Notes under the pieces: model-generated
What the model saw: only the letters and a program-made list of their open reading frames with translations
Databases searched by the model: none
What the model was told of the DNA's origin: nothing
From: an uncultured Methanosarcinales archaeon
GTDB taxonomy: Archaea; Nanobdellota; Nanobdellia; Woesearchaeales; GW2011-AR4
Assembly: GCA_964650285.1 (NCBI GenBank)
Contig: CAZYSP010000004.1
Location: 354-64,353 of the forward strand
Reading direction: 5' to 3'
Length of the DNA: 64,000 bases
Shown here: piece by piece, positions 1-64,000 of the stretch
Position numbering within the stretch: the stretch's first letter is position 1
How the letters are laid out: each line of letters starts with the position of its first letter
Made by a program: the position numbers and the translations under genes

Positions 1-900
1 AGGTTTAAGCATTTCGAATTAATTGCTAAAGCTATTGAAAAAGAAGTAAAAAAAGGTGTAGATGGAATAATAATAGGAATGGGAACTGATAATTTAGCTG
101 TTGCTTCTGCTGCATTAGCCTTTATTGTAGAGCAAACTCCAATACCCATATTATTAGTTGGTGCACAAAGAAGTTCTGACAGGGGCAGTTCAGATGCTGC
201 TATGAATCTAATTTGTGCTGCAGAGTTTATCACAAAAACAGACTTTGCTGGAGTAGCTGTTTGCATGCATGAAAATAGTGGTGATAAAAGCTCTGCTATA
301 TTCCCAGCTACAAAAACAAGAAAATTACATAGCTCAAGAAGAGATGCATTAAAACCTGTAAATGATACAATAATAGCAAGGATAGATTACGATTCAAGAA
401 AAATAGAATTTATCAAAAAAGATTATTTGAAAAAAGAAAAAAGAAAATTGATAATAAAACCAAAAATGGAAGATAAGGTAGGATTATTAAAAATCCATAT
501 TAATATGTTTCCTGAACTATTTGAGTTATATAAAAACTACAAAGGGTTGGTAATAGAAGGTACCGGATTAGGCCATACACCAGGGCAAGTTCCAAATGAA
601 TATTGTAAAATCCATGAAAAAATTTATCCTGCTATTAAAAAAGTAATTGCTTCTGGTTGTATTGTAATAATGACAACCCAATGTTTGTTTGGAAAAGTTC
701 ACATGCATGTTTACGATAAAGGTGTTGATTTGACAAACTTAGACGTAATACCTGGCCAAGACATGCTCCCGGAAACAGCTTTTGTAAAACTAGCATGGTT
801 ACTAGGAAACTATAAAAAAGACGAAGTTAAAGAGATGATTGGCAAGAATTTAAGAGGAGAAATTAATGAACGATTGATGAAAGATGAATTCTTGGATTAA
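1..900 (+). CDS. gatD: Glu-tRNA(Gln) amidotransferase subunit D (5' part outside window)
   Basis: Frame open from base 1; asparaginase-family motifs GTD, GAQRSSDRGSSD, RKLHSSRRDA, EGTGLGH, MLPETAFVKLAW. Confidence 0.92.
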   Translation, partial: RFKHFELIAKAIEKEVKKGVDGIIIGMGTDNLAVASAALAFIVEQTPIPILLVGAQRSSDRGSSDAAMNLICAAEFITKTDFAGVAVCMHENSGDKSSAIFPATKTRKLHSSRRDALKPVNDTIIARIDYDSRKIEFIKKDYLKKEKRKLIIKPKMEDKVGLLKIHINMFPELFELYKNYKGLVIEGTGLGHTPGQVPNEYCKIHEKIYPAIKKVIASGCIVIMTTQCLFGKVHMHVYDKGVDLTNLDVIPGQDMLPETAFVKLAWLLGNYKKDEVKEMIGKNLRGEINERLMKDEFLD

Positions 901-1337
901 ACCTCACTTAAAACAACCAATGTTCGAGTCCTGTCTACACCATCTAAATTTCTTAGGTATCCGTCAATAAGCTTGTTCAATTCATCAATATCCTTCACCC
1001 AGACCTTAATTATTGTATCTGTTTCACCAGTTATCACTGATACCTCTTCTATAGCCGGATTTAATTTTAGTTTCTTTGCCAGTTCATACTGTGTTTTTTT
1101 TATTTGTTTTAGCAGCTTATAATCCACAGTAATTAGAACATAGGCAGAAATTGCTTTGTCAATCTTCTTATTGTCCAAAACAACTGTATATTTTTTTATT
1201 ACCCCATCCTTCTCAAGTTTTTTAATCCTATGATGGACAGTTGTTATTGGTATAAAGGTTTTCTTTGAAATCTGCTGAGTGGATAATTTACTGTTTTCTT
1301 TCAAAACATCAAGTATTCGTTCATCTTTTTCGTCCAT
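897..1337 (-). CDS. Lrp/AsnC family transcriptional regulator
   Basis: N-terminal HTH (ILDVLKENSKLS...TTVHHRIKKLEKDGVI) plus C-terminal RAM domain (ITGETD...RTRTLVVL). Confidence 0.93.
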   Translation of the reverse strand: MDEKDERILDVLKENSKLSTQQISKKTFIPITTVHHRIKKLEKDGVIKKYTVVLDNKKIDKAISAYVLITVDYKLLKQIKKTQYELAKKLKLNPAIEEVSVITGETDTIIKVWVKDIDELNKLIDGYLRNLDGVDRTRTLVVLSEV

Positions 1338-1339
1338 AA

Positions 1340-1355
1340 TGGAATATATATTCCA
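1340..1355. promoter_or_regulatory. Perfect 16-bp palindrome, putative Lrp autoregulatory operator
   Basis: TGGAATATATATTCCA lies immediately upstream of the Lrp start codon; a related half-site AATATTCCA occurs near 1389. Confidence 0.55.
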
Positions 1356-1597
1356 CTTTATTTATAAATTTTACTATTTTTTGCAAAAATATTCCATTTT
1401 TCTTGAGATACATTATTATAATTTTAATACAATCTAATCTAAATTCTATAGAATAGTAGGTATATACAATGTCTTACGAAGCAGAATTTGACGAAACAAT
1501 CGAAGAGGAGTAAATACTTGAAAAAGATTAAATTTCTTTAAAGTTTTTAAAATTTATATCAACAAAATATTTATAGTAAATAAATCTTTTTTCTTTT

Positions 1598-1840
1598 ATG
1601 CAGCCAATCCAAAACCTACTTAACAAAATAAAATGGGACAAAAGGGAAAACCCAGAGCAATACTCAATATTCTATTATGATAGAATTATCAAAAAATTAA
1701 TAGAAATTCCTTATACAAAAATCAAGAGAATAGAAGGCAGCTTTATGGTTCTAAACAACGAAGAAGAATCAAACATCCCTTTGCACAGAATAAAAAAAGT
1801 TGCAAAAAACAACATTATTGTTTGGGAAAGAAAACATTAA
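1598..1840 (+). CDS. DUF504/MJ1316-like RNA repair domain protein
   Basis: LLNKIKWD...IYYDR...IPLHRIKKV...VWER pattern. Confidence 0.8.
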   Translation: MQPIQNLLNKIKWDKRENPEQYSIFYYDRIIKKLIEIPYTKIKRIEGSFMVLNNEEESNIPLHRIKKVAKNNIIVWERKH

Positions 1841-1909
1841 GTAATAATTAAATGAAAATAAGTAAACAAAAGAAAACTTTAAATAAAATCAATAAAATAA
1901 CTTGTTATA

Positions 1910-2437
1910 ATGGAAGACGAAAAGGTAAAGCAGCTTGCTGAGACATTAAGGAAAAATGGGTTGGCCGCTTCTGAATACGAGGCAATTGAAAAGGCAAAGA
2001 GCATTCTGAATGTTAGGACGCAGAGGGAAGATGCTTCTCAGGAAGGAGATGTTGCAAAACATGACAGTGAAACAAAAAATGAGCAGGCAATGCCTAATCT
2101 TAACATAGATATAAAAAATCAAAATACTCCTTTAAATGAATTAATGAAGGAAATCAATGTCACACCAGAGCAGGTAGAAGCGCAGAAGCAGGAAAAGTTA
2201 GATGATATAGAAACAGAAGTCAATGAAATAAAAAAAGATATTAAACAGGCTGAAAAAAGCCCTGAAAAAACAGAACAGCTAAAAGAAGAGATTGCAAAGG
2301 TTAAGGACAACTTGGATAAGGTTGAGGAAGTTAAAGCAGAAAAAGAACCTCAAAACAAGCAACAAGCAGAGCAGGATGATATGTTTAAGGAAGAGAAAAA
2401 GATTGATTTGACAAAAGTATTTAACCATAAGAAGTAG
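1910..2437 (+). CDS. Hypothetical charged coiled-coil protein
   Basis: 175-aa ORF, Glu/Lys-rich, TATA-like element upstream. Confidence 0.7.
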   Translation: MEDEKVKQLAETLRKNGLAASEYEAIEKAKSILNVRTQREDASQEGDVAKHDSETKNEQAMPNLNIDIKNQNTPLNELMKEINVTPEQVEAQKQEKLDDIETEVNEIKKDIKQAEKSPEKTEQLKEEIAKVKDNLDKVEEVKAEKEPQNKQQAEQDDMFKEEKKIDLTKVFNHKK

Positions 2438-2607
2438 TATTCTCAGTTAAAATAATTTAAGTTTATTATTTGCCAGCTCTTGTTGCATCTTTCATGCTTC
2501 TGACATAACCATATACATCCTGCAACATCTTTTTTTTATCATTAATATTTTTTGCTCATAAATCTGGGAGTGTTGTATAAGTTTATAAGATTTATGAAGA
2601 TATTCTA

Positions 2608-2844
2608 TTATTTCTCTTTAGCTTTATTTCCAATAACTTCATTCAATTTCTTCACTGCTTCCTCTACTTCCTTGTCACTCATACCATGCGTCTTAAATCC
2701 TGCTTCTAAACTCTCAAAACCAGCCACATGGCAACCAACACAATGAAGCCCAAAACCTGTTAAAGTTGGAACTACCTGCGGATATTTCTCTACAATTTCC
2801 CCTATTGTTGTATCTTTTGTAATTTTTTGTTGTTTTTGTTCCAT
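2608..2844 (-). CDS. DUF1858 / hybrid-cluster-protein-associated redox disulfide domain protein
   Basis: ITKDTTIGEIVEKYP...GLHCVGC...ESLEAG...HG motif; start moved to the ATG at 2844. Confidence 0.85.
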   Translation of the reverse strand: MEQKQQKITKDTTIGEIVEKYPQVVPTLTGFGLHCVGCHVAGFESLEAGFKTHGMSDKEVEEAVKKLNEVIGNKAKEK

Positions 2845-2959
2845 TGTAATCACTATTATCAACAATATTTAGAAGGACTGTTCATTATATAAATGTTTTT
2901 ATTGGGTGTTGACTGTATAGAGCTTTTGTGGTTTACTAATATCAAGAATAAGAATTTAT

Positions 2960-3709
2960 CTACTGAGATATATTGCTTGGCAAGTAAAGAGGGAGTAATT
3001 CTGCAAGAGTATGTATTGTTATGTCTCCCTTACCCAAGGGTGTTCCAATATCTTTCTTATCCGGATTATATAGGATAAAAGTGAGGTTTGGATTTTCCTC
3101 TTTCGCTCTTTGTGCTGATTCACAATCATTACGTGCATCACCAACATATACCATTATAGCATTCTCAGGCACCTTGAACTTTTCACGAATATGATATATG
3201 CCATCTGGAGCAGGTTTAGGTTTCTTTACATTATCACCAGTAAGTACATAGTCAATATTATCTTTTAGAACCTGATATTTTTCCAATACTTTTCTCGTAT
3301 ACCCTTTATCAGAAGAAGTAAAGATTGCTGTCTTAATCCCTGCTTTTTTTAATTCTGGCAAGATTTCCATAACACCTTCGTAAAGAGTGACATTACCTGC
3401 ATGTTCTTGCACATATCCTTGTTTGATGTTGGCAATCTTCTCGACTAATTCACTTTGATTTGGTTTATTTGAATTTTTTACTATAAGTTTAGCAAAACCT
3501 TCATGCGTGAGCCCTTTTTGTCCTTCTATAATCTCCTCAAGAGTTTTGTTCAAAGTAAGATTGTCTTCCTCTTTTGCTTGATTTATCGCCTTTCTGGCGC
3601 CCCCCTCATGCACCTTTGATCCATCGATTAATGTACCATCTAAATCAAAGATTACGAGGTAAGGCATACTTCCGTTTCCTGACAAATGGTCTTCTATCAT
3701 TGTCACCAC
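2960..3709 (-). CDS. HAD-superfamily hydrolase (phosphoglycolate phosphatase-like)
   Basis: Motif I DLDGT, motif III KPKPAP, motif IV YVGD...ND. Confidence 0.88.
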   Translation of the reverse strand: MVTMIEDHLSGNGSMPYLVIFDLDGTLIDGSKVHEGGARKAINQAKEEDNLTLNKTLEEIIEGQKGLTHEGFAKLIVKNSNKPNQSELVEKIANIKQGYVQEHAGNVTLYEGVMEILPELKKAGIKTAIFTSSDKGYTRKVLEKYQVLKDNIDYVLTGDNVKKPKPAPDGIYHIREKFKVPENAIMVYVGDARNDCESAQRAKEENPNLTFILYNPDKKDIGTPLGKGDITIHTLAELLPLYLPSNISQ

Positions 3710-3735
3710 TATTAAGTAAGTATATCAGTATATAA

Positions 3736-6065
<2,330 letters not shown>

Positions 6066-6148
6066 TTGTTTCAAACCTGTTTGGAACATTGAAAATTCCA
6101 ACTAAATTCAATAAAATTTGGGATTTTCATTTTATTAATTTCAAATTG

Positions 6149-6508
6149 TTATTTTCTTGACGGATCAACCAAAAACCTATTTTCAAGTGTATTGACTCCA
6201 ATTAAGACAGAATATTTCATATGAGTTCTGTCTGCTAAAGTAAATTCTGATCTCATTTTTTTCCCTGCCATTACAATTTCTGCTTCTACTATAGGCCTTA
6301 ATGCGTTTCCATGGGCAGACTTTATTATTTTTGATTTTATCACAGGCCCCAGGTTTAATTTTGACGCCAGCTTTGTATCTATAGAGCTTCTTGTTGCACC
6401 TGTATCAACTTTTGCTGTAACCTCTTTGTTGCCATTACTAGACACAAAACTAACCTTTTCTGTGAGCCCAACTATAACCTTTCCATCAACCTTAGCATGC
6501 CTTTCCAT
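6149..6508 (-). CDS. RimK-associated retropepsin-like protease
   Basis: AKVDTGA aspartic motif, FTLADRTHMKYSVLIG; directly upstream of rimK. Confidence 0.85.
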   Translation of the reverse strand: MERHAKVDGKVIVGLTEKVSFVSSNGNKEVTAKVDTGATRSSIDTKLASKLNLGPVIKSKIIKSAHGNALRPIVEAEIVMAGKKMRSEFTLADRTHMKYSVLIGVNTLENRFLVDPSRK

Positions 6509-6617
6509 AGCACAAAAAAAGAGTAATTCTTGGTTTATAAGGTTTTCTAATTTTGTGATATCATATGAATAAAAGAAAAATTTATTTTTATAGTGAATAT
6601 AACTTCCCATTAACCTA

Positions 6618-8687
6618 TTAGTTTTTTCTTTTTTCTTTTAATTTGTTGATATGAACTTCATCAGGAATTGTTGTTCTGTCATAAGCAATTCCGTTTCCGA
6701 TTGGTTTCCATCCCTCTTCCTCGGCACGAAAACGTAAATGCTCACCTATTGCTTCTATTAAAACATCTTTAGGTATTTCAGAAAATTTTCCGGAATCTAC
6801 TGCCTTTTTTTCAATATATGATGGAAATACCTTAAATCCGGTACGTTTGTCTTTCTCTAGAGCCCTATCTACAAACTTGTTTAATGAATTACCTAACCTT
6901 GATTTTTGCTGTTTTTTCGGAATAGGATGTATTTTTTCACTTGAGTCATTGGATTCAAATAATTCGACCAATTTTTTCAATTGGGATTTATAAAGTTTGT
7001 TGCCTTGGTTTAGGTCAACATATAAAGTAACTGCGTTTGTTCTTTGGCCTAAAATTTCTACCGAAGCTGCTCCACGACGCCCTTTACCAATGATGTCGTT
7101 TGGGTAGATCTGACCAAAAACATCAATTGCTGTATACAATACCTTCTCCAACTGGTCTTTAGGCACAGTTAGTTTAGCTAATCTTCCACGAAGTACAGAC
7201 CATGCTGCTAAATGTTCGGGGTCAGATATATTCTTCTTTATATCACTTTTAAGAAATCCTATATCCTTAACATCGTCAAGTAATCTGATTGCATCTTTAG
7301 TTAGCGGTTTTTTGAGAGCTGTTGTTAAAACATCTTTTAAATAATTAGGGTTATCTAAAACTCTTGATCCACAAATTTCAGAATCTGTAGAAATAATCAA
7401 TTCTAGATCCTTTTTACCGCGTGGAAAACCTATACTGAGATTTCCTCTTACATCAATTGGTATATAGAACTCATGAAATAATCCCCCTTTCCTGATTGTT
7501 GAATAATGTTTACCAATATTGACTGGACATAAATCGATTAATCCGATTTCTCTTGAAATTTTGTCAATTTCCTCTTTATCAAAAGTAAGATTTTGAAAAT
7601 GATAATATTTGGAATAATGAGTTTTTTCTTCTAACCCCCCACATTTCCGCTCGTACATTGCAAGTACTGAATGGAGTTTTTTTGTCAATTTCCTTTTACT
7701 ATTATTTAGGACAGTTAATTGACTACTATATTTTTGGTCGATTTTTTCACTTAATTTGACCTTTATTTTTAAATTTCTAATATCATTGTTTAATTTGTTT
7801 AATTCAATAGCATCGTTTCTTGCTGCTTCTGAGATTTCAGAATATTCCATTTCGAAAAGATTTTTATAAAATGAATTTTTTCTAGAGTTCCAGCTCAATC
7901 TAGAAAGTCTTCCTCTTTCCTCATCTATCACATCTTTTCTGAATAAAATTCCTTCAAATTCGTATACAGCGTAATCAAGATGTGATTTTAACTTGTTTCC
8001 TTTGTAGATGTAAACTCCTAACTTTGTTTTAATATTATCCCTTAAATTCTCTCGTTGATGGTTCAACTCATTTATTTTTTCGGCTGATTTTATATCTTCC
8101 TTTTTATTGTGAGTAAACTGCAACATGTCATATTCGTAGGAAATTCTAGAATAATTACCAATATCTTCTTTTAACTCATTGAGTAACTCGTCCTTGTTTG
8201 ACTCTGTGAGAGATTTTATAGATAAGACTTCTCCCATACTAAAATTATGGGCTTTGGCCAGGTTTTTTCTTGTTCCTGGAGGCAATTGTTCCCAATATTT
8301 TTCGGTTAAAAAGTGATATGTTTTAATTGCTTCTGGACTTAGGAAATAATTAACTCCCTTTTCTGATTCTTTAGTTCTTGAACTTAGTAAATAATTATCT
8401 CCCTTTTCAGATTCTTCAGTTCTTTCTTCTAATAGGGATGCAAAAGTATACCAAAAATCTTTATCTTGTTTGCCTACGAACGTAGAATAATCAGATTCTA
8501 AGCTATGTACAATATTTTCCAATTTGTTTTGAGGAGGAGATGCTAAATCTATACTTCCCCTATATTCTATCACTGGCGCATTATCTCTAAACTGCTTTAA
8601 AGAAGCTTCTTTCATTACTCTAAGTAGAGAATCAACTTTATGTAGACGTTCAGTTGGTTTATAGTTTTCGAATAACATAATTATCAC
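6618..8687 (-). CDS. Large hypothetical protein (ORFan)
   Basis: 689-aa open frame with BRE/TATA-like CGAAAGATTTATA upstream; no recognisable motif. Confidence 0.7.
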   Translation of the reverse strand: MIIMLFENYKPTERLHKVDSLLRVMKEASLKQFRDNAPVIEYRGSIDLASPPQNKLENIVHSLESDYSTFVGKQDKDFWYTFASLLEERTEESEKGDNYLLSSRTKESEKGVNYFLSPEAIKTYHFLTEKYWEQLPPGTRKNLAKAHNFSMGEVLSIKSLTESNKDELLNELKEDIGNYSRISYEYDMLQFTHNKKEDIKSAEKINELNHQRENLRDNIKTKLGVYIYKGNKLKSHLDYAVYEFEGILFRKDVIDEERGRLSRLSWNSRKNSFYKNLFEMEYSEISEAARNDAIELNKLNNDIRNLKIKVKLSEKIDQKYSSQLTVLNNSKRKLTKKLHSVLAMYERKCGGLEEKTHYSKYYHFQNLTFDKEEIDKISREIGLIDLCPVNIGKHYSTIRKGGLFHEFYIPIDVRGNLSIGFPRGKKDLELIISTDSEICGSRVLDNPNYLKDVLTTALKKPLTKDAIRLLDDVKDIGFLKSDIKKNISDPEHLAAWSVLRGRLAKLTVPKDQLEKVLYTAIDVFGQIYPNDIIGKGRRGAASVEILGQRTNAVTLYVDLNQGNKLYKSQLKKLVELFESNDSSEKIHPIPKKQQKSRLGNSLNKFVDRALEKDKRTGFKVFPSYIEKKAVDSGKFSEIPKDVLIEAIGEHLRFRAEEEGWKPIGNGIAYDRTTIPDEVHINKLKEKRKN
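8337..8426. repeat. 45-bp tandem duplication inside the ORFan (15-aa repeat)
   Basis: Units 8337-8381 and 8382-8426 encode RTEESEKGDNYLLSS and RTKESEKGVNYFLSP. Confidence 0.85.
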
Positions 8688-8852
8688 TTTTTGATGTTTT
8701 AATAAACAAATATTATATCAAATTTTTTTGACTATTCCAATTTACCCCTTATATACTATAATATAGGTATATATCTCTTTATAAATCTTTCGATTTTGTA
8801 ACTATCACACAGTAATAAAACAACAGCATATAATAACTCAAACACCATATTT

Positions 8853-8914
8853 CCAAAACCAGCGGAAAACAAAGTTTTCCTGGGTATTTGAAAATTCTAA
8901 GAATTTCCAAAACA
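8853..8914. repeat. Palindromic mini-hairpin cluster (REP-like)
   Basis: GGAAAAC-AAA-GTTTTCC and AAATTC-TAA-GAATTT hairpins; the CCAAAACCAGCGGAAAACAAA core recurs, with one extra C, at 54509-54530. Confidence 0.6.
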
Positions 8915-8951
8915 TTTATATATCTCATACCAGCAATCCATAGTGTAAAGA

Positions 8952-9254
8952 ATGGCTTTTAAACAAAGACATCTTACAAAACATGACCGCTATGTTCTAG
9001 AGTTAAGAGACAAGATTAAGCACAAATACGACTTTGTCACTGTTAATGTTAAGGTTGCAGGTAAAAAAAGAAGTCTAGGGGAAATTGATATAGTTGCAAA
9101 GAAAGGCAACAAGGTTGATTTGTATGAGGTTAAGTGCAGCCATAGGATTGTAAAAGCCAAAAAACAGCTGAAAAGAATGAAAAGGCTGATGAACCTGGAT
9201 AATTCAAGAGCATATTTCTATTGCGGAAGCTCAGAGTGTTTGGTTAATGTTTAA
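8952..9254 (+). CDS. Small PD-(D/E)xK nuclease-like protein (YraN/Mrr-like)
   Basis: GEIDIVAKKGNKVDLYEVKCS. Confidence 0.75.
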   Translation: MAFKQRHLTKHDRYVLELRDKIKHKYDFVTVNVKVAGKKRSLGEIDIVAKKGNKVDLYEVKCSHRIVKAKKQLKRMKRLMNLDNSRAYFYCGSSECLVNV

Positions 9255-10225
9255 AGCCCCAGATTTTCATCAAACCCAAACATCAAATTCATATTCTGCA
9301 CTGCCTGTCCAGAAGCTCCTTTAAGCAAATTGTCAATAACAGAAATCACAACTAGCTGATTGTTTTCATCAATTTCAAAGCCACCTATACAACAATAATT
9401 ATTTTTTTGAATATCATGTAAATCCGGAATTTTATCCATAATTTTTATAAAAGGTTCATCTTTGTAAAAATCTTTGAATACTTTAATTATTTCATCTTTA
9501 TTGCTTTTTTTCTTTAGTATTGTATGCGTTGTGCACATCATGCCTTGGAAAGTATCTATAACATGAGGTGTAAAAGAAAGTTTTGTCTTAATGAACTGCT
9601 CTATTTCATATTTGTGCCTGTGCTTGGTTAGTTTGTAAGCCAGAATATTGTCTTCATAATTCTTAGGATCATTATAATAACCAGGTTTTTTTCCTGCTCC
9701 GCTATAACCAGACTTACAATCAAATACAATATATTTTGCAAGTTTTTGTATTGGAAAAGCAGATAATATGCAGACTGTAGCGTAACATCCTGGATTTGCA
9801 ACAATTTTTGATTTTTTTATTTTATTTTTAAATAATTCTGGAAGTCCATATACTGCTTTTTTATTATTCTTCCCATCCAAATGTTTTGTTCCATAAACCT
9901 CTTCATATTTTTGTATTTTCTTAAACCTGTAATCAGCAGATAAATCAATTATTTTTTTGCTTTTTAATTTAGGTAATATTTCAAAAGCTGTTGTATGGGG
10001 AACAGCTAAAAACACACAATCCAGCTTCATTTTATTAATCTCATCAATGGAATAATTTGTATAAACATCCTCGCTATTAAAATCAGGGTAAAGCTCTTTT
10101 ACTTTTTTACCTACATAGCTTTTGCTGTTTAAAACCTTTAATTCTACTTTGGAATGTTTTTTCAATATTTTTATCAATTCATATCCAGTATATCCTGATG
10201 CACCAATTATTCCGATTTGTTTCAT
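9251..10225 (-). CDS. argC: N-acetyl-gamma-glutamyl-phosphate reductase
   Basis: GASGYTG, DLSADYR, YGLPEL, ANPGCY, DNLLKGASGQAVQN. Confidence 0.97.
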   Translation of the reverse strand: MKQIGIIGASGYTGYELIKILKKHSKVELKVLNSKSYVGKKVKELYPDFNSEDVYTNYSIDEINKMKLDCVFLAVPHTTAFEILPKLKSKKIIDLSADYRFKKIQKYEEVYGTKHLDGKNNKKAVYGLPELFKNKIKKSKIVANPGCYATVCILSAFPIQKLAKYIVFDCKSGYSGAGKKPGYYNDPKNYEDNILAYKLTKHRHKYEIEQFIKTKLSFTPHVIDTFQGMMCTTHTILKKKSNKDEIIKVFKDFYKDEPFIKIMDKIPDLHDIQKNNYCCIGGFEIDENNQLVVISVIDNLLKGASGQAVQNMNLMFGFDENLGL

Positions 10226-11382
10226 TTCACTACCTCATCCAAAATATTTATTGCTTCATCAATCTCTTCTTTCATTATTATCAACGAAGGCAAAAACCTC
10301 AAAACCTTTTCTGATGCACAATTAACCAATAACCCTCTTTCCAAACATTTATTTGCAATGTTCTTGCATTCTACACTTAACTCAACCCCAATCATCAATC
10401 CCTTTCCGCGCACTTCTTTAATTATGCTATATTTATTTTTTAATCCATTCAATTTTTTAATGAAATAATTTCCCTGCTTTACTGCATTGCCCATCAATTT
10501 ATTTTTCATTATGAAATCTATTGTTGCATTTGCTGCTGCACAGCTTAGGCTATTCCCTCCAAAAGTGCTTGCATGGTCTCCTTTGTCAAAATCAATTCCT
10601 TTCCCTGCCATCATAACCCCGATAGGAATACCATTAGCCAGGCCTTTTGCCACTGTTACAATATCTGGCTTTACATTATAATGCAAATAAGCAAAAAACT
10701 TTCCTGTGCGCCCTGTTCCTGTCTGCACCTCATCCAAAATCAGCAGAATATTTTTTTTCTCACAAAGTTTCTTTAGTTTTACTAAATAGTCTTCATCAGG
10801 CATTATAATTCCAGATTCGCCTTGTATTGGCTCAACTATAACTGCTGCTGTTTTTTCTGTAATTGCATCTTCTACAGCCTTTATGTTATTATAATCAACA
10901 AAAGTAAATCCCGGAACAGTTGGCTCAAATTTTTTCCTGAGTTTTTCTTTCCAAGTTGCAGACAAAGCACCTAAGGTCCTTCCGTGAAATGCATGTTTTG
11001 TAGCTATTATATCTGTCTTTTCAGTATACTTTCTTGCTAATTTTATTGCTGCTTCATTTGCTTCTGCTCCGGAATTGCAGAAAAAACATTTGCTTAAGCC
11101 GGATATTTTTGCTAATTTTTTTGCCAAAACTACATGTTGTTCAGTATAATAAAGATTAGTTACATTAAGCAGTTTTTTCGATTGAGCACAAACAGCCTCT
11201 GCTACTTTTTTATTTCCGTGTCCAATTGAGCATGTTGCTAGTCCTGCAACTAAATCAAGATATTTTTTACTGTTCTTATCAAAAACATAGCAGCCTTTAC
11301 CATGGTCAATTACAATGCCTGACCTCGAATAAGTCTGCATTATATGTTTTTTCTCTGTTTCAATAATTTTTTTTGTATTCAT
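10222..11382 (-). CDS. argD: Acetylornithine aminotransferase
   Basis: NSGAEANEAA, FHGRT, DEVQTG, AKGL, HASTFGG; located in the arg operon. Confidence 0.95.
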   Translation of the reverse strand: MNTKKIIETEKKHIMQTYSRSGIVIDHGKGCYVFDKNSKKYLDLVAGLATCSIGHGNKKVAEAVCAQSKKLLNVTNLYYTEQHVVLAKKLAKISGLSKCFFCNSGAEANEAAIKLARKYTEKTDIIATKHAFHGRTLGALSATWKEKLRKKFEPTVPGFTFVDYNNIKAVEDAITEKTAAVIVEPIQGESGIIMPDEDYLVKLKKLCEKKNILLILDEVQTGTGRTGKFFAYLHYNVKPDIVTVAKGLANGIPIGVMMAGKGIDFDKGDHASTFGGNSLSCAAANATIDFIMKNKLMGNAVKQGNYFIKKLNGLKNKYSIIKEVRGKGLMIGVELSVECKNIANKCLERGLLVNCASEKVLRFLPSLIIMKEEIDEAINILDEVVK

Positions 11383-11426
11383 TTTTTATTATTAAGCATT
11401 ATTTTTTCATTGGAATTTTAATTAGT

Positions 11427-12263
11427 TTAATTGTTATCATTTTCATATACTATCTCTGTCCCAACACCCTTATCTGTAAAAATTTCAAGCAGAAGTGAAT
11501 GTGAAGTTAATCCATTTAACAAATGTGCCTTAGGACATTTATTTTTAACCGCATAAATACAGGCCTCTACCTTAGGAATCATCCCCTTATTTATCATACC
11601 GCTTTCAATCTCTTTTTTAGCAGTATTGAAATCAACATGGGGCACCAACTTTCTGTTTATTATCACACCATGAACATTAGTCAATATTGTAAGTTTTTCA
11701 GCTTTTAGCGCAACTGCAATATGTGACGCAGCTGTATCGGCATTTATATTGTAACATTTTCCATCATCCTTATTGCTTAGAGGGGAAATTACAGGGATAA
11801 ATCCCGAGTCTATAATCTTTAACAATTTATTTTTGTCTATTCCTGTTATTTCTCCTACAAGACCAAGCTTAATATTTTTCTGCTTTACTTTAATATGCCC
11901 GGTAGCATTAACTGATTTAGTTCCATGGCGTTTGATGTTCGCGACAATTCCATTGTTTATCTTCAAAAAAACTTTTTCAACAATTTTGATTGTCTTATCA
12001 TCAGTATACCTCAAGCCATTGATAAACTTTGGAGTTATTTTTGATTTTTTTAACTCCTTGTTTATCACAGGCCCTCCGCCATGAACAACTACAGGTTTCA
12101 TACCTATATAATTTAATAAAACTATATCTTCTATGACATTTTCTATTTTAGATACAGCATCTCCTCCGAATTTTATTACTACTATTTTATTGTTAAATCT
12201 CTTAATATAAGGTAATGCTTCAACCAAAACCTGTGTTTTTTCATTTAGATTCATTTTTATCAC
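11427..12263 (-). CDS. argB: Acetylglutamate kinase
   Basis: VIKFGG, VHGGGP, NINAD, GMIPKV. Confidence 0.96.
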   Translation of the reverse strand: MIKMNLNEKTQVLVEALPYIKRFNNKIVVIKFGGDAVSKIENVIEDIVLLNYIGMKPVVVHGGGPVINKELKKSKITPKFINGLRYTDDKTIKIVEKVFLKINNGIVANIKRHGTKSVNATGHIKVKQKNIKLGLVGEITGIDKNKLLKIIDSGFIPVISPLSNKDDGKCYNINADTAASHIAVALKAEKLTILTNVHGVIINRKLVPHVDFNTAKKEIESGMINKGMIPKVEACIYAVKNKCPKAHLLNGLTSHSLLLEIFTDKGVGTEIVYENDNN

Positions 12264-13427
12264 TTAAGTAGTATAAGCCGCATTGATTTTAACATAGTCA
12301 TAACTCATATCACAACCATAAGCAATAGCATTTTCTTTGCCTTGATTTAAATCAATTATAATTTTCAAATTATCTTTGCCCATTATTTTATTTATTTTTT
12401 CAATATTAAAATTGGTCATAGTTCCATTATTGACTATTTTTTCATTATCAAAAAAAATATTAACCTTATTCTCCTTAAAATTAGTATCTGAATTTCCCAT
12501 TGCACACATTATCCTTCCCCAGTTTGGATCATTACCAAATACAGCGCATTTGACAAGATTTGAACTAATAACAGATTTGGCAAGTTTTTCTGCATCTGCT
12601 TTTGTAGTTGCATTTTTTACCTCAACTTCAACAAGCTTTGTAGCTCCTTCCCCATCTTTTGCTATTTTTCTTGCCAGCTCTATGCAGACATAATCAAGAG
12701 CATTTTGAAATTTCTGTTCATCAACTTCTCCAGCCAAACCATTTGCCATTACAACTACCATATCACTCGTACTTGTGTCCATATCAACACTTACCATGTT
12801 AAATGATTTATTGACTGAATTTTTCAAATAAGAACTGAGATTTTTTGACGGAATCTTTGCATCTGTTGTTATAAAACACAGCATTGTAGCCATGTTAGGA
12901 TGTATCATTCCAGAGCCTTTTGCTATAGCGCCTATTGTAAAATTATCAGCCTTAACTGCAATTTCCTTTTCAACTGTATCTGTAGTCATTATTGCTGTAG
13001 CAGCATTTGGATTAATGCATAATTCACTTTTTATTCCTCTAATTCCATTCTTTATTTTGTCCATGGGCAAAAAAGCTCCTATCAGTCCTGTTGAGGCTAC
13101 AAGTACATTGTTAGCATTAATTCCAAGTTCTTTGCCTGCACTTTTTGCTGTATCTTCAGCATCCTTTATTCCTTTCTTTCCTGTGCATACATTTGCAACA
13201 CCACTATTGATAACTACTGCTTGCGCTCTCCCATCCTCAAGATGCTTTTTTGTTACAATAAGAGGAGCACCTTTTACTTCATTTGATGTATAAACAGCAG
13301 CTGCATCTGCCACAACCTCGGAAAAAATAACTGCAAAATCTAATTTTCCAGATTTCTTAATCCCCGAAGATTTTCCAAGAGCCTTGAAACCTTTAGGTGC
13401 GCAAACATTGTTTTTTAGAAATTTCAT
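12264..13427 (-). CDS. argJ: Ornithine acetyltransferase / glutamate N-acetyltransferase
   Basis: AIMTTD, KGSGMIHPNMATML (autoprocessing Thr), DGEGATK, DPNWGR. Confidence 0.97.
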   Translation of the reverse strand: MKFLKNNVCAPKGFKALGKSSGIKKSGKLDFAVIFSEVVADAAAVYTSNEVKGAPLIVTKKHLEDGRAQAVVINSGVANVCTGKKGIKDAEDTAKSAGKELGINANNVLVASTGLIGAFLPMDKIKNGIRGIKSELCINPNAATAIMTTDTVEKEIAVKADNFTIGAIAKGSGMIHPNMATMLCFITTDAKIPSKNLSSYLKNSVNKSFNMVSVDMDTSTSDMVVVMANGLAGEVDEQKFQNALDYVCIELARKIAKDGEGATKLVEVEVKNATTKADAEKLAKSVISSNLVKCAVFGNDPNWGRIMCAMGNSDTNFKENKVNIFFDNEKIVNNGTMTNFNIEKINKIMGKDNLKIIIDLNQGKENAIAYGCDMSYDYVKINAAYTT

Positions 13428-13434
13428 TTTTCCT

Positions 13435-14613
13435 CTAGAATTTCCTGCTTACTTTCTTATAAGCTTCCCTAAAAGGAATTCCTTTTTTTACAAGCTTGTA
13501 AGCTTCTTCTGTAGCGTAAAGCTGTTTAGTTAAGGCTTCTTTGCACTTTTTTTCATCAATTTTTATTTTTGGCACTACAAGAACTATCATCTTAATGCAG
13601 CTTTTCACTGTGTCCACTGATTTAATGACAGGCTCTTTTGTGAGCTGCAGATCGCGATTGTAACCAGAGATCAAGTTGCTTATCATGCTTTTGACCTTGA
13701 ATTCTTCCCCTAAAACAACATGATATTTTGCCCTTACTAACTCTAATACATCAGGATTTTTCTTCTGCGGCATAATAGAGCTTCCTGTGCAGAACTCCTT
13801 TGGCAGCGATATAAAGCCAAATTCCTGCATGTTAAACAGCATTAAATCAGTTGCTAATTTGTTTAAATCAAGCATAATCTGGCTCAATAAATGCAAGATT
13901 GTTGCCTCAAACTTACCACGGCTCAACTGCGCATACATTGGATTGATCATTACTTTTGAGAAACCCATCAGGGAAGCAGTCATTTTTTTGTCTATCTTAA
14001 TTAAAGGCACTCCAAAACTAGCAGCACTGCCCAAGGGAGATTTATCTATAATTGAATAAACTGCATCTAATAATTTTAGATCATCCTCTAATGAGGAAAC
14101 AAAGGATCCAAGCCAGGTTTTTATGTCTGTGGGCATGGCTTTCTGCATATGCGTATATCCTGGAATCTTTATCTTTCCATATTTTTTTATTATTGCCACC
14201 AATGAACCTTTATACTGGCTCAATAGCGCTTTAATTTTCTTCAATTCCTCTTTCTCATACAAGCGTAAAGCAGTTAATACCTGATCATTCCTTGAACGGG
14301 CAGTATGTATCTTTTTTCCTGCAGCTCCATATTTTTTCGTAAGGTATTTCTCAATTGCTGTATGGCAGTCTTCATCCTCTTGATTAATTTTGAATTTGCC
14401 TTTCTGGTCGAGTTTTATGATTTCATTTAAACCCTTGATTATTTTATTAAGCTCGCTAGCGTTCAATATTCCGGTCTTCTTTAGCATCTTCGCATGCGCA
14501 ATTGACGCTATGCAATCGTATTTTACCAGTTTTTTATCTAACAAATAATCATTGCCCACTGTAAATTTTTCAATTTCCTTATTTAAGTCATAATCTTTTT
14601 TCCAGAGTTTCAT
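13435..14613 (-). CDS. argH: Argininosuccinate lyase (short, 392 aa)
   Basis: HTARSRNDQ, PGYTHMQ, GSSIMPQKKNPD, GYNRDLQ. Confidence 0.96.
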   Translation of the reverse strand: MKLWKKDYDLNKEIEKFTVGNDYLLDKKLVKYDCIASIAHAKMLKKTGILNASELNKIIKGLNEIIKLDQKGKFKINQEDEDCHTAIEKYLTKKYGAAGKKIHTARSRNDQVLTALRLYEKEELKKIKALLSQYKGSLVAIIKKYGKIKIPGYTHMQKAMPTDIKTWLGSFVSSLEDDLKLLDAVYSIIDKSPLGSAASFGVPLIKIDKKMTASLMGFSKVMINPMYAQLSRGKFEATILHLLSQIMLDLNKLATDLMLFNMQEFGFISLPKEFCTGSSIMPQKKNPDVLELVRAKYHVVLGEEFKVKSMISNLISGYNRDLQLTKEPVIKSVDTVKSCIKMIVLVVPKIKIDEKKCKEALTKQLYATEEAYKLVKKGIPFREAYKKVSRKF

Positions 14614-15530
14614 TTTCCTAACAACTTCAATATTATTGCTTTCTGCATGTGCAGCTTGTTTTCTGCCTGATCAAAGACAATGCTTTGTTTGCCGTCAATT
14701 ACCTCTACAGTCTGCTCATAACCGCGCATAGCAGGCAGACAATTCATAAAAACAGCATCATTTTTTGCATTTGCCATTAATTCCTTATTTACCTGGTAAG
14801 GTTTGAATACCTTTACTCTTTCATCTTTCTGCTCTTTTGGGATATGATAACTCATCCACGAATCTGTATATACCATATCTGCATTAAGAGCAGCTTTTTT
14901 TGCATCATTTAATATTTCAACTTTACATCCAGATTTTTTTGAATTTTTTTCTGCAATTTTTACAATCCATGCTTGTGGTATATGTCCTTTAGGACAGCCC
15001 ACTGAAATATCCATGCCAACTGCTGAGCAACCCAAAAGCAATGAATGAGCTATATTGTTGTTACCGTCTCCAACAAAACAGAGTTTTAAACCACTAAGCT
15101 TCTTTTTTTTCTCATAAATTGTAAGCAAATCAGACAAAATCTGGCATGGATGGAATATATCTGTTAAGCCATTAATTACAGGAACTGTTGCATTATTTGC
15201 CAGCTCTTCTATATCTTCCTGTTTAAACAATCTTGCCATAATTATATCGCAATATCTGCTGGATGCCTTTGCTGTATCTGCTATTGATTCTTTTTCTCCT
15301 AATGGAGTATCTTTTGTTTCCATGAAAATTGCATGATTGCCTAACTGTGTCATCCCAACCTCAAAAGAAACCCTTGTCCTTAATGACGGTTTTTCAAATA
15401 TCATAAGCATTGTTTTGTTCTTTAAACTATCAGAATAATTTTCAGGATTCTTTTTTATTTTAGCTGCACAGCTAATTAAATCCAAAATACTTTCACTATT
15501 CCAGTCAATTAATGAAATTAAATGCATCAT
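14610..15530 (-). CDS. argF: Ornithine carbamoyltransferase
   Basis: FEKPSLRT, HPCQ, GDGNN, NCLP; located in the arg operon. Confidence 0.93.
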   Translation of the reverse strand: MMHLISLIDWNSESILDLISCAAKIKKNPENYSDSLKNKTMLMIFEKPSLRTRVSFEVGMTQLGNHAIFMETKDTPLGEKESIADTAKASSRYCDIIMARLFKQEDIEELANNATVPVINGLTDIFHPCQILSDLLTIYEKKKKLSGLKLCFVGDGNNNIAHSLLLGCSAVGMDISVGCPKGHIPQAWIVKIAEKNSKKSGCKVEILNDAKKAALNADMVYTDSWMSYHIPKEQKDERVKVFKPYQVNKELMANAKNDAVFMNCLPAMRGYEQTVEVIDGKQSIVFDQAENKLHMQKAIILKLLGK

Positions 15531-16705
15531 TTTTTTGATTTCTTTGCCGCTATTTTCTGCTGCAAACCATAAAACTTAATGAATGCTTCTGCTTCTTTGC
15601 CTTTCCATGCACCACATTGGGCATAGCTGCCAACTTTCTCATCTATTAACGAGTTTTTTGTTTTAATTTCAGATAAAAAAGCATTTTTATTACCTACTTT
15701 TATCTTTACTTTCCCGGATACAACTTTCTGATTTGCATCGTTAAATGCCTGGATATCTTTAATTAAAGGTTCGTAAAGCAATCCATTATAAGCAAGATCA
15801 GCCCATTCAATTTCAAGTACACCTTTTATTTTCTGCTGTTTTTTAGTAAGCACTGCTTTTTCCAGAGCTTTATGGGCATCAATCAACAGCATCAGACCTG
15901 GAGCCTCAAATGCCTGAATGCCTTTAATTCCTATTGTTTCATCTTCATAATAAATACCGCGGCCATATCCATGAGCTCCTGCTATCTTATTTAACTCAAT
16001 TAAAATATCTGAGCCATGCATCTTTTTGCCATTTAAAGCTGCAGGAGTTCCTTCTTGGAATTCAATTTCCATATACTCTGGATTTTTCTTTGTTACCTTT
16101 GTAATTTGCCACGCATCTTCTTTTGGCTCTTTTCCTTTATCGATTTCACTTCCGGATATTGTAACTCCGAAAATATTCGTGTTAATGGTGTATTTCTTTG
16201 CTTTCTTATCAACATTGAATCCCTTATCTTCCAGGTACTTTATTTCTTCAGGCCTTGTTATCATCAACTCTCTTATCGGAGCTATTATTTTAAGCTTAGA
16301 ATTTAACGTGTTTATTGTAACATCAATCCTAACCTGGTCGTTGCCTGCTCCAGTACATCCATGTGCAACAAGTTTGGTATTTTCCTTTTTTGCTATTTTT
16401 ATAAGATATTTTGCAATCGTGTAACGGTCAGCACACATATTTGGATAAATTCCCTGGTACAATGCATTGGCCTTGATTAAATTAGATATAATCTCATCAA
16501 AAATTTCCTTCTTAGCATTAATACTAATGTGTTTTATAGCTCCAAGTTCTTTGCTTTTTGCTTCAATCTCCTTTAGCTCTTTGCTACTCAAGCCGCCAGT
16601 ATCAATTGTAGCTGTTACTACATCAAAGCCCTTTTCCTTTAAGTAAAGGACACAAAAACTTGTATCAAGGCCTCCTGAAAACGCCAAAATAACTTTTTGT
16701 TTCAT
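15527..16705 (-). CDS. argG: Argininosuccinate synthase
   Basis: AFSGGLDTS, HGCTGAGNDQ, EAPG. Confidence 0.96.
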   Translation of the reverse strand: MKQKVILAFSGGLDTSFCVLYLKEKGFDVVTATIDTGGLSSKELKEIEAKSKELGAIKHISINAKKEIFDEIISNLIKANALYQGIYPNMCADRYTIAKYLIKIAKKENTKLVAHGCTGAGNDQVRIDVTINTLNSKLKIIAPIRELMITRPEEIKYLEDKGFNVDKKAKKYTINTNIFGVTISGSEIDKGKEPKEDAWQITKVTKKNPEYMEIEFQEGTPAALNGKKMHGSDILIELNKIAGAHGYGRGIYYEDETIGIKGIQAFEAPGLMLLIDAHKALEKAVLTKKQQKIKGVLEIEWADLAYNGLLYEPLIKDIQAFNDANQKVVSGKVKIKVGNKNAFLSEIKTKNSLIDEKVGSYAQCGAWKGKEAEAFIKFYGLQQKIAAKKSKK

Positions 16706-16750
16706 AGGTCAGCTATAACAAGCCTTACTTTTTAAACCTGATGCCCTGTT

Positions 16751-16811
16751 TTAGACAAATTAGACAAAAATGTCTAATATTGGACATTAAAGGCAGAGGG
16801 ACGAATGTCCC
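16751..16811. promoter_or_regulatory. Cluster of GACA/TGTC half-site palindromes upstream of the arg operon promoter
   Basis: TTAGACA-AAAA-TGTCTAA (16760-16777), AATGTCTAATATTGGACATT (16769-16788), GGGAC-GAAT-GTCCC (16798-16811). Confidence 0.6.
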
Positions 16812-17113
16812 ATACAAAACCATATGTTTAATTTCTATTAAATATGTCCGAAACAAAACATTTAAATATAAGTTCTAAACAAATTACTATTGAGCGATAT
16901 ATCTTTTTGAATAGAGTACCGCAAAGACCAAGATATATACGCTCCATTTAAAAAATCTGGAGCCGCAAAACGCAGCTTCCAGTTTATATTACTCATGCAA
17001 AAGGATCTTTCAGAGTGGATTGATGTAAGCAGAGTAGAAATTGATCACAAAATAGTAAAAGAAATCAACAAATCAATTACTCTGGAATAAAATTTCAGTT
17101 GGGGGTTATATAA

Positions 17114-17746
17114 TTGGTTAACATAACAAAACTTACAGAGAGCTATATAGCAGAGCATCCTTTTGTAAAAGATTGCCTGAAAAAGGGCCTTATTAATTAT
17201 TCTTCTCTAACCAGGCAGATATGCCTTGATTTAAAACTGTCTAAAAAAAATTTTGATGCTGTTTTAATTGCATGCCGTCGTTTTTATAGAAAAATAAAAA
17301 CAGAAGCTACAATAGAAAAGAAAATTCTTAATATTCTGAAGAACAGCAAAATAGAAGTTAAAAATAAAATTAACGCTATAGTTTTGGAAAAGGACATTGT
17401 TTTTTCTAATTTGCTTGACATAGAAAAAGAGGCAAAAAAAATTCTGGAAACCTTCCATATTATTGAAGGCGCAACTGCAATAACAGTTATAACTTCCAAT
17501 GAACTTGCTAAAAAGGTAAAACAGGTTTTTAGGAATAAAATTATTAAAGAAAACACTAATTTGGTAGAGGTAATATTAAAAAGCCCAAAACAAATAGAAA
17601 CAACAGCAGGAATTGTTTCCTATATATATTCTTTGTTGGGAGAAAATGGCATAAATATAATCGAAACTTTAAGCTGCTGGACTGATACAATATTTCTAGT
17701 TGAAGAAAAAGACTTAAGCAGGATTATGGAGTTTTTAAGATTTTGA
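17114..17746 (+). CDS. ACT-domain protein with N-terminal helical/HTH-like region; candidate arginine regulator
   Basis: GLINYSSLTR N-terminus; C-terminal ACT-like TAGIVSYIYSLLGENGINIIETLSCWTD; divergent from argG. Confidence 0.75.
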   Translation: MVNITKLTESYIAEHPFVKDCLKKGLINYSSLTRQICLDLKLSKKNFDAVLIACRRFYRKIKTEATIEKKILNILKNSKIEVKNKINAIVLEKDIVFSNLLDIEKEAKKILETFHIIEGATAITVITSNELAKKVKQVFRNKIIKENTNLVEVILKSPKQIETTAGIVSYIYSLLGENGINIIETLSCWTDTIFLVEEKDLSRIMEFLRF

Positions 17747-17750
17747 TTAA

Positions 17751-18353
17751 TTACCCGACAAATCCCTTATCCTCCAGATAATGCCCTAATTTTTCTTTTT
17801 TCGCCTGAAGATAATCTTTATTTTTTGTATGAGGTTTTATTATTAATGGAACCCTTTCAACAATTTCAATTCCATATTTCTCTAAACCTTCTATTTTTTT
17901 TGGGTTATTAGTCATCAACCTCATTTTTTTCACCCCCAAGTCAGCTAGAATTTGAACTCCAATTGTATAATCTCTTTCATCTGCTTCAAATCCAAGTTTT
18001 TCATTTGCTTCAACAGTATCCATTCCTTCATCCTGCAAGCTATAGGCTTTAATTTTATTCAATAATCCAATTCCTCTACCTTCTTGTCTAAGATGAAGAA
18101 GAACTCCACCCTCTTTACCAATCATCCTCAAAGCCTTATCTAACTGCCCATTACAATCACATCTTAAAGAATGAAAAACATTGCCAGTAAGACATTCTGA
18201 ATGAACTCTTACCAAAACATCTTTATTGTTAATTTCTCCTTTAACCAATGCAATATGGTTTAATCCTTCATTGTCTTCATAAACAATTGCAGTAAAATCA
18301 CCATACTCAGTTGGTAATTTCGAGGATTCCTTCCTTCTTATTTTTGCATCCAT
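17751..18353 (-). CDS. ribA: GTP cyclohydrolase II
   Basis: RVHSECLTG...[20 protein letters not shown]. Confidence 0.97.
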
Positions 18354-18433
18354 CTTATGTCGCAAATCAAACCGGTTATTTAAACATTATTATAACATTA
18401 TAGATCTGTGTATACAAAATCAATAGAAACAGC

Positions 18434-18619
18434 TTACTCTTTATCTTCCTCTTCGTCTTCTTCCTTTTTTTCTTTCTTTTCTTCGTCAGCTTCGTCGTAG
18501 CCTTTCATAAACCCTGCTTCCTCAGGGCTTATCTCTCCTCCGTCCACTAGCTCTTCTCTGCCTTCCTCATCGTATACTGTCTCTTCCTCTTTTTCCTCAC
18601 TTTGTTCTTCTTCAGGCAT
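18434..18619 (-). CDS. Small highly acidic protein
   Basis: 61 aa, Glu/Asp-rich with an ordered core (YDEEGREELVDGGEISPEEAGFMKGY); TATA-like element upstream. Confidence 0.7.
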   Translation of the reverse strand: MPEEEQSEEKEEETVYDEEGREELVDGGEISPEEAGFMKGYDEADEEKKEKKEEDEEEDKE

Positions 18620-18758
18620 TTTTAAACCAAATCCAAAATTTAAGAACTAGTTTAAAAAGTTTTCTATACACCATCCCGAATTTTAGTATATTGCCACTAT
18701 CCTTAAATTAAAACAAACAAATTTAAATAAACCCCTATTTTTCCATTTTCAGAGTTTT

Positions 18759-19832
18759 ATGATTTCACATAAAAAGTATATTGATATTGCTATAAAGCTG
18801 GCTGAGAAAGGCAGAGGCTATGTAAGTCCGAACCCTCTTGTTGGATGTATAATTGTTAAGAGGGGCAAGATTGTAGGCCGTGGTTATCATAAAAAATACG
18901 GGGAAGAGCATGCAGAAATAAATGCTTTAAAAGCAGCTGGAAAAAAGGCAAATAACGCAACCATGTACGTTAACATTGAGCCTTGTTCTCACTGGGGAAA
19001 AACCAGCCCATGCACAGAAAAAATTGTTGAAGCTGGCATCAGGGAAGTTATTGTGGGAGTAGAAGACCCCAACCCCTTAGTGGATGGGTATAAAGAATTA
19101 AAATTCCGTGGCCTAAAAACAAGAATAGGCATTTTAAGGGACAAAGCAAAAAAACTAAATGAAGCTTATATAAAGTATACAAAGACAAAAAAGCCTTTTG
19201 TAATCCTGAAATTGGCTATGAGCCTTGATGGGAAAATAGCAACCTCTAGTGGTGATTCAAAATACATAACATCCAGGGCAGCTAGAAAATATGTGCATCA
19301 GCTAAGAAATGATGTTGATGCTGTTATGGTTGGAATAAATACAATTACAAGAGATAACCCAATGCTGGATTCAAGGCTTGTCAAAGGAAAAAATCCTAAA
19401 AAGATAGTAGTTGACTCAAGCTTAAAAATATCAGAAAGATCAAAAATTCTTAAAGAACCAAGCAAAGTCATAATTGCAACAACAAAAAAAGCACCCAGAA
19501 AAAAGATAGATAAATTACAGCATAAAGGTGCTAGGATAATAATATTAAATCCAAAAAAAGGGCTGGTTGATTTGAAAGAACTGGCAAAAGAGCTCGGAAA
19601 ATCTGAAATAGCATCTGTTATGATAGAAGGAGGCGCAGAATTAAGCGGAAACGCTATAAAAGAAGGAATTGTAGACAAGCTTTTGATATTTACTGCACCA
19701 AAGATAATTGGCAATGGTTTAGGGCCAATAAAAAATCTGGGCATTAAAAAAGTCAACAAAGCCATCAAGCTAAAGAACATTTTAACAAAAAAGATAGGAA
19801 AGGACTTTCTGGTAGAGGGAAATTTAAAATAA
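18759..19832 (+). CDS. ribD: Bifunctional riboflavin deaminase/reductase
   Basis: PNPLVG, HAE, EPCSHWGKTSPC, SLDGKIA, IEGG. Confidence 0.97.
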   Translation: MISHKKYIDIAIKLAEKGRGYVSPNPLVGCIIVKRGKIVGRGYHKKYGEEHAEINALKAAGKKANNATMYVNIEPCSHWGKTSPCTEKIVEAGIREVIVGVEDPNPLVDGYKELKFRGLKTRIGILRDKAKKLNEAYIKYTKTKKPFVILKLAMSLDGKIATSSGDSKYITSRAARKYVHQLRNDVDAVMVGINTITRDNPMLDSRLVKGKNPKKIVVDSSLKISERSKILKEPSKVIIATTKKAPRKKIDKLQHKGARIIILNPKKGLVDLKELAKELGKSEIASVMIEGGAELSGNAIKEGIVDKLLIFTAPKIIGNGLGPIKNLGIKKVNKAIKLKNILTKKIGKDFLVEGNLK

Positions 19833-19856
19833 AAAAAGAGTTTTGTCAAATAAATA

Positions 19857-20008
19857 GAGCCAAGTTATTTCTAATATAGGGGAGGTGGGTGGGAAAAATC
19901 ACCAAATGATATTAATTAAAATGTTGTGTATCATAACCAAATAATATCTACAAAATGATATTAAGATGCAACATTTTGTCTAAAGTCCGCTCTGGCATAG
20001 CTTGGCTT
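19857..20008 (+). ncRNA. Unknown structured RNA/element, copy 1
   Basis: Closing stem GAGCCAAGTTAT/ATAGCTTGGCTT; GGGGAGGTGGGTGGG (19879-19893); N20; AATTAAAATG...CATTTTG; CTAAAGTCCGCTCTGGCA. Confidence 0.7.
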
Positions 20009-20078
20009 AATGTCAAATTAATCGATAAGCTCATAAAAAAAGAAAACTATAAAAACCCCCTATTTAAACTACAAACAG

Positions 20079-20741
20079 ATGGAATTCAGCAAAATAAAAG
20101 ACGTTATTAATGACATTAAAAGAGGAAAGTTTGTCATTGTGGTGGATGATGAAAACAGGGAAAACGAAGGTGACCTAGTTCTTGCCGCTTCAAAGGTAAC
20201 AGCCAATAAGATAAATTACATGATAAAATATGCCCGTGGTTTAGTGTGCATGCCGATTATAAGAGAAAGATTAGAGCAATTGGGTATACCTGCAATGGTA
20301 AATCATAAAGAAATCAATAGATGCATGTTTTCTATACCTATAGATTACAAAAACGGAACAACAACTGGAATTTCCCCAGCTGACAGAGCTGCTACAATAA
20401 GTGCTTTAGTTAATGAAAATACAAAAAATGAAGACTTTGCTAAGCCTGGACATTTATTCCCTATAATATACAAAGACGGTGGTGTTTTAGTAAGAGAGGG
20501 TCATACAGAAGCATCTGTTGATTTAGCTCGTTTAGCAGGATTATATCCTGCAGCTGTAATATGCGAAGTAATAAATGATGATGGAAGCATGGCAAAACTT
20601 CCTGACTTAATTGAATTCTCAAAGAAGCATAACAATATGAAGATTGTTACTATTAAAGATTTGGTTGATTATATAAAAAATAATCCTGATGCTAGTAAGG
20701 CAGAAGAGCAGAGTGTAGTTCTAGATACTGCAAATCAATAA
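20079..20741 (+). CDS. ribB: 3,4-dihydroxy-2-butanone 4-phosphate synthase
   Basis: DDENRENEGD, TTGISPADR, PGHLFP, REGHTEA, CEV...DDGSMA. Confidence 0.97.
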   Translation: MEFSKIKDVINDIKRGKFVIVVDDENRENEGDLVLAASKVTANKINYMIKYARGLVCMPIIRERLEQLGIPAMVNHKEINRCMFSIPIDYKNGTTTGISPADRAATISALVNENTKNEDFAKPGHLFPIIYKDGGVLVREGHTEASVDLARLAGLYPAAVICEVINDDGSMAKLPDLIEFSKKHNNMKIVTIKDLVDYIKNNPDASKAEEQSVVLDTANQ

Positions 20742-20774
20742 GCTTTATAAATCGATATTCTTTACCACTACCTT

Positions 20775-21137
20775 ATGGGAGTTAAATTAATATTATCCAT
20801 TTTATTTGTAATCGGATTATTTTTAATAGTTAGTTGTACTTCTGAACCAAAAGTAGAGCCATCTGTGCCAACAATATACATAGCAGGAGCAGTTGAAGAA
20901 CCTCAAGTAAAAACTTTTGTTGTTGGAGAAGAAAATTCCTTGTCATGGATTGAAGAGACAAAAGAAAAAAGGCACGAATTAAACATGATAAGATATTCTG
21001 AAGAATATGAAGATGAACTTGAAGAATTTGAGCTCAAAAGCAGACTAAAAAACGTAAGAAGATCTGTTGATAATGAATTAATTGTTGGGTTTGATGACGA
21101 GCTCGATAATCCAAGGTGGAAGGAAGTGGGTTCTTGA
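20775..21137 (+). CDS. Hypothetical lipoprotein
   Basis: Hydrophobic N-terminus ending LIVSC (lipobox-like). Confidence 0.6.
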   Translation: MGVKLILSILFVIGLFLIVSCTSEPKVEPSVPTIYIAGAVEEPQVKTFVVGEENSLSWIEETKEKRHELNMIRYSEEYEDELEEFELKSRLKNVRRSVDNELIVGFDDELDNPRWKEVGS

Positions 21138-21147
21138 GTGTATAAAA

Positions 21148-22140
21148 ATGATATATTCGTTAGTTAAATCTACAATACAACATTTCAATCCAGGCCTAAT
21201 AAGTAGAACGTTAAGAGAAGTGAGACTGGGGGCAGCAATATCGTTAACACTTAATTATGTAGCTCAAGAATATAGTATATATAAACAAAACAAAGATAAC
21301 AGAATATCCCCAACACTCATACAGCTTGAACTTACAACATATTGTCCTTGGAGATGCAAAGGTTGTTATATGCCTGTAGAAGAAAGAAAAGACAAAAAAG
21401 TAATTGATTTAGAAACAGCACACAAAGCTGTTCAGAAAGGAATTTCTTGGGGAATTAGGAATTTCAATCTAATTGGGGGAGAGACCATAAGTAGGGATAC
21501 TGTACCTGTTATTGAAAGTTTAATTACAGAATATCCTTCATTGAGTTTCCATTGTTGTACAAATGGAATTTATTTATCTTCACAAAATGAGGAATTAGAT
21601 GATATTGTTTTGAGGAATAACCTTAATATAGGGTTAAGTATAGATGGATTTAAGGAGACAAATGATGCTATAAGAGGCAAAAATTCGTATAGAAGTGTTA
21701 TTTCAGCCGCAGAATATTTAAGTTCAAGAAGATCCCTTTATGGAGCTACTGTAACATTAGGACCAGAGAATATTGAAGAAGTTACATCTGAAGAATTCAT
21801 GGATTTTCTGATATCCCATAGATTCCATTATGTAACATATGGCATTTCTCATAAAGTCGATCATGCCTCATGCAGCAATGCTCTTGAAGCATTAAAGTCA
21901 TTAAGAAAAAAACCAATCTTTATTTATATTAATTCACTAGGTCATATAGACGATTTATCCCCGCTAAAAAGAGATAGGCTAATTTCTGTTGATAAGCGTG
22001 GTAAAATTCTTAACGACAGGGGAGAAAGAATACCTATTGCAGATCTTGATACAGATATAGAGGATATAGTTTCAAGTAAAGATTGGAAAAAAAGATTTAC
22101 TTTAGAGTGGGCATTACACTCGAATAAAGAATCTAATTAA
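21148..22140 (+). CDS. Radical SAM protein
   Basis: CPWRCKGC (CxxxCxxC), GGE, TNG, SIDG; start moved to ATG 21148. Confidence 0.88.
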   Translation: MIYSLVKSTIQHFNPGLISRTLREVRLGAAISLTLNYVAQEYSIYKQNKDNRISPTLIQLELTTYCPWRCKGCYMPVEERKDKKVIDLETAHKAVQKGISWGIRNFNLIGGETISRDTVPVIESLITEYPSLSFHCCTNGIYLSSQNEELDDIVLRNNLNIGLSIDGFKETNDAIRGKNSYRSVISAAEYLSSRRSLYGATVTLGPENIEEVTSEEFMDFLISHRFHYVTYGISHKVDHASCSNALEALKSLRKKPIFIYINSLGHIDDLSPLKRDRLISVDKRGKILNDRGERIPIADLDTDIEDIVSSKDWKKRFTLEWALHSNKESN

Positions 22141-22178
22141 CCAAAAACTATTTATTGAACCTCTATCTAAATTCTTAT

Positions 22179-23840
22179 ATGGACAAATTTAAAGAAGAAA
22201 TAATTAAATCAATAAAAAAAAAGGTAAAAGCGGACATAGAATTGGAAATACCCCCAAAGCCAGATATGGGTGATTATGCTTTTCCCTGCTTTTCTTTGGC
22301 AAAAATTTATAAAAAAAATCCAAATGAAATAGCAAATGACCTATCAAAAAAAATAAAGAAAAGCAAATACATACAAGAAATAAAAGTTATTGGGCCATAT
22401 CTTAATTTTTTTATTAATAAAAATGCATTAACTGAGGATACATTAAAAAGAATATTAAAAGAAAAAGATAAGTATGGTTCTTCTAATCTTGGAAAAAATA
22501 AAAAAATAATTCTTGAGCATACAAGTATTAACCCAAATGCAAGCCCTCATGTAGGCCGTGCAAGAAATGCCCTGATTGGTGATGCACTGGTAAAAATTCT
22601 AAGATTTCAGAAATATAATGTTGAAGTGCATTATTATGTAAATGATATTGGAAAGCAGATTGCAATGTTAGTTCTAGTAGCTCAAAACAAAAAAAATATC
22701 AAATTTGATGATTTATTAAAAATTTATATTGGTATATCAAAAAAAGTTGAAAAAAATGAAAAATTAGAGAAAGAAGTGTTGTTGCTTTTAAATAAGCTCG
22801 AGAATGGAGATAAAAAAATAATTAATGAATTCAAAAGAATTGTAAGCATATCAATTAAAGGCCAGACAAAAATTCTTTCTGAACTGGGCATTAAATACGA
22901 TAAGTTTGATTATGAATCAACATATTTATGGAGCAAAAAAACAGATGAAACATTAAAATTGCTGGAAAAAACAGGCAAATTTTTCTTTGATAAAGACAAC
23001 AGGTTTGTTTTGGATGAAAAAGGCTTTGAGTTGGGAATGAAAGTTCCTGTTTTGGTCTTAACAAGAGGCGATAGCACTTCATTGTACCCATTAAGAGATA
23101 TTGCTTATGCGTTAGATATAGGCAAAAAGGGAAAAAACGTTGTTGTGCTGGGAGAAGATCAAAAATTATACAACGAGCAGATAAATGCCGCTTTAAAATT
23201 ATTGGAAAAAAAGCCAAGAAAAGCAGTTTATTATTCTTTTGTACTATTAGAAGAAGGAAAGATGTCCACAAGAAAAGGAAATATAGTTTTGCTGGAAGAC
23301 TTTATGGCAGAAGCATTAAAAAAAGCAGGAGGGGAATTAAAGCAGAGATACAAAAAAATTGACACTAAAGCTGCAAAAATAATTGGTTATGGTTCATTAA
23401 AATACGCAATCCTGAAAGTAAGTCCTGAGAAAAACGTTATCTTTAACTGGCAGCAGGCATTAAACTTTGAAGGCGAAACAGCACCTTACATACAGTATGC
23501 TTATGCAAGAATAAGCTCAATAATAAAAAAGCATAAGAAAGCATTGCCAAAAACCGCTAATTTTTCATTATTAGACAAAAAAGAGGAAATAGAATTAATA
23601 AAAAAATTATCTGCTTTCCCTCAAATTGCAGAAAAGGTATCTGTTGAACTTAGACCAAACATAATCGCAAATTATGCTTACGAACTAGCAAAACAATTTA
23701 ATGAATTCTACCACATACATAATATTTTAAAAGAAAAAGAAGAAATAAAGAAAGCAAGATTATTGTTAGCAAAAAGCGTGCAGCAAACATTGAAGAACAG
23801 CTTGAATTTACTTGGTATAGATATTTTAGAGAGGATGTAA
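22179..23840 (+). CDS. argS: Arginine--tRNA ligase
   Basis: GDYAFPCF, SINPNASPHVG (HIGH-like), KMSTRKG, YIQYAYAR. Confidence 0.97.
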   Translation: MDKFKEEIIKSIKKKVKADIELEIPPKPDMGDYAFPCFSLAKIYKKNPNEIANDLSKKIKKSKYIQEIKVIGPYLNFFINKNALTEDTLKRILKEKDKYGSSNLGKNKKIILEHTSINPNASPHVGRARNALIGDALVKILRFQKYNVEVHYYVNDIGKQIAMLVLVAQNKKNIKFDDLLKIYIGISKKVEKNEKLEKEVLLLLNKLENGDKKIINEFKRIVSISIKGQTKILSELGIKYDKFDYESTYLWSKKTDETLKLLEKTGKFFFDKDNRFVLDEKGFELGMKVPVLVLTRGDSTSLYPLRDIAYALDIGKKGKNVVVLGEDQKLYNEQINAALKLLEKKPRKAVYYSFVLLEEGKMSTRKGNIVLLEDFMAEALKKAGGELKQRYKKIDTKAAKIIGYGSLKYAILKVSPEKNVIFNWQQALNFEGETAPYIQYAYARISSIIKKHKKALPKTANFSLLDKKEEIELIKKLSAFPQIAEKVSVELRPNIIANYAYELAKQFNEFYHIHNILKEKEEIKKARLLLAKSVQQTLKNSLNLLGIDILERM

Positions 23841-23913
23841 AACCAAACATTTATATAGCATTAAACCCATAAATTGACAATATAACATTAAAAAACTATT
23901 ACGGAGGTATAAA

Positions 23914-23940
23914 ATGGGCGGAGGAGATGGTTGCTGTTAA
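23914..23940 (+). CDS. Candidate 8-aa micro-peptide MGGGDGCC
   Basis: GGAGGT SD 5 nt before ATG; promoter-like AAACATTTATATA at about 23845-23857. Confidence 0.4.
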   Translation: MGGGDGCC

Positions 23941-23978
23941 TTCAGCTAAATAAATTAAATTTTATTTTTTTCTTTTTC

Positions 23979-24701
23979 TTATATTCTTCTTGCAAAGCTG
24001 ATAAAACCAGAATGTCCTATTTGCTGGCTTCTGGGCCTTACTTTTCTATCATCAATTTCCCATTCTCTTTCAATAATTTCAGAAGTCTTTACATGAACAA
24101 AATTTTCATTATGCTCTATTTTTTTAATAAAATCCATGCTTTGCGGTATTGTTGGGCTGTAAGAAACTAAAAAACCACCTACTTTCAAAGCTTTCTTAGC
24201 AACATCTACCGCTCTCCAAGGTTCTGGTAAATCAAATGTAACCAAATCAATATTTTTCTCGTCAACACCTTCATAAATACTTTTATGTTTAATTTCAATA
24301 TTCTTTAATCCCAAATAATCAATATTCTTTTTTACAATTTCAATAAAATCTTCCCTTATTTCATATGTAACAACTTCTTTGACAATATTTGCCAGAAAAC
24401 AACATAATGCTCCAGAACCAGAGCCAGCATCAACAACTTTGCTGTTATTGTTAATTCCGGTTTCTGCCGCAATTAATCCAATATCCTTCAAAGGTATAAT
24501 CTGGGCATCTCTTTTAATTTTTTTGTACAAATCAATAAAATAAGGATCAAAAACAGTAAATTCTTTTTTTGTGTTGGAAATTACTTTGCCTGTTTTTTTC
24601 CTCAAATCATTTTTTTTAAAAAAGCCATACTTTGTATGGAAATCCTTACTTGTATCTTTAATCAGAAATTTATCTTTCTTATTCATCAAAACTTTTGCCA
24701 T
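23979..24701 (-). CDS. trmI: tRNA (adenine-N1)-methyltransferase Trm61/GCD14 family
   Basis: DAGSGSG, YEIREDF, FDLPEPW, YSPT...Q, HSGF; true start ATG 24701 (the longer ORF runs through the tRNA). Confidence 0.92.
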   Translation of the reverse strand: MAKVLMNKKDKFLIKDTSKDFHTKYGFFKKNDLRKKTGKVISNTKKEFTVFDPYFIDLYKKIKRDAQIIPLKDIGLIAAETGINNNSKVVDAGSGSGALCCFLANIVKEVVTYEIREDFIEIVKKNIDYLGLKNIEIKHKSIYEGVDEKNIDLVTFDLPEPWRAVDVAKKALKVGGFLVSYSPTIPQSMDFIKKIEHNENFVHVKTSEIIEREWEIDDRKVRPRSQQIGHSGFISFARRI

Positions 24702-24779
24702 AATAAAATCTAGAATAAGTGCAAATTTAAAAACATTGTTATAAAATAAAAAATTTATTTCTTCTTTTCTAAAAAAATA

Positions 24780-24910
24780 CGGGTCAGAAGGGATTCGAAC
24801 CCTCGACCTACAGCTCTCCTCTAATGAATAGAAGGCTGTCGCTCTTTTTGGCTTCGCCAAAACCTTCTCGAAACAGGTTTCTCGAAGTATCCAAGCTGAG
24901 CTACTGACCC
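24780..24910 (-). tRNA. tRNA-Arg(UCU) with two introns (D-loop 20a/21, 43 nt, 24846-24888; 37/38, 13 nt, 24816-24828)
   Basis: Acceptor GGGUCAG/CUGACCC; anticodon stem ACAGC/GCUGU around CU-UCU-AA after splicing; both introns form BHB motifs (UUGG/CCAA; CUUC/GAGG). Confidence 0.9.
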
Positions 24911-24948
24911 ATTGACAAGAATAAGTTTTATTATTTCTTTATAAATGT

Positions 24949-25191
24949 TTATTTAAATCTATACTGTAAGAAAAGATTCATAGCAAAAAAGAATATCAAA
25001 GCAAGGCCCATTAGCACTACTAAAGCCCAAACAAGCCTCTTGTCATTGCCAAAGCCAAACGGAATAAACCCAATAAAACCACCAACTGCTACTTTAGTAT
25101 CCTTATTTGTACTTGTTAAAGCACCTATAAAGACTAATGCAAAGCCTATTAAGATTACTAAAATGCCTATTGGTATTAGATTATTGTTCAT
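24949..25191 (-). CDS. DUF131-like small membrane protein
   Basis: GGFIGFIPFGFG motif between TM segments. Confidence 0.7.
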   Translation of the reverse strand: MNNNLIPIGILVILIGFALVFIGALTSTNKDTKVAVGGFIGFIPFGFGNDKRLVWALVVLMGLALIFFFAMNLFLQYRFK

Positions 25192-25337
25192 GTTGGATTT
25201 TATAGTTTTTTAGATATTTAATTGTTTTGTTAGATTTTATTGCTTTTAAAATATATTCCCCAGTATATAATCAATCCGAAAGCTTTATATATGGGCAATA
25301 TAGATATTCGTATACTAGTTTAGTAATAAGTTTATGT

Positions 25338-25425
25338 CAAAAGGGACATAAACGATATCATATACGAGGACAAAACGATCATATCAATTGACCTTTCACG
25401 TATGATATCTAGTCCCTTTTGTCCT
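25338..25425 (+). promoter_or_regulatory. Structured leader with mutually exclusive stems
   Basis: CAAAAGGGAC/GTCCCTTTTG plus GATATCATA/TATGATATC, versus AGGACAAAA/TTTTGTCCT; lies between CGAAAGCTTTATA promoter and ATG 25431. Confidence 0.5.
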
Positions 25426-25430
25426 TAAAA

Positions 25431-25685
25431 ATGGAACCAGAACTAAAAAATTTTACAGACAATGTAGATGCCTGGATAAAGCAGATAAGAAAGGAATTTA
25501 CAAATTTTTCAGATATACCTAATGTTGTTAGTGAGAACACTGATAATGTACAACACAATTATGAGCTCATATACGAGCTAAAAGACCAGATAGAAGAGCT
25601 AAAGCAGGAAATAAACGCACTAAAACTTATCCAGATAATAAGCCTCAAGAAAAGCAAGCAAGAGCAGCATAAGAAGATCAGCTAA
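25431..25685 (+). CDS. Small coiled-coil hypothetical protein
   Basis: ORF with heptad pattern (NYELIYELKDQIEELKQEINALK). Confidence 0.7.
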   Translation: MEPELKNFTDNVDAWIKQIRKEFTNFSDIPNVVSENTDNVQHNYELIYELKDQIEELKQEINALKLIQIISLKKSKQEQHKKIS

Positions 25686-25986
25686 TCTCATTTACTATTT
25701 TCTTTAAAGCACTGTCTACAGCAACAAAAAGATTTCTTTCCACAACTTCAGAAACAATAGGCTTTCCATCATTTATAAGCTTTATATGTATTTCATACTT
25801 GCTGCTTTTTTCTGTTTCATGAACAGGCTTCATTGTAACACTTAACTTCTCAAACTTCTCAGAAATCTCAGACAATCTTCTGCCATAATTGCCTATTATT
25901 TTCTTTAACACAACCATAGAAGCGCCATCAATATCCCCAAAGCCGGAAAGCTCTATATTTCCGCCTAACTGTGTAGGTTCATCCAT
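25678..25986 (-). CDS. HPF/RaiA-like fold protein (paralog 1)
   Basis: Beta-alpha-beta-beta-beta-alpha pattern ending RNLFVAVDSALKKI, like the HPF C-terminal helix. Confidence 0.6.
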   Translation of the reverse strand: MDEPTQLGGNIELSGFGDIDGASMVVLKKIIGNYGRRLSEISEKFEKLSVTMKPVHETEKSSKYEIHIKLINDGKPIVSEVVERNLFVAVDSALKKIVNEIS

Positions 25987-26040
25987 AACAGCCCCCAAAC
26001 AAGCTATTCTTGGATTTGATGTTTAAATAGTTTTTGTTTT

Positions 26041-26187
26041 GATTAGCTGTGCCTAATTTAGGGGAGGTGGGTGGGAAAAATAAAGCAACGACTTCAATTA
26101 AAATGTTGTGTATCATAATCAAATGATATCTACAAGATGATATCAAGATGCAACATTTTGCCTAAAGTCCGCTCTGGCACAGCTATC
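26041..26187 (+). ncRNA. Unknown structured RNA/element, copy 2
   Basis: Closing stem TAGCTGTGCC/GGCACAGCTA; G-motif 26061-26075; N20 26076-26095; core 79/84 nt identical to copy 1. Confidence 0.7.
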
Positions 26188-26231
26188 GTCAATAACAAAA
26201 TATAAATACCAGCTAAAGAAATTCAAACTTT

Positions 26232-26561
26232 ATGGAGCCAATACAAATCATAGGGATAAAAGATCTAGATGAAATGGAAGTAGAGTCTATTAACAGGCTT
26301 GCCAACAGATATTATGGCAAAGTCCAGAGGGAAATTAAAAACATCACTTCTTTAGTGGTTCATATAAAGAGTATTAATAAAGAAGGAAGGCAGAAAATTT
26401 ATTCGGTCCATGTAAAAGTAATTGCTCCAACTAAAGTATTTGCTTCTACAAAAACAGAAGATTGGAATTTAGAGAAAGCATTACATGGCTCTTTTAGAAA
26501 TATTATAAGAGAAATGCAGCACAGACTGCATACAGACGATCAGCATGACAAAACCCGTTAA
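26232..26561 (+). CDS. HPF/RaiA-like fold protein (paralog 2)
   Basis: LVVHIK...YSVHVKV...DWNLEKALHGSFRNI pattern. Confidence 0.6.
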   Translation: MEPIQIIGIKDLDEMEVESINRLANRYYGKVQREIKNITSLVVHIKSINKEGRQKIYSVHVKVIAPTKVFASTKTEDWNLEKALHGSFRNIIREMQHRLHTDDQHDKTR

Positions 26562-27006
26562 TTCTAAAATTGCAACCTTATGCCAGATTGAAGGATTGAG
26601 TTGTTTCGGCTGCTGCGGAAATGATTACAGCCATAAAAAAAAGCTGATGAGAGACATAAGAAAAAATACATTTGAGTTCAAAAAAACTAATTCAGTTAGT
26701 TCTTTCATGACCAGAACTACAGACTTAAGATCTTCTGGTATTTGCGCTAATGTTGTTTTCAAAGATGGAAAATTTTTCTGCCCAGGACATCCTACATTGC
26801 ATTATGGCAGGGATTATAGGGAGATAGATCCGGATTGTGAAAGAGATAAAGATGACGGATGCAAAGCTTATATTTTATTTCAAAAGTGGAGCAAAGAAAA
26901 GCAAAAACAATTTCTGGATTTTATCAAATCAAAAAAACTGGATAGCTATATTTATTCTATAAAGATGGACAATAATTCTTTGCTGAAAGAGTTTGAGAAA
27001 AAATAG
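26545..27006 (+). CDS. Cys-rich protein, YkgJ-like Fe-S/Zn cluster candidate
   Basis: CQIEGLSCFGCC...C...CPGH...C...C. Confidence 0.6.
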   Translation: MTKPVNSKIATLCQIEGLSCFGCCGNDYSHKKKLMRDIRKNTFEFKKTNSVSSFMTRTTDLRSSGICANVVFKDGKFFCPGHPTLHYGRDYREIDPDCERDKDDGCKAYILFQKWSKEKQKQFLDFIKSKKLDSYIYSIKMDNNSLLKEFEKK

Positions 27007-27078
27007 CGGGGAGAAGATTTGAACTTCCGACCTGAGGGTTATGAGCCCTCCGGGCACTCCTGACTGCCCTACCCCGCT
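27004..27078 (-). tRNA. Initiator tRNA-Met(CAU)
   Basis: AGCGGGG start with A1-U72; GAGGG/CCCUC anticodon stem (three G-C pairs) around CU-CAU-AA. Confidence 0.95.
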
Positions 27079-27127
27079 GTATAAAAAATAAGAATTAATG
27101 CTTCTTTAAAAAGATTGCTGATAAAAA

Positions 27128-27508
27128 CTATCCTCTTTTCCCAATAATCTGAACATTTCCTTTAAAGTCAACAAAAGTGATTTGATCTCCTTCATTAAGT
27201 TCATTACGCAGTTCTTCTGGAGCACTGGCATCTACTGTTTCATAACTTACATTGTCCATTATCTGCACTTTATCATCTGTTTTTGAAATAACCTGGCCTG
27301 TTTTCTTTACTATATCAACAATCTCTACCTTGTCTGTATGATGCATATTTATACTTCTTTCTCCTTTTCCTGTTAGGTCTTTAATGAACAGCTTTAGTTT
27401 GCTGTGAGAATGAGTGCCATAAACAACTATTTCTTTTCTTATAACCTGGACAGGTTCATTATTCTGGATAAAGTAACTTCCCCTTTTAAGTTCTGATGCA
27501 GATGCCAT
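27128..27508 (-). CDS. eif5a: aIF5A/eIF5A homolog lacking the hypusine lysine
   Basis: LKRGSYF...EPVQV, KVEIVDIVKKTGQV...VQIMD..SYET; GTHS in place of GKHG. Confidence 0.85.
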   Translation of the reverse strand: MASASELKRGSYFIQNNEPVQVIRKEIVVYGTHSHSKLKLFIKDLTGKGERSINMHHTDKVEIVDIVKKTGQVISKTDDKVQIMDNVSYETVDASAPEELRNELNEGDQITFVDFKGNVQIIGKRG

Positions 27509-27517
27509 TTTAAAAAA

Positions 27518-27632
27518 CGCCGAGGGTGAGATTTGAACTCACGTGCCCCGAAGGACAAAGGATTTTTATGACAGTCCTTGAGGAAAATAGTCCTAGCAAT
27601 CCTTCGCAATGGCCAGGCTATGCGACCTCGGC
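27518..27632 (-). tRNA. tRNA-Ser(GCU) with 30-nt intron at 37/38 (27564-27593)
   Basis: GCCGAGG/CCUCGGC acceptor, G73, long variable arm GUCC-UUCG-GGGC, AAGGA/UCCUU anticodon stem. Confidence 0.88.
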
Positions 27633-27727
27633 ATTAAAGAAAGTAATTGTAATTTTATTTATAAAACTTATTATAAAATCTGATAAATATCAATATCTTT
27701 TTAAATAAAAAAATCAAAAACAAACAA

Positions 27728-29725
27728 ATGAAAAAAATATTGTCGTTTTTAATGTTTATTTTTCTTTTATCTAATTCAATTTATGCACAGAATGGTGATG
27801 ATTGGTTCTACAATAGTCAAAACCTTATCATAAATATTGATGTTTCTTCAGAAGCGAAAATAGAGCCAAAATCCTCTGATTACAGTGTAAAATACATTAA
27901 TATAAACCTGTCTCATTATCCTTATGAGAGCTTTAATCAAAAAGTAATTAATTTTGAAATCGAGCCAGAAGCAGATATAGAAAGCAATGCAATACTCTAT
28001 AACTGGCAGAACCCAAGAAACAGGGTAACTTTCGGATACAAAACAACAATCAGGACAAACAGCAATATCATTGAAGTAAAAGACAAAATAAAATTTCCTG
28101 TCCTGGATCTGCCAGAAGAGCTTGAGCAATATACACAGCCAAGCGAAATAATTAATTCTGATGACGAGGATATAATCGGTTTTGCTTCAGAGATTGCAGA
28201 AGGAGAAGATGATTTATACATAGTTGTGCATAAAATAGCAGAATGGACAAAAAGCAACATAGAGTATGATTTAAGCACTTTAACTGAAAAATCAAGTTTA
28301 AAAGCTTCATGGGTTTTAGACAACAGGCAGGGTGTCTGTGATGAATTAACTTCTTTGTTTATTGCAATGCTGAGATCCTTAGGAATACCCGGGAAATTTG
28401 TATCAGGAGTTGCTTATACAGAAAATGAATTATTTCCGGAAAACTGGGGAAGTCATGGATGGGCAGAAATATATTTTCCCGGTTATGGGTGGATTCCATA
28501 TGATGTAACTTACGGCCAGTTTGGCTACATTGACCCAACGCATGTAAAGCTAAAAGAATCTGTTGACAGTGGTGAGCCTTCTGCACAATACAGGTGGGTG
28601 GGGAATATAGACTTAGAAACAAAAGATTTAGACATTGACGCTTCTTTACAGGAAACAATTGGAAGAATAAAAAACCCTGTCAGCCTGGATGTTAATGTTT
28701 TAAAGCAAAACATTGGCTTTGGCTCCTATAATCTTATAGAAGTTATTTTAGAGAATCTTGAAGATTACTATATTTCATCAGAGATTTACATATCAAAACC
28801 AGAAGAAGTCGAATTAACAGAAGATTTTATTAAAAATATCTTATTAAAGCCAAATGAAAAGAAAAGTGTTTTCTGGATTGTTAAATTAACAGATAATTTA
28901 CAGAAAAATTTCATTTATACATTCCCCATGACTGTAAGCACATTAAGGGGCTCTAAAGAAGATACAGAGTTTGAATCAAAAAAAGGAGATATTACTTACT
29001 CGTTTGAGGAAATAAATAATATACTGGGACAAAAAAAAGAGGAGGAAAAAAAGATTTATTCCAGGGATGTAAAAATTGACTGCAATATCGATCAAAAAGA
29101 ATTCTATTATTATGAAAAAGCCCTGCTTAAATGCAAAATTAAAAATATTGGAAATACTGTTTTAAAATCTCTGAATGTATGTTTTGAATCTGAATGCTCT
29201 AAAGCAGATTTAGGGATTGTGCAGGAAAAAAGCTTTAACTATACTGTTGAAAAATCTGTAACAGGAAACCAGGAATCAATCTTTAAAGTAAAAAATGCTG
29301 TCGTTTCAAAAGCAGAATATATAGGGTACAATATATTGGATGAACCGGAAATAAAAATAAATGAAATAGAATCACCTGATGACATTGAATACAATGATCA
29401 ATTCAAGATTAGTTTCTTATTAAGCAAAGAATCAGCATCAATCCCATATAATCTGGAAATCACCTTGTCCCGGAATAACTTCAAAAAAACATGGACTCTA
29501 AAAGAGCTTTCTGAAGACAGGAAATTTGTAATTAACCTGCTTGGCAAAAACTTAAGGAAAGGGCTTAATGAATTTGATATTATTGTCAAATATGAAGATG
29601 GAAATGCAAGGCCTTATGAAACAAAAGAAACATTTTCTGTTGAGCTTACTAACGTTACTCTAATCCAGAATATTATGTTGGCATTAAACCAGTTTGTATT
29701 GTTTCTTGAGAATTTAGTGTCGTGA
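27728..29725 (+). CDS. Secreted transglutaminase-like domain protein
   Basis: Signal peptide; GVCDEL, HGWAE, WIPYD triad. Confidence 0.88.
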   Translation: MKKILSFLMFIFLLSNSIYAQNGDDWFYNSQNLIINIDVSSEAKIEPKSSDYSVKYININLSHYPYESFNQKVINFEIEPEADIESNAILYNWQNPRNRVTFGYKTTIRTNSNIIEVKDKIKFPVLDLPEELEQYTQPSEIINSDDEDIIGFASEIAEGEDDLYIVVHKIAEWTKSNIEYDLSTLTEKSSLKASWVLDNRQGVCDELTSLFIAMLRSLGIPGKFVSGVAYTENELFPENWGSHGWAEIYFPGYGWIPYDVTYGQFGYIDPTHVKLKESVDSGEPSAQYRWVGNIDLETKDLDIDASLQETIGRIKNPVSLDVNVLKQNIGFGSYNLIEVILENLEDYYISSEIYISKPEEVELTEDFIKNILLKPNEKKSVFWIVKLTDNLQKNFIYTFPMTVSTLRGSKEDTEFESKKGDITYSFEEINNILGQKKEEEKKIYSRDVKIDCNIDQKEFYYYEKALLKCKIKNIGNTVLKSLNVCFESECSKADLGIVQEKSFNYTVEKSVTGNQESIFKVKNAVVSKAEYIGYNILDEPEIKINEIESPDDIEYNDQFKISFLLSKESASIPYNLEITLSRNNFKKTWTLKELSEDRKFVINLLGKNLRKGLNEFDIIVKYEDGNARPYETKETFSVELTNVTLIQNIMLALNQFVLFLENLVS

Positions 29726-29730
29726 ATTAT

Positions 29731-29792
29731 AAATTCTTTCCATATTGTAAACAATTAATTTCAACCATTTTCAAATTCTTTTCCATATTGTA
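29731..29792. repeat. Perfect 20-bp direct repeat with a 22-bp spacer
   Basis: AAATTCTTTCCATATTGTAA at 29731-29750 and 29773-29792. Confidence 0.9.
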
Positions 29793-29842
29793 ATTAAATA
29801 AAAACCCATAAATTTATAAAGAAAACAGTATTTTAGGGTATT

Positions 29843-31705
29843 ATGAACAACGAAAACAAATCAAATATTGAAAGAATAGTTCCAGACACATCTGTTATAA
29901 TAGAAGGATTGCTGTCTGACAAAATAAGCAAGAATGAAATTAAAGCAAATGAAATAATAATTCATGAAGCTGTTTTAGCAGAGCTGGAGCACCAGGCAAA
30001 TTTAGGCAAATCCATTGGTTTTGTTGGTTTAGAGGAGATTAAAAGAATAAAGGATATTGCAGCTAAGGATGGTTTTAAGTTTTCTTATATGGGTGATAGA
30101 CCAAGAGCAGCTGAAATAAGGCATGCTTCTTTGGGAGAAATAGATGCTTTAATCAGACAACTTGCTTATGATGAAGATGCCACCTTAATAACATCAGATA
30201 AAGTGCAGTCAGAAGTTGCTTTAGCCCGCGGTATAAAAGCAATTTATTTCAGAGGACCAGAAAGAGGCTTGAAAAAATTAAAGCTCGAAAGATTTTTTGA
30301 TGAAACAACTATGAGCGTTCATTTAAGAGAAAATGTAATGCCTTATGCAAAAAAGGGAATGCCTGGAAGCTGGGAATTTAAGGCTTTAAGGAAAGCTGTT
30401 TTAAAACAAGATGAGATACAAGAAATAACTACAGAATTAGTTGAAGAAGCTAAGCTAAGGAAAGATGGTTTTATTGAAATAGAAAGAGAAGGTTCCACAA
30501 TAATCCAGCTAGGAAAGTTTAGGATTGTTATGACTAAACCCCCTTTTTCAGATGGTTGGGAAATAACAGCAGTAAGACCAGTTAGGAGATTAAACTTAGA
30601 GGACTATAAATTAAATGAGAAACTTAAAAGAAGAATCTCAAAGCAGGCAGAAGGTGTTTTAGTTGCAGGTTCCCCAGGCATGGGTAAAACAACTTTTTCT
30701 CAAGCATTAGCTGAATTTTACGCTTCTCAAGATAAGATTGTAAAAACAGTTGAAGCTCCCAGAGATTTAATTTTACCTGATAAAATAACACAATATGCTA
30801 TAAGCCATGGAAGCTCTCAGGAAATTCATGATATATTGCTTTTGTCAAGACCCGATTATACCTTTTTTGATGAGATGAGAAACACTAATGACTTTAAATT
30901 GTTTGCAGATTTAAGGCTGGCAGGAGTTGGAATGATTGGTGTGGTGCATGCAACAAGCCCTATTGATGCTATACAGAGATTTCTTGGTAGAGTAGAAATG
31001 GGTGTTATTCCACAAGTGGTTGATACTGTTTTTTTCATTAAAGACGGATTTATTAACTGCGTTCTTTCATTAAAAATGACAGTTAAAGTTCCATCTGGAA
31101 TGACAGAAGCAGATTTAGCAAGGCCAGTAGTTGTGGTCAATGATTTTGAGACTGAAAAATTAGTTTACGAAATATACAGCTACGGCGAACAAACTGTAGT
31201 AGTTCCTGTACAGGAAACTAAAAAAGAAGCTAAAAAAGGAATTCATATGCTGGCAAAATTTGCAATAGAGGATGAGATAAGAAGATATTCAAGAAATGCA
31301 GAAGCTGAAGTAGTAAGTGACAATAAATGCATTGTTTATGTTCCTGAAAGGGATATTGCAAGAATCATAGGAAAACAAGGGAAAACAATAGAAATGATTG
31401 AAAAAAGCCTTGGAATGAGCATTGAAGTTAAAGAATTAGGAGAAAAAGGTTATGTAAAAGATAATACTGAAAACAAAGAACAAGTTGAGGTTCCTTACAA
31501 ATTAGAAATTGACGAGAAAAATATAAAACTTAATTTAGACATTAAGATGCAAAACAAAGACATTGATATTTACCTTAATAATGAGCTTTTAATGACAGCA
31601 AAAGCAGGTAAAACAGGATTAATAAAAGTAAAGAAAAATAACAATATAGGAAAGGTAATTCTTGATGCTGTTAATAGGGGAGAAAAGATAAGGTTAGTTA
31701 TCTAA
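29843..31705 (+). CDS. PIN-domain ATPase with KH domain (PINA-type)
   Basis: PDTSV PIN start, GSPGMGKT Walker A, DEMR Walker B, IARIIGKQGK KH motif. Confidence 0.92.
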   Translation: MNNENKSNIERIVPDTSVIIEGLLSDKISKNEIKANEIIIHEAVLAELEHQANLGKSIGFVGLEEIKRIKDIAAKDGFKFSYMGDRPRAAEIRHASLGEIDALIRQLAYDEDATLITSDKVQSEVALARGIKAIYFRGPERGLKKLKLERFFDETTMSVHLRENVMPYAKKGMPGSWEFKALRKAVLKQDEIQEITTELVEEAKLRKDGFIEIEREGSTIIQLGKFRIVMTKPPFSDGWEITAVRPVRRLNLEDYKLNEKLKRRISKQAEGVLVAGSPGMGKTTFSQALAEFYASQDKIVKTVEAPRDLILPDKITQYAISHGSSQEIHDILLLSRPDYTFFDEMRNTNDFKLFADLRLAGVGMIGVVHATSPIDAIQRFLGRVEMGVIPQVVDTVFFIKDGFINCVLSLKMTVKVPSGMTEADLARPVVVVNDFETEKLVYEIYSYGEQTVVVPVQETKKEAKKGIHMLAKFAIEDEIRRYSRNAEAEVVSDNKCIVYVPERDIARIIGKQGKTIEMIEKSLGMSIEVKELGEKGYVKDNTENKEQVEVPYKLEIDEKNIKLNLDIKMQNKDIDIYLNNELLMTAKAGKTGLIKVKKNNNIGKVILDAVNRGEKIRLVI

Positions 31706-31706
31706 T

Positions 31707-32303
31707 ATGATTTTCGAACAGATTCCAGTAGGAATTATGCAGAATTTTTCCTATATAATTGGAGATGAAAAAAGCAAAATAGCAGCAGTAGTTGACCCTG
31801 GCTGGCAGGTAAATAAGATTTTGGAAATTGCAGAAAAACATAAATTAAACATTAAAATGATTTTAATGACACATACGCATCATGATCATGCCAATGGTGT
31901 TAAAAGCATTGCAGATGCTACAGACGCAACAGTATATGTCCATAAGGAAGAAATAAACGAAATCAAGAAATTAGGAATTGATAAAATTAAAGCAATAAAG
32001 GATAATGATGAAATTAAAATTGGAAAAATAAAAATCAAAGTTATTCATACACCTGGGCATACCCCTGGTAGTGTTTGTTTTTTAATTAATAATAAAAAAT
32101 TGATAACTGGTGACACATTATTTGTTGAAAACATTGGTCGCGTTGACTTACCAGAAGGAGATGCAAAAAATATGGCTAACAGCTTAAAGAAATTAAAAAA
32201 ATTAAATGACAACATTGAGGTTTATCCAGGCCATGACTATGGCTCAAAACCAAGCTCTACAATTGGTTATGAAAAGAAGAATAATTATCATATGAGAGGT
32301 TAG
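31707..32303 (+). CDS. MBL-fold hydrolase (glyoxalase II-like)
   Basis: THTHHDH, HTPGHT, TGDTLF, PGH. Confidence 0.9.
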   Translation: MIFEQIPVGIMQNFSYIIGDEKSKIAAVVDPGWQVNKILEIAEKHKLNIKMILMTHTHHDHANGVKSIADATDATVYVHKEEINEIKKLGIDKIKAIKDNDEIKIGKIKIKVIHTPGHTPGSVCFLINNKKLITGDTLFVENIGRVDLPEGDAKNMANSLKKLKKLNDNIEVYPGHDYGSKPSSTIGYEKKNNYHMRG

Positions 32304-32346
32304 AAATAGAGTTTTTTAAACAAATTATCAATTTACTAAAAAGAAT

Positions 32347-32754
32347 CTAATTCGTTGTGGGTGTCACATACGGTGTTGCACTAACAGGTTGAATTAAGTA
32401 TCTGTCAATAGTTATCTCAATCTCACCTTTTGCATCTTCTAAATTCACATCTTTTAAACTTACGTTACTGACAATTTCAACCAATGCTTTGCGTGTATCC
32501 TCCCCTTTGAGCTCAGGATATCTCTTCTGGAAATCTCGACCTTGGAATCCAAACAATTCATCATCAGAATAGAATGAAATTCCTTTTTTTGGGATAATAT
32601 CTTTACCTATCTGTCTTAATTCAATATTCTGCCCTAGGTCCACTAATCTGTAATCTTCAGGATAATCTCTCAAGTCTAAATAAAATTCATCAAGACTTTC
32701 CGCTTCCGGAGGTAATGTCTCACCAATCATATCGATTAAATCTGAAAGTTCCAT
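32347..32754 (-). CDS. Hypothetical protein
   Basis: 135-aa ORF, acidic, no motif recognised. Confidence 0.6.
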   Translation of the reverse strand: MELSDLIDMIGETLPPEAESLDEFYLDLRDYPEDYRLVDLGQNIELRQIGKDIIPKKGISFYSDDELFGFQGRDFQKRYPELKGEDTRKALVEIVSNVSLKDVNLEDAKGEIEITIDRYLIQPVSATPYVTPTTN

Positions 32755-32798
32755 TTTTCTTTCAATAACGCAAATCCTTTTTAAATTCTTCTAAAAAA

Positions 32799-34058
32799 CT
32801 ATCTAACCAAACTCTTAGTTAACTCCAAACTGCATTCATCAAATTCATTCATCTGGCAGAAATTGTCTTTTATTTTATCAGCAACTTGCACACCACTAAA
32901 TTTAATTTTATTATTAATCAAAAATGCTGGAAAACTATTTATGCCAAGCTCCTTAACAATTTTAGCATCTTCATTATGCTTCTCAAAATCAACCTTCCCA
33001 TCAAATGCTCCTAAAAATTCCTGCAGGTTTTCTTCTGCTTTTGTGCTTGCACTTTGATCTTTTTTAACAAATAAATCAAGCTTATTAGGTATTTCTTCCC
33101 TTTCAATGTAGTAATTTGCATTTGCTACAGTGTTTTTCATTACATAACTACTATCAACTTTATCAAAAGCATTAAAGAATTTATAATAATTATAAGCTTG
33201 CTGTAAGCTTGAATTTAATATGTAAGCAGGCAAAGCAGTTATATCCAACTTTTCAGCAATTTCTTTGCCTTCTTCTGTTTCAAAATCTAAATTTTCCATA
33301 TCAACAGTAGGAAAAAAACCATTAAGTATAGATAAAACTCTTCCAGTGTCGCAGTTAAAGCAGTTTTTATTGTTTAAAACCATTAGTTTAACCTCAATAT
33401 CTTCAATATACTCACATTCTGAACTTTCTTTGCCAGGATTATTGCATTTCCCTATGCTTCCTTCTCTAACGCAGTCATTATCAGAACTGCAAGCTACTAA
33501 GCTCAATGCCTTATCACCCGATACATCAACACCCGACTCTGAAAAAAAGAAATACCATCCTATAAAACCTAAAATCACAATAATTGCAATATAGGTAAAT
33601 ATTTTCTTACTGTCTTTTTCCTCTTCAACTATAGTTACCCGCGGTTTTTCTTCTACTGGCTTTTCTTCCTTTTCAACCTCAGGTTTTCCCTCAACCTCTC
33701 CTAATTTTTTTTGTTTCTCTTCTTTTATTGATTCTTCTTCCTCATGCTCAACTTCTTTTTTAAGTGGCTCTTTCTCATCTACAGCATCTTTTTTTAACTC
33801 AACTTCTTTAATTTCTATTTTTTTTTCTTCCTTTTCAACCTCAGGTTCTCCCTCAACCTCTGGTTTTTCTTCCTTGACCTCTTCTTTAATTTCCTCCTTT
33901 TCCCTAACTTCTGGTTCTTTTTTTTGTTCCAGTTCATTTAATTTTGCATCAATTCTTTGCTTTGCATTTTCAAATTCTTCTTTTGTTATGACATTCAGCT
34001 CAAGACTTTCTTTCAGGAGCTTTAATTCCTCTCCCAGCTTTTCTTTTTCTGACAGCAT
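32799..34058 (-). CDS. Membrane-anchored protein: SHOCT-like N-terminus, acidic linker, TM, thioredoxin/DsbA-like domains
   Basis: LKLLKESLELNVITKEEFENAK; TM IFTYIAIIVILGFIGWYFFF; CFNC; FPAFLIN. Confidence 0.7.
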   Translation of the reverse strand: MLSEKEKLGEELKLLKESLELNVITKEEFENAKQRIDAKLNELEQKKEPEVREKEEIKEEVKEEKPEVEGEPEVEKEEKKIEIKEVELKKDAVDEKEPLKKEVEHEEEESIKEEKQKKLGEVEGKPEVEKEEKPVEEKPRVTIVEEEKDSKKIFTYIAIIVILGFIGWYFFFSESGVDVSGDKALSLVACSSDNDCVREGSIGKCNNPGKESSECEYIEDIEVKLMVLNNKNCFNCDTGRVLSILNGFFPTVDMENLDFETEEGKEIAEKLDITALPAYILNSSLQQAYNYYKFFNAFDKVDSSYVMKNTVANANYYIEREEIPNKLDLFVKKDQSASTKAEENLQEFLGAFDGKVDFEKHNEDAKIVKELGINSFPAFLINNKIKFSGVQVADKIKDNFCQMNEFDECSLELTKSLVR

Positions 34059-35051
34059 TTACCCACCTATTAATGTTTTCAATATAGCTTTGAACTCATC
34101 CTGCTCTTCAATACCCAATTTTCCAACACGCTTGTATTTACATCCCAAAACAGCAGTAGGGACAAGCTTATTTGGGCTGTATTTTTTGAATAATTCCACT
34201 TCTTCTTTAGGAACACCTTCCTCTTTTTTTGATGTTAACAAATCATCACCAGTATCAAGGCTCCAATGAAATGCCTCAATGCTTCCATCAAACTTCTCAA
34301 CCAAATTTTTAAAAACATCAATACTTTCATTGCAAACTTCGCAAAAACTTGTTGTATATAACCTTATAATTGGCTTCTCTTGATCACAAACTTCGTCATC
34401 AGTTTCTTCAAAACTTCTTAATACAAGCTTTTCAATATTCTCCGGAAATATTTCAATGTCAGAATTGTCTATTAAACTATCCATATATTCCTGAAAAGCA
34501 TCATCATTTTCATTAAAAAACAAACCTTTTTCTTCAATAAAACCAGTATTTGCTTTCTCCAAAAGCTTCATTATAACAGCCCTGGTTTCAAATGATTTTT
34601 TTACATCATCAATTGTAATGCCACTTGACCTTAAATCATTTTCAAACTCATCCAAAGTCAATCCACTCCCTATTATAAAAATCCCTAAAAGCTGTTCAAC
34701 ATCTTCTTCAGTTGCTTTTATGTTCTCTTTTTTAGCTTCCTGCACTAGAACTTCCTGTGGAATTAAGGATAATACCAGGAAATCCTGCTTTGTAACAACA
34801 TCCCTGTACTCAGGAATAACAGATGTCCTATACCACCAATCCAGTTCTTCTGTTGTTATTTTATCTCCATTCACAACAGCAACTACATCTTTATTGAAAG
34901 TAGGAATATTTACAAAATAAAATAAATATGCCACTACTGCAATAAAAACAAGAAAAATTCCGAGCACTATTCTATTTTCCTGCTTTTCTTTTGCTTTTTT
35001 GCGTTTTTTGTTAGAATTTTTAGGGGTTTTTTTCTTCATTTTATCATTCAT
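34059..35051 (-). CDS. SurA-N-terminal-like plus thioredoxin-like membrane protein
   Basis: VAVVNGDKIT...QEVLVQEAK; FCEVC; VPT. Confidence 0.72.
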   Translation of the reverse strand: MNDKMKKKTPKNSNKKRKKAKEKQENRIVLGIFLVFIAVVAYLFYFVNIPTFNKDVVAVVNGDKITTEELDWWYRTSVIPEYRDVVTKQDFLVLSLIPQEVLVQEAKKENIKATEEDVEQLLGIFIIGSGLTLDEFENDLRSSGITIDDVKKSFETRAVIMKLLEKANTGFIEEKGLFFNENDDAFQEYMDSLIDNSDIEIFPENIEKLVLRSFEETDDEVCDQEKPIIRLYTTSFCEVCNESIDVFKNLVEKFDGSIEAFHWSLDTGDDLLTSKKEEGVPKEEVELFKKYSPNKLVPTAVLGCKYKRVGKLGIEEQDEFKAILKTLIGG

Positions 35052-35324
35052 TACTGCTACAAAGTCTCTACCACCCCTTTTTTGAATATGGAGAATATAA
35101 TTGGTAAATAAAGCTTTCGGATTTTAGGCTATTGAGTATACTTTTAAGTTAATTTATTAAATATCAATATATTCACAAAAAATATGCCTTATTTCCTGGA
35201 CATTGTTAAAAAATTAGAATATAAATCAGATAAACAAAGAAGAAATATAATCATTAATTTTTTAAACACTATTATTGGAGAATAAGATAAAGTTTAAATA
35301 TTTCTTTACTGGCAACACTATAAA

Positions 35325-36434
35325 ATGGCAATAAAAAAGATAAGAGAAGCCCTGGAAAAAAGAAGGCAGAGAAAAGCAGAGGAAATTGTTGAAAAAAATA
35401 AGCTTGAAAGCTACAGGGAAAATGAGCAGATGCAGAAAGCAGAGCAAATAAAAAAAGAAGCTGACAGGTTAGCTCATTTAAAGCAATACAAGACCGCAAT
35501 TGATGAGTACAACAAGGCTTTGGAAATCTACCCCTTTGATGAAAAAGAACAAATATTCAAAAAGTCTGCTGAGTTCTTCTTTAAGCTTTACTACAACATT
35601 GCAGCATCGTACTCTTTCCTGAATAAATTTGACGAATCAATAGGATATTTTAACACTGCTTTGAAAATAGAAAATATCGACGATGAGAATAAAGTTAAAG
35701 CATTAATGAGCAAGGGAAACTGCTACTATCGAGCAAAACAACTTGTTAAGGGAGACTATGAGGAAGGAGCCTATAAAATAAGAATGGAATCTGATTTTGA
35801 TGTTGACGAGAAAACAATAGAAACATTTAGAAAACTTGATGAAAAAGAGGGCTTGTTTAAGCTGGCTCATAACTGCTTTACAAAAACAACAGAGCTCGAC
35901 AGGCACAATGCAGATGCGTGGTACAAAAAAGGCCATATGGAATTTTTAATGGACCAGATTAAGGAAGCAATGCTTTCTTTTGACAATGTATTTGAGCTGC
36001 AAAAAAACTATGAAAACAAGGAAGGCATAGAGCTTTTTGATGATATAAGGTCAGAAAAGGGGATAAAAGCCAAGCATTTGAAAGTTCTTGATAGTGATAT
36101 GAAGTTCAAGACAAAAACAGGGCATTATGTCAGGGATAAAGCTGAGAAGATGATTGCTAATTTTATTTATGACAACAATTTGATGTTTCAATACAACATA
36201 GCTGTTACATGGGCAGACAAGGATGATTTTAAAGCAACTTTTTTCATTCCAAAGCTTGATTTGTACATAGAGCACTTTAAATTTGATAAAATCAAAGACT
36301 ACCAGAAACTGATAAGGTGGAAGATAAAGCAGTATGAAAAGAACAAAAAGAAGCTTGTTTACACAACATCTGAAGACGAAGCAAATATAGAAGAAGCCTT
36401 AAAAATCAAGTTAAAACCCTATACTGTGTTGTAA
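35325..36434 (+). CDS. TPR-repeat protein with C-terminal restriction-endonuclease-like domain
   Basis: TPR patterns (AIDEYNKALEI, AWYKKGH); C-terminal VRDKAEKMIANF...LYIEH. Confidence 0.72.
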   Translation: MAIKKIREALEKRRQRKAEEIVEKNKLESYRENEQMQKAEQIKKEADRLAHLKQYKTAIDEYNKALEIYPFDEKEQIFKKSAEFFFKLYYNIAASYSFLNKFDESIGYFNTALKIENIDDENKVKALMSKGNCYYRAKQLVKGDYEEGAYKIRMESDFDVDEKTIETFRKLDEKEGLFKLAHNCFTKTTELDRHNADAWYKKGHMEFLMDQIKEAMLSFDNVFELQKNYENKEGIELFDDIRSEKGIKAKHLKVLDSDMKFKTKTGHYVRDKAEKMIANFIYDNNLMFQYNIAVTWADKDDFKATFFIPKLDLYIEHFKFDKIKDYQKLIRWKIKQYEKNKKKLVYTTSEDEANIEEALKIKLKPYTVL

Positions 36435-36485
36435 AATGACATTTGGATTTTGGTTTTTTCCTTTAAAGCATTATTTTTTATCCAC

Positions 36486-38021
36486 TCAACCCAACTTTAT
36501 TCCACTAAAATCCTTCTTTACTTTTTCTTTCTCTGAATTTTTTACAATATCTTCAAAATCAGGAATCTTAACTGGAATTGCAAACTTTGAGAAATTAGAG
36601 CTTATTAAAGCATCTCCAATGTCTAAAGATGCTATATTCCTGTCATCCTCACTCAAATCCTGGCTAGCAGATTCAATAATTGCAGTTCTTTCAGGTTTCA
36701 TTTCTATGCCCAAGATTATTTTAGTATTAATATTAGCTAAAATCTCTCTTGGTATTAAAGACGGCAGCTGGGTAATTGCTGTTAAGCCAACCTTAAATTT
36801 TCTTCCCTCACGAGCTATTGTTGAAAAAATATTTTGTCCGTGCTCCAGAGCCTCTTTTCCCAGAACCCTGGGAGCTTCTTCCAGAACAACAGAAATAACT
36901 GGTTTTTCATTTAAACTTCCATCCATTTTGTAGAATTTATAATTATTCAATAATTCTGTTGTAATTAAAGACCCAATTAAAATTTCAACTGAACCTGAGA
37001 AACTGGAAGTATCTATAATAACAGTCTTTCCATCTTCTAATTCTTTGCAGATGTCTGGTATTGTGTTGATTCCGGCATTTAAGTCAAAAATACCTTTGGT
37101 AATTATGTTTTCTCCGCCGATTTCCAAATCCAGTAAATACAATAATCTTCTTTTAACAACAGAGATTGTCTGCTCCATGAATGCGACTCCCTCCATTTTC
37201 CTTTCAAACAGGATACTTTTTATCCAGTTAGCGCCAAAATATTTGTAATATATTATCAAAGCCTGCTTTTGTGCATCAGAAAAATCCACAACACCATCAA
37301 AATGATGCGGCTTAATTGCACGCAAATTAATTTTAAGTGTTTTTGCACCTGCAGGCACATTTTTTGGTGTATAATAAACAACTTTTTCGCTTAAATTATG
37401 GTCTTTAAGCCCTGATTTATTCCTTCCATAGTATTCATCATGAGGATCTAAAACTAAAATTCCACAATATTCCTGATTAACCAGATTCCATAAAACATTT
37501 GCTATTAAATTGCTTTTTCCTTTTCCAGTTGTGCCAGAAATCAGAATATGATGGCTTAAAACCTTATTTCCTTCCAAATAAATAGGGACATCTAACATTT
37601 TGCTACCAGACCTTAGATTTCCAATAAATAAAGGATTTTGAGGCTTAGTTAAAAATGATAAATCATCTTTTTTTATTTCCCTTACTTCTGAGAAAAAAGA
37701 TGGCATTAATTTGCTTACAAAAGCGTTATTATTCTTAATTGTAACCAGATTTTTCAATCCAGCAAGCATATAATTCCTTAGGTTTTTATCAAAAAACTCT
37801 GTATCAGTATTTTCTTCTAGGTTCAAACCAGAAATCAATTCTAAATTTTGTTGTGATATTTGAGAACCATAAATCAAATCAAAAACCTGCATCAATATCT
37901 TATTATCTCCGGATTCTGAAATTAATAACTCTCCTAACTCTAACTTTTGGCCAGATTTCTGCCTAACTAGTATTTTTCCAAACTCTCCGCTGATTACCTG
38001 ACCTTTTGTTATAGGAACCAT
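36486..38021 (-). CDS. herA: HerA-family ATPase/DNA translocase
   Basis: [43 protein letters not shown]. Confidence 0.88.
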
Positions 38022-38111
38022 CCAGATATAGAATTTTTAGAATGTATATAAGTTTTTCTAGATATACCCACTAAACAAAAACCTTTATAAAACCAAAATA
38101 CCTACTAGCTA

Positions 38112-38379
38112 TGGGCTAGGCTGGTGTACTGGTCCTACACTGTAACTCTAAACGGACCTTATGAGAGGGCTGAAGCCTGGAAAGAGGCATTTGCTTAGCT
38201 TAGTGGTCTTGATTTCAACGTTGAGGTTCTGTCCTCTTGGGCTGTATTTTTTGGAAATCAGTCAGGATGGGAACATAGCAGCTGTAACCTTTTGATATGG
38301 TGCTTAGGGGGTAGCGGAACTGAGGAGAAATCAAGGTAAGCTGCTTTGCTTTGCTTGTGTCCATTTCCAGGCGCGCCCA
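38112..38379 (+). ncRNA. Signal recognition particle RNA (apparently lacking helix 6)
   Basis: GGGCUAGGC 5' end, UGUAA Alu motif, GGUCC/GGACC loop-loop pairing, helix 5 arms CCUGGAAA/UUUCCAGG, helix 8 CAGG-AUG-GGAA-CAU-AGCAG; TATA at about 38085. Confidence 0.92.
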
Positions 38380-38421
38380 CTTATTTTTCTGATTAGGCAT
38401 TATAAAAATACAAAGAAAAAA

Positions 38422-38477
38422 GTCCTCAAAAATTCCAAAGGAATTTTTGGGACACCAAAAATCGCAAAGCGATTTTT
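38422..38477. repeat. Tandem mini-hairpins (REP-like / possible terminator)
   Basis: CAAAAATTCC-AAA-GGAATTTTTG and AAAAATCGC-AAA-GCGATTTTT between convergent SRP RNA and cupredoxin genes. Confidence 0.7.
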
Positions 38478-38493
38478 TGATGAAATAAAGAAT

Positions 38494-38916
38494 TTACTCA
38501 ACAGTTATCTTTCCGCCTACTACGCCATAGGCTATATTCTGCCAGTATTCATACTCTCCTGCTTCTGTAAATTCATGCTCGAATTTTTCTCCTGGCAGTA
38601 TCCTATTGCTGTTTGTATAAGCCTTGCCATCCTTGAATATTATTAAATATGCTGCTTTTTCATCGTCATTTATCCATGTTACTGCACTTCCTGCACTAAT
38701 TGTCAGCTCTGAGGGGTCAAAACCACCAGCTCCAACAGATCTTATCTCAGTTGATGTAACCTCTGCAACTTCTTCTGGTTCTGCAACAGCATCTCCGGTT
38801 CCCTCTGGCTCAACACTTGGTTCTGGCTCAGTTACAGGTGCTGGTTCAGCAGGCTGCTGAGCGCATGCACTCACAAATATCATCAAAACCAGAATTATTC
38901 CATAAAACAGCTTCAT
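38494..38916 (-). CDS. Cupredoxin-fold lipoprotein without type-1 copper ligands
   Basis: Lipobox VSAC; FDPSELTISAGSAVTWIN; C-terminal YEYWQNIAYG has no Cys/His/Met. Confidence 0.75.
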   Translation of the reverse strand: MKLFYGIILVLMIFVSACAQQPAEPAPVTEPEPSVEPEGTGDAVAEPEEVAEVTSTEIRSVGAGGFDPSELTISAGSAVTWINDDEKAAYLIIFKDGKAYTNSNRILPGEKFEHEFTEAGEYEYWQNIAYGVVGGKITVE

Positions 38917-38978
38917 TTTTACACCCCACATGTTTTTTATTAAATTTTATTTGTTTATTTTATTCTTAACATACCCAT

Positions 38979-39902
38979 TTAAATATTTTTGCTTTTTTCC
39001 AGTTGTAAAACATTTTTTACTGCAGCAATAGCAACCTCAATCTGCTTTTTATTGGGATTTTTAGTAGTAACTTTCTGCATAAGCAGTCCAGGCCATATAA
39101 ACATCTTCATAACAGCATTTTTCTCATATTTTGCGCTTAACTTCAGAAATTCATAAGAAATGCCTGCAATTAACGGCAGCAAGGAAAACCTGATTAAAAA
39201 TAAAATAGTCTTTCTTGGAAAAATGTGCATATTGGCAAGATTTGGAAACAGGTAAAGGACTATTGGCGTCAATATTGAAAAAACAAGTATACTTATAACC
39301 AAAACAATCATGATAAATGCAGTCCCGCATCTTGGATGCAATGTGCTGTATTTTTTCATATTCTTCACATCCAGCTTTTCTCCCTTTTCATAGCAATGTA
39401 CAGCCTTGTGCTCTGCACCGTGGTACCGAAATAAAACCTTAACATCTTTCATTAAGGAAATAGCATAAATATACAATAAAAACATTCCAATTCTTATTAT
39501 GCCGTCTATTAAATTAAAAAAGAATGGTTGCGTCTCTTCCTTAAAACCAATAATTAAAGTTAAAAAATAGGGCAAAGCCAGAAAAAGCAGCAATGCAAGA
39601 CTTACTGCAAAAACAATTGTAAAAGCCATTTCCCATTTGCTTATTTTTTCCTCTTTTTCTGTCGCTATCTGCTGCTCTGCTGACCACATTATAGACCTCA
39701 TCCCTAAAACCAGCATATCAATAAGATTGAAGAATCCCCTTACAATAGGAAGCTTGTAGAATCTGCCTTTTCTCTGCTTTATCTTTTCCTTTTTTGTTAT
39801 TATTTTCTTATTTTTCCTGACTGCAACAACATTATATTTAGGGCCTCTGATCATTATACCTTCTATCACAGCCTGTCCGCCAATGTTTAGTTTTTTGGGC
39901 AT
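38979..39902 (-). CDS. DUF1385 membrane protein
   Basis: IGGQAVIEG, YHGAEHK, HPRCGT. Confidence 0.9.
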   Translation of the reverse strand: MPKKLNIGGQAVIEGIMIRGPKYNVVAVRKNKKIITKKEKIKQRKGRFYKLPIVRGFFNLIDMLVLGMRSIMWSAEQQIATEKEEKISKWEMAFTIVFAVSLALLLFLALPYFLTLIIGFKEETQPFFFNLIDGIIRIGMFLLYIYAISLMKDVKVLFRYHGAEHKAVHCYEKGEKLDVKNMKKYSTLHPRCGTAFIMIVLVISILVFSILTPIVLYLFPNLANMHIFPRKTILFLIRFSLLPLIAGISYEFLKLSAKYEKNAVMKMFIWPGLLMQKVTTKNPNKKQIEVAIAAVKNVLQLEKSKNI

Positions 39903-40069
39903 TTTTTATGCAAAATATACTCTATTTATATTATTTGTTGTTTGGTTTTATTTTGATAATTATTTATATATTAAAAATTGTATTTTTTATTTATTGTACT
40001 CATTTTTTGAATTTATTGTTGTATTAAAGAACAAAAACTTAATAAGCAGCAAATATTGCACTATTTAAT

Positions 40070-40522
40070 ATGAAATGCCCTTACTGCAGTCATGAAGAAA
40101 CCCAGGTAATTGACTCAAGAGATACAGAGAATCTGGAAGCAACAAGGAGAAGAAGAGAATGTTCAAAATGCAAAAAACGCTTTACTACATATGAGCGTGT
40201 AGAAGAAGCCGATATTGTTGTTGTAAAAAAGGATGGAAAAAGAGAAAGATATGAAAGACAAAAATTAATTAATGGAATCCTAAAAGCTTGTGAAAAAAGG
40301 CCCATACCTCTGGAAAAGATAGAGAAGATTGTAGATGACGTTGAGTCTGATTTAAGAAAGCGCGATTCAGTTGAAGTTGGCAGCAAAACAATTGGAAAAA
40401 TAACAATGAGAAAACTTAAATCTTTGGATAAAGTTGCTTACATAAGATTTGCTTCTGTTTATTTGGAATTTGAAGATTTGACCAGGTTTGAAGAAGAACT
40501 GGATAAATTGCAGAAAAAATGA
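40070..40522 (+). CDS. nrdR: Transcriptional repressor NrdR
   Basis: MKCPYC...DSR...RRRREC..C..RFTTYE, ATP-cone, VAYIRFASVY. Confidence 0.96.
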   Translation: MKCPYCSHEETQVIDSRDTENLEATRRRRECSKCKKRFTTYERVEEADIVVVKKDGKRERYERQKLINGILKACEKRPIPLEKIEKIVDDVESDLRKRDSVEVGSKTIGKITMRKLKSLDKVAYIRFASVYLEFEDLTRFEEELDKLQKK

Positions 40523-41163
40523 TTATAGCTTTAACAGGCAAAAACGCATCCGGCAAAAGCGAGGTTGCAGAATATCTGAAAACAAAAGGATTTGTTTATT
40601 ATTCTCTTTCTGATGTGTTGAGGGAAGAAGCTACAAAAAGAGGTTTAGAGCATTCCAGGGATAATTTGACTAAATTAGGAAATGGGTTAAGGGAAAAATT
40701 TGGAGCAAGTTATTTAGCAGCCCAAATTAATAAAAAAATAAAGCAGCAATTAAAGTCCAATAATAGAAATTCAATAATTAAAAAAAACAATGGTTTGATT
40801 AATAATAATGGATCAAAAATCAATGAAAAAAATAACAACGAAACCAATTTTGTAATTGACAGCATAAGAAGCCCTTATGAGGCAAAAGAACTGATGAAAA
40901 ACAAGGATTTTATTCTTATTGGCATCGATGTCCCAGTTGAATTGTGTTTTAAAAGGCTGCTTGAAAGAAACAGGGTTGGAGATGCAAAGACATTGGAAGC
41001 CTTCAAACAACAAGAGCAAAGAGAAAATTTAAATAATACTACAAATCAACAGCTCGATGAGACATTTAAGTTAGCAGAAAAAGTTATTGTTAATGATGGC
41101 ACTTTGGAAGAGTTGCATAAGAAAGTTGATGATTTATTATTACAACTAAAAAATAAACATTAA
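40519..41163 (+). CDS. P-loop nucleotide kinase (dephospho-CoA/cytidylate kinase-like) with Asn-rich insertion
   Basis: LTGKNASGKS, VIDSIR, VNDGTLEEL. Confidence 0.8.
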   Translation: MIIALTGKNASGKSEVAEYLKTKGFVYYSLSDVLREEATKRGLEHSRDNLTKLGNGLREKFGASYLAAQINKKIKQQLKSNNRNSIIKKNNGLINNNGSKINEKNNNETNFVIDSIRSPYEAKELMKNKDFILIGIDVPVELCFKRLLERNRVGDAKTLEAFKQQEQRENLNNTTNQQLDETFKLAEKVIVNDGTLEELHKKVDDLLLQLKNKH

Positions 41164-41212
41164 TTCATATTAAAAATAAAAAATATTATTGGAATAAAAA
41201 TAATGAATAAAA

Positions 41213-41650
41213 ATGACAAGAGCAAGCTGGGAAGAGTATTTCATGAACATTGCAAAGCAGGTTGCTAGCAGAAGCACCTGTGAAAGGAAGCATATAGGCT
41301 CAGTTATTGTAAGGGATAAAACCATACTTTCTACAGGTTATAACGGAAGCATCAGGGGAATGCCGCATTGTGACGAAGCAGGGCATATGATGGAAAATGG
41401 CCATTGTGTTGCTACAATACACGCAGAAGCAAATGCAATCCTGCAAGCAGCTAAAAATGGCGTCATGATTGGCAATTCTGAAATCTACATAACCGCAAGC
41501 CCATGCTGGACATGCTTCAAGATGCTTGCTAACGCCGGAATAAAAAAAATCTATTATGGAGAATTCTACAGGGATGAAAGGATCTTTGATGTAGCAAAGA
41601 AACTAGGCATAGAATTAACACACATAAAAGTTGATCAGAGTAAGTTATAA
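41213..41650 (+). CDS. dCMP deaminase family protein
   Basis: STC, GYNG, HAEANA, PCWTC. Confidence 0.92.
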   Translation: MTRASWEEYFMNIAKQVASRSTCERKHIGSVIVRDKTILSTGYNGSIRGMPHCDEAGHMMENGHCVATIHAEANAILQAAKNGVMIGNSEIYITASPCWTCFKMLANAGIKKIYYGEFYRDERIFDVAKKLGIELTHIKVDQSKL

Positions 41651-41662
41651 AGATTGCACAAT

Positions 41663-41760
41663 CTAACGTGCTGTCCAGCCGCCATCCACAACAAGATTAT
41701 GGCCAGTTATAAAGCTCGATTCATCCAATGCCAAAAAAACTGCAGCATTTCCAATCGGCC
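41663..41760 (-). pseudogene. C-terminal relic of a short-chain dehydrogenase
   Basis: Encodes PIGNAAVFLALDESSFITGHNLVVDGGWTAR-stop; in-frame stop upstream, no N-terminus. Confidence 0.8.
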
Positions 41761-41837
41761 TTTTTCTTTCTTTTGTTGTAGAACTACTTTATAAACCTCA
41801 CGCGCAAATGTCCGGTGGTATAGTAAGAATTAGATGA

Positions 41838-43340
41838 TCAAACACTCTCAGGCTTCCATAATCTTGCAATCCTGTCCTTTTCGCGCCATTTTCTTATGAA
41901 GTTCTTTACCCTTAACGGAAGGACAGTTTCAAGAAGTTCACTTTTTTCAGTCAGCTTGTAAAGCTCTTTTTTTAGCTTGTTGCTTAAGTCTTTATACAAG
42001 CTAGGGTCAGCATAAATCAAGCCTTCCTCAATTCTATGGTAAGCTGTAGTTCCTTCTGGAGCAAAAACTATGTAACCGCGTTTGCCCTTTAAAAGTTCCG
42101 AGTAAGAATCCATCCCCCTGTACACCTTTTCTGCATCTGCTAAATAAACACCGCCTTTCTTGCCGCTTGGGTCTAAAATTACAAGCTCATCACCCTCAAC
42201 AGCCACGCATACAGAATAATGGGCTGATTTTGCTTGCGGAAATAAAATATTCTTTTTATAGTCAACAATAATTAAGGCTCCTTCATTGAGCCATAGCCTT
42301 ATCTCATCTTTTAAGTCTGTTATGTGGCCTATGTCTATCCAGGCTCCCTTAACCTTGTTTTTGGTCATATCCTGCGTAACTTTGATCAATGTTTCCGGAT
42401 GAGTTCCCATACCCACCTTGGTGTTGCTTAATTCCCCTATTTTTGACTGGCTCTCACTGTAGCCAAAGATTTTCAGTATTATTGATACGCTGGCAGGTCC
42501 ACAAAAACTGGGCTTTTGCTCAACATAATAACTTTTTATTTTTTCCAAAGTATCAAGGTCAGTTTCTACATTCTTGAATGATATGTCTTTTTTTACAAAT
42601 TCTTTGTTGGGTATGGATGTTGAATAGCCAAAATCAGACTTTATTGTAACTGCCTGGTTTGATATGGATTTTATGCTGCCATCTATATCATCAATTTTAA
42701 CTTTCTGGCCAAGTTTAAATGATCTAGAGGTTCTTATGTAAATGCCTGCTATAAAATTTTCCATAAACACTTTTGTTCCAAAAAATATGTATAAGAAAAG
42801 CAGGGCCATGATTCCATAAAAAAACCATCCAATAGCAGAGGTTATACCACTTATATTAATACCAAAAAAATCCAGCAGGAATAAGCCGGTAAATAGGTAC
42901 AAAGAAATGCGCACAAAAGCCAGAATCCCGTTCAGGAAATGCTCTCTCTTCTGCTCAAGCATAAACTCTGTAATGCCAGTTGCAGCAAATATCCTTTTTA
43001 ATCCAAAAGTTATCAGATTTATGACTGCTATAGCCAGTATAATCAGCAGTATTACAAGCAGTATGTTTGGCAATAAGTCGTATGTATTTGAAATGAAGTT
43101 GCCTGCTACTGTTATGTCCTTTACCAAATCAACCTGTAAGTAGATTAATGCAGCTAAAATTGTGAAAATCATAACCAGGTATCTGAAAACCTTTACAATC
43201 TGTATGTGCTTTACACTTATTGTTTCTTTTTTTTTGGAGAATGAGATTACTAAGCTACTTCCTATCCTGACTACTACGTAACCTGCTATAAGTATTAAAA
43301 TAGTGATTAAAAGTTTTGTTGTTGTTACATTCAGTGCCAT
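41838..43340 (-). CDS. MscS-family membrane protein fused to a C39-like peptidase domain
   Basis: Multiple TMs, MscS beta-domain (FKLGQKVKI...VTIKSDFG..TSIPN), then QKPSFCGPAS...HY...ILDP. Confidence 0.82.
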   Translation of the reverse strand: MALNVTTTKLLITILILIAGYVVVRIGSSLVISFSKKKETISVKHIQIVKVFRYLVMIFTILAALIYLQVDLVKDITVAGNFISNTYDLLPNILLVILLIILAIAVINLITFGLKRIFAATGITEFMLEQKREHFLNGILAFVRISLYLFTGLFLLDFFGINISGITSAIGWFFYGIMALLFLYIFFGTKVFMENFIAGIYIRTSRSFKLGQKVKIDDIDGSIKSISNQAVTIKSDFGYSTSIPNKEFVKKDISFKNVETDLDTLEKIKSYYVEQKPSFCGPASVSIILKIFGYSESQSKIGELSNTKVGMGTHPETLIKVTQDMTKNKVKGAWIDIGHITDLKDEIRLWLNEGALIIVDYKKNILFPQAKSAHYSVCVAVEGDELVILDPSGKKGGVYLADAEKVYRGMDSYSELLKGKRGYIVFAPEGTTAYHRIEEGLIYADPSLYKDLSNKLKKELYKLTEKSELLETVLPLRVKNFIRKWREKDRIARLWKPESV

Positions 43341-43516
43341 TTTAGGTTTTTTAACTACTTATTCTAAATGATAACCGAGGTTAAATAAATAGTTTGTTGT
43401 TTTTTTGAAATTTTAAACAGAAGTTTGAATGAAAAATGAGATTTTTAATAAAATTGTGTAAATATTATCTCTGTAAAGATAAGTTCAAATAATTATCATT
43501 ATTGCCCTAATATTTA

Positions 43517-43864
43517 ATGACCGTAAACATTACTGTAGAGGAATTAGACATACGTAGAACATATTTATGCAAAAATCTTGATTTAGTTACATTATTTTTT
43601 TTAAAAGAAAAAAGTTCACTTAATGCCTATGATGTTATAGAAGAAGTCCTTTCTGAATTCAAGGTTTTGCTATTCCCACCTACAGTTTATCATGTTTGGG
43701 ATAATCTTACTCACACTAATTATATAAAAGTGGATGAAGCAGGAGAAAAAGGTGAAGAATATTTGAATTTATTAATATCAACTAGAGCAAGAATAGATAG
43801 ACATTTAGGATTAATCCAGAAGGATATGCCACTATACCATCCATTACCTCCAACATTTGCGTAG
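43517..43864 (+). CDS. PadR-like winged-helix protein
   Basis: LDLVTLFFLKE...AYDVI...VLLFPPTVY. Confidence 0.6.
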   Translation: MTVNITVEELDIRRTYLCKNLDLVTLFFLKEKSSLNAYDVIEEVLSEFKVLLFPPTVYHVWDNLTHTNYIKVDEAGEKGEEYLNLLISTRARIDRHLGLIQKDMPLYHPLPPTFA

Positions 43865-43954
43865 TATTTCCTAAGGATTCTTTTAGTTTCTTTATATGCA
43901 ACAGTATCTAAAAAGAAAACATTTATATATCAATCTGCCTTGTATAAAGTTGAA

Positions 43955-44122
43955 ATGATTATAGACAAAAATATTTTGATAGGGCTCGGTATTTTAGTGG
44001 GGATTTACCTATTGTATAAATTTTTGTTCCGTGCAAGCAAGTTTGATGATGAGTACCAAAAAGTCTATAATAAAGTCCTTACCTCAGAAGAGTATAAGGT
44101 TAAAGGACAGTATGATAAATAA
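43955..44122 (+). CDS. Small single-TM protein
   Basis: ILIGLGILVGIYLLYKFLF followed by a charged tail. Confidence 0.6.
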   Translation: MIIDKNILIGLGILVGIYLLYKFLFRASKFDDEYQKVYNKVLTSEEYKVKGQYDK

Positions 44123-44194
44123 GTTCTTCTTTTTCTGGGATTGCATTAAAAATAAATAAATTTATTAAAGATAAATGAGAAATATCATAATAAA

Positions 44195-44320
44195 ATGGTA
44201 AAATGCCCTTACTGCGGAAAGGAATTGACAGAAAATGAAACATTCTGCTGGCACTGCGAGAATGATCTTTCCAAGCTGAAAGATAAGATGGAAAAGCCGG
44301 AATCAGAAGAAGATAGTTAG
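44195..44320 (+). CDS. 41-aa zinc-ribbon protein (absent from ORF track)
   Basis: MVKCPYCGKELTENETFCWHCENDL...; abuts tpiA. Confidence 0.8.
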   Translation: MVKCPYCGKELTENETFCWHCENDLSKLKDKMEKPESEEDS

Positions 44321-44321
44321 A

Positions 44322-45071
44322 ATGGCAATGAAACCTCTAATAGCAGCGAACTGGAAGATGAATAAGGATATTAAGGAAGCTGTTTCTTTTATTAACAAAT
44401 TTAAAAATTTAATTAAAAATATTAAAAATACTGAAATAGTAATTTGTGCACCTTTTACATCATTATCTGAAATAAAAAAATTAATCAAAACTACAAATAT
44501 TAAACTTGGCGCGCAAAACATGCATTTTGAGGAAAAAGGCGCATTTACAGGCGAGATTTCCGGATTAATGCTAAAAGATATTGTTGAATATGTTATTCTA
44601 GGTCATTCTGAGAGAAGGCAGATTTTTCATGAGACTGATGATTTAATAAACAAAAAAATAGAGTCAGCATTAAAAAATAAATTAAAACCTATATTATGCA
44701 TTGGAGAAACATTACAGCAGAGAAACAATAACAAAACAATGAAAATAATAAAAAATCAATTGAAAGGATGTTTAAAAAATGTTTCAAATGATGAAATGAA
44801 AAATATTGTTGTTGCTTACGAGCCGGTATGGGCAATAGGGACAGGGAAAAATGCAACTCCAGAGCAGGCAGAAGAAGTTCATAAGTTCATAAGGGAATTA
44901 TTGTCAAAAATGTATAATGAAACTATTTCTAAAAATACAAGGATAATTTACGGCGGCAGCATGAAGCCAAATAACGCCCGCGAGCTGTTATCAATGCCAA
45001 ACATCAATGGCGGCTTAGTTGGTGGTGCTTCTTTAGATGCCAAGAGTTTTGGTGAGATTTGCAATACCTAA
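44322..45071 (+). CDS. tpiA: Triosephosphate isomerase (bacterial-length)
   Basis: [33 protein letters not shown]. Confidence 0.97.
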
Positions 45072-46171
45072 AACATCTTACCCAAAAACCCTTTTTTCTT
45101 CTTGTTTCCTTTTTCAAATTCCTTAAGAAGTTCTTTCTGTTTTTTGCTTAATTTTTCAGGTACTTCAATAACAACCTCAACATTTTCATTTCCAGTGCCA
45201 TGACCATGTAGATAAGGTACGCCTTTTCCTTTCATTCTAAAAATAGTATTATTTTGCGTGCCAGCAGGTATTTTTAACTTGGCCTTTTCATCTAATGTAG
45301 GAACTTCTATTTCCCCACCTAAAGCTGCTATAGTAAATGGTATTGGTACTTTAATGTAGATATCATCACCATGCCTTTCAAATATTTCATGCTCTTTTAC
45401 ATGAATTATGATGTATAAGTCACCAGGTTCTGCACCTTTTTCTCCTGCTTCACCTTCCTCAACAATCCTTAAATTTGTCCCTTCTTCTGCCCCTGTTGGA
45501 ACTTTAACTTCAAGCTTCCTGGTTTTTTTAACAACTCCAGTACCATCGCAAACTGCACATTCTTTCTTTATGTATTTTCCCTGGCCGCGGCATTTGCCGC
45601 AGGTTGTTGTTGTAGAGAACATTCCAAATGGTGTCCTTTGCGTTCTTCTTTGCATTCCAGAGCCGTTGCACTCAGGACAGTTTACAATATCTGCATCGCT
45701 TTCAGCACCAGAGCCATGGCATTTTGAACAGGACTCTAATCTTGGGATAATAATATGCTTTGCTACACCTTTAGCAGCCTCTTCCAGAGTAATTTCCAAA
45801 TCATACCTTAAATCAGCTCCTCTTCTAGGTCCTCTTCTTCTTGAGCCAAACTGCCTTCCTCCGAAAAAACTTTCAAATATGCTGTCAAAATCAAAACCAC
45901 CTCCAAAATCAGACATTATATCGCTAAAGTCAAAGCCTTCAAAGCCCTTGAACTGGTCTGCAGTTGTGCCGTACTGGTCGTATTGTGTTCTTTTCTGGTC
46001 GTCAGCAAGAACAGCAGCAGCTTCATTTATTTCCTTGAACTTATCAGCAGAATCCTCTTCCTTATTCAAATCAGGATGATATTTTTTAGCCAGCTTCTTG
46101 TAGGCTTTCTTTATTTCCTCCTTGGTCGCGTTCTTACCTACGCCTAGTATTTTGTAATAGTCTTTTGGCAT
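45068..46171 (-). CDS. dnaJ: Chaperone DnaJ
   Basis: HPD J-domain, four CxxCxGxG repeats. Confidence 0.98.
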
Positions 46172-46261
46172 TTTATTTGATTTTAATTTTATTTTAATAA
46201 TTATTTTTTATTGAATTTCCTATTTTTATTATTTTAATAAAATTTTTAATTGGATTTATTA

Positions 46262-46738
46262 TTATTGTAGCAATTCTTCCTCAATCTTTTTTACAAATTC
46301 TAATTTTTTAGTTAAATCAATATTATACCTTTTTTCTAAATCTTTAAACCTTTCCTCCAAACTTACTATTCTGTTTCCCCTAACTCTTTTGTCAGCATAA
46401 AAAAGAATCTTTTCCTCAATTCTTATTGGCTGGTTTTTTTCTTTTTCAATTTCGTACAAACTATGTTTTCTAGCCACTTCAGAAACTTCCGGAAAGCCTA
46501 TGCTTTTTAATAACTTTGCCCCTGCAATTATATGATTATCTTTTTCTCTTTCAACATCATGCAATAAGGCTGCTGCAATAACAAGGTTTTTATTAATATT
46601 AATGCCTTTTTTTATTAATCTATCAGCAATTTCTTCAGCAACTTTGCAAACAGTTTTACAGTGCCCAATCACATTAGAAGGAGTTTTATTTTTATTTAGA
46701 ATATCTAAACATTCCTCTTTTGACGGGATTAGTGCCAT
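46262..46738 (-). CDS. HD-domain (HDIG) protein
   Basis: HC..V, ALLHDV, H, H, YADKR. Confidence 0.88.
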   Translation of the reverse strand: MALIPSKEECLDILNKNKTPSNVIGHCKTVCKVAEEIADRLIKKGININKNLVIAAALLHDVEREKDNHIIAGAKLLKSIGFPEVSEVARKHSLYEIEKEKNQPIRIEEKILFYADKRVRGNRIVSLEERFKDLEKRYNIDLTKKLEFVKKIEEELLQ

Positions 46739-46753
46739 AATAAAAAAGAAAAA

Positions 46754-48670
46754 TTATTTTTTCTTTTTCTTTTTATCATCATCTTCCACTTTGTACTCTG
46801 CATCAACTACTTTGTCATCTTTCTTTTCACTCCCAGAACCTGCAGAAGCTCCTGCTTGTTTGCCTTGCTGTTGCTTCTTAGCCTGCTCCTGTGCAACTTT
46901 TTGGTACATCTCTGTTGACATTTTCTGGACTAACTGGTTAACCTCATCCATTTTTGCCTTTATTGCTGCAATATCTTTCTTTTCTTGCTTCAACAGCTCT
47001 TTCAATTCCATTCTTTTTCCTTTCACTGTCTCAAGCTCTTTGCTGTCAACCTTGCCCTCAAACTCCTTGAAGAGCTTTTCAGTTGAATAGACCAGCGCAT
47101 CTGCATTATTGACGGTTTCCACTTGCTCTTTTCTTTTCTTATCTTCATCAGCATGTTTTTCTGCATCTTCTTGCATCTTAGCAATTTCTTCATCTGAAAG
47201 ATTTGTTGAAGCTACAATTTTAACTGATTGTTCCTTTCCTGTTCCTAAATCCTTTGCTGAAACATTTACAATACCATTTGCATCAATATCAAATGTAACT
47301 TCAATTTGAGGAACTCCTCTTGGAGCTGGAGGTAATCCTTCTAGATTAAATGAACCAATAACTTTATTGTCATTAAACATTGCTCTCTCTCCTTGACCTA
47401 CTCTAATTGTTACAGCTGATTGATTATCTTCAGCTGTTGAATACACTTGAGATTTCTTTGTTGGAATTGTTGTATTCTTATCAATCATTTTTGTGAAAAC
47501 TCCACCAAGTGTTTCAATACCAAGTGTTAATGGTGTTACATCAAGCAATAAGATGTCCTTGACTTCTCCGGCTAAAACTCCTGCCTGTATTGCTGCACCT
47601 TGGGCAACACATTCCATTGGATCAACACCACGCTCTACCTTTTTACTAACAAAATCTTCTACAAATTTCCTTACAATAGGCATTCTTGTTGGACCGCCTA
47701 CAAGAATTATCTTGTTTATGTCTTTTGATGTCAATTTAGAGTCTTTCAATGCCTGCTCCATTGGATGCTTGCATTTCTGTATAATTAGCTCTACAAGCTG
47801 CTCTAACTTTGACCTTGCAAGCTTCATGCTTAAGTGTTTTGGACTGTCGTTAACAGAAGTTATGAAAGGAATATTGATATCTGTTTCAAGTGTTGTAGAT
47901 AACTCAATTTTTGCTTTTTCTGTAGCCTCTCTTAAGCGCTGCATAGCTGTGTCATCCTCACTTAAATCAATTCCTTCCTTATTTTTAAAGTCCTCAATAA
48001 TGAATTTCATCAATGCTTCGTCCATATCTGTTCCGCCTAGTTGTGTGTCTCCAGAAGTAGCTTTAACTTCAAAAACTCCTTCAGAAAAATCCATTATTGT
48101 AACATCTAGTGTTCCGCCGCCAAAGTCAAATACAAGAATTTTTAGTTCCTTATCCATCTTGTCTAGGCCGTAAGCCATTGAGGCTGCTGTTGGCTCATTG
48201 ACTAATCTAACAACTTCCAAACCTGCTATAGTACCAGCATCTTTTGTAGCCTGTCTTTGGTTGTCATCAAAATAGGCTGGTACTGTTATGACTGCCTTCT
48301 TTATTGGTTCTCCTACAAATTCTTCTGCATCCTTCTTTATTTTTTGTAGAATAAATGCTGAGATTTGCTGTGGAGAGTATTTTTTGCCATTTATTTTGTA
48401 CTCAAAGCTCTTTCCCATCTTTCTTTTTGCAACAGTTATTGTGCCTTGAGGATTGCTTACAGCTTGTCTTCTTGCTGGCTCTCCCACTAACATTTGCCCG
48501 TCTTTTGTAAATGCAACTACACTAGGAAATGCTTTTCCGTAAGCAGTTGTGCCTTCTGCACTGGGTATAATTGTGGGTTTGCCTGCTTGCAAAACAGAAG
48601 CAGCACTGTTGCTTGTACCCAAATCTATTCCAATAATTTTTTCTTTCTTCATTTTTGTTTTTTCAGCCAT
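46754..48670 (-). CDS. dnaK: Chaperone DnaK
   Basis: [34 protein letters not shown]. Confidence 0.99.
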
Positions 48671-48777
48671 TTTTACATCACCATTAGTTTTATTTTTTTA
48701 TTTTTTTAATCAATATTTTTTAATTTGAAATTATTGTTTTTATTACTGTAAATTTTTGAATTGGAATTTTTCTGTTG

Positions 48778-49308
48778 TTATTTTAATAATTCAAAACTTA
48801 ATATTTTCTTTAACTTCTCTTTATCAGGAACTAAATCCTTTAATTCAGCTCCTCTTAGTGTTTTTCCGCCACTTTTCAGGTAAGTTGCATACTGTCTTAA
48901 ACTCTCTGGGTCATTTTCATTTACAAAATGGTTAAGCATAAACCACAAACTTAATTGCTCACCATAGTCTTTGCATCCCATTGCAACTTTACATTCCAAT
49001 GGTTTTGCTTCATGTATTCTGCATCTGATTTCTTGATCAAAAAAGGCGCATTTTCCATATGGTTTGTGTTTCTTCAGTATTCTTGGTCTGTATTTTTTTG
49101 TGTTAAATTTCTCAACTTCTTCTAAAAATTCTTTTTTCAAAACCTCTTCTGTTATCCCTAAATGTTTTGCAATTCTTGAAATGTCATCATTAACTAAAAA
49201 GCCGCTACCATATTTGCATCCATTAGTGCATGCCTCGCATTTGCATGCATGCACAAGCTTCAAAACCTCTTCTACAGGAGTGTTTTTTGTTAAATTTATT
49301 TTTTTCAA
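48778..49308 (-). CDS. YkgJ-family cysteine cluster protein
   Basis: CKCEACTNGC, CAFF...CRIHEAKPLEC. Confidence 0.8.
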   Translation of the reverse strand: MKKINLTKNTPVEEVLKLVHACKCEACTNGCKYGSGFLVNDDISRIAKHLGITEEVLKKEFLEEVEKFNTKKYRPRILKKHKPYGKCAFFDQEIRCRIHEAKPLECKVAMGCKDYGEQLSLWFMLNHFVNENDPESLRQYATYLKSGGKTLRGAELKDLVPDKEKLKKILSFELLK

Positions 49309-49337
49309 TCAAATACCTCTTTACATTGTTTATTTGC

Positions 49338-49440
49338 TATTTTCTAAGTTCACAATTATTTGTTTAGTTATTTTTTATTTTACACATAATACTATTTCGG
49401 CATTGAAATTATTTTTAATAAATAATCATCGTTAGCGATG
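49338..49440 (-). repeat. AT-rich dispersed intergenic repeat, copy A
   Basis: 24-bp AAATAATTGTGAACTTAGAAAATA identical to 57133-57156; flanks also align. Confidence 0.75.
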
Positions 49441-49493
49441 CAAATTGTTTGGTTTTTGTTTTTAATATAAATTTTTATTATTGGAAAATTTTT

Positions 49494-50060
49494 TTATTTT
49501 TTATTATTGTTACTTTCTTTTTTCTCTTCTATTTTTTCATTAATCTTGACTTTGCTGTGCCTCAAAACCTTTCCATTAAGCATATAGCCTTTTTGCAGTT
49601 CTTCCAAAACAATATTTTCATCCTTATCGGATTTTTCCTTTAACATTACTTCATGCAAATAAGGATCAAACTTTTTTCCCAATGCTTCAATTGGTCTTAC
49701 TCCTTCTGACTCCAAAATTGAAAACAACTGAACATAAACAATCTCCATACCCTTTACGAATTTTTCCTTGTCATTAGTGTTTTTTAATGCGATTTCAAAG
49801 GTGTCAATTATTGACAATAATTTTTGAATAAGCTCTGCTTTGGCATATTTTACAAACTCTCCTTTTTCCTTATCTACTCTTTTTCTATAGTTTTCAAATT
49901 CTGCCTGTGTTCTTTGCAGTGTTTCTGTAAGCTCTATAATAATCTCTTTTTCTGTTGGTTTTTTTGCTTTTTGTTGTTTTTTTTCTTTTAACTTTTCATC
50001 TTCCTTTGTTTCTTTCGCTTGCTCTTTTTTTACTTCTTTTTCCATTTTTATTATTTCCAT
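49494..50060 (-). CDS. grpE: Nucleotide exchange factor GrpE
   Basis: AEFENYRKR, FDPYLHE, LQKGY..NGKVLR. Confidence 0.96.
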   Translation of the reverse strand: MEIIKMEKEVKKEQAKETKEDEKLKEKKQQKAKKPTEKEIIIELTETLQRTQAEFENYRKRVDKEKGEFVKYAKAELIQKLLSIIDTFEIALKNTNDKEKFVKGMEIVYVQLFSILESEGVRPIEALGKKFDPYLHEVMLKEKSDKDENIVLEELQKGYMLNGKVLRHSKVKINEKIEEKKESNNNKK

Positions 50061-50127
50061 TAATTATAAAAATATTAAATTAAAAAACAAAAATTGAGTT
50101 ATTGTCTCACATCATTGTTTTAATCTT

Positions 50128-50144
50128 GTTGACTTTAAATCAAC
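50128..50144. promoter_or_regulatory. Inverted repeat GTTGA-N7-TCAAC near the grpE-dnaK promoter
   Basis: GTTGACTTTAAATCAAC. Confidence 0.45.
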
Positions 50145-50243
50145 GAAACTATGGTAACATCAACTTATATTTAAATATTTCTGTTCTAGAGTATATAAAT
50201 AAGCAAAACATTAATAAATAAGTGTATCTTTAAGGGTTTTATC

Positions 50244-50365
50244 GGGCTTTGCCAGAGCGGACTTTAGTCAAAATGGGCATTTTTAAAAAACAAAAAATGC
50301 AAGCATTTTAATTGCACATTTAGCCTGATTCTACCCACCCACCTCCCCTAAAATTGGCAAAGCCC
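50244..50365 (-). ncRNA. Unknown structured RNA/element, copy 3
   Basis: Perfect 11-bp closing stem GGGCTTTGCCA/TGGCAAAGCCC; G-motif (rc 50334-50348), N20, shortened inner stem, CTAAAGTCCGCTC. Confidence 0.7.
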
Positions 50366-50367
50366 AG

Positions 50368-50781
50368 ATGTTTAAAATGAGATACGTACACAAAATAACA
50401 ATAATGAACCTAAGGAAGCCTGTGCATAAGAATGTTAACCAGGAACTGCAATGGTTGGGGAGTTCTTTAGGCTTGTTTAATTTAAGGGATAAGGATAAAA
50501 GTTGTTTTAGGGTTTTTATTGAACTGGTTAAGAATGCAAAAAAAGGTGTTCCCTTGTCAAGCGACGAATTGGCTTACAAACTTGGTTTAAGCAGAGGTAC
50601 AGTTATCCATCATATTAACAAATTACTTGATTCAGGTATTGTCGTGCAGGTTCATAAAGGCTATATTCTAAGGGTTGGAACTTTAAGAGAACTAATAGAC
50701 GAGGTTGAAAAAGATCTTAGAAGGACATGCGACGACTTAAAAAAGATGGCAGAAGAGATTGATCAGAGTTTAGGGCTTTGA
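50368..50781 (+). CDS. Winged-helix transcriptional regulator (TrmB/ArsR-like)
   Basis: SSDELAYKLGLSRGTVIHHINKLLDSGIV. Confidence 0.82.
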   Translation: MFKMRYVHKITIMNLRKPVHKNVNQELQWLGSSLGLFNLRDKDKSCFRVFIELVKNAKKGVPLSSDELAYKLGLSRGTVIHHINKLLDSGIVVQVHKGYILRVGTLRELIDEVEKDLRRTCDDLKKMAEEIDQSLGL

Positions 50782-51724
50782 TTTAGCTATAACATTGTCC
50801 ATCTCTTGTGTACTTCTTATCTGCAAACTTTCTCGCAGAACAGCAATAGGATCACCACGTTTTTGTGCCCAATCTGCTAATTTATACATTCCTTGGGCGT
50901 AAGTTGTGTTTCCTCCCCCTACATATTCATCAATGCCAATACCAGATACTGGTGTATTTTTTCTTATCTGCGACATATCTATAGGCAATCCCTTATGCTG
51001 AGCAAAAACATAGGCAAAAAATTCACACCAACCTTCATCTAATCTCTCTAAATCATTCTTACGGTCCAGTAGACGATGGAAGTCCAATACTGGTTGGATT
51101 ATAGGACTAACTATTTCCCGAACATGTTCTGGTAACGAACTAAATGATTTTTGAACTTCTTCTAATTTATAAGGTTTTGAAAGTACTTCATGTGGTTCTA
51201 CTTCTATTCCACACCACCGGAGACCGCTTTTACCATTTCTTTCTATTACATTACTTCCTAAACTAACAGTCTCATTTTCTTTATATTGATTATAAATATT
51301 GGATAAGTTTCTTAAATCCATATAGTAGAAATCATTCGCTGCCTTTCTTGCAGTTGCGTGAGTTTCTCTTAGTTGTTGAAGTACATTATGATATTCAGCA
51401 TTTGCTACCCACAAATCTGCGTGAATAGGATGACCCGTTTCATGTACACTATGTTAGTGTAATTTTGGTCTTGTCAGGAGGTAATGTAACATAAGCTGTA
51501 TCTTTTTTATCCCAATATCCCCTAATTCCTTCTCTTTTTGCTACATATTCTGGTAATGGTTTTATACTTAATTTTGGCCTAGAAGCCCCTAACTCCCTAA
51601 CCGCAAATTCAATTGCTTCTCGGGATACTTGTCTAGCAGCTTCAAGTCTATTTGGAAATCTATGGGATATTACTAGATCACTAACTATTCTTTCAAGTGG
51701 ATTTTTAAAAATATTGTTTGACAT
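50770..51724 (-). pseudogene. Zincin-like metallopeptidase split by a frameshift near 51450
   Basis: HETGH (51430-51444) lies in the downstream frame before its first start codon; downstream DEGWCE third-ligand motif. Confidence 0.72.
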
Positions 51725-51828
51725 AATAATCACTTTTTATTGATTTTGAAACTAAGTTAAATTAACTTATAGAATGGTGATTAATTAAGATATATAAATC
51801 TTTCTATTTTTTAACCACTATCCAGTAA

Positions 51829-52212
51829 CTAAGAAATTAGTACAGCATTAACAGTTCCATCCTGTCCAGGTCTGCTTGTAATTCTTGCCTTGCCTTTTTC
51901 TGTGTCTATTATAGTGCCTTTTGTCATTATGTTTCTTCTTACAAAGTGCCTGTTAGCGGGATTTTCAAGGATTGTCTTTATTTTTATCTGCTCATATTTT
52001 TTGGCTTTAGGGTCAAATAAATTTGCAGTATTTATGCCGAGCAGCCTTGCTTTTCTATTATTACCCATTGTTCTTATATATATTGCCCTTTTTTTCTCTA
52101 GTTTGGTGAGTGCTGGCTCTCTGCCAAGCTCGTATTGCTTTTGCTTTCTTCCCTTTCTCTTATATTTACTGCCACTAAACTTTCTTAAAGACCTTCTTTG
52201 AGAGATTGCCAT
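51829..52212 (-). CDS. rps8e: 30S ribosomal protein S8e
   Basis: RTMGNNRK, NPANRHFVRRNIMTKG, ITSRPGQDG. Confidence 0.97.
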   Translation of the reverse strand: MAISQRRSLRKFSGSKYKRKGRKQKQYELGREPALTKLEKKRAIYIRTMGNNRKARLLGINTANLFDPKAKKYEQIKIKTILENPANRHFVRRNIMTKGTIIDTEKGKARITSRPGQDGTVNAVLIS

Positions 52213-52314
52213 ACCAAAGAGGATATGTGGCTGATTTATAAAAATTTCTAAATTTTTCCATAACCTTTATATATAAATACCACTACTCGTTTTTTTATGT
52301 ATGGAGTGTATTAA

Positions 52315-52542
52315 ATGGTAGAACCTTCTAGACCACTGGATGCTTTGAACAAGGCTCGGGATAAAAGAGTAATTGTTGAACTAAAAAATAACATGCAGTA
52401 TATTGGAAAACTAAAGTCATTTGATATACACATTAATTTAGTGCTTGAAGATGCTGAAGAGCGTGTTGATGGAGAGGTAAAAAGAAAACTTGGTGTAGTA
52501 TTTATCAGGGGAGACACAATAACTATCATATCTCCTGAATAA
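52315..52542 (+). CDS. Sm-like archaeal protein (LSm/SmAP1)
   Basis: RPLDAL, FDIHINLVL, IRGD. Confidence 0.95.
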   Translation: MVEPSRPLDALNKARDKRVIVELKNNMQYIGKLKSFDIHINLVLEDAEERVDGEVKRKLGVVFIRGDTITIISPE

Positions 52543-52562
52543 ATGAATTCTGGGTGTTTAAA

Positions 52563-52727
52563 ATGGTTAAAGGAACTTCATCTATGGGTAAAAAATCTGG
52601 GAAAAAGAACATGATACATTGTCGTCGCTGCGGACTTCGCACATACCACATTAGAAAGAAAAAATGCGCTTCCTGTGGCTATGGTAAGTCTGCAAGACTA
52701 CGTTCTTATAATTGGCAAAAAAAGTGA
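52563..52727 (+). CDS. rpl37e: 50S ribosomal protein L37e (absent from ORF track)
   Basis: MVKGTSSMGKK...CRRCG...CASCGYG; follows the Sm gene as in other archaea. Confidence 0.96.
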   Translation: MVKGTSSMGKKSGKKNMIHCRRCGLRTYHIRKKKCASCGYGKSARLRSYNWQKK

Positions 52728-53035
52728 CCCACAAGCACTGGACATTCACGCATAATAGAAGAAAGAAGCTCATTAAGCTATTTAAAAACAAAAGATTATC
52801 TGAATTTAGGTATCTTCAAGCATTAAAACCAAGCTCTAAAACAATTAAAGAATTGTCTGATTTCTTTAATGTAACATATCGTGCGTCTAATGAGGTTTTA
52901 AAATATTTACAAAAATTTGATCCAATTAAACAAAAAGTTAAGTTTGTTGATAGAGGTAGAAGAAATTATAAAACTAGATATTTTAATTTGTCTGGTAAGG
53001 GGAAGGCGCTACTTAGAGAGCTAAATGGATTATAA
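52712..53035 (+). CDS. Possible winged-helix protein, start uncertain
   Basis: TIKELSDFFNVTY...YFNLSGKGKALL; only a TTG start overlapping L37e. Confidence 0.4.
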   Translation: MAKKVTHKHWTFTHNRRKKLIKLFKNKRLSEFRYLQALKPSSKTIKELSDFFNVTYRASNEVLKYLQKFDPIKQKVKFVDRGRRNYKTRYFNLSGKGKALLRELNGL

Positions 53036-53078
53036 AAACAAAACATTTTAAAATAATATACAAAACTAATTCTATTAT

Positions 53079-53293
53079 GCGGGGATGCCGGAGTGGCCAA
53101 ACGGGACAGAATTAATGTCTAAGCTTAGGTCGCTTATGTAGGTAACCTGTTAGCTTAGTGCTTACGTGGGTTCGAAACAGCTTTTTTGCTTACGCAAAAA
53201 ACCTGGGAAAATGCGGCGAACTTCCCTTTAGTCGTTCACCTAGGATTTTGCTACGCAAAATCAGAAAAGCTGGCGAAAGTCCTACTCCCCGCA
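53079..53293 (+). tRNA. tRNA-Leu(UAG) with three introns (30/31, 13 nt; 37/38, 15 nt; 59/60, 103 nt at 53177-53279)
   Basis: GCGGGGA/UCCCCGC acceptor, A73; spliced anticodon arm ACAGG-CUUAGGA-CCUGU; each intron supplies a BHB central helix (GGAC/GUCU, CUUA/UAGG, UUCG/CGAA). Confidence 0.88.
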
Positions 53294-53303
53294 TCTTATT
53301 AAA

Positions 53304-53660
53304 ATGATTGAATTCATTGTGCCTATTGTATTGATTCTGTTTGTGGTATTCCTGATAATAACATCCCTTAGCTATACCTCATTATTCCTAAACTTAATAA
53401 TTATCATAGCTTTATATTTTTTAATAAGCAAAGATCTAAAAGACAGAGCTAATCATAAATATTATCTCATATCTTTATTCTTAACAGCAATATTCTTTAT
53501 TTTTAGTGGTACAGGTTTTGTAAAAAATTTCCTGTTTTTAACAGAAAAAATGCTGCTTTCCATTGCAATAGTCTCAGTGATAATACTCTATATACTTGTA
53601 CATCTAATATCTTTTGTTTATGAAGCTTATCATCATTTAAAAGAAAAATACAAAAGATGA
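53304..53660 (+). CDS. Hypothetical membrane protein
   Basis: About four hydrophobic segments. Confidence 0.65.
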   Translation: MIEFIVPIVLILFVVFLIITSLSYTSLFLNLIIIIALYFLISKDLKDRANHKYYLISLFLTAIFFIFSGTGFVKNFLFLTEKMLLSIAIVSVIILYILVHLISFVYEAYHHLKEKYKR

Positions 53661-53845
53661 AAATAAATCGGACCAACAAATTATTATTAATAGGGCTTTT
53701 GTTATATATCTTTGCAGGAATTATGGCTATAACCGGATTAAGTTACAGTTCAATTATTCTTCTTGCAGCAATAATATTCCTTGCATTTGGATTCTTTGTA
53801 AATGTAAAGTTTAGGTGGGATAGATCGTTTAAAAAGAAAATTTGA
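53657..53845 (+). CDS. Small two-TM protein
   Basis: ATGA overlap with the upstream gene; two hydrophobic segments. Confidence 0.55.
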   Translation: MKINRTNKLLLIGLLLYIFAGIMAITGLSYSSIILLAAIIFLAFGFFVNVKFRWDRSFKKKI

Positions 53846-53898
53846 GAAATCAAACAAAAAGAAGAAGACAAGAAAATATTAATCCCACAGAAAGTACA

Positions 53899-54399
53899 CT
53901 ATTTACCAAACAAAGGAAACGGTCTTACATCATATACTTCAGCTGATTCACGTAACTCAGTCCTATCCAACACAACATTATCTTGGTCTATTAGTAATGC
54001 TTCAGCTATTGTAGGAACTTTGCGTTCAAATTCCCTTAACCTACTGTCTGCTGTCATTAATGATTCTAAACCTACTCTGATTATTGTTTCTGGAGTATAA
54101 CCATACGAGTCAAAAAATTTATTAACAAAATTTCTATAATTTTCATCTAAGGTAATCTTTCTTTTATTATCCATTAATCCAATATAAACAGTCCCCCAAA
54201 TATAATGAGTGTCAGTTTCACCATTAAACCTTGTCAAATTTTTTTCCATTGAATAAGTCCTTGCTATTACACTAACATATTCTCCAATAGATATTAAATT
54301 AATAAACTCGTTCAAATTTTTACTTTTTACTATGGGTGTATTTACTATGGGTGTATTATATCCATTAATTTGCTCATTGACCCATTTAGTTAGTTGCAT
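53899..54399 (-). CDS. Hypothetical protein with a 15-bp tandem duplication
   Basis: 166-aa ORF; TTTACTATGGGTGTA twice at 54326-54355 (NTPIV twice). Confidence 0.6.
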   Translation of the reverse strand: MQLTKWVNEQINGYNTPIVNTPIVKSKNLNEFINLISIGEYVSVIARTYSMEKNLTRFNGETDTHYIWGTVYIGLMDNKRKITLDENYRNFVNKFFDSYGYTPETIIRVGLESLMTADSRLREFERKVPTIAEALLIDQDNVVLDRTELRESAEVYDVRPFPLFGK

Positions 54400-54618
54400 T
54401 CTAACACCAATCTAAATTTTAAAATTTGTAATTAACAAAAAAATACTTAATACTAATGCATAACACCATTTAAAATTTTCTATTCTAACTTATTAATACC
54501 AATTAACACCAAAACCCAGCGGAAAACAAATTTACTCAAAAATACAATTTTTTACACCAACTTCATTAGTTTCCAAAACCTATTTAAACTAAATCAATAA
54601 TCAAAATATTGTGTTAAA

Positions 54619-56961
54619 ATGGGTGGTGTTGATAGCAAACTAATAGATATAGAAGCTATGTCAGATGCAGATTTACAAAATTTTCTGAAAAAAAATGCTG
54701 TTTCTTTAACAACATCAGAAGCAAGAAGAATTACAGAGCTAATTGGAAGAAATCCAACATTAACAGAGCTGCATATTTTCAACATACAATGGTCAGAGCA
54801 CTCCAGCTACAAAAGCTCAAGAGCAGTTTTAAAAATGTTGCCAACACAAGCTCCAAATGTCATTTTAGGCCCTGTAGAAGACTCTGGAATTATAGAGCTA
54901 GGAAAAATAAACAATGAAAAGTATGGAATTGTTGTAAGCATGGAATCCCATAATCATCCTTCTCAAGTTGTTCCTTATGAAGGAGCAGCAACAGGTATTG
55001 GTGGAATCTTAAGAGATGTTTTATGCATGGGAGCAAAAATAATAGCAACAGCTGACCCATTAAGGTTTGGCAATCCAAATGGAATAAATAAAAACAAAAC
55101 AAAATATATTGCAAATGAGGTCATAAATGGAATAGCTGGCTATGGAAATGCTGTTGGAATACCAAACCTTGCTGGAGATGTTTATTTTAATGAAAGTTTT
55201 GATGATAACTGCTTAGTAAACGTAGTTTGCTTAGGTATTCTAAAAGAAAAAGACATTATTCATAGCTATGCTCCAAAAAACACAGAAAATTATGATATAA
55301 TAATTGTAGGAAAGCCAACTGATAATTCCGGTTTTGGGGGAGCTGCTTTTGCTTCCTTAGTGTTAGATGAAGGAGAGGAAGAGTACAATAAAGGCGCAGT
55401 TCAGGTTCCAGACCCTTTCCTGAAAAATGTTTTGATAAGGGCAACTTATGAAGTGTTTAAAGCAGCAAAAAAACAAAATATCAAATTAGGGTTTAAGGAT
55501 ATGGGCGCTGGAGGAATAATGTGCGCTTCTTCAGAGCTATGCTCGGATGCAGATTATGGGGCTGAGATTAATCTTGACAAAGTTCATGTTTCAATGAAAA
55601 ATTTACCACCATACATTATATTCTGCTCTGAAACTCAGGAAAGATTTACCTGGCTCTGTCCAAAAAGATTTACAAAAACTTTGTTAAAAATTTACAATGA
55701 TGATTTTGCTTTATCTACAATAGCAGAAAATGCACGTGCTGTAGTAATAGGAAAAGTAACCAAAAACCAGGATTATAAAATCAGGAATAAAGGAAAAATT
55801 GTTTGTAATGTTCCAATAAAAACCGTGACAAGGGGCATACAATATAATAGAGAAATTAAAAAACCAGTAAGAGAATTTAATGAGCCAGTACTTGACGAGC
55901 CAAAAAATTACAATGAAATTGCATTGAAAATATTAAACCATCCCAATATTGCTTCTAAAGAAAAATGTTACAAGCACTATGACAGGAATGTTATTGGAAA
56001 CACAATTATCGAACCAGGACAGGCAGATGCTGGATTAATCAGAGCTGTGCCTAAAAGCAAATATGGAATTGCTTTATCTGTTGATTCAAATCCAAGATAC
56101 AACAGGATAAACTCTTATTTAGGTGCAGTAAATGCAGTTGCAGAGAGCATGAGGAATATTGCTGCTATTGGTGCTGTTCCTGCTGCATTAACTGACTGCT
56201 TAAATTATGGAAACCCGGAAAAACCAGAGCAATTTTATGATTTTGTTGAAGGTGTTAAAGGAATTAAGATAGCAGCTGAAAACCTTTATCTTAGAAATAC
56301 AAAAGGTCCAGTACCAATAGTTTCTGGAAATGTAAGCTTTTACAATGAAAGCTCTAAAGGCTCTTCAATTGATCCAAGTGCTGTTATTGCATGCATTGGA
56401 GTAATGAAAAATTATGAAAAAGCAATTACAATGAAAATAAAGGAAGCAAAAACTAATCTATTTCTAGTTGGAAACAGAAAAGATGAACTTGGAGGAAGTG
56501 TTTATTATGAAATTAACAATGAATTAGGGGCTAATGTGCCTGAAATTGACTTTCAACAGCAAAGAAATATGATTTATGCTATAATAAATTGTATTGAAAA
56601 TAACTTATTCTCAAGCTGCCATGATATCTCTGATGGTGGTTTATTTACAACAATAGCTGAAATGATTTTGGGAGGAAATGCTGATGGAAAAATTGGAGCA
56701 TTGATTAATATTGACTCGGATTTAAGGAACGACAAAATATTATTCTCAGAAACACCAGGGTTTGTTTTTGAAGTTGAAAATAAGAACATAAGCAAAGTAA
56801 AATCAATTTTTAAAAAATATAATTTGGAAATAAACAATATAGGAAAAACAATGAAAAATGATTCATTAATTATAATTAACAATAATAAAGAAATTATAAA
56901 TTTAAAAATTGAAAAATTAAAGCAAGCTTGGACAAGTGGTTTTGTCGACGCATTGAAATAA
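54619..56961 (+). CDS. purL: FGAM synthase subunit PurL (small type)
   Basis: WSEHSSYKSS, ESHNHPS...PYEGAATG, DMGAGG, SETQER, VSGNVSFYN. Confidence 0.97.
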   Translation: MGGVDSKLIDIEAMSDADLQNFLKKNAVSLTTSEARRITELIGRNPTLTELHIFNIQWSEHSSYKSSRAVLKMLPTQAPNVILGPVEDSGIIELGKINNEKYGIVVSMESHNHPSQVVPYEGAATGIGGILRDVLCMGAKIIATADPLRFGNPNGINKNKTKYIANEVINGIAGYGNAVGIPNLAGDVYFNESFDDNCLVNVVCLGILKEKDIIHSYAPKNTENYDIIIVGKPTDNSGFGGAAFASLVLDEGEEEYNKGAVQVPDPFLKNVLIRATYEVFKAAKKQNIKLGFKDMGAGGIMCASSELCSDADYGAEINLDKVHVSMKNLPPYIIFCSETQERFTWLCPKRFTKTLLKIYNDDFALSTIAENARAVVIGKVTKNQDYKIRNKGKIVCNVPIKTVTRGIQYNREIKKPVREFNEPVLDEPKNYNEIALKILNHPNIASKEKCYKHYDRNVIGNTIIEPGQADAGLIRAVPKSKYGIALSVDSNPRYNRINSYLGAVNAVAESMRNIAAIGAVPAALTDCLNYGNPEKPEQFYDFVEGVKGIKIAAENLYLRNTKGPVPIVSGNVSFYNESSKGSSIDPSAVIACIGVMKNYEKAITMKIKEAKTNLFLVGNRKDELGGSVYYEINNELGANVPEIDFQQQRNMIYAIINCIENNLFSSCHDISDGGLFTTIAEMILGGNADGKIGALINIDSDLRNDKILFSETPGFVFEVENKNISKVKSIFKKYNLEINNIGKTMKNDSLIIINNNKEIINLKIEKLKQAWTSGFVDALK

Positions 56962-57049
56962 AGCACAATAAAAATAATACAATAATTAAAATTCAATTAA
57001 AAAATAAAAAACCAATCATTGAAAAATAAATAATAAAAAAACCATTAAT

Positions 57050-57166
57050 AGCGACGCAAAATGATTGGTTTATCAATAATAAATTTTTCAATGCCAAATA
57101 ATATTAAGTTAAAAATAAAATAATGAATTAATAAATAATTGTGAACTTAGAAAATAACTAATAAAA
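57050..57166 (+). repeat. AT-rich dispersed intergenic repeat, copy B
   Basis: Aligns with the reverse complement of 49338-49440. Confidence 0.75.
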
Positions 57167-57943
57167 ATGTCAAAACCCAAAATTGCAGTCCTGTATTTTC
57201 CCGGCAATAATTGCGAGGAAGAAACCAGAGATAGATGCATTGATGTCGGTATGGAAGCAAAAATCATAAGATGGAATTCTAAAGAAAAACTAAGCAGTTA
57301 TGATGGTTTCATTATTCCAGGAGGGTTTTCTTATGAGGATAGGGTACGTGCAGGAATTATTGCAGCAAAAGAGAAAATAATGGATAAAATTCAGGAGGAA
57401 GTAAAAGATGGAAAGCCTTTATTGGGCATTTGTAATGGAGCCCAAGTTTTAGTAGAAACAGGATTGATTCCTGGATTAAAGAATAATGTTGAGATGGCCC
57501 TTGCACCCAATATTAATCCTTTGGTTTCCGGGTATTATTGTGCCTGGGTCAATATAAAAAACATTAATGGAAAAAACTGTGCATTTAATTATTATTATAA
57601 TAAAAATGAAATAATAAAAATTCCGGTTGCGCATGGCGAGGGCAGATTTACAACAAAAAATAAGGCATTGGTTAAAAAATTAGAGAAAAATAAGCAAATA
57701 ATATTCAAATATTGTGACAATAATGGAAAAATTAATGAGAAATATCCAATAAATCCTAATGGTGCTGTTAATAACATTGCTGCTATATCAAACAAGCAGG
57801 GAAATGTAATGGCAATAATGCCGCATCCTGAACGTGCCTCTTTTAACTGGCAGATTCCCAACACAAAAAAAGATAGTGAAAAAGCAAATGGAATAAAAAT
57901 ATTTGGCTCTATGAAAAAGTATATTGAGGAAAAAATAATATGA
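57167..57943 (+). CDS. purQ: FGAM synthase glutaminase subunit
   Basis: FPGNNCE, PGGFSYED, GICNGAQ, HGEG, MPHPER. Confidence 0.97.
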   Translation: MSKPKIAVLYFPGNNCEEETRDRCIDVGMEAKIIRWNSKEKLSSYDGFIIPGGFSYEDRVRAGIIAAKEKIMDKIQEEVKDGKPLLGICNGAQVLVETGLIPGLKNNVEMALAPNINPLVSGYYCAWVNIKNINGKNCAFNYYYNKNEIIKIPVAHGEGRFTTKNKALVKKLEKNKQIIFKYCDNNGKINEKYPINPNGAVNNIAAISNKQGNVMAIMPHPERASFNWQIPNTKKDSEKANGIKIFGSMKKYIEEKII

Positions 57944-58419
57944 CAACTGTAGAAATGATTGTAAGCCTGAAAGTGCCGGATAATGTTGCAATTACCGCAT
58001 TTAATACTCTAAAAAGGAGGGGTTATAAATTTAAAAAACTTGAAAGAGCTGATTATTATAAATTCGATGTAAAAGACAAAATTGAAATTTTTAAGGAAAA
58101 AATAAGCAATACAGATATTTTAGTCAATGCCAATAAAAATAAATTTTCATTTTCAATAAACAACAATAATAATAAAAATAAAAAAACCAAAAAAACGAAT
58201 TTTAAAAAAATTAATGTTTTAATACAAGATTTAGATAATGGCTCTGGTTTATTATCAACTTTAAAGGATAGATTGGGCTTTACAAATATTAAAAAACTTG
58301 AAAAAGGCATTTTGTGGACAATGTATTTTGACAAAAAAATTAATGCTAAAAAGATTGCTATAGAAATTACAAAAAACTTATTAATGAATGAACATTACCA
58401 GGAGTATAAGATATTGTGA
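57940..58419 (+). CDS. purS: Double-length PurS
   Basis: Two PurS-like halves, ending KNLLMNEHYQEY; located in the pur operon. Confidence 0.78.
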   Translation: MTTVEMIVSLKVPDNVAITAFNTLKRRGYKFKKLERADYYKFDVKDKIEIFKEKISNTDILVNANKNKFSFSINNNNNKNKKTKKTNFKKINVLIQDLDNGSGLLSTLKDRLGFTNIKKLEKGILWTMYFDKKINAKKIAIEITKNLLMNEHYQEYKIL

Positions 58420-58439
58420 TAAAAAGCAGGTGGTTGTTA

Positions 58440-59207
58440 ATGGCAGATGTTTTGGTTTTATTCGGCTCAAAATCAGATGGAGAGACTTACAAACAAATTA
58501 CTAAGATTCTTGACAGGGAAAAAGTGAGCTATGAGCTAAAAATAGCAAGCGCCCATAAAACTCCTGGCGATGTTGATAATATACTAAGGCAGGACTATAA
58601 GCTCATAATTTCAGGCGCTGGTTTATCTGCAGCGCTGCCTGGTGTTGTTGCAGCAAAAACTATAAGACCTATAATTGGAGTTCCTTGCCAGGGAAGCTAT
58701 CAGGGTTTAGATGCTTTGCTTTCCATTATGCAGATGCCGCCTGGAATTCCTGTTTTAAGCGTGGGTGTTGGAAAAGCAGATGTTGCAGCTTACTCAGCAA
58801 TAAAAATTCTTAAAAATACAAAAAAGGTTGTTTTGCTTGGAGACAAAAATAACAATGCATTTAGAAAAGCAGAAGAAATTTTAAGACAATTTAATGTTAA
58901 TCATGCACATTCAATGCAAGTGGCAGATAATGCAATAAATATTGCTTTTGTTTATTTTGATGAGCCAATAGAAAAGAAAGAACAGCTTGTAATTTACTGC
59001 CCATTGTCAATGGAAGATGATGACAAGGCAGAAGCTTCCTTAAACTTGTTGAAGCATTCTGACCATGGTTTGTGGGTTGGACTTAACAATGGAACTAATG
59101 CTGCTTTAGCTGCAATAGAAATTTTGAATATTGACAACAGCTATGAGCAAAAACTTGTTGATTACAGAAGGGAAATTGGAGATAGGGTAAGGGATTACAA
59201 TAAATAA
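58440..59207 (+). CDS. purE: N5-CAIR mutase/AIR carboxylase with a degenerate second domain
   Basis: GSKSD, SAHKTP, AGLSAALPG, IMQMPPGIPV; about 100 extra C-terminal aa ending NNGTNAALAAIEIL. Confidence 0.9.
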   Translation: MADVLVLFGSKSDGETYKQITKILDREKVSYELKIASAHKTPGDVDNILRQDYKLIISGAGLSAALPGVVAAKTIRPIIGVPCQGSYQGLDALLSIMQMPPGIPVLSVGVGKADVAAYSAIKILKNTKKVVLLGDKNNNAFRKAEEILRQFNVNHAHSMQVADNAINIAFVYFDEPIEKKEQLVIYCPLSMEDDDKAEASLNLLKHSDHGLWVGLNNGTNAALAAIEILNIDNSYEQKLVDYRREIGDRVRDYNK

Positions 59208-59316
59208 AAACAATAGAGTTCAGAAACAGAATAATGATTATTTGATTAAAATAAATAGCAAATAATGAGTTAACAAATAATTGTGAACATAAGATAAAAA
59301 ATAAATTCAATGTAAA
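59205..59316 (+). repeat. AT-rich dispersed intergenic repeat, copy C
   Basis: AATGATTATTTGATTAAAATA...CAAATAATTGTGAACATAAG. Confidence 0.65.
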
Positions 59317-60285
59317 ATGCTATCAGACGAAATTTTAAAACAGCAATTAGGAAGTACACTGGAAAAAACTGATCTTAAAATAGGAAAGAAATATGAGGCC
59401 AAGGTAAGGGACAACTATGTTCTTGATGGCAAGAGATTAATAATAACTACTGACAGGATTTCTGCTTTTGACCGCGTTCTGTGTACAATCCCGTTTAAAG
59501 GCCAGGTTTTAAACCAAACATCTGCATTTTGGTTTGAAAAGACAAAAGATATTGTAAAAAACCATGTAATTGATGTTCCTGACCCTAATGTTATGGTTGT
59601 TAATGAATGCAAATTGCTTCCAGTAGAGATGGTTGTAAGGGGCTATATAACTGGTGTAACAAAAACATCAGCATGGTATAATTATGAAAAGCGTGTTAGG
59701 AATTTCTGCGGTAATATTTTGCCAGAAGGCATGAAAAAGAACCAGAAGTTTGACAAACCAATAATAACGCCATCCACAAAAGCTGAAAAAGGGGGACATG
59801 ACGAATCACTTTCAGGCGAAGAAATGATTAAAAGAGGTATAGTTGATGAAAAAATATACAGAGAAATGGAAAAAGCAGCTTTAGCATTGTTTAATTTTGG
59901 GAATGAATTAGTTGAGAAAAATAATTTAATCCTTGTCGATACAAAATATGAGTTTGGTTTGGACAAAGATGGAAATTTAACCTTAATTGACGAAATACAT
60001 ACACCAGATTCATCTAGATTCTGGATAAAAGATACTTATGGGAAATTATTTTCTCAAAACAAAGAACCGGAAAAATTAGATAAGGAATATGTAAGACAGT
60101 TTTTGGCAGAAAAAGGATTTATTGGTGATGGAGAAATACCGGAAATACCAGATGATGTTAAAGTTGAGGCTGCAAAACGATACATAAAAGCTTATGAAAT
60201 GATTACAGGACAGGATTTTGAAGTTAAGACTGAGGATGTGCTGGAAAGGATAAATAGGAATATTCAAAAATATTTGTCTTCATAG
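59317..60285 (+). CDS. purC: SAICAR synthetase
   Basis: KVRD, TDRISAFD, KGQVLNQ, TPSTKA, DTKYEFG, DEIHTPDSSR. Confidence 0.97.
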   Translation: MLSDEILKQQLGSTLEKTDLKIGKKYEAKVRDNYVLDGKRLIITTDRISAFDRVLCTIPFKGQVLNQTSAFWFEKTKDIVKNHVIDVPDPNVMVVNECKLLPVEMVVRGYITGVTKTSAWYNYEKRVRNFCGNILPEGMKKNQKFDKPIITPSTKAEKGGHDESLSGEEMIKRGIVDEKIYREMEKAALALFNFGNELVEKNNLILVDTKYEFGLDKDGNLTLIDEIHTPDSSRFWIKDTYGKLFSQNKEPEKLDKEYVRQFLAEKGFIGDGEIPEIPDDVKVEAAKRYIKAYEMITGQDFEVKTEDVLERINRNIQKYLSS

Positions 60286-60351
60286 TAGCAGATTTGCGGA
60301 ATTTTAGGAGATGTTAATCCACCTTGGTCCTTGTAAGTCGGTATTTATTCT

Positions 60352-60897
60352 TCATAATTGCACTGCTTTAACCTTAAGCGAATGTTCTTCCTTAAATATC
60401 CATGACAACATATGTGGAAACTTTAATACGACCAATTCTATTGGGATTCTTTCATTAACTCTTTCTTTAAGTTTTGCTCCATGTTGCAATCCAGGTGCAA
60501 TATGATAGATATGCCCCTTTTCCAATAAATACTCCTCCCTATTAAGCATAAAAATGGCTTCTCCGTTATGTGCATAATAGAATTCTTCCTCTCTATGGGA
60601 ATGATTAATACCTCCAGGGTTAACAGAGATATAAAGCAACTCAGAATCTTCAATTGATTTGTCATACCCTTGTACTACTACTCTGCCCAGTTCTTTTTTA
60701 TAATAGTCCTGTCCTTGGCCTGTTACCTCAGTTTTTGGAATCCATTTCAAGAGGCTTGCATTGTTAATTAGTTCACTATATTCGTGCAATATCTCTGCGC
60801 AAGCCTTATCAAAAGCAGGATTTCCACTACTACCGTGAAGCACGATGCGTTCTAAATCACTTGAGTTTCCTATAAATAATCTTTTTTCTTTAAGCAT
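60352..60897 (-). CDS. Cupin-domain protein
   Basis: HSHREEEFYY...G; HIAPGLQH. Confidence 0.8.
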   Translation of the reverse strand: MLKEKRLFIGNSSDLERIVLHGSSGNPAFDKACAEILHEYSELINNASLLKWIPKTEVTGQGQDYYKKELGRVVVQGYDKSIEDSELLYISVNPGGINHSHREEEFYYAHNGEAIFMLNREEYLLEKGHIYHIAPGLQHGAKLKERVNERIPIELVVLKFPHMLSWIFKEEHSLKVKAVQL

Positions 60898-61006
60898 TTT
60901 TTAAAGGTATAGCAAATTCATTTTAAATCTTATCGGCAAATTCTATATTTTTTATAGCATGCTCCAAACCAAAACATATTAATATACCTTTGATTCCGGA
61001 TGTTTT

Positions 61007-61762
61007 ATGAAATCTTTAATGTTCAAGGCTGCAAAAGCTGCAGGCAAAGTTATACTGGAACACTATGGTAACATAGGAAAATTAAAGTTTAAAGCTCCCA
61101 GGGACATAGTTACAAAAGCAGACGTTCTTTCAGAAAAAATAATTATTGAGACAATAAGAAGCAAATTTCCAGATCATGGTTTTATTACTGAAGAAAGCGG
61201 CAGTCTTGTACGAAGTTCAGAATATAAATGGATTATAGACCCTATTGACGGCACTATTAACTATGCGTCAAAAATACCTGAGTTTGCAGTTTCTATTGCA
61301 TTGGCAAAAAACGATGAAATTTTGATGGGTGTAGTTTACAATCCAGTCACTAATGACATGTATTTTGCTGAAAAAGGAAAAGGCGCTTATCTGAATAATA
61401 AAAAGATTGAAGTTTCTAAAAAAAATGAACTGCGACATTGTTTACTCGGGTTTAGTACTCCAAGTGGTATTAAACTTGGAAGGAAATCATGGAATATATT
61501 AAGAAAAAGTCATGGAAGTTTTAGGGCAGTAAGGAATTCCGGCTCTGCAGCTCTGAATTTATGCTATGTTGCAGATAGGAAATTTGACATGTACTTTAGT
61601 TTAAACCTGAATGCATGGGATGTTGCAGCTGCCAAAATTATAGTTGAGGAAGCCGGAGGAAAAGTTACGAATATCAATAATAAAAAATGGAGCATTAATG
61701 ACAAGACAGTTGTCGGAAGCAACAAGATTTTGCATAATAAACTCATCAAACTGCTAAAATGA
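61007..61762 (+). CDS. suhB: Inositol monophosphatase family protein
   Basis: TEE, WIIDPIDGT, GSAAL, WDVAAA. Confidence 0.92.
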   Translation: MKSLMFKAAKAAGKVILEHYGNIGKLKFKAPRDIVTKADVLSEKIIIETIRSKFPDHGFITEESGSLVRSSEYKWIIDPIDGTINYASKIPEFAVSIALAKNDEILMGVVYNPVTNDMYFAEKGKGAYLNNKKIEVSKKNELRHCLLGFSTPSGIKLGRKSWNILRKSHGSFRAVRNSGSAALNLCYVADRKFDMYFSLNLNAWDVAAAKIIVEEAGGKVTNINNKKWSINDKTVVGSNKILHNKLIKLLK

Positions 61763-62508
61763 ATATCGTTGTTTTGGGCTCTGGAACATCAGTACCGAGG
61801 CTTGATAGGAATATGTCTGGTTATTTATTAGAAGTTGGCAAGAAAAATATTTTGTTTGATTCCGGTCCTGGTACAATAAGGCAGTTATTAAAATTAAAAG
61901 TAAATTTTCTGGACATAGATGATATTTTTTATACACATCTGCATAATGACCATATTAATGATTTACCGGCAATTATCTGGGGCAATAACTACGGGACTTT
62001 TAGAAAGAAAGCATTAAATCTTTACGTTCCTGTAGGTTTTAAAAAATATTTTGATATTCTGATTAAAAAAATTATGAAGCCAATAAAATTAACTTACGCA
62101 GTTAAGATCAAAGAGATGAAAAACAATTCAATAGCTAAGCTTTCGAATAATCTAACGGTAAAATCAATTAAATCAAAACACACAGAAAACAGCGTTTCTT
62201 ACAGGATTGAGCATAATAATAAATCAATTGTTTATAGCGGAGACAGTGATTATTCCCGAAATATAATAAAATTGTCTAAAAATACTGATTTGTTGATTTT
62301 GGAATGCTCTTTTCCGGATAATGAAAAAGTTGAAGGACATTTAACTTCTTCTTTATGCGGCAGAATAGCTGCTAAAGCTAATGTAAAAAAGCTTGTCCTG
62401 ACACATTTTTATCCTGAATGTGACAAGGTCGATATAAAAAAACAGTGCAGTAAAGAATTTGATGGAAAAATTATTTTGGCCAAGGATTTTATGAAAATTA
62501 ATGTATAA
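61759..62508 (+). CDS. RNase Z-like MBL-fold hydrolase
   Basis: LGSG, DSGPG, THLHNDH, YSGD, H, LTHFY. Confidence 0.85.
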   Translation: MNIVVLGSGTSVPRLDRNMSGYLLEVGKKNILFDSGPGTIRQLLKLKVNFLDIDDIFYTHLHNDHINDLPAIIWGNNYGTFRKKALNLYVPVGFKKYFDILIKKIMKPIKLTYAVKIKEMKNNSIAKLSNNLTVKSIKSKHTENSVSYRIEHNNKSIVYSGDSDYSRNIIKLSKNTDLLILECSFPDNEKVEGHLTSSLCGRIAAKANVKKLVLTHFYPECDKVDIKKQCSKEFDGKIILAKDFMKINV

Positions 62509-62577
62509 TTATATTTCTATAATAGTAAGATTTAAATATTCCAGATTGCAGAAGTAAAATCAAAAGAGGCACAAAAA

Positions 62578-63210
62578 ATGAAAAAAGAAGGTAAAAATCA
62601 ACCAAATACTTTGCTTTTAGCTATAGTTTTAGGAATACTTGCTGGAGGCATAACAGCATATGCTATTGTAAATTATAAGCTGAGTCAACCAAAAAATCAG
62701 GATGATCTTATCAAAGAGTTCTATGAAGTTGAAACTGCAGTTCATGTAAGTCCGCATGGTATGAGAAAACATTTAGGGGAAGACCCCAATCAGGTTATTG
62801 TTGATTTAAGAAGCCAAGAAGAATATGAGACAGCTCATATTACTACTGCCATAAATATACCTGCTTATGCAACACCAGATAAATCTGATTATGGTGCTGT
62901 TGAGAGAATTGTTGGCAGATTTGAAAAAATACTAGAAGAAAACCCCGATGCAGATATTATTGTTTATTGTTACAGTGGACCTTGTATGACTGGGAGAAAG
63001 ATTGGTCACATGCTTGCAGACCATGGAATCTATGTAAGACATCTTGGTATTGGCTGGAGTGAGTGGAGATATTATTGGAATATGTGGAACCATGATGGGG
63101 AAACACAAGTTAACCCAGAGGCATTTATAACAAGCGGACCTGAACCAGGAACTTTAGACGAAGATTTAACTGGCCAAGGTTGTCCAATAGAAGGTGCATT
63201 TGGCTGTTGA
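62578..63210 (+). CDS. Membrane-anchored rhodanese-domain protein
   Basis: VDLRSQEEY..AHI..AINIP, VYCYSGPC. Confidence 0.85.
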   Translation: MKKEGKNQPNTLLLAIVLGILAGGITAYAIVNYKLSQPKNQDDLIKEFYEVETAVHVSPHGMRKHLGEDPNQVIVDLRSQEEYETAHITTAINIPAYATPDKSDYGAVERIVGRFEKILEENPDADIIVYCYSGPCMTGRKIGHMLADHGIYVRHLGIGWSEWRYYWNMWNHDGETQVNPEAFITSGPEPGTLDEDLTGQGCPIEGAFGC

Positions 63211-63216
63211 GGTTTT

Positions 63217-63606
63217 ATGAAAAAAATATTTTTATTTGTTTTTTTGGTTGCAGGAATAATTGCTACCGGCTGTACACCGCAGGTACAAGATAATCCTGAG
63301 CCTTCAGAGCTTGATGATTTTGCTAAATGTCTGAATGAAAATGAGTTAAGGATGTACGGCCAATATACTTGTGGCGTATGCAGAAAACAAAGGGAGCTTT
63401 TTGGCTCTTCTTTCCATTATGTAGGGGAAATAGAATGCCATCCTGAAGGAGAAAATCCGCAAACACAACTTTGTCTGGAAAAAGATATTATGAAAACTCC
63501 AACATGGATTCTTGAAAAAGATGGTGTTGAGGTTGATAGGCTTGAAGGATACCAGACTTTAGAAACTTTATCTGAATTTTCAGGATGTTCTATTGAAGGA
63601 ACATGA
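63217..63606 (+). CDS. Thioredoxin-like lipoprotein
   Basis: Lipobox ATGC; YGQYTCGVC...Q..LFG; TPTW. Confidence 0.8.
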   Translation: MKKIFLFVFLVAGIIATGCTPQVQDNPEPSELDDFAKCLNENELRMYGQYTCGVCRKQRELFGSSFHYVGEIECHPEGENPQTQLCLEKDIMKTPTWILEKDGVEVDRLEGYQTLETLSEFSGCSIEGT

Positions 63607-63619
63607 TTACTGATAAAAA

Positions 63620-63694
63620 ATGAAAAAAAAGAAAAGTGCTAAGCCTAAAAACAAGGGTAAGAAAAAAAAGAAAAATGTTTGTGAGTTTTGTTGA
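63620..63694 (+). CDS. 24-aa Lys-rich peptide ending CEFC
   Basis: MKKKKSAKPKNKGKKKKKNVCEFC, filling the gap between two operon genes. Confidence 0.6.
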   Translation: MKKKKSAKPKNKGKKKKKNVCEFC

Positions 63695-63709
63695 TTATAG
63701 GTGTAAAAC

Positions 63710-64000
63710 ATGGCTGAACAGCTTACACTTGGTATAATAATTGTAGCAGCATTGGCTGACAGCATCAATCCATGTGTTTTTGGGGTTCTAATATTTTTGC
63801 TGGCCTATATGGTTACTGTTTTCAAAAATAAATTGAAAATGCTGCTTGCGGGCATTATTTATACAGCTGTAGTTTATATCACTTATCTTTTAATCGGGAT
63901 TGGCTTGCTGGCAGTTGCGCAATCAACAGGGATTGTTAAGCCATTTTACTGGGTTGCAGGTATTATAGCAATATTAGCTGGCATTCTAGAGGTAAAAGAC
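63710..64000 (+). CDS. CcdA/DsbD-family membrane protein (partial, runs off window)
   Basis: AALADSINPCVFGVLIFL plus TM segments. Confidence 0.82.
   Translation, partial: MAEQLTLGIIIVAALADSINPCVFGVLIFLLAYMVTVFKNKLKMLLAGIIYTAVVYITYLLIGIGLLAVAQSTGIVKPFYWVAGIIAILAGILEVKD

Follow-up and report, generated by a model that had tools for sequence, protein, structure and literature searches.

A divergently transcribed ACT-domain protein as a candidate autoregulated switch for arginine biosynthesis in a Woesearchaeota-type archaeon

The spacer between argG and the divergent ACT-domain gene

The stretch of DNA analyzed here (64 kb, hereafter the window) is AT-rich, with about 32% GC; the assembly from which it comes measures 927 kb and has a completeness of 90.6%. 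The proteins of the window have their closest relatives in MAGs labelled Woesearchaeota or Nanoarchaeota. On the minus strand of the window, argG heads an operon with the order argG-argF-argH-argJ-argB-argD. A spacer of 408 nt separates argG from a divergent gene that starts with TTG, has a GGGGG element upstream and encodes a protein of 210 aa, considered here as a candidate regulator of which the argG operon is the putative target. The features of the locus, with the evidence for each, are as follows.

15527..16705, minus strand: argG (Pfam Arginosuc_synth and Arginosuc_syn_C, E 1e-49; ORF map)
16729..16736, minus strand: argG TATA box, TTTAAAAA on that strand (read from the sequence)
16754..16811, no strand: putative distal operator array, five GACA/TGTC half-sites in overlapping palindromes (uniqueness and conservation in relatives)
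16760-16777: palindrome TTAGACA-AAAA-TGTCTAA
16771-16786: palindrome TGTCT-AATATT-GGACA
16798-16811: palindrome GGGAC-GAAT-GTCCC
16845..16868, plus strand: promoter-proximal half-site TGTCC, BRE AAAACA and TATA box TTTAAATA (16861-16868) (24-nt metagenome signature)
16892..16944, plus strand: R1, a structured RNA hairpin with a 13-bp helix, an inner 4-bp helix and an invariant GAGUACC loop (covariation)
16957..16985, plus strand: terminator-like hairpin (16957-16982) followed by TTT (folding)
16995..17090, plus strand: conserved 31-aa ORF beginning MQKDLSEWIDVS (35 distinct homologous peptides of 25-37 aa)
17101..17105, plus strand: GGGGG Shine-Dalgarno-like element, 8 nt before the TTG start (GTTGGGGG conserved in relatives)
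17114..17746, plus strand: candidate regulator, 210 aa, with a basic four-helix N-domain (residues 1-77) and tandem ACT domains (79-138 and 143-207) (model and homologs)

On the argG side, the center of the TATA box lies about 27 nt from the ATG at 16705, and the argG mRNA is therefore probably leaderless. The first-pass annotation had recognized this TATA box and placed it at about 16731-16738, whereas it lies 2 nt further left. A TTTTAAA-nCTnAYGCCC block is kept in relatives beside whichever arginine gene stands on the left. GACA occurs at 16754, 16763 and 16783 and TGTC at 16771, 16806 and 16845, and the array is the sole 60-nt stretch with at least five such sites in either the window or the whole assembly. 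These positions and this uniqueness bear out the earlier report of five or more half-sites in overlapping palindromes; the distance to the argG TATA box, first given as about 15-75 nt, measures 18-73 nt. The part of the array at 16805-16835 resembles a degenerate copy of the promoter-proximal module.

The spacer had originally been read as operator and promoter throughout. This description holds for about 130 of its 408 nt, which form a shared control region, but the remaining 250 nt or so make up the regulator's own transcription unit, with a second promoter, a structured leader RNA and a small ORF that the first reading overlooked. The 24-nt signature of that promoter, TGTCYNAAACAAAACATTTAAATA, was used to find metagenome loci among 241 million metagenome records, where it returned 66 exact matches. 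Nearly all of those extending far enough then carry the ACT gene, which indicates that the signature is specific to the ACT-gene operon. The transcription start predicted near 16891 falls at the first base pair of R1. Helix 1 of R1 is 99.6% paired over 36 distinct sequences, with compensatory changes in eight of its 13 pairs; pairing and covariation are far above slid and shuffled controls in an alignment that was itself fitted to the model, and the G-U wobbles fit the plus strand only. The covariance model, built from 12 sequences, matches 51 loci (36 distinct) and has a single copy in the window's genome. An Rfam search of the whole spacer returned no family, the best score for R1 being 19.8 bits against a threshold of 90 and all E values at least 0.34. 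Inspection by eye likewise gave no fit of R1 or the small ORF to a K-turn, a C/D-box or H/ACA RNA or a leader peptide, the ORF having one Arg codon.

The elements that follow R1 are conserved to different degrees. The terminator-like hairpin is optional, being absent in some loci (L001 and L010 among them), and its stem sequence differs between loci while the pairing is kept. In the 31-aa ORF, variation by codon position is highest at the third (0.37 versus 0.22 and 0.17), and its 35 distinct homologs keep MQ(K/T)xLSx(W/Y)(I/M)D. The GTTGGGGG element is kept in relatives before either the ACT gene or an APH-family kinase gene. About 20 of 64 loci have such a kinase gene downstream of the promoter and ahead of the ACT gene, the start of which it abuts or overlaps; no such kinase was found in the window's genome. 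In many loci R1, the ORF and the kinase are all missing and the promoter is separated from the ACT gene only by a leader of about 20-30 nt, so these elements appear to be accessory layers and not obligatory partners. With regard to expression data, a small contig spanning 16918-17140 comes from a library that is labelled metatranscriptomic, although probably DNA, and two RNA runs of a sample carrying the genome contained nothing from the locus.

Conservation of the palindromes and linkage to arginine genes

Loci were compared after orienting them, 23 from species-representative genomes and 66 from metagenomes. A divergent arginine-pathway gene lies within 400 nt in 33 of the 64 distinct loci, and the identity of this gene varies: eleven of the partners are argG of a second type, three argG of the window type (the two types are 32% identical), five argF, five argB/AAK, one argJ and eight acetyltransferases homologous to a protein that matches the Pfam NAT domain of N-acetylglutamate synthase (PF04768) with 51 bits. 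By the linkage-test count, the 33 loci comprise eight kinds of partner. Eight further loci have an arginine gene within about 0.7-3 kb, and no arginine gene was detected near the remaining 22, of which at least eight are on contigs cut short. The linkage to a single metabolic pathway is hence conserved but incomplete. The first-pass annotation had foreseen that its proposal would fall if the homologs proved unlinked to amino-acid operons; the 33 loci, together with paralogs beside other amino-acid operons (see below), did not refute it. That the partner gene varies argues against a fixed protein-protein partner and in favor of promoter control. The ribA gene, convergent downstream in most loci, looks like plain synteny.

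Across the 151 genomes of the same order, a high-scoring ortholog is present in 27 of the 32 that are argH-positive and in 23 of the 119 that are argH-negative, a pattern to be taken as an association and not as a test because the genomes are related. These counts include one unpublished genome (G130), without which the first figure becomes 26 of 31; a second unpublished genome (G119) was counted only among those with a paralog. In the 23 argH-negative genomes the ortholog is present but argH was not detected. Distant bacterial members of the family, at about 25% identity, have unrelated neighbors, and the Bacteroidota-like context of one 25%-identical member revealed no amino-acid linkage.

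The palindromes are conserved along with the gene, as the first-pass annotation had proposed to verify beside homologs. Of 62 distinct upstream regions, 50 contain RACA-N4-TGTY, where about one would be expected from shuffles, and 20 contain a 16-bp form, TGTCY-N6-RGACA, for which the expectation is 0.01. Between the two divergent TATA boxes, sequences from different genomes align in register irrespective of the arginine gene that stands on the left, and the distal array is in register in at least ten related genomes. RACA-N4-TGTY stands at the regulator's own BRE/TATA whatever the left neighbor, and the best-conserved palindrome abuts or overlaps that BRE. The orthologs thus share a palindrome at their own promoter. 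In compact loci it is the single one, at a distance of about 12 nt from the regulator TATA and about 27 nt from the one on the left, and the locus in the window represents a long form with an extra array. A search for a wider regulon in the window's genome found RACA-N4-TGTY sites outside ORFs that are unlike the operator and have no link to arginine genes, and GACA-N4-TGTC occurs there in ten copies, with about seven predicted by a rough composition-based estimate. Given that no comparable site lies elsewhere in the genome, the factor binding this operator appears to act locally, with no second site to suggest a regulon.

The 210-aa protein, its paralogs and known regulators

The divergent ACT-domain gene of the first-pass annotation is real: the 210-aa protein matches Pfam ACT_7 with 25.8 bits, just under the cut-off of 27 (E 9e-6), and its two-ACT fold is modelled with confidence. 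A word-indexed search yielded 831 homologs of about 210 aa, and an exhaustive search 1084 representatives of 50%-identity clusters, of which 455 have E <= 1e-10. When 43 diverse members, 36 of which match ACT_7 at E <= 0.01, are aligned, R34 and R56 are invariant and P16, L22, N28, S30, I36, A49 and A53 nearly so. The AlphaFold2 model based on this alignment has a pLDDT of 94.8 and places in the N-domain helices at 4-13, 16-23 and 29-39 and a long one at 44-76, with R34, R56, N28 and S30 located on the third helix or adjacent to it. The first ACT domain is modelled as strand 79-92, helix 97-109, strands 114-118 and 122-128 and helix 129-138, and the second as strand 143-156, helix 167-177, strands 184-188 and 191-197 and helix 198-207. 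This is the tandem beta-alpha-beta-beta-alpha-beta fold of aspartokinase-type ACT domains, and the pair resembles aspartokinase regulatory domains with a Foldseek E of 2e-8. By this model, the sensor part belongs to the aspartokinase-type ACT class.

The protein is also predicted to form a homodimer. The dimer model reaches an ipSAE of 0.56 versus 0.00 for the best control, a mark attained by 20 of 30 proteins solved as same-chain pairs and by one of 23 solved as single chains, and one that may here reflect likeness to solved ACT dimers, because such dimers are well represented. Separate runs agree in at least 87% of contacts, with a partner pLDDT of at least 82. The modelled interface involves residues 16-35 in part, including a portion of the putative recognition helix, in addition to ACT strands.

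The N-domain is basic (pI 9.75; median 9.9 over the 43 members) and, modelled alone, folds with a pLDDT of 92 into three short helices and one long one, without a wing. No structure in the PDB matched it at E <= 0.001 in Foldseek, a shape search of the ESM Atlas gave no match, and the clusters retrieved from the Atlas by features were all either unnamed or DUF7523 ones. In a wide VIA-align search the best Z was 6.3, for a ribosomal protein and within the chance range for helical folds; the structural neighbors also include the SRP54 M domain and helical domains of PNPase and GlnRS, and homeodomain and winged-helix folds reach a Z of only 4.4-4.9. Among sequence profiles there is a weak match to WH_PARP12 (E 0.001). 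The search for solved full-length relatives matched only the ACT regions of aspartokinases. The helix-turn-helix that the first-pass annotation had hoped structure prediction would reveal was not confirmed: the domain is helical and basic and has no significant match to DNA-binding folds, so that its target could also be RNA, or no nucleic acid at all.

The closest named family is DUF7523 (PF24367), the first 65 or so model positions of which match the N-domain and of which Haloferax volcanii has a full-scoring member, Haloferax being the only one of 14 control genomes with a match. It is matched by 37 of the 43 family members, with a best E of 7.5e-10. The window protein, in contrast, stays below the cut-off of 27 bits with a score of 21.2, and its alignment is confined to model positions 6-63, or 58 of 158; it does not qualify as a full-model member and is a relative through the N-domain only. 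DUF7523 is a family without known function, and a literature search found no paper that mentions it.

Comparison with established systems points to a familiar design built from different parts. In the Lrp/AsnC (FFRP) proteins, such as Sulfolobus LysM, a small N-terminal DNA-binding domain is followed by a C-terminal RAM domain, which has an ACT-like beta-alpha-beta-beta-alpha-beta fold and binds amino acids. The proteins are oligomeric, control their own genes, are often transcribed divergently from their target operon and recognize arrays of imperfect palindromes located upstream of BRE/TATA. The one-component design and working mode proposed here are much the same. The candidate differs, however, in its tandem aspartokinase-type ACT sensor, where Lrp/AsnC proteins have a single RAM domain, and in its wingless four-helix N-domain without a significant structural match; it does not match HTH_AsnC or AsnC_trans_reg, and the Lrp genes of the genome lie elsewhere. 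With bacterial ArgR it would share the job, namely arginine-responsive control of arg genes through palindromic promoter boxes together with autoregulation, but no sequence or fold relation. ArgR is a winged-helix hexamer and its ARG boxes are 18-bp AT-rich palindromes, unlike TGTC/GACA. The 210-aa protein has no ArgR domains, and a search for PF02863 (Arg_repressor_C) that detected it in eight bacterial controls gave no match in the 90.6%-complete genome.

Residues 79-207 share their tandem ACT fold with the aspartokinase regulatory domain or beta subunit (PDB 3c1m, 2dtj, 2zho), with a Foldseek TM of about 0.48 over 150 columns and a profile match to 3l76 (E 1e-5), and in that fold dimerization through the ACT sheets makes the amino-acid-binding sites. 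Here, on the contrary, identity is only 10-20%, a basic helical domain of 77 aa is added, and there is neither a kinase domain nor a co-transcribed kinase of that family. An ACT-type sensor is shared as well with NikR, in which a small DNA-binding module is fused to an ACT-like domain as proposed for the candidate, and with COG2150, an in-silico archaeal prediction described as 'predicted regulator of amino acid metabolism, contains ACT domain'. The ribbon-helix-helix domain and the sensing of nickel are nevertheless features of NikR, and COG2150 appears in the literature in gene lists only, one paper giving it as a Euryarchaeota signature gene.

The paralogs are the evidence that the analysis weighed most heavily. 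One to five copies of the family are present in 84 of the 151 genomes of the order. The second copy in the window's genome (218 aa, with the same two weak Pfam matches) is divergent from a lysine operon composed of dapB, dapA, DAP decarboxylase (lysA), an aminotransferase, aspartokinase and asd, and it has a different palindrome and no R1. In other genomes, paralogs are divergent from dapB-dapA, from genes of the isopropylmalate/homocitrate-synthase type and the aconitase family, from DAHP synthase and anthranilate synthase, or from an amino-acid kinase and a DAP-type decarboxylase; some are divergent from genes without assigned function. From these neighborhoods, the family is a multi-paralog one in Woesearchaeota-type DPANN, its members being paired with different amino-acid operons. 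In the class that begins MVT(I/V)(S/A)H (MVTISH), nine of ten members carry TGTTA-N6-TAACA between their own TATA and start codon, a location over the predicted start site that suggests autorepression of this class. In a third class, TTGACAAAT motifs flank the TATA. The three classes differ both in the third helix (NYSSLTRQI, YGNLAEQL and IRALAxY) and in the motif, and palindromes that differ by class along with the putative recognition helix are typical of families that bind DNA and regulate their own genes. We thus regard the existence of an autoregulated family of amino-acid-sensing regulators as well supported by these sequence comparisons.

Alternative readings and proposed mechanism

Three other readings of the locus were weighed, each of which is weakened by the distribution of the modules among loci. 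The likeness of the ACT pair to aspartokinase regulatory domains and subunits, the name 'aspartate kinase' given to some family members in databases and the APH-family gene abutting or overlapping the ACT start in about 20 of the 64 loci would all agree with an allosteric or regulatory subunit, similar to the aspartokinase beta subunit or the acetolactate synthase small subunit, that binds an enzyme or the APH-family kinase. We hold this to be unlikely. The genes are divergent from the enzymes and not co-transcribed with them, and the neighboring enzyme varies (argG, argF, argB, NAGS-like, argJ); an adjoining enzyme that differs by locus implies that there is no single partner. Moreover, the window's own genome has no APH kinase and its aspartokinase has its own ACT domains, and the palindrome at the gene's own promoter would be left unexplained. 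A split aspartokinase was considered separately and rejected, the upstream gene in the fused-operon forms being an APH-family kinase and not an amino-acid kinase, and the aspartokinase of the genome being complete.

It is rather unlikely, in our view, that the protein acts on RNA, with the N-domain binding R1 or other RNAs to control termination or translation in an amino-acid-dependent manner and the palindromes belonging to another factor. Such a mechanism might use R1, which covaries strongly, forms the 5' end of the transcript and precedes a terminator-like hairpin, and the best structural neighbors of the N-domain include RNA-binding proteins (the ribosomal protein with Z 6.3, the SRP54 M domain and the helical domains of PNPase and GlnRS). 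However, all of these Z scores fall within the chance range for helical bundles, R1 is optional, being absent from the many loci with a short leader and from the lysine-type paralog of the same genome, and the DNA palindrome, unlike R1, is present in all forms of the locus. The remaining possibility, that the array is the operator of some other factor, for instance an Lrp/AsnC protein of the genome, and that the ACT gene is merely a co-regulated neighbor, we judge decidedly unlikely. The genome does encode two or three Lrp/AsnC-type proteins, one of them near the start of the window, and Lrp factors in general bind arrays of imperfect AT-rich palindromes and control archaeal amino-acid operons, as LysM does. 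Yet no Lrp gene is linked to the locus, the palindrome goes with the ACT promoter and is present even where the left neighbor is not an arginine gene, and the palindrome at a paralog's own promoter changes from class to class, which is the usual signature of autoregulation.

The reading that we consider reasonably probable is that the 210-aa protein is a one-component, ACT-dimerized, amino-acid-responsive DNA-binding regulator of arginine biosynthesis that is autoregulated. The amino-acid-sensing arginine regulator unrelated to ArgR suggested by the first-pass annotation is hence strongly backed by comparative genomics as far as linkage and operator are concerned, whereas the expected HTH was not confirmed. 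According to the proposed mechanism, the protein would assemble into a homodimer or higher oligomer through its tandem ACT domains, as predicted, and its basic N-terminal helical domains would bind the TGTC/GACA palindromes between the divergent promoters. Binding at the site next to its own BRE/TATA would result in autoregulation, and binding at the array that lies 18-73 nt upstream of the argG TATA in control of the arg operon. By analogy with ACT and RAM regulators, arginine or a pathway intermediate may bind at the ACT interfaces and shift the affinity for DNA; it is the gene neighborhood that points to such a ligand.

Sites upstream of BRE/TATA fit activation, as in regulators of Thermococcales and Sulfolobus, and the first-pass annotation had accordingly leaned towards an activator. 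This preference derives from site position only and was not sustained by the wider comparison, in which the best-conserved site lies at the regulator's own BRE and the MVTISH class has the geometry of a repressor. Our preferred guess is that the arg promoter would be activated at low ligand and that the regulator would repress its own gene.

We know of no archaeon with a dedicated arginine regulator equivalent to ArgR, and a literature search found nothing on an archaeal ACT-type arginine regulator. Amino-acid biosynthesis, furthermore, is generally said to be missing from DPANN archaea, let alone any regulation of it. Against this background, the protein is most likely an uncharacterised, pathway-specific gene switch present in many small DPANN archaea. 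We rate it as a known design, that is, a ligand sensor joined to a DNA-binding domain, divergently transcribed and autoregulated, with an uncharacterised putative DNA-binding module. A broader proposal, which we put forward tentatively and regard as somewhat doubtful, is that the DUF7523-ACT proteins may constitute an unrecognized family of one-component amino-acid sensors with a new DNA-binding domain and provide the main feedback on biosynthesis in Woesearchaeota-type DPANN. Each pathway (arginine, lysine, leucine-type and aromatic) would then have a paralog with its own palindromic operator, and the arginine member would be the first candidate for a dedicated archaeal arginine regulator, layered with a novel structured leader RNA, a 31-aa protein and, in some lineages, an APH-type kinase.

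The locus offers a concrete candidate, namely a protein of 210 aa, a DNA target of about 130 bp and few possible ligands. Its paralogs serve as built-in specificity controls, the palindrome of the lysine-type member being different. Two separate new elements, the covarying leader hairpin and the 31-aa ORF, are of interest in themselves. If binding proves true, a DUF family would acquire a function, the domain fused to ACT would define a new DNA-binding module, and regulons of uncultured archaea would become readable from sequence.

Leader of the candidate regulator's transcript

Three elements precede the candidate regulator gene, which encodes a DUF7523-ACT protein:

16892-16944, + strand: R1, a structured RNA hairpin at the predicted 5' end of the regulator transcript
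16957-16985, + strand: optional terminator-like hairpin, 3' of R1
16995-17090, + strand: conserved 31-aa ORF (MQKDLSEWIDVS...) between R1 and the ACT gene

The 13-bp helix of R1 shows 99.6% pairing and eight compensatory pairs among 36 distinct sequences, and its loop contains an invariant GAGUACC; R1 has no family match in Rfam and occurs once in the genome of the window. The 31-aa ORF displays a coding-type substitution pattern across 35 distinct homologs. Within the long-form array of GACA/TGTC palindromes, positions 16805-16835 (ATGTCCCATACAAAACCATATGTTTAATTT) resemble the promoter-proximal module at 16843-16870, which combines a TGTCC half-site with the BRE/TATA of the regulator's own operon, and may represent a degenerate duplicate of the promoter-operator unit.

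Paralogs and operon variants

Genes considered here, in the genome of the window (G000) and in related loci (L-numbers), are the following:

G000 contig C8, 38008-38643 (L098:5994-6650), - strand: second DUF7523-ACT paralog of this genome
Window ~903-1115 (G000:C4:1256-1468), - strand: Lrp/AsnC-type regulator gene (AsnC_trans_reg, 60 bits)
L009:3070-3999: APH/fructosamine-kinase-family gene (~300 aa, PF01636)

The C8 paralog is divergent from a dapB-dapA-lysA-aminotransferase-aspartokinase-asd operon, and its predicted transcription start is covered by the palindrome TGTTATTATAATAACA. The Lrp/AsnC-type gene lies ~16 kb from the arg operon. The APH-family kinase gene, absent from the genome of the window, is also carried by L016-L020 and by ~20 metagenome loci (e.g. 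L034, L041 and L053). There, as in L009, it separates the regulator's promoter from the ACT gene, the start of which it often overlaps. Most kinase-bearing loci lack a divergent arginine gene, which is present in only 4 of 20.

Arginine genes divergent from the candidate regulator

In L001, L003, L005 and L006 and in genomes G015 and G141, close relatives in the same family as the window, a lone NAGS-like acetyltransferase gene adjoins the regulator and the putative operator, and argH was not found in the genomes of these relatives. Comparison of the argG gene of the window (15527-16705) with that at L007:2225-3439 and at many other loci reveals two types, ~32% identical, that share a single divergent slot beside the regulator in different genomes. 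The occupation of one slot by such dissimilar sequences suggests that the enzyme gene argG has been replaced in place.

Follow-up and report, generated by a model that had tools for sequence, protein, structure and literature searches.

A mobile intergenic repeat with covarying stems, seen so far in marine Woesearchaeota and Nanoarchaeota

Three copies of a structured repeat in the window

The window (the whole 64,000-nucleotide stretch of DNA analyzed here, from a DPANN archaeon) contains three copies of an intergenic repeat, c1 (positions 19857 to 20008, + strand), c2 (26041 to 26187, +), and c3 (50244 to 50365, -), which are separated by 6 and 24 kb, have housekeeping genes around them, and occur in both orientations. 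The first occupies the spacer between ribD and ribB, the second lies between two divergent TATA boxes, and the third has grpE (-) and an HTH regulator gene (+) on either side. Each copy has a co-oriented gene downstream of it (ribB, a 109-amino-acid ORF, and grpE, respectively), and TATA-like boxes were found between the element and the downstream gene at c1 and c2, as an earlier note on this DNA had suggested. The ORFs that overlap the copies are mechanical only, and the unit measures 95 to 190 bp.

The shared architecture described in that note, including its invariant motifs, was recovered at all three places. The 15-mer GGGGAGGTGGGTGGG has three exact matches in the window, versus 0.15 expected, and the 13-mer CTAAAGTCCGCTC matches exactly once in each copy and nowhere else in the window (Table 1); each copy has a 20-nucleotide spacer, followed by AATT and by a stem AAAATG...CATTTT of variable length. 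The ends of each copy pair with each other, as claimed, over 14 positions in c1 (AGCCAAGTTATTTC/GGCATAGCTTGGCT, including two G-U pairs and one mismatch) and over 10 bp both in c2 (TAGCTGTGCC/GGCACAGCTA, 26044 to 26053 with 26176 to 26185) and in c3 (GGGCTTTGCC/GGCAAAGCCC, 50365 to 50356 with 50253 to 50244). These closing stems had also been described as differing in sequence, which is true of their outer pairs; for the most part, they are one conserved inverted repeat, GGCTKTGCC/GGCAMAGCC. The A-U to G-C compensatory change reported between c1 and c2 is present in the distal hairpin (AAUAUC/GAUAUU versus GAUAUC/GAUAUC), and the G-rich strand of the window copies folds better than shuffled sequences (z = -3.5 to -4.8). 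Mean column identity among the three copies is 77%, with c1 and c2 differing at many positions; since the copies are not near-identical, the window's genome gives no sign of a recent burst. With its filters switched off, the covariance-model search detected no fourth copy in the window.

Table 1. Coordinates of the three copies and their parts (window positions)
Feature	Position	Strand	Remark
c1, whole unit, limits set by the adjacent 8-bp direct repeat	19852..20010	+	covariance model, 148 bits
c1, A-rich box AAATAG	19852-19857	+	first part of the unit; TAA ends the unit after the 3' arm
c1, closing stem (terminal inverted repeat), 5' arm AGCCAAGTTATTTC	19858..19871	+	pairs with 19994-20007
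c1, invariant G-rich motif GGGGAGGTGGGTGGG	19879..19893	+	exact motif match
c1, inner hairpin, long type, AAAATG...CATTTT	19918..19977	+	variable; covaries
c1, invariant 3' motif CTAAAGTCCGCTC	19980..19992	+	exact motif match
c1, closing stem, 3' arm GGCATAGCTTGGCT	19994..20007	+	pairs with 19858-19871
c1, flanking direct repeat TGTCAAAT, candidate target-site duplication	19844..19851 and 20011-20018	+	8-mer; null 5%, not significant alone
c1, alternative flanking repeat ATAAAAAAAGA, A-rich	19829-19839 and 20033-20043	+	
c2, whole unit	26038..26193	+	covariance model, 160 bits
c2, G-rich motif; inner hairpin; 3' motif	26061-26075; 26100-26159; 26162-26174	+	
c3, whole unit, short-hairpin type	50236..50371	-	covariance model, 133 bits
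c3, G-rich motif; inner hairpin; 3' motif	50348-50334; 50309-50270; 50267-50255	-	
c3, 5' linker, opposite-strand reading CTAAAATTG	50348..50356	+	possible element-borne TATA box

Distribution and anatomy of the family

Covariance-model and exact-motif searches alike place the family in other DPANN MAGs, where the earlier note had proposed to look for it. At least 23 distinct copies were aligned to the covariance model (49 to 160 bits), and the hosts of all copies found are marine Woesearchaeota/Nanoarchaeota, represented by MAGs and metagenome contigs. An exact scan with the 18-mer CTAAAGTCCGCTCTGGCA, using one genome per species for 185,579 species, returned nine genuine copies in only four MAGs, three of them titled Woesearchaeota or Nanoarchaeota (DPANN) and one titled Methanosarcinales; in translation, the flanks on this "Methanosarcinales" contig share 88% identity with contigs of DPANN archaea. 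Two bacterial matches to the 18-mer were due to chance. A metagenome scan, whose pattern had an N within the G-run and for which most of the matches listed were poly-G artifacts at contig ends, added at least seven copies, and covariance-model searches of related loci added four. Several contigs, from marine metagenomes and from MAGs, encode the window's RibB together with the same two upstream copies. In IMG/VR, the PLSDB plasmids, and the INPHARED phages, only chance matches to short motifs were seen, and the element was absent.

No known RNA family accounts for the repeat. At the gathering score, Rfam 15 identified only an SRP RNA (38109 to 38382) and a tRNA-Met (27004 to 27078) in the window; over the element itself, with E values of up to 10 for c1 and up to 5 for five other loci, there was nothing but two matches at noise level (9 to 12 bits). 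This agrees with the earlier note, in which no riboswitch, ribozyme, C/D, or H/ACA pattern had been recognized. Readings of the element as attC-like or as a C/D box, BHB intron, or tRNA half were rejected because the corresponding sequence features are absent. On MITEs or noncoding RNAs of Woesearchaeota or DPANN archaea, our literature search found a bulk census alone, which lists a woesearchaeal genome with a very high MITE density (PMC11602168).

Read from 5' to 3', the unit starts with a semiconserved A-rich box (AAAGTAG or AATAAG-like), followed by the 5' arm, in which one to six variable outer pairs are added to the core GGCTKTGCC; with the 3' arm (core GGCAMAGCC), it makes up the terminal inverted repeat of 9 to 14 bp that corresponds to the closing stem. 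The 5' arm is followed by the linker WAATTTA, GGGGAGGYGGGYGGG, a 20-nucleotide segment, and AATT, and these are followed by the inner hairpin, G-N, CTAAAGTCCGCTCT, and the 3' arm. The core is asymmetric, and its single-stranded motifs are 100% conserved in copies other than a decayed ortholog of c2 in L183 (L plus a number being our label for related DNA). We rejected the idea of a guide-like variable segment for the 20 nucleotides, as these have a loose consensus of their own (AAGAAKCAY..AAWT..T.AATT). The inner hairpin occurs in a mini form with a 5-bp stem and a 4-nucleotide loop (L012 and L016), in a form of about 40 nucleotides (GCATTTTTT...AAAAAATGC; c3 and others), in a form of about 60 nucleotides (c1, c2, and others), and in further variants (L096 and L088). 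In five copies, a third module of about 40 nucleotides with a 9-bp hairpin takes the place of TAAAGT. Additionally, each of the three L010 copies bears further outer inverted repeats, with a different sequence each time, and a single, doubtful case of a short "solo" hairpin with the same arms was seen (L185, 2986 to 3022).

Covariation and strand

The claim that the stems covary was borne out for the closing stem, the inner hairpin, and the optional third hairpin. Across the 23 copies, 94% of the cells of the closing stem (P1) are paired and double-sided changes occur at 5 of its 10 pairs; at one position, G-C (16 copies), U-A (4 copies), and A-U (2 copies) alternate, with covariation far above that of slid controls. 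At the base of the long inner hairpin, 96.6% of cells are paired, with G-C, U-A, and C-G all found at one position, and between inner-hairpin subtypes the sequences are unrelated while pairing is kept. Similarly, the hairpin of the third module differs among copies at three positions and pairs in each of them (GCATTCGAC/GTCGAATGC, GCATGCGGC/GCCGCATGC, and GCATTTGAC/GTCAAATGT). The earlier note had also favored the G-rich strand as the sense that folds, and all 23 copies indeed fold more stably on this strand than on its complement, with a mean difference of 7.8 kcal/mol; since the copies share ancestry and the G-run adds to the effect, these do not amount to 23 independent tests.

Other helices fared less well. 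The suggested pairing of GGGUGGG with UCCGCUC stood insofar as 94 to 96% of the cells of GGGYGGG/UCCGCUC are paired, with the Y opposite a G, but the changes are one-sided only. UUUAG/CUAAA is paired in 82% of cells and shows little covariation. A helix between a Shine-Dalgarno-like GAGGYG and an anti-Shine-Dalgarno-like CRCCUC was discarded as not general, since only 57% of its cells are paired.

Taken together, the covarying stems and the better-folding G-rich strand indicate that a single-stranded form, DNA or RNA, matters. Covariation in a DNA inverted repeat can arise from selection on folded single-stranded DNA, from selection on a transcript, or from template switching between the arms. 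The present data fit all three sources and do not separate them.

Empty sites and flanking repeats

Empty orthologous sites had been named in advance as the check for a DNA MITE, and relatives were found to lack the element at six orthologous sites, the three window sites and three more, with direct repeats present in the flanks. At c1, the ribD-ribB spacer measures 246 nucleotides in the window versus 46 to 129 nucleotides without the element in eight relatives (L177, L179, L181, and L183 to L187; RibB 76 to 85% identical). At c2, L177 and L178 share the flanking genes and carry no copy, and L183 (RibB 85% identical) has an orthologous copy. At c3, a spacer of 123 nucleotides without the element was found in L211, which matches the window's species at 98.8% identity downstream of grpE and at 79% across the grpE/HTH region. 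A further copy, between ribA and a small ORF (L185, 8263 to 8420), corresponds to a spacer of 63 to 93 nucleotides in the window (18365 to 18434) and in four relatives. This insert is flanked by a perfect 14-bp direct repeat, TGGACAATAACGTT, which is single-copy in the five empty sites; these have one ..AATAACGTT.. directly before a TATA box and no hairpin at the insertion point. Finally, the L096 site is empty in L181, with no duplication visible.

At L010a, a 9-bp direct repeat (CATCAGAGA) abuts a 14-bp outer inverted repeat, and L014 is a second copy of this larger unit at another locus of the same MAG. The direct repeat is 10 bp long at L016 and, directly adjacent to the unit, 8 bp long at c1. 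Direct repeats of at least 9 bp within 34 nucleotides of the arms were found at 3 of 22 copies, versus 1.9% of mismatched flank pairs, and the gap between repeat and arm is 5 to 9 nucleotides on the 5' side and 0 to 17 nucleotides on the 3' side. Given a repeat length of 8 to 14 bp and this inexact abutment, the repeats are not the footprint of a single DDE transposase.

The insertion sites are AT-rich spacers, often within about 15 nucleotides of a TATA box. The earlier note had offered, besides an RNA, a small mobile unit that enters preexisting hairpins, and only the mobility in that proposal was upheld. Where direct repeats mark the limits of the insert, the variable outer pairs lie inside them, so that the pairing travels with the element and is not that of a preexisting target hairpin; on these grounds, we rejected insertion into such hairpins for c1, L010a, and L185.

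Decay, inversion, and gene context

The element is mobile: it is gained and lost, and it can decay or flip afterwards. The L183 ortholog of c2 retains the arms and the overall sequence, and in place of the "invariant" motifs it has the decayed forms TGTAGGTGGGTGGA and CTAAAGTCTGCTTTGG. In two comparisons of orthologous sites (c2 versus L183 and L013 versus L109), arms and flanks are unchanged while the interior has been inverted; the c2 and L183 interiors are clearly sister sequences, and those of L013 and L109 belong to different subtypes. Within the window's own species, six to eight near-identical contigs showed no difference in orientation.

Across 22 copies, the neighbors are unrelated housekeeping genes, and no orientation bias relative to genes or transcription was found. 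In tandem gene contexts, the element is sense at three independent loci and antisense at three, and about six independent loci are in divergent promoter spacers. The motif decay in L183 and the random-looking orientation mean that nothing shows a conserved RNA gene function.

The element also contains promoter-like sequence. On the C-rich strand, an invariant TTTTAATT is followed, after exactly 20 nucleotides, by CCC-R, and this is the distance at which a purine start would be expected to follow an archaeal TATA box. At c3, the opposite-strand reading of the linker (CTAAAATTG) lies 21 nucleotides upstream of the conserved start of the HTH gene (ATGAGATA, 50377), and the empty-site relative has TTTAAATA at that position; judging from these sequences, the c3 linker may supply the TATA box of the HTH gene.

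The mobilizing enzyme

Pfam searches gave no transposase, integrase, or reverse transcriptase match among the window genes, in which a recombinase gene was likewise absent. A search of the window and of about 0.48 Mb from related loci turned up no longer or autonomous element with the same ends; no transposase adjoins any copy, and the DNA examined yielded no RAYT/TnpA-like gene. With no such gene in the window and no longer element in the related DNA, the enzyme would presumably act in trans. The ends of IS6 elements have a GG tip and, after it, the motifs cTGTt and caaa, and the target repeat of that family is 8 bp long (PMC7986276). The arms of the element loosely resemble IS6/IS5-type ends, a resemblance that we regard as a lead only.

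Explanations for the family

We consider it more likely than not that the family consists of nonautonomous, MITE-like mobile DNA elements of 95 to 190 bp that are moved in trans, with all copies to date coming from one clade of marine Woesearchaeota/Nanoarchaeota. The mobile unit comprises the A-rich box, the terminal inverted repeat, the asymmetric core, and the optional third hairpin module, and copies insert into AT-rich spacers, often near TATA boxes, leaving flanking direct repeats. The enzyme that moves them would be encoded elsewhere in the genome. During some stage, the G-rich strand would have to fold in single-stranded form, as single-stranded DNA during transposition or as a transcript, because compensatory changes preserve both the terminal and the internal helices. 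Effects on the host would be side effects, with promoter elements being moved or supplied and hairpins being added to transcripts. Several observations go against this MITE-like reading, namely, an autonomous partner that did not turn up in the DNA searched, the differing repeat lengths (8, 9, 10, and 14 bp), and the L096 site, which has no repeat. Neither compensatory changes in an internal hairpin nor 100% conserved single-stranded motifs are expected of an ordinary cut-and-paste MITE, and simple transposition does not account for the two interior inversions. The variable duplications, imprecise ends, covarying hairpins, and inversions are in part better explained by a mobile structured RNA (SINE-like or ribozyme-like) or by recombinase-flipped cassettes, which we jointly rate as improbable.

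A new family of noncoding RNA genes was the principal proposal of the earlier note, of which the real, Rfam-less, and covarying family stood and the RNA gene became doubtful in view of the empty sites, the decayed ortholog, and the random-looking orientation. In this reading, which we think unlikely, a candidate transcript of about 100 to 190 nucleotides would be closed by the stem, a tertiary contact or pseudoknot would join its conserved G-rich segment to CCGCUC, and copies would have spread by duplication or SINE-like retroposition. Three to four covarying helices, conserved nucleotides in unpaired junctions, the better folding of the G-rich strand in every copy, and an A/T-rich box ahead of most copies are all consistent with it, as is a fairly fixed 5' limit combined with a variable 3' limit and repeat length, which resembles retroposition more than DDE transposition. 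The pairing of GGGYGGG with UCCGCUC, in which U/C variation is found opposite G, can also be cited in its favor, although the one-sided changes weaken the proposed pseudoknot. Against an RNA gene, the L183 ortholog lost its motifs without a deletion, the sites are empty in close relatives, from which it follows that no copy is essential, and the interior can be found in either orientation between the same flanks. Moreover, a TATA-like box just before the stem would place the transcription start inside the element, past the 5' arm, the window genes include no reverse transcriptase, and DNA inverted repeats also covary, through single-stranded-DNA selection or template switching.

Quite unlikely, in our view, is a single-stranded-DNA hairpin element of the REPIN or IS200-IS605 kind, for which a tyrosine (HUH) transposase, present once per genome, would recognize folded hairpins on replicating single-stranded DNA and copy the element. 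Its hairpin architecture with frequent compensatory changes is REPIN-like (PMC3116915), folding is strand-asymmetric, the variable outer stems pair and travel with the element, and no copy has a transposase next to it. This class leaves no direct repeats, yet the 14 bp at L185 were verified against empty sites; furthermore, the core is asymmetric and is not a doublet of one inverted REP sequence, and the RAYT/TnpA-like gene was not seen in the DNA examined.

The two interior inversions, one of which (L013 versus L109) is also a change of subtype, raise the question of an invertible, inverton-like cassette, an explanation to which we give little credence. The arms would be inverted recombinase sites that flip, and perhaps exchange, the interior, and a flip would turn a promoter inside the cassette, or some other asymmetric signal, toward one or the other flanking gene. 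The divergent promoter spacers at about six independent loci, the archaeal TATA-to-start spacing on the C-rich strand, and the c3 linker, located where the HTH gene needs a TATA box, would fit such a switch. However, TATA-like strings are cheap in AT-rich DNA, the near-identical contigs of the window's species have a single orientation, the arms are only 9 to 11 bp long, the window has no recombinase gene, and the element is plainly gained, lost, and decaying, with no orientation bias toward genes.

The weakest explanation, a cis-regulatory RNA (riboswitch, leader, thermometer, or terminator) for the adjacent genes, takes its support from the position of all three window copies upstream of a co-oriented gene and is largely refuted, to the point of being scarcely credible, by the unrelated neighbors and mixed orientation of the 22 copies, the TATA box between element and downstream gene at c1 and c2, the retention of the same genes without the element in relatives, and the absent Rfam match.

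The genomes of DPANN archaea are very small and are generally held to contain few mobile elements. A repeat that is gained, lost, and flipped beside housekeeping promoters (riboflavin synthesis, chaperones, and ribosomal proteins) would visibly shape genome and promoter change between close relatives, and it would offer a convenient way to tell strains apart in marine metagenomes. The family also illustrates that covarying stems and invariant loops in a multicopy intergenic element are, alone, no proof of an RNA gene. If the single-stranded fold is the substrate of transposition, or if the flips are enzyme driven, this would suggest a mechanism of mobilization so far undescribed in archaea. 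Flipped cassettes with an outward promoter (TTTTAATT) would amount to genome-wide invertible switches in reduced archaea, and a mobile structured RNA would be either a SINE-like retroelement in archaea or a novel ribozyme-like motif with a G-rich/CCGCUC core.

Comparison with known systems

Three classes could be set aside directly. Derivatives of IS200/IS605 (PATEs), which have subterminal hairpins and neither terminal repeats nor duplications, were ruled out by the terminal inverted repeats and duplications of the element; integron attC sites, with RYYYAAC...GTTRRRY ends and cassette arrays, were ruled out by the GGCTKTGCC/GGCAMAGCC ends and the scattered copies; and a casposon-derived MITE, with a duplication of 14 to 15 bp at every copy, was ruled out by the repeats of 8 to 10 bp at copies other than that in L185.

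SINE-like retroposed RNAs (eukaryotic SINEs and plant retrozymes) are likewise small, structured, and nonautonomous, with variable duplications and a variable 3' limit; the element differs in having no A-tail and no reverse transcriptase among the window genes. We know of no member of this class in archaea and of no internal polymerase promoter for archaea. With invertons (fimS and Bacteroides polysaccharide promoters), the element shares a short segment within inverted repeats, both orientations, and a position next to promoters, but it is gained and lost with target duplications, and neither population heterogeneity nor a recombinase was found in the contigs and window examined.

REPINs resemble the element in being intergenic hairpins with compensatory change in the stem and an enzyme encoded elsewhere, and a folded single-stranded form is thought to be their substrate. 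They are nonautonomous intergenic hairpin repeats mobilized by RAYTs, and compensatory changes in their stems have been described (Bertels and Rainey 2011, PMC3116915). REPINs, known from bacteria, are symmetric doublets of one REP sequence without target duplication, whereas the element is asymmetric and has at least one verified 14-bp duplication.

The closest likeness is to MITEs (Correia/NEMIS, IS6- and IS5-derived, and archaeal), which are also small, noncoding, multicopy, and intergenic, have terminal inverted repeats and flanking direct repeats, differ in presence and absence among relatives, and can form a hairpin when transcribed, with promoter-like ends possible. The element differs from them in its direct repeats of 8 to 14 bp, which do not abut the inverted repeats, in having no known parent insertion sequence, and in its compensatory internal hairpins, strictly conserved asymmetric single-stranded motifs, flipped interior, and modular hairpins (from the mini form with its 4-nucleotide loop to about 60 nucleotides, with an optional third). 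MITEs are defined as noncoding units of about 50 to 800 bp with inverted repeats of at least about 10 bp and an abutting target-site duplication of fixed length. The element shares with this definition its size and lack of coding capacity and its inverted repeats of 9 to 14 bp, and it shows presence/absence differences at six sites. Operationally, being small, noncoding, and multicopy, with terminal inverted repeats, direct repeats, and presence/absence differences, it is a MITE.

Additional copies and their hosts

The element, a 95-190-bp MITE-like hairpin repeat, has a local hot spot on the 7.4-kb contig L010 (DAOVKD010000023.1), where 4 kb of sequence holds three copies. The genes around them are housekeeping genes (Sua5-like, amidohydrolase, ScpA and S19e), and each copy has an additional outer inverted repeat that differs in sequence every time. 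The element is also present in CAZTBE010000004.1, from a MAG titled "uncultured Methanosarcinales archaeon"; here, the genes flanking the element share 88% identity (translated) with two Nanoarchaeota/Woesearchaeota contigs (L012 and L109), and the contig is probably of DPANN origin and mis-binned.

Other loci in relatives

In L211 (ERZ27286507 k119_217426), a relative without copy 3, identity to the window's species is 98.8% from the grpE end onward versus approximately 79% upstream, and this upstream part lacks both the element and two small genes. The boundary has the appearance of a junction formed by recombination between lineages. The ribD-ribB spacer that holds copy 1 in the window carries a different small hairpin unit in two other relatives: L183 has a single copy of the unit and L185 a tandem pair. 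These units may represent another intergenic hairpin repeat family or, alternatively, terminators. Elsewhere in L185, the arms of a stand-alone hairpin resemble those of the element (GCTTTGCC/GGCAAAGC); the hairpin might be a remnant or the footprint of an excision, or the resemblance might be coincidental.

Features in the window and its relatives
Feature	Location	Strand	Remarks
Identity boundary	L211, near position 2083		
AAAAACC-(inner hairpin)-GGTTTTTGAAAAC unit	L185:9876-9965; L183:3078-3140		ribD-ribB spacers
Stand-alone hairpin TGTGTTTTGCCTT-(11 nt)-AAGGCAAAACACC	L185:2986-3022		between argH and OTCase gene
Palindrome GTTGATTTAAAGTCAAC	window 50128-50144	-	upstream of grpE
Archaeal SRP RNA	window 38109-38382	+	126 bits
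12-bp perfect hairpin CCTCAAAAATTCC-AAA-GGAATTTTTGGGA	window 38424-38452		~40 nt past SRP RNA
644-aa protein, Hint/intein-type domains	L186:13443-15378	-	PT-HINT, plus faint Hom_end_hint match

Other regulatory and structured features

The palindrome in the grpE-dnaK promoter region, directly 3' of a TTTAAATA box, is retained in the 79%-identical relative L211 in the form GTTGATTTAAAATCAAC. It is likely the operator site for the HTH (HTH_20) regulator, whose gene is divergently oriented, and palindrome and regulator may therefore constitute a heat-shock regulon switch. The hairpin following the SRP RNA, kept in the related loci L210 to L212, may serve in processing or termination.

Gene content

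The gene for the Hint/intein-type protein adjoins argS in L186, another relative without the element in the ribD-ribB spacer, and is absent from the window. Four window ORFs, one of them encoding 686 aa, had no match in Pfam: 6618-8678 (-), 8952-9254 (+), 32347-32754 (-) and 63217-63606 (+). Finally, the window's DPANN genome contains full gene sets for the biosynthesis of arginine, purines and riboflavin. Such sets are unusual here, the lineage being usually described as metabolically reduced.

Follow-up and report, generated by a model that had tools for sequence, protein, structure and literature searches.

The G-rich motif GGGGAGGTGGGTGGG at positions 26061-26075 (+) of the analysed window, a 64,000-nucleotide stretch of archaeal DNA with a GC content of 31-34%, belongs, as one of its strands, to a larger element that is structured, dispersed and apparently mobile, a fact missed in the initial annotation. 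Specifically, the element behaves as an insertion: it lies in intergenic DNA in both orientations, orthologous sites in relatives are empty, and some copies are flanked by direct repeats of about 9 bp. As judged by sequence comparison, it is a new, unannotated family limited to a narrow, AT-rich, marine-type DPANN clade. We give slightly better than an even chance to a model in which it is a lineage-restricted, MITE-like element that is structured and mobile and in which selection acts on the fold.

Anatomy of the element

The initial annotation had located a real motif at the right coordinates, and two further sites are present in the window. Exact matches to the 9-mer GGGAGGTGG occur at three positions, 19880(+), 26062(+) and 50347(-), around which the full 15-mer is identical; a fourth match with 1 mismatch, at 45897(-), lies within the dnaJ coding sequence. 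On its own, the 9-mer is no more frequent than chance predicts (4 matches vs 2.75 expected in the window), and the two-block pattern GGAGGTGGGTGGG-N60-90-AAGTCCGCTCTGG is found 3 times vs 0 in 100 shuffles. Common to the three exact sites are the blocks TAGGGGAGGTGGGTGGG, a 20-nt spacer, AATTAAAATG followed by a hairpin and CATTTTG, and N-CTAAAGTCCGCTCTGGC, and these blocks are enclosed by a stem whose sequence differs among the three copies, with complementarity kept. With filters off, a covariance model retrieves the same three sites from the window and no others, with scores of 120-159 bits (Table 1).

Table 1 Features of the window. Positions are those of the 64,000-nucleotide stretch
Feature	Position	Strand	Evidence or remark
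Copy 2, full length	26043-26186	+	covariance-model match, 159 bits, E 3e-36
Copy 2, P1 5' arm TAGCTGTGCC, closing stem / terminal inverted repeat	26044-26053	+	pairs with 26176-26185
Copy 2, G-tract strand GGGGAGGTGGGTGGG	26061-26075	+	identical in 3 window copies
Copy 2, spacer, fixed 20 nt, variable sequence	26076-26095	+	same length in all copies
Copy 2, AAUU and P2 hairpin, then G and N	26096-26161	+	AAAAU/AUUUU base invariant, distal part variable
Copy 2, pyrimidine-rich 3' strand CUAAAGUCCGCUCU	26162-26175	+	identical in 3 window copies
Copy 2, P1 3' arm GGCACAGCTA	26176-26185	+	partner of 5' arm 26044-26053
Copy 1, inserted unit between ribD and ribB	19852-20010	+	covariance-model match 19861-20004, 145 bits; neighbours named by Pfam
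Copy 1, G-tract	19879-19893	+	
Copy 1, 3' strand	19980-19996	+	
Copy 1, left direct repeat TGTCAAAT, candidate target-site duplication	19844-19851	+	repeated at 20011-20018
Copy 1, right direct repeat TGTCAAAT	20011-20018	+	symmetric distance from P1
Copy 3, short-P2 variant	50243-50366	-	covariance-model match, 120 bits
Copy 3, G-tract	50348-50334	-	
Copy 3, 3' strand	50267-50254	-	
Copy 3 neighbour, wHTH gene	50368-50781	+	ORF
Copy 3 neighbour, grpE-dnaK-dnaJ		-	ORFs
HPF-like gene 1, 106 aa	25678-25998	-	weak PF02482, TIGR00741 and S30AE/YfiA matches, E 0.002-0.003
HPF-like gene 2, 109 aa	26232-26561	+	PF02482 family; predicted fold HPF
TATA-like box of HPF-like gene 2	26200-26208		
Other RNA, tRNA-Met	27004-27078		Rfam
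Other RNA, Archaea_SRP RNA	38109-38382		Rfam

From 5' to 3', the element comprises P1, a short junction, the G-tract, the 20-nt spacer, an AU-rich P2 with an optional extension, the pyrimidine strand and the return arm of P1. It measures 124-144 nt in the window and about 95-180 nt across the family, in which the G-tract follows the consensus GGGG-N-GG-Y-GGG-Y-GGG and the pyrimidine-rich strand the consensus (C-U-N-N-A-G)UCCGCUCU, with variants of the 3' strand outside the window being mostly C/U transitions. As such, the "invariant" motif of the initial annotation is identical in the three window copies, while its loop bases vary across homologs. The spacer is 20 nt long also in copies for which the 3' motif was the sole query. 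At its shortest, P2 ends in a 4-nt loop (a UAGU tetraloop, in the 97-nt elements L015:1868-1964, L009 and L055:8292-8388), and at its longest it carries an extension of about 55 nt with its own conserved internal loop. Further hairpins can be added to this plan: in "type B" copies (L024, L025, L042, L095, two in L005, and L009b) an extra hairpin is found within the 3' strand, in L139 it is placed in the 5' junction, and outer inverted repeats are present in L005/L013 and L085.

P1, which spans 8-15 bp in nearly all copies, forms the terminal inverted repeat of the element. Across 43 copies, compensatory changes are seen in 8 of its 10 modelled pairs, a result matched by 0 of 500 shuffles; examples of such two-sided changes are GCUGUGCC/GGCACAGC, GCUUUGCC/GGCAAAGC and GUCUAUGUC/GACAUAGAC. 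This covariation could equally reflect terminal inverted repeats that co-evolve at the DNA level. On the sense strand, wobble pairs in P1 are biased (16 G:U vs 7 A:C), and P2 is more stable on the sense, G-rich strand in 26 of the 34 informative copies vs 8 on the antisense strand. The two observations provide a modest signal that the selected single-stranded form is the G-rich strand, most simply as RNA.

Distribution among relatives

The 3' strand CTAAAGTCCGCTCTGGC alone was scanned over 185,579 species-representative genomes and gave 16 matches. Nine are real: they come from MAGs of Woesearchaeota or "Nanoarchaeota" or from a bin of 33% GC that bears the label Methanosarcinales, and in all of them the G-rich strand is found as far away as expected. 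The remaining seven are chance matches in GC-rich bacteria. A metagenome scan with the pattern AGGG-N1-2-GG-N-RGG-N-RGG-N20-AAWTAAAAT, which leaves loop bases and the 3' strand free, returned at least 118 stretches, and the real ones among the matches listed all lie on contigs of 29-38% GC. Since this pattern fixes most G positions in the motif strand, only 15 copies, retrieved without any constraint on the G strand, form an unbiased subset for it. Covariance model R1 gathered at least 58 occurrences, of which 43-45 are distinct, and added copies that neither pattern could reach (L005:1102-1279, L009:1282-1405 and L139). At least 43 distinct copies are known as a result, all on AT-rich Woesearchaeota/"Nanoarchaeota" DPANN contigs of 31-38% GC among the matches listed.

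Searches of the existing catalogues returned nothing that resembles the element. With the whole window as query and the gathering threshold applied, no Rfam 15 family matches it, and searches at E<=10 with three subtypes (copy 2, a type-B copy and L085) gave noise only. Three pattern scans of IMG/VR viral contigs yielded 0 matches, and a literature search for a described DPANN G-rich RNA or MITE found nothing relevant.

Copy number is low and patchy, with 3 copies in the 64-kb window, 5 or more per assembly in two relatives, and 3 within 7.4 kb of a single contig (L005). The core is intact in nearly every copy, and only L009:1282-1405 is clearly degenerate. This near-universal integrity is more readily explained if each copy serves the host at its locus than if the copies are decaying selfish elements.

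Quadruplex, helix or Shine-Dalgarno pairing of the G-rich strand

The 3' end of archaeal 16S rRNA carries the anti-Shine-Dalgarno (anti-SD) sequence, which includes AUCACCUCCU, and the initial annotation had read the motif as an SD decoy or as a G-quadruplex (G4). Its remark that no suitably spaced start codon follows is borne out: no conserved ATG, GTG or TTG is found 5-10 nt 3' of the motif in the window copies and homologs, and the GTG codons near the motif all overlap it and are lost in homologs with a T-to-C change. Its description of four G-tracts with 1-nt loops likewise holds for the motif sequence. Across the family, 42 of 43 copies (14/15 in the unbiased subset) retain four GG tracts separated by loops of <=3 nt, 36 of 43 (12/15) retain GGAGG, which is missing from 7, and 15 of 43 distinct copies (6/15) retain the complete GGGAGGTGG.

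The manner in which the strand varies is informative. Positions A5 (A/U), Y8 (C/U) and Y12 (C/U) change, and tract lengths are shifted in L085 (GGGGUGGGAGGUGGG) and L090 (GGGAUGGGAGGCGGG), where the GG-only tract appears in a changed position; further tract variants occur in L008 (GGGUGGCAGGCAGG) and L139 (GGGGGAGGUGGAUGGG), both with 2-nt loops, and in L031 (GGGAAGGUGGGCGGG). Lost Gs always lie at tract edges (G4, G9, G11 and G13), and neither the two-G tract nor the middle Gs show losses in any copy, exactly as a two-layer quadruplex predicts and not as anti-SD pairing predicts. Because four GG tracts persist in 42/43 copies despite the shifts in length, a two-layer G-quadruplex is favoured over anti-SD pairing; as tract 2 has only two Gs, two full layers are the most that could form. 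In most copies, the minimum-energy fold computed by ViennaRNA with G4 energies has a G4 on the motif. The canonical RNA G4 motif, given as (G>=2 N1-7)x4 in PMC13501134, is present in the same 42/43 copies. The earlier term "G4-compatible" is therefore upheld by the comparison for the four tracts, with the quadruplex itself a prediction from sequence.

The G-rich strand might instead pair with the 3' strand of the element. A 9-bp helix, G3G4(A5)G6G7Y8G9G10G11Y12 : GUCCGCUCU, is compatible in 92-98% of cells and, if it forms, would account for the pyrimidines at the loop positions. Variation in this helix is almost wholly one-sided (G-C to G-U), a single subfamily supplies both double changes, and four of the seven G-to-A events lie opposite a C. 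Two other pairings, an RNAalifold helix of GGGG/GG with CUCU/CC obtained from 3 sequences and a longer helix H3, are compatible with the copies, were found to lack real covariation and were rejected. The quadruplex appears to be better supported than the G:Y helix, and we give it about an even chance overall. As the two structures are mutually exclusive, they could represent two functional states of a switch, in line with the "G4/helix switch" proposed initially.

The SD reading also drew on the genes next to copy 2, which lies between divergent HPF-like genes, as had been claimed. The downstream gene is identified by its predicted fold and the upstream one by weak profile matches. PF02482 is matched by 27 of the 38 members of the gene 2 protein family (Woesearchaeota); the AlphaFold model of the gene 2 protein (pLDDT 85) has the order beta-alpha-beta-beta-beta-alpha, and the top matches of a PDB fold search with this model are HPF/PSRP1/YfiA structures only, at TM 0.6-0.7.

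The linkage is not conserved in relatives. We compared 11 lineages, namely the contigs of nine orthologs (49-73% identity), the window and L070 (82%). The element adjoins the HPF-like gene in three of them, the window, L070 and L139 (72%), and the gene is found without it in the other eight (L135, L138, L141, L143, L144, L145, L146 and L147); 143 kb of HPF-locus relatives contain one element only, that of L139. At the empty site of L141/L142, TTTAAATA-N-TTTTTGTTTTGAT is directly joined to TYGTYAAYAA...ATATAAATA-N23-ATG, which preserves the flanks of copy 2 including both promoter-like boxes; copy 2 is consequently an insertion between two pre-existing promoters. The HPF-like gene pair accounts for only 3 of about 28 distinct element loci, and its adjacency is, on this comparative evidence, one insertion site among many with no conserved partner.

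In the decoy model, the RNA would bind the 16S 3' end and sequester 30S subunits together with the HPF-like proteins. It draws on the 9 bp that GGGAGGUGG can form with AUCACCUCCU and on the two HPF-like genes flanking copy 2, an arrangement that recurs in L070 and L139, and we nevertheless regard it as hardly credible: the full 9-mer and GGAGG are missing from 28 and 7 of the 43 copies, respectively, the HPF linkage is rare among element loci and absent from most lineages with the gene, the motif would not be single-stranded if either the G4 or the helix forms, and the genome makes little use of SD sequences. Specifically, GGAGG precedes 0 of 63 host ORFs and GGTG about 5, and many ORFs look leaderless, with a TATA-like box some 27 nt ahead of the ATG. 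The initial annotation had named homologs that do not conserve the SD-complementary bases as evidence against a decoy, and A5 and Y8 indeed vary among them. The anti-SD complementarity appears incidental, a probable by-product of G-tract composition.

Genomic context and mobility

Neither neighbour nor orientation is consistent over the approximately 28 distinct loci. The element lies in sense between co-directional genes at 7 loci and in antisense at 4, and it occupies divergent regions at 7 and convergent regions at 3; these mixed orientations rule out a dedicated 5'-UTR or 3'-UTR element. Its neighbours include ribD/ribB, grpE-dnaK-dnaJ, a PF0610-like wHTH/Zn-ribbon regulator, an alpha/beta hydrolase and riboflavin kinase; Memo/AMMECR1, RNase P p30, Dph5, UPF0047, DUF2304 and an NTP-transferase; and S19e, Cdc6, PCNA, TBP and FtsY. 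The most recurrent site, in the order hydrolase, element, PF0610-like gene, is filled in 5 lineages by differing element subtypes.

A cis-regulatory RNA (a riboswitch, a thermometer or a G4/helix switch) that controls downstream stress genes (HPF-like, grpE-dnaK-dnaJ) or flavin genes (ribB, ribK) is very unlikely in our estimation. The downstream gene is co-directional at all 3 window copies, the PF0610-like ATG follows P1 by 8-13 nt in 5 lineages, several neighbours are flavin-related (ribD/ribB, riboflavin kinase and a nitroreductase), and two mutually exclusive folds are available. Against these points, the downstream genes are functionally unrelated and are convergent or antisense at about one third of the distinct loci, so that the co-orientation upstream of related genes that marks a riboswitch is limited, in its orientation alone, to about two thirds. 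At copies 1 and 2, furthermore, a separate TATA-like box lies between element and ATG, which suggests leaderless mRNAs; that of copy 2 exists at the empty site too, and relatives manage without the element.

G-quartet riboflavin aptamers have been selected in vitro, and a flavin aptamer was considered in view of ribD/ribB at copy 1 and the riboflavin kinase downstream in L073; it was rejected, with only about 3 of 28 contexts being flavin-related. An identity as raiA motif or FMN riboswitch was discarded for want of an Rfam match, and a promoter cassette, in which AATTAAAAT would be a TATA box with a 20-nt spacer, is inconsistent with half of the contexts.

Mobility is indicated by the presence and absence of dispersed copies at orthologous sites. 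Besides the HPF site, the PF0610-like site is empty in L153-L155, whose neighbour protein is 87% identical, and in L148-L152, and the element is absent from the cdc6 site in L143. At the dph5 3' site, it is in sense in L033, L055 and L052 and inverted between the same flanks in L030. Flanking direct repeats were sought with a scan that let the true ends lie a few bases outside P1 at symmetric distances and that assigned shuffle p values. Repeats of 8-10 bp were found at 5 copies: L015 (TATTGTTAAT, p 0.001), L085 (AGCAATTCG, p 0.002), L073 (TACACAAAA, p 0.003), L005 (CATCAGAG(A), p 0.016) and window copy 1 (p 0.07; Table 1). Three cases at p<=0.003 in about 38 tests compare with about 0.1 by chance; other copies show none, including copy 2 with its known empty site. 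An IS200/IS605-type TTGAT target was rejected, being found at the HPF site only.

About 60 occurrences revealed neither a transposase or reverse transcriptase nor any autonomous partner, and the 5' and 3' halves are always <=180 nt apart; a search for paired arms at long range, as an autonomous element would have, gave noise only. The copies share no consensus at their termini outside P1, and no small ORF on either strand is conserved.

These data bear on a second model, a family of host small non-coding RNA genes with their own promoters, acting in trans or as RNP or ligand scaffolds with the G-tract and the 3' strand as their conserved core, and present or absent through gene gain and loss rather than through transposition. 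We consider it rather unlikely, though several observations favour it: divergence affects P1, the spacer and distal P2 and leaves the core of essentially all copies intact, the stems covary, and the G:U bias lies on the sense strand. Such genes would need a promoter of their own, since the element is antisense to both neighbours at four loci, and in many of the divergent or antisense settings P1 is indeed preceded, at about 24-44 nt, by a good TATA-like box, with T-runs after P1 in about half of the copies. What speaks against it is the absence of the element from close relatives that keep the flanking genes, the direct repeats at some copies, the in-place inversion at one locus, the lack of a promoter element at a fixed distance, and the density on L005, which is odd for a classical sRNA gene.

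In the favoured model of a MITE-like mobile element, or of a retroposed small RNA, selection would act to keep the G-rich strand folded, most likely as RNA. There, the G-tract may stack between P1 and P2 as a parallel G-quadruplex of two layers or else pair with the 3' strand, and this fold would be the feature that a putative mobilising or host factor recognises. The unit would then insert into intergenic DNA with a duplication of roughly 9 bp, in the manner of a MITE or a retroposed small RNA.

Relation to known systems

Structured intergenic repeats are well known from bacteria, such as ERIC/IRU, Correia/NEMIS, RUP, BOX and REPIN, and archaea have MITEs. Like these, the element measures 100-180 bp, has terminal inverted repeats that close a hairpin, lies between genes inside or between operons in either orientation, varies in copy number between close relatives, carries extra segments at fixed internal sites, and is associated with flanking direct repeats and empty orthologous sites. 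Copy number is low by comparison and, unlike in a typical MITE, conservation is reversed, in that the inverted repeat varies and covaries and the asymmetric core of G-tract and pyrimidine strand is invariant. This reversal, together with the intact state of nearly all copies, the missing partner transposase, the lack of a terminal consensus and the visibility of target duplications at 5 copies only, argues against a simple MITE.

With twister, pistol and hatchet, the element shares its multicopy and patchy occurrence, conserved junction nucleotides, covarying optional stems and unrelated gene neighbourhoods. A mobile element carrying a self-processing RNA, such as a small self-cleaving ribozyme, could explain this signature, which resembles the one by which those three were recognised: strict conservation is confined to the junction strands, which would be the catalytic core, and the peripheral stems would be interchangeable. 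Given that the element matches neither the models of these three nor any other Rfam ribozyme, and that its conserved core of about 45 nucleotides exceeds that of typical small ribozymes, we deem this distinctly improbable.

In-vitro-selected aptamers with an RNA G4 core include Spinach, Mango, Corn and the G-quartet riboflavin aptamer. As in these, four short G-tracts with 1-2-nt loops lie between helices, with the tracts conserved and loop identity variable; unlike them, the G4 of the element is predicted from its sequence, competes with a Watson-Crick/wobble alternative involving the 3' strand, and stands in gene contexts that imply no ligand.

The raiA motif RNA (RF03072), described in PMC10861870 as a bacterial non-coding RNA adjoining HPF/raiA genes, provides a further comparison. 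It resembles copy 2 as a structured non-coding element directly upstream of a gene of the hibernation-factor family, and it differs in that the present element has no sequence or structure match to it (none at E<=10), has an archaeal host and lacks a conserved HPF association.

Several other RNA classes were rejected. No ACA/ANA box follows P1, C/D boxes are lacking, and even orthologous loci do not share the sequence of the variable spacer, contrary to an H/ACA or C/D guide RNA. The tandem G.A positions required for a K-turn in the core are absent or not conserved. A derivation from RNase P RNA, suggested by the resemblance of AAAGUCCG to CR-I, was discarded since a normal RNase P RNA adjoins the element in L099, and derivation from 5S rRNA or SRP RNA was likewise rejected, the SRP RNA being unrelated.

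Implications

DPANN genomes are tiny and hold little non-coding DNA, which makes a multicopy, conserved non-coding element of 100-180 nt notable. Its core stays constant even where the proteins encoded next to it are only 70-80% identical between lineages, while the inverted repeats drift. If the G-tract folds as a quadruplex, this would be a rare instance of a natural RNA G4 that is backed by sequence comparison and set in a defined tertiary scaffold, and the fold is directly testable on the 97-nt minimal variants. A more ambitious combined reading, which we think unlikely to hold as a whole, would make it the first natural, evolutionarily conserved RNA family with a G4 core, with P1-G4-P2 as a ligand- or protein-binding module or a self-processing ribozyme, and a mobile RNA-level element in DPANN. 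For annotation, such elements carry the risk of being mistaken for ribosome-binding sites, riboswitches or sRNA genes. Additionally, they mark recent insertions and are useful for the strain-level population genomics of uncultured Woesearchaeota.

Extent of the apparently mobile unit

Comparison with relatives' contigs indicates that the mobile unit can exceed the conserved core, since in one of them, L005, a 9-bp repeat, CATCAGAGA, flanks a longer unit. This unit includes a 14-bp outer inverted repeat (GGCTGCGTTCAAAA / TTTTGAAYGCAGCC), which lies beyond the closing stem P1 and is common to two copies of one MAG. A second comparison concerns the window gene at 35325 and its ortholog in the relative L046 (89% identity), which share a promoter-proximal flank (GATAAAGTTTAAATATTTC...). 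In L046, a UPF0047 gene and the element lie immediately 5' of the ortholog, whereas the window has neither upstream of its gene, only a 14/15-nt match to the end of the L046 UPF0047 gene. The difference has the appearance of a rearrangement with its breakpoint at the edge of the element.

Features of the window and of relatives' contigs (L handles)
Feature	Location	Strand	Basis
Bacterial-type riboflavin gene cluster	window 18759-22140	+	
HPF/S30AE-like gene	window 25678-25998	-	
HPF/S30AE-like gene	window 26232-26561	+	
tRNA-Met	window 27004-27078	-	Rfam
Comparison at a possible rearrangement	window 35150-35290 vs L046:1100-1300		
Archaeal SRP RNA	window 38109-38382	+	Rfam, 126 bits
grpE-dnaK-dnaJ	window 46754-50060	-	
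Lrs14/ArsR-like wHTH gene	window 50368-50781	+	
Copies with outer inverted repeat	L005:2660-2870; L013:4935-5119		
GC-rich hairpin-forming sequences upstream of HPF-like gene	L145:9880-9990; L147:9900-9960; L138:5990-6040		
Two GC-rich hairpins 3' of element	L085:40-120	-	
Probable RNase P RNA	L099:7035-7380 (also L108)		

Genes and RNAs around the element

Copy 3 occupies the space between grpE-dnaK-dnaJ and the divergent wHTH gene. P1 and the start codon of the latter are 1 nt apart, which would require the gene's promoter to be within the element. Most window ORFs begin with an ATG preceded at ~25-30 nt by a TATA-like box, without an SD sequence, which suggests leaderless mRNAs; GGTG-type SD sequences are used by a few operon-internal genes. 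In the relative L085, two GC-rich hairpins (GCCCCTCTTCAGG...CCTGGAGAGGGGGC and GGTGGAG...CTCCACC) lie immediately ahead of an ATG, and may be a leader structure unrelated to the element.

Rfam recognizes only the SRP RNA and tRNA-Met in the window, which identify the organism as an archaeon. In the relative L099, a probable RNase P RNA (starting GAGGAAAGTCCACCCACC..., ending ...GGTGGCTTATTCTGGCCC) begins ~40 nt 3' of an element copy. The element's own AAAGUCCG resembles RNase P CR-I, a likeness that is probably coincidental.

Copy 1 lies within the riboflavin cluster, in the order ribD (deaminase and reductase), element, ribB (DHBP synthase), a 120-aa ORF and a radical-SAM protein; these riboflavin genes are remarkable in themselves, given so reduced a DPANN-type genome.

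The two small HPF/S30AE-like proteins encoded around copy 2 differ from each other, and their divergent arrangement is kept across many Woesearchaeota contigs (L141, L144 and others). The element-free lineages L145, L147 and L138 carry other GC-rich hairpin-forming sequences in the same intergenic region, for example GCGTGACACCCCGTAGGGGGCAACCCCTGTCACGC in L145. Either GC-rich insertions have a hot spot upstream of the HPF-like gene, or another structured RNA is located there. The archaeal occurrence of bacterial-type hibernation-factor folds may merit a separate study.

Follow-up and report, generated by a model that had tools for sequence, protein, structure and literature searches.

A threonine-tipped aIF5A paralog of Woesearchaeota is a candidate hypusine-independent accessory ribosome factor

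INTRODUCTION

Hypusine is regarded as a defining, indispensable feature of IF5A in archaea and eukaryotes. What, then, could an aIF5A-like protein do if its loop lacks the lysine that receives this modification? The question is raised by a gene on the minus strand of the 64,000-nt stretch of archaeal DNA analysed here (the window). The original prediction described its product as an aIF5A homolog without the hypusine-site lysine, and took it to be either a modification-independent factor or a specialised paralog. We examined the fold of the protein, the column in which the lysine should lie, the rest of the host genome, the distribution and conservation of related genes and their neighbourhoods, and compared the family with known systems.

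RESULTS

An aIF5A-like protein with threonine in the hypusine-lysine column

The gene and its parts are located as follows.

27128..27508, minus strand: coding sequence of the aIF5A paralog, 126 aa, ATG start, stop codon within the span (from the list of open reading frames)
27311..27508, minus strand: N-terminal SH3-like (KOW) domain, about residues 1-66, bearing the beta3-beta4 hairpin; boundary approximate
27131..27310, minus strand: C-terminal OB domain, about residues 67-126, from the strands of the AlphaFold2 model; archaeal aIF5A signature retained
27398..27418, minus strand: loop tip G31-T32-H33-S34-H35-S36-K37, counterpart of canonical G-K-H-G-H-A-K
27413..27415, minus strand: Thr32 codon ACT, read from the sequence, in the column of the hypusine-accepting Lys

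The reading frame agrees exactly with the one first proposed, 126 codons from an ATG. Its product scores below the membership cut-offs of both curated aIF5A models (NF003076 of NCBIfam, 75.5 bits versus 138; TIGR00037, 57.6 bits versus 75.45) and below the threshold of Pfam IF5A-like_N (19.2 versus 27.1); weak IF5A-like_N and EFP_N matches cover residues 3–46. Among solved structures the best match is archaeal aIF5A 1iz6 (E 2e-13), followed by 1bkb, 8put and 1eif. The AlphaFold2 model, computed from an alignment of 22 members of the paralog family, has a pLDDT of 92.5. Its top Foldseek matches are 1bkb, 1iz6, 8put and 2eif (probability 1.00, TM 0.65–0.72), and the matches also include ribosome-bound eIF5A and EF-P, with TM values of 0.65–0.82 over archaeal aIF5A, eIF5A and EF-P. 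By both model and structural matches the protein has the two-domain architecture of aIF5A (SH3-like/KOW plus OB, about 130 aa). DSSP assigns strands 12–15, 18–30, 35–43 and 50–55 to the N-terminal domain of the model; those of the OB domain are 68–76, 81–85, 91–95, 109–115 and 118–124. The archaeal aIF5A signature of the OB domain, Q..MD...YET, is present as Q82, M84, D85, Y89, E90 and T91.

The beta3-beta4 loop of the paralog reads YGTHSHSK. In the N-domain, the query segment VVYGTHSHSKL aligns without gaps on SSPGKHGSAKA, SKTGKHGSAKA and SKPGKHGGAKA of solved archaeal aIF5As, and these structure-based alignments place Thr32 in the column of the hypusine lysine. When 60 paralogs and 53 canonical archaeal aIF5As are aligned with yeast eIF5A in MAFFT, the same correspondence appears (T32 to yeast K51). 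The predicted loss of the hypusine-site lysine is thus borne out, and the G-K-H-G loop has threonine at this position in all 120 close homologs and all 60 species loci. Nor does a neighbouring lysine occupy the tip, an outcome that would have spoken against the original prediction: residues 26–36 contain none, and K37 is the second Lys of GKHGxAK, which is found in all canonical factors too and is not a tip residue. The paralog cannot be hypusinated at position 32. We also considered H35 as a novelty of the paralog and rejected it, since canonical Woesearchaeal and yeast factors likewise read G-K-H-G-H-A-K.

The canonical hypusine system is present in the same genome

The host assembly (927 kb, i.e. 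0.93 Mb, in 36 contigs; 90.6% complete) encodes a second, canonical aIF5A at C10:36234-36599. Its loop is SRPGKHGHAK, and it passes both curated cut-offs (155.5 bits versus 138 for NF003076; 135.7 bits for TIGR00037). A deoxyhypusine synthase (DHS) lies at C3:43400-44284 and passes its own (TIGR00321, 320.9 versus 304.25). The genome search for a second aIF5A and for DHS that had been proposed with the original prediction therefore found both above curated cut-offs, and the canonical hypusine system is present. Of the two alternatives offered at the outset, this supports the specialised paralog; with an intact hypusine system in the genome, the modification-independent factor in its strong form is left without support.

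The paralogs form one clade with a patchy distribution in a single order

Of the best 80 loci in the GTDB species-representative collection, 59 have the Thr loop. They derive from marine, groundwater and sediment samples, and most bear the title Woesearchaeota, Nanoarchaeota or Nanoarchaeia; some have the generic MAG label 'uncultured Methanosarcinales', and a single one, L042, has the label Gammaproteobacteria. When 301 genomes from across the window's order were searched with a profile, the scores were bimodal, with paralogs at 132 bits or more and canonical copies at no more than about 101 bits. The paralog is found in 34 of these 301 genomes (about 11%; about 26 of 136 families), and a canonical copy accompanies it in 31 of the 34. 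Re-searching 30 paralog-bearing genomes with NF003076 recovered exactly one canonical copy and one paralog in every one of them: the canonical copies score 142–162 bits, each with the loop S[RK][PS]GKHGH[AS]K, and the paralogs score 54–94 bits. DHS is found in 31 of 33 paralog-bearing genomes.

The paralog occurs without a detectable canonical aIF5A in three genomes, G013 (95% complete), G164 (59%) and G261 (88%). All three have DHS (300–314 bits), and its retention suggests that the canonical gene is simply missing from these assemblies, probably through incompleteness. If the absence were real, DHS would be present there without its known substrate.

In a separate sample of 301 genomes from the phylum, all 14 paralog matches fall in one order, and no paralog was found in the other orders sampled. 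Within the window's genus, 8 of 13 genomes have the gene, absences being counted in MAGs and hence subject to incompleteness; it is absent from G007, a 95%-complete genome of the same genus, which indicates that the paralog is dispensable. A maximum-likelihood tree of 113 sequences unites the paralogs in one clade apart from other archaea (SH-aLRT 100) and the canonical Woesearchaeal aIF5As in another (support 91); the tree rests on 127 columns, too few for the deeper branching or for the age of the duplication. The paralogs are thus a monophyletic family with a patchy distribution in one order (Woesearchaeota/Nanoarchaeota).

The loop is the most conserved element and is under purifying selection

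A search of 5.8 billion proteins found 360 homologs of the paralog with intact frames. The best 120 of these 360 are 67–100% identical to it and either bear the names Woesearchaeota or Nanoarchaeota or come from TARA, JGI or ENA metagenome sources. NCBI records label the homologs 'hypothetical protein', and JGI generically 'translation initiation factor 5A'. Along the loop G31-T32-H33-S34-H35-S36-K37-L38-K39, each position is identical in 118–120 of the 120, with three single exceptions at positions 35 and 36. With an exhaustive HMMER search of cluster representatives the family reaches down to about 35% identity, and the loop stays G-T-H-(S/M/C/T)-H-(S/T)-K. In an alignment of 22 diverse members that reaches to 34% identity, full invariance is confined to M1, T32, H33, H35, K37, M84, D85 and E90. 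The loop is the most conserved element of the protein.

The invariant threonine is encoded by all four of its codons over the 60 species-level loci (ACT 16, ACC 15, ACA 10, ACG 19); together with the identity of the loop among homologs, this leaves no room for chance or sequencing error. The median pairwise dN/dS is 0.099 (79 pairs), an approximate ratio given that dS is near saturation. Codon turnover at Thr32 and a dN/dS of about 0.1 show that the gene is functional and that the threonine itself is selected.

More divergent relatives of 120–127 aa were also observed. Their loop tips read STH, SRH, SSH, SKH or GSH, or the loop is deleted altogether (P0138, P0142, P0143, P0150, P0151, P0156, P0165-P0175, P0219 and P0220; loci L132-L134). 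They come from short metagenome contigs, and a tree of poor resolution places them loosely on the side of the paralogs. Judged by their sequences, they appear to be a wider radiation of hypusine-less IF5A-like proteins, and the R, S and K tips and deleted loops suggest that at least some of this radiation would be tip-independent.

Residues kept and lost relative to canonical aIF5A

We compared 60 paralogs with 53 canonical archaeal aIF5As column by column. Invariants common to both groups are G10, G31, H33, K37, Q72, M84, D85, Y89, E90, T91 and G107; within the OB-domain signature, M84, D85, Y89, E90 and T91 are invariant or nearly so across the MAFFT alignment of paralogs and canonical factors. 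Three conserved positions switch between the canonical factors and the paralogs (S28 to V, K32 to T, Y112 to F), and four residues of the canonical factors, C20, P30, P64 and P97, are lost. In the loop, G-K-H-G-H-A-K becomes G-T-H-S-H-S/T-K: the His-His-Lys positions are kept, and Lys, Gly and Ala are replaced by hydroxyl residues. The basic residue two positions before the loop glycine is Val or Ala in the paralogs, so that two positive charges of the canonical loop, R/K29 and K32, are gone. The paralogs are also slightly more acidic overall (median pI 6.08 versus 6.83).

Contacts on the ribosome are described for the yeast eIF5A-80S complex, in which Arg27 touches the backbone of the P-tRNA, the loop backbone and basic side chains touch H74 and H93, hypusine touches A76, and domain II sits in the uL1 cleft (PMC4770232). 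Yeast numbering is that of the paralog plus 19, and yeast R27/K28 correspond to K8/R9 of the paralog. The retained domain-II signature, basic pair 8/9 and His-His-Lys positions suggest, by inference only, that the paralog still docks on the ribosome. The long cationic side chain is lost, and any action on the CCA end must therefore differ in detail: the side chain of threonine is too short to reach A76 of the P-tRNA, and stabilisation cannot be identical in detail to that given by hypusine.

Gene neighbourhood

The paralog lies between two tRNA genes.

27518-27632, minus strand: tRNA-Ser(GCU) with an intron (Rfam tRNA, 41 bits; ARAGORN with introns allowed)
27004-27078, minus strand: initiator-type tRNA-Met(CAU) (ARAGORN; Rfam, 59.4 bits)

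Both had been placed on the strand of the paralog in the original prediction, and ARAGORN and Rfam agree. The initiator marks of tRNA-Met(CAU), read from the sequence, are A1:U72 and the GGG/CCC anticodon stem. Between the 3' end of tRNA-Ser and the ATG of the paralog there are only 9 nt (27509-27517; coding strand, TTTTTTAAA), and 49 nt (27079-27127) follow the stop codon of the paralog before tRNA-iMet begins. The 9-nt spacer has no room for a promoter of its own, which makes a tRNA-mRNA-tRNA co-transcript possible; such a precursor might be cut by tRNA-end nucleases.

The 9-nt spacing recurs in locus L023, the only relative with tRNA-Ser directly upstream; in several other loci tRNA-Ser is further from the paralog. 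In L017-L023, L025 and L065 the initiator tRNA gene follows the paralog at a distance of about 50 nt; in L024 and L031 it is found within about 0.8 kb. We rejected the flanking tRNAs as a trait of the family: they are confined to a sub-clade of at least about 56–67% identity and absent in distant members, and so represent the synteny of one sub-clade. In L017, L020, L022, L023 and L065 the initiator tRNA-Met matches the window copy in two pieces 10–80 nt apart, and the ARAGORN calls at these sites are odd tRNAs with introns. In this clade the gene for initiator tRNA therefore seems to have introns at varying positions.

Beyond the tRNA-Met gene, on the plus strand, is an ORF at 26545-27006 for a Cys-rich protein of 153 aa (CFGCCGN...CPGHP motifs) without a Pfam family. 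Its stop codon shares 3 nt with the end of the tRNA-Met gene, which runs on the opposite strand, and homologs of the ORF adjoin the paralog in 6 related loci. An ORF of 109 aa with no significant Pfam match (26232-26561, plus strand) overlaps it by 17 nt and is kept beside it in 5 related loci; the overlap and the shared conservation suggest a two-gene unit. On the other side of the paralog, also on the plus strand, the ORF at 27728-29725 encodes a protein of 665 aa that combines a signal-like segment at its N terminus with a transglutaminase-core domain (PF01841, 92.7 bits).

Search for a modifying enzyme or a polyamine link

We clustered all ORFs around the 59 paralog loci and found no neighbour family in more than 14 of them. 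The commonest is the 665-aa transglutaminase-like protein (14 of 59 loci), which is confined to close relatives; a conserved operon partner or modifying enzyme was rejected on these grounds, and the neighbourhoods give no genomic hint of such an enzyme.

A second, divergent DHS-family gene was noted in the host genome (G000) outside the window, at C12:11251-12183 on the plus strand (338 aa; L002 1435-2451). It scores below all NCBIfam cut-offs, its nearest model being 'homospermidine biosynthesis protein' (127.8 bits), and is patchy among relatives, with a tandem pair in G031. We rejected it as the dedicated partner of the paralog: threonine has no amine to modify, and the two genes do not co-occur among 41 related genomes (strong orthologs of the DHS-like gene in G000, G001, G002, G007, G009, G010, G011, G020 and G031; paralog in G000, G001, G003, G004, G005, G008, G010, G011, G013, G014, G020, G021 and G024). 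No spermidine synthase above cut-off was found in the host genome (best 18 bits), and among relatives the sporadic occurrence of speE shows no relation to that of the paralog.

DISCUSSION

Comparison with known factors

The nearest known protein is canonical archaeal aIF5A itself (NF003076/TIGR00037; 1bkb, 1iz6, 1eif, 8put), which has the same length, the same SH3-like plus OB fold and a gapless alignment with the paralog. The two differ in the loop (S-R/K-P-G-K-H-G-H-A-K in canonical aIF5A versus V-V/A-Y/V-G-T-H-S-H-S/T-K), and the paralog is set apart by Thr in place of the hypusine Lys, by scores below the curated cut-offs and by its separate clade.

The nearest known situation is bacterial. 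EfpL (YeiP), which always accompanies EF-P and has a branch to itself, carries no modification at its tip and relieves a set of stalling motifs that overlaps with that of EF-P but differs from it (PMC13602936; PMC11611912). Like EfpL, the paralog forms a branch of its own (SH-aLRT 100), is patchy, stands beside the canonical factor (31 of 34 genomes in the order sample and 30 of 30 re-searched, the three exceptions being in assemblies 59–95% complete) and has a tip that the enzyme of the canonical factor cannot modify. It is not a homolog of EfpL itself: the EfpL structure 8s8u is only a distant fold match (TMt 0.42), and EfpL has three domains, an extended beta3-omega-beta4 loop and an Arg tip, whereas the paralog is a two-domain protein whose Thr-tipped loop has canonical length. 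The duplications arose independently, and the likeness is one of function by analogy rather than of membership. On that analogy, the paralog is most likely an archaeal counterpart of bacterial EfpL.

Variation of the tip has further precedent in bacteria, where EF-P tips with Asn, Gln, Met, Ser and Gly occur (PMC11611912). EF-P subfamilies with tips other than Lys or Arg, or with unmodified tips (e.g. the Actinobacterial PGKGP type), indicate that evolution can exchange both the residue at the tip and its modification. For archaea and eukaryotes, the 2024 EfpL paper gives the tip as restricted to Lys (PMC11611912), and the Thr-tipped clade is an exception to this statement. A 2026 review of anti-stalling factors lists EfpL as the sole paralog (PMC13602936). 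Our full-text literature search, incomplete in its coverage, found no account of an archaeal aIF5A paralog, of Woesearchaeota hypusine or of a Lys-less IF5A. The protein looks like a specialised helper factor of a kind undescribed in archaea.

A proposed role on the ribosome

Overall, we favour, at a probability of roughly 0.58, the reading that the gene encodes a functional, lineage-specific aIF5A paralog that cannot be hypusinated, exists alongside canonical aIF5A and DHS and, judging from its sequence, would serve as a hypusine-independent accessory ribosome factor in the manner of EfpL. As with aIF5A, EF-P and EfpL, the paralog would dock between the P and E sites, next to the P-site tRNA and with the L1 stalk at its side. 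This position is suggested by three kept features: the domain-II signature, the basic residues 8/9 and the H33/H35/K37 side of the loop. The loop would then reach towards the peptidyl-transferase centre, and its tip, short and rich in hydroxyl groups (T32, S34, S/T36), might stand in for the long cationic hypusine. Such an accessory factor would have another range of substrates or another condition of use. One option is that it acts in stalling contexts other than those served by hypusinated aIF5A; the other, that it may serve when the polyamine donor for hypusination is scarce, and this backup idea is speculative. Points that weigh against the ribosome-factor reading are the two lost loop charges, the missing P30, P64, P97 and C20, the slightly lower median pI, the short reach of threonine, the relatives with R, S or K tips or deleted loops, and the lack of any relation to spermidine synthase.

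Alternative explanations

The paralog might instead have left the ribosome altogether and act as an RNA-binding protein, an RNA chaperone, a ribonuclease or in some other non-translational use of the SH3 and OB domains. RNA binding and RNase activity are reported for archaeal aIF5A, and the fungal protein HEX-1, which evolved from eIF5A, offers a precedent: this Woronin-body paralog with the IF5A fold, in which duplication was followed by loss of the hypusine Lys, forms a crystalline lattice by self-assembly and plays no part in translation. IF5A activity is considered to require the missing residue, the branch of the family is long, C20, P30, P64 and P97 are gone, and its divergent relatives include some with deleted loops. 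However, the most conserved part of the paralog is precisely the loop that in homologs reaches the peptidyl-transferase centre, which would be unexpected if the ribosomal role had been given up, and the domain-II signature is still that of canonical aIF5A. Unlike the case of HEX-1, nothing in the paralog suggests self-assembly. We consider a role off the ribosome unlikely.

A variant of the ribosome-factor model holds that another modification of Thr32 or of a nearby Ser or His (e.g. O-linked glycosylation, phosphorylation or an adduct) replaces hypusine. The absolute invariance of T32 and the changes of K to T, G to S and A to S/T, which together make a hydroxyl-rich tip, would fit such a modification. 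So would the exchange of tip chemistry and enzyme among EF-P subfamilies, of which rhamnosyl-Arg and beta-lysyl-Lys are examples from different subfamilies (PMC11611912; PMC6544042). Against it, the 59 loci contain no conserved neighbour gene, the best candidate being the secreted transglutaminase-like protein of 14 close relatives; the second DHS-like gene does not track the paralog; and EfpL shows that an accessory paralog can work unmodified. Another modification in place of hypusine is rather improbable. The tryptic peptide that spans the tip of the paralog is EIVVYGTHSHSK.

It is comparably doubtful that the Thr32 tip, with S34 and S/T36, embodies a new hypusine-independent chemistry, whether a novel modification of the threonine or a direct contact of hydroxyl and imidazole groups with the CCA end. 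Under such a chemistry the paralog may act at a distinct step, for example the first peptide bond with initiator tRNA; in at least 9 species the gene for this tRNA follows that of the paralog after about 50 nt. Archaea would then have evolved a second way to activate an IF5A-type factor.

The paralog could also be a non-modifiable decoy that binds DHS or competes for the E site, and so regulates hypusination or the activity of canonical aIF5A. It keeps G31, H33, H35 and K37, most of the motif shown to DHS in the DHS-IF5A complexes 8put and 8a0e, both among the fold matches, and DHS is present in 31 of 33 paralog-bearing genomes. Yet DHS is equally frequent in genomes without the paralog, the two genes are not linked, and a decoy leaves unexplained why Thr specifically, rather than any non-Lys residue, is invariant; we regard this as very unlikely. 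Finally, a decaying duplicate or annotation artefact without function, to which the scores under the curated aIF5A cut-offs and the name 'hypothetical protein' of NCBI homologs might point, is effectively refuted by a dN/dS of about 0.1, 360 homologs with intact frames, a loop that is invariant despite synonymous codon turnover, and a confidently predicted fold.

Significance

The identity of the paralog explains the 'hypothetical protein' labels that annotation pipelines give to its homologs, and G-T-H-x-H-[ST]-K cleanly marks a sub-radiation of Woesearchaeota. One DPANN order maintains a Thr-tipped clade under purifying selection, in at least 59 species-level genomes, while the hypusine system is kept. 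The clade is a natural experiment both on a division of anti-stalling between two factors in archaea, as in bacteria with EfpL, and on the capabilities of the IF5A scaffold without hypusine.
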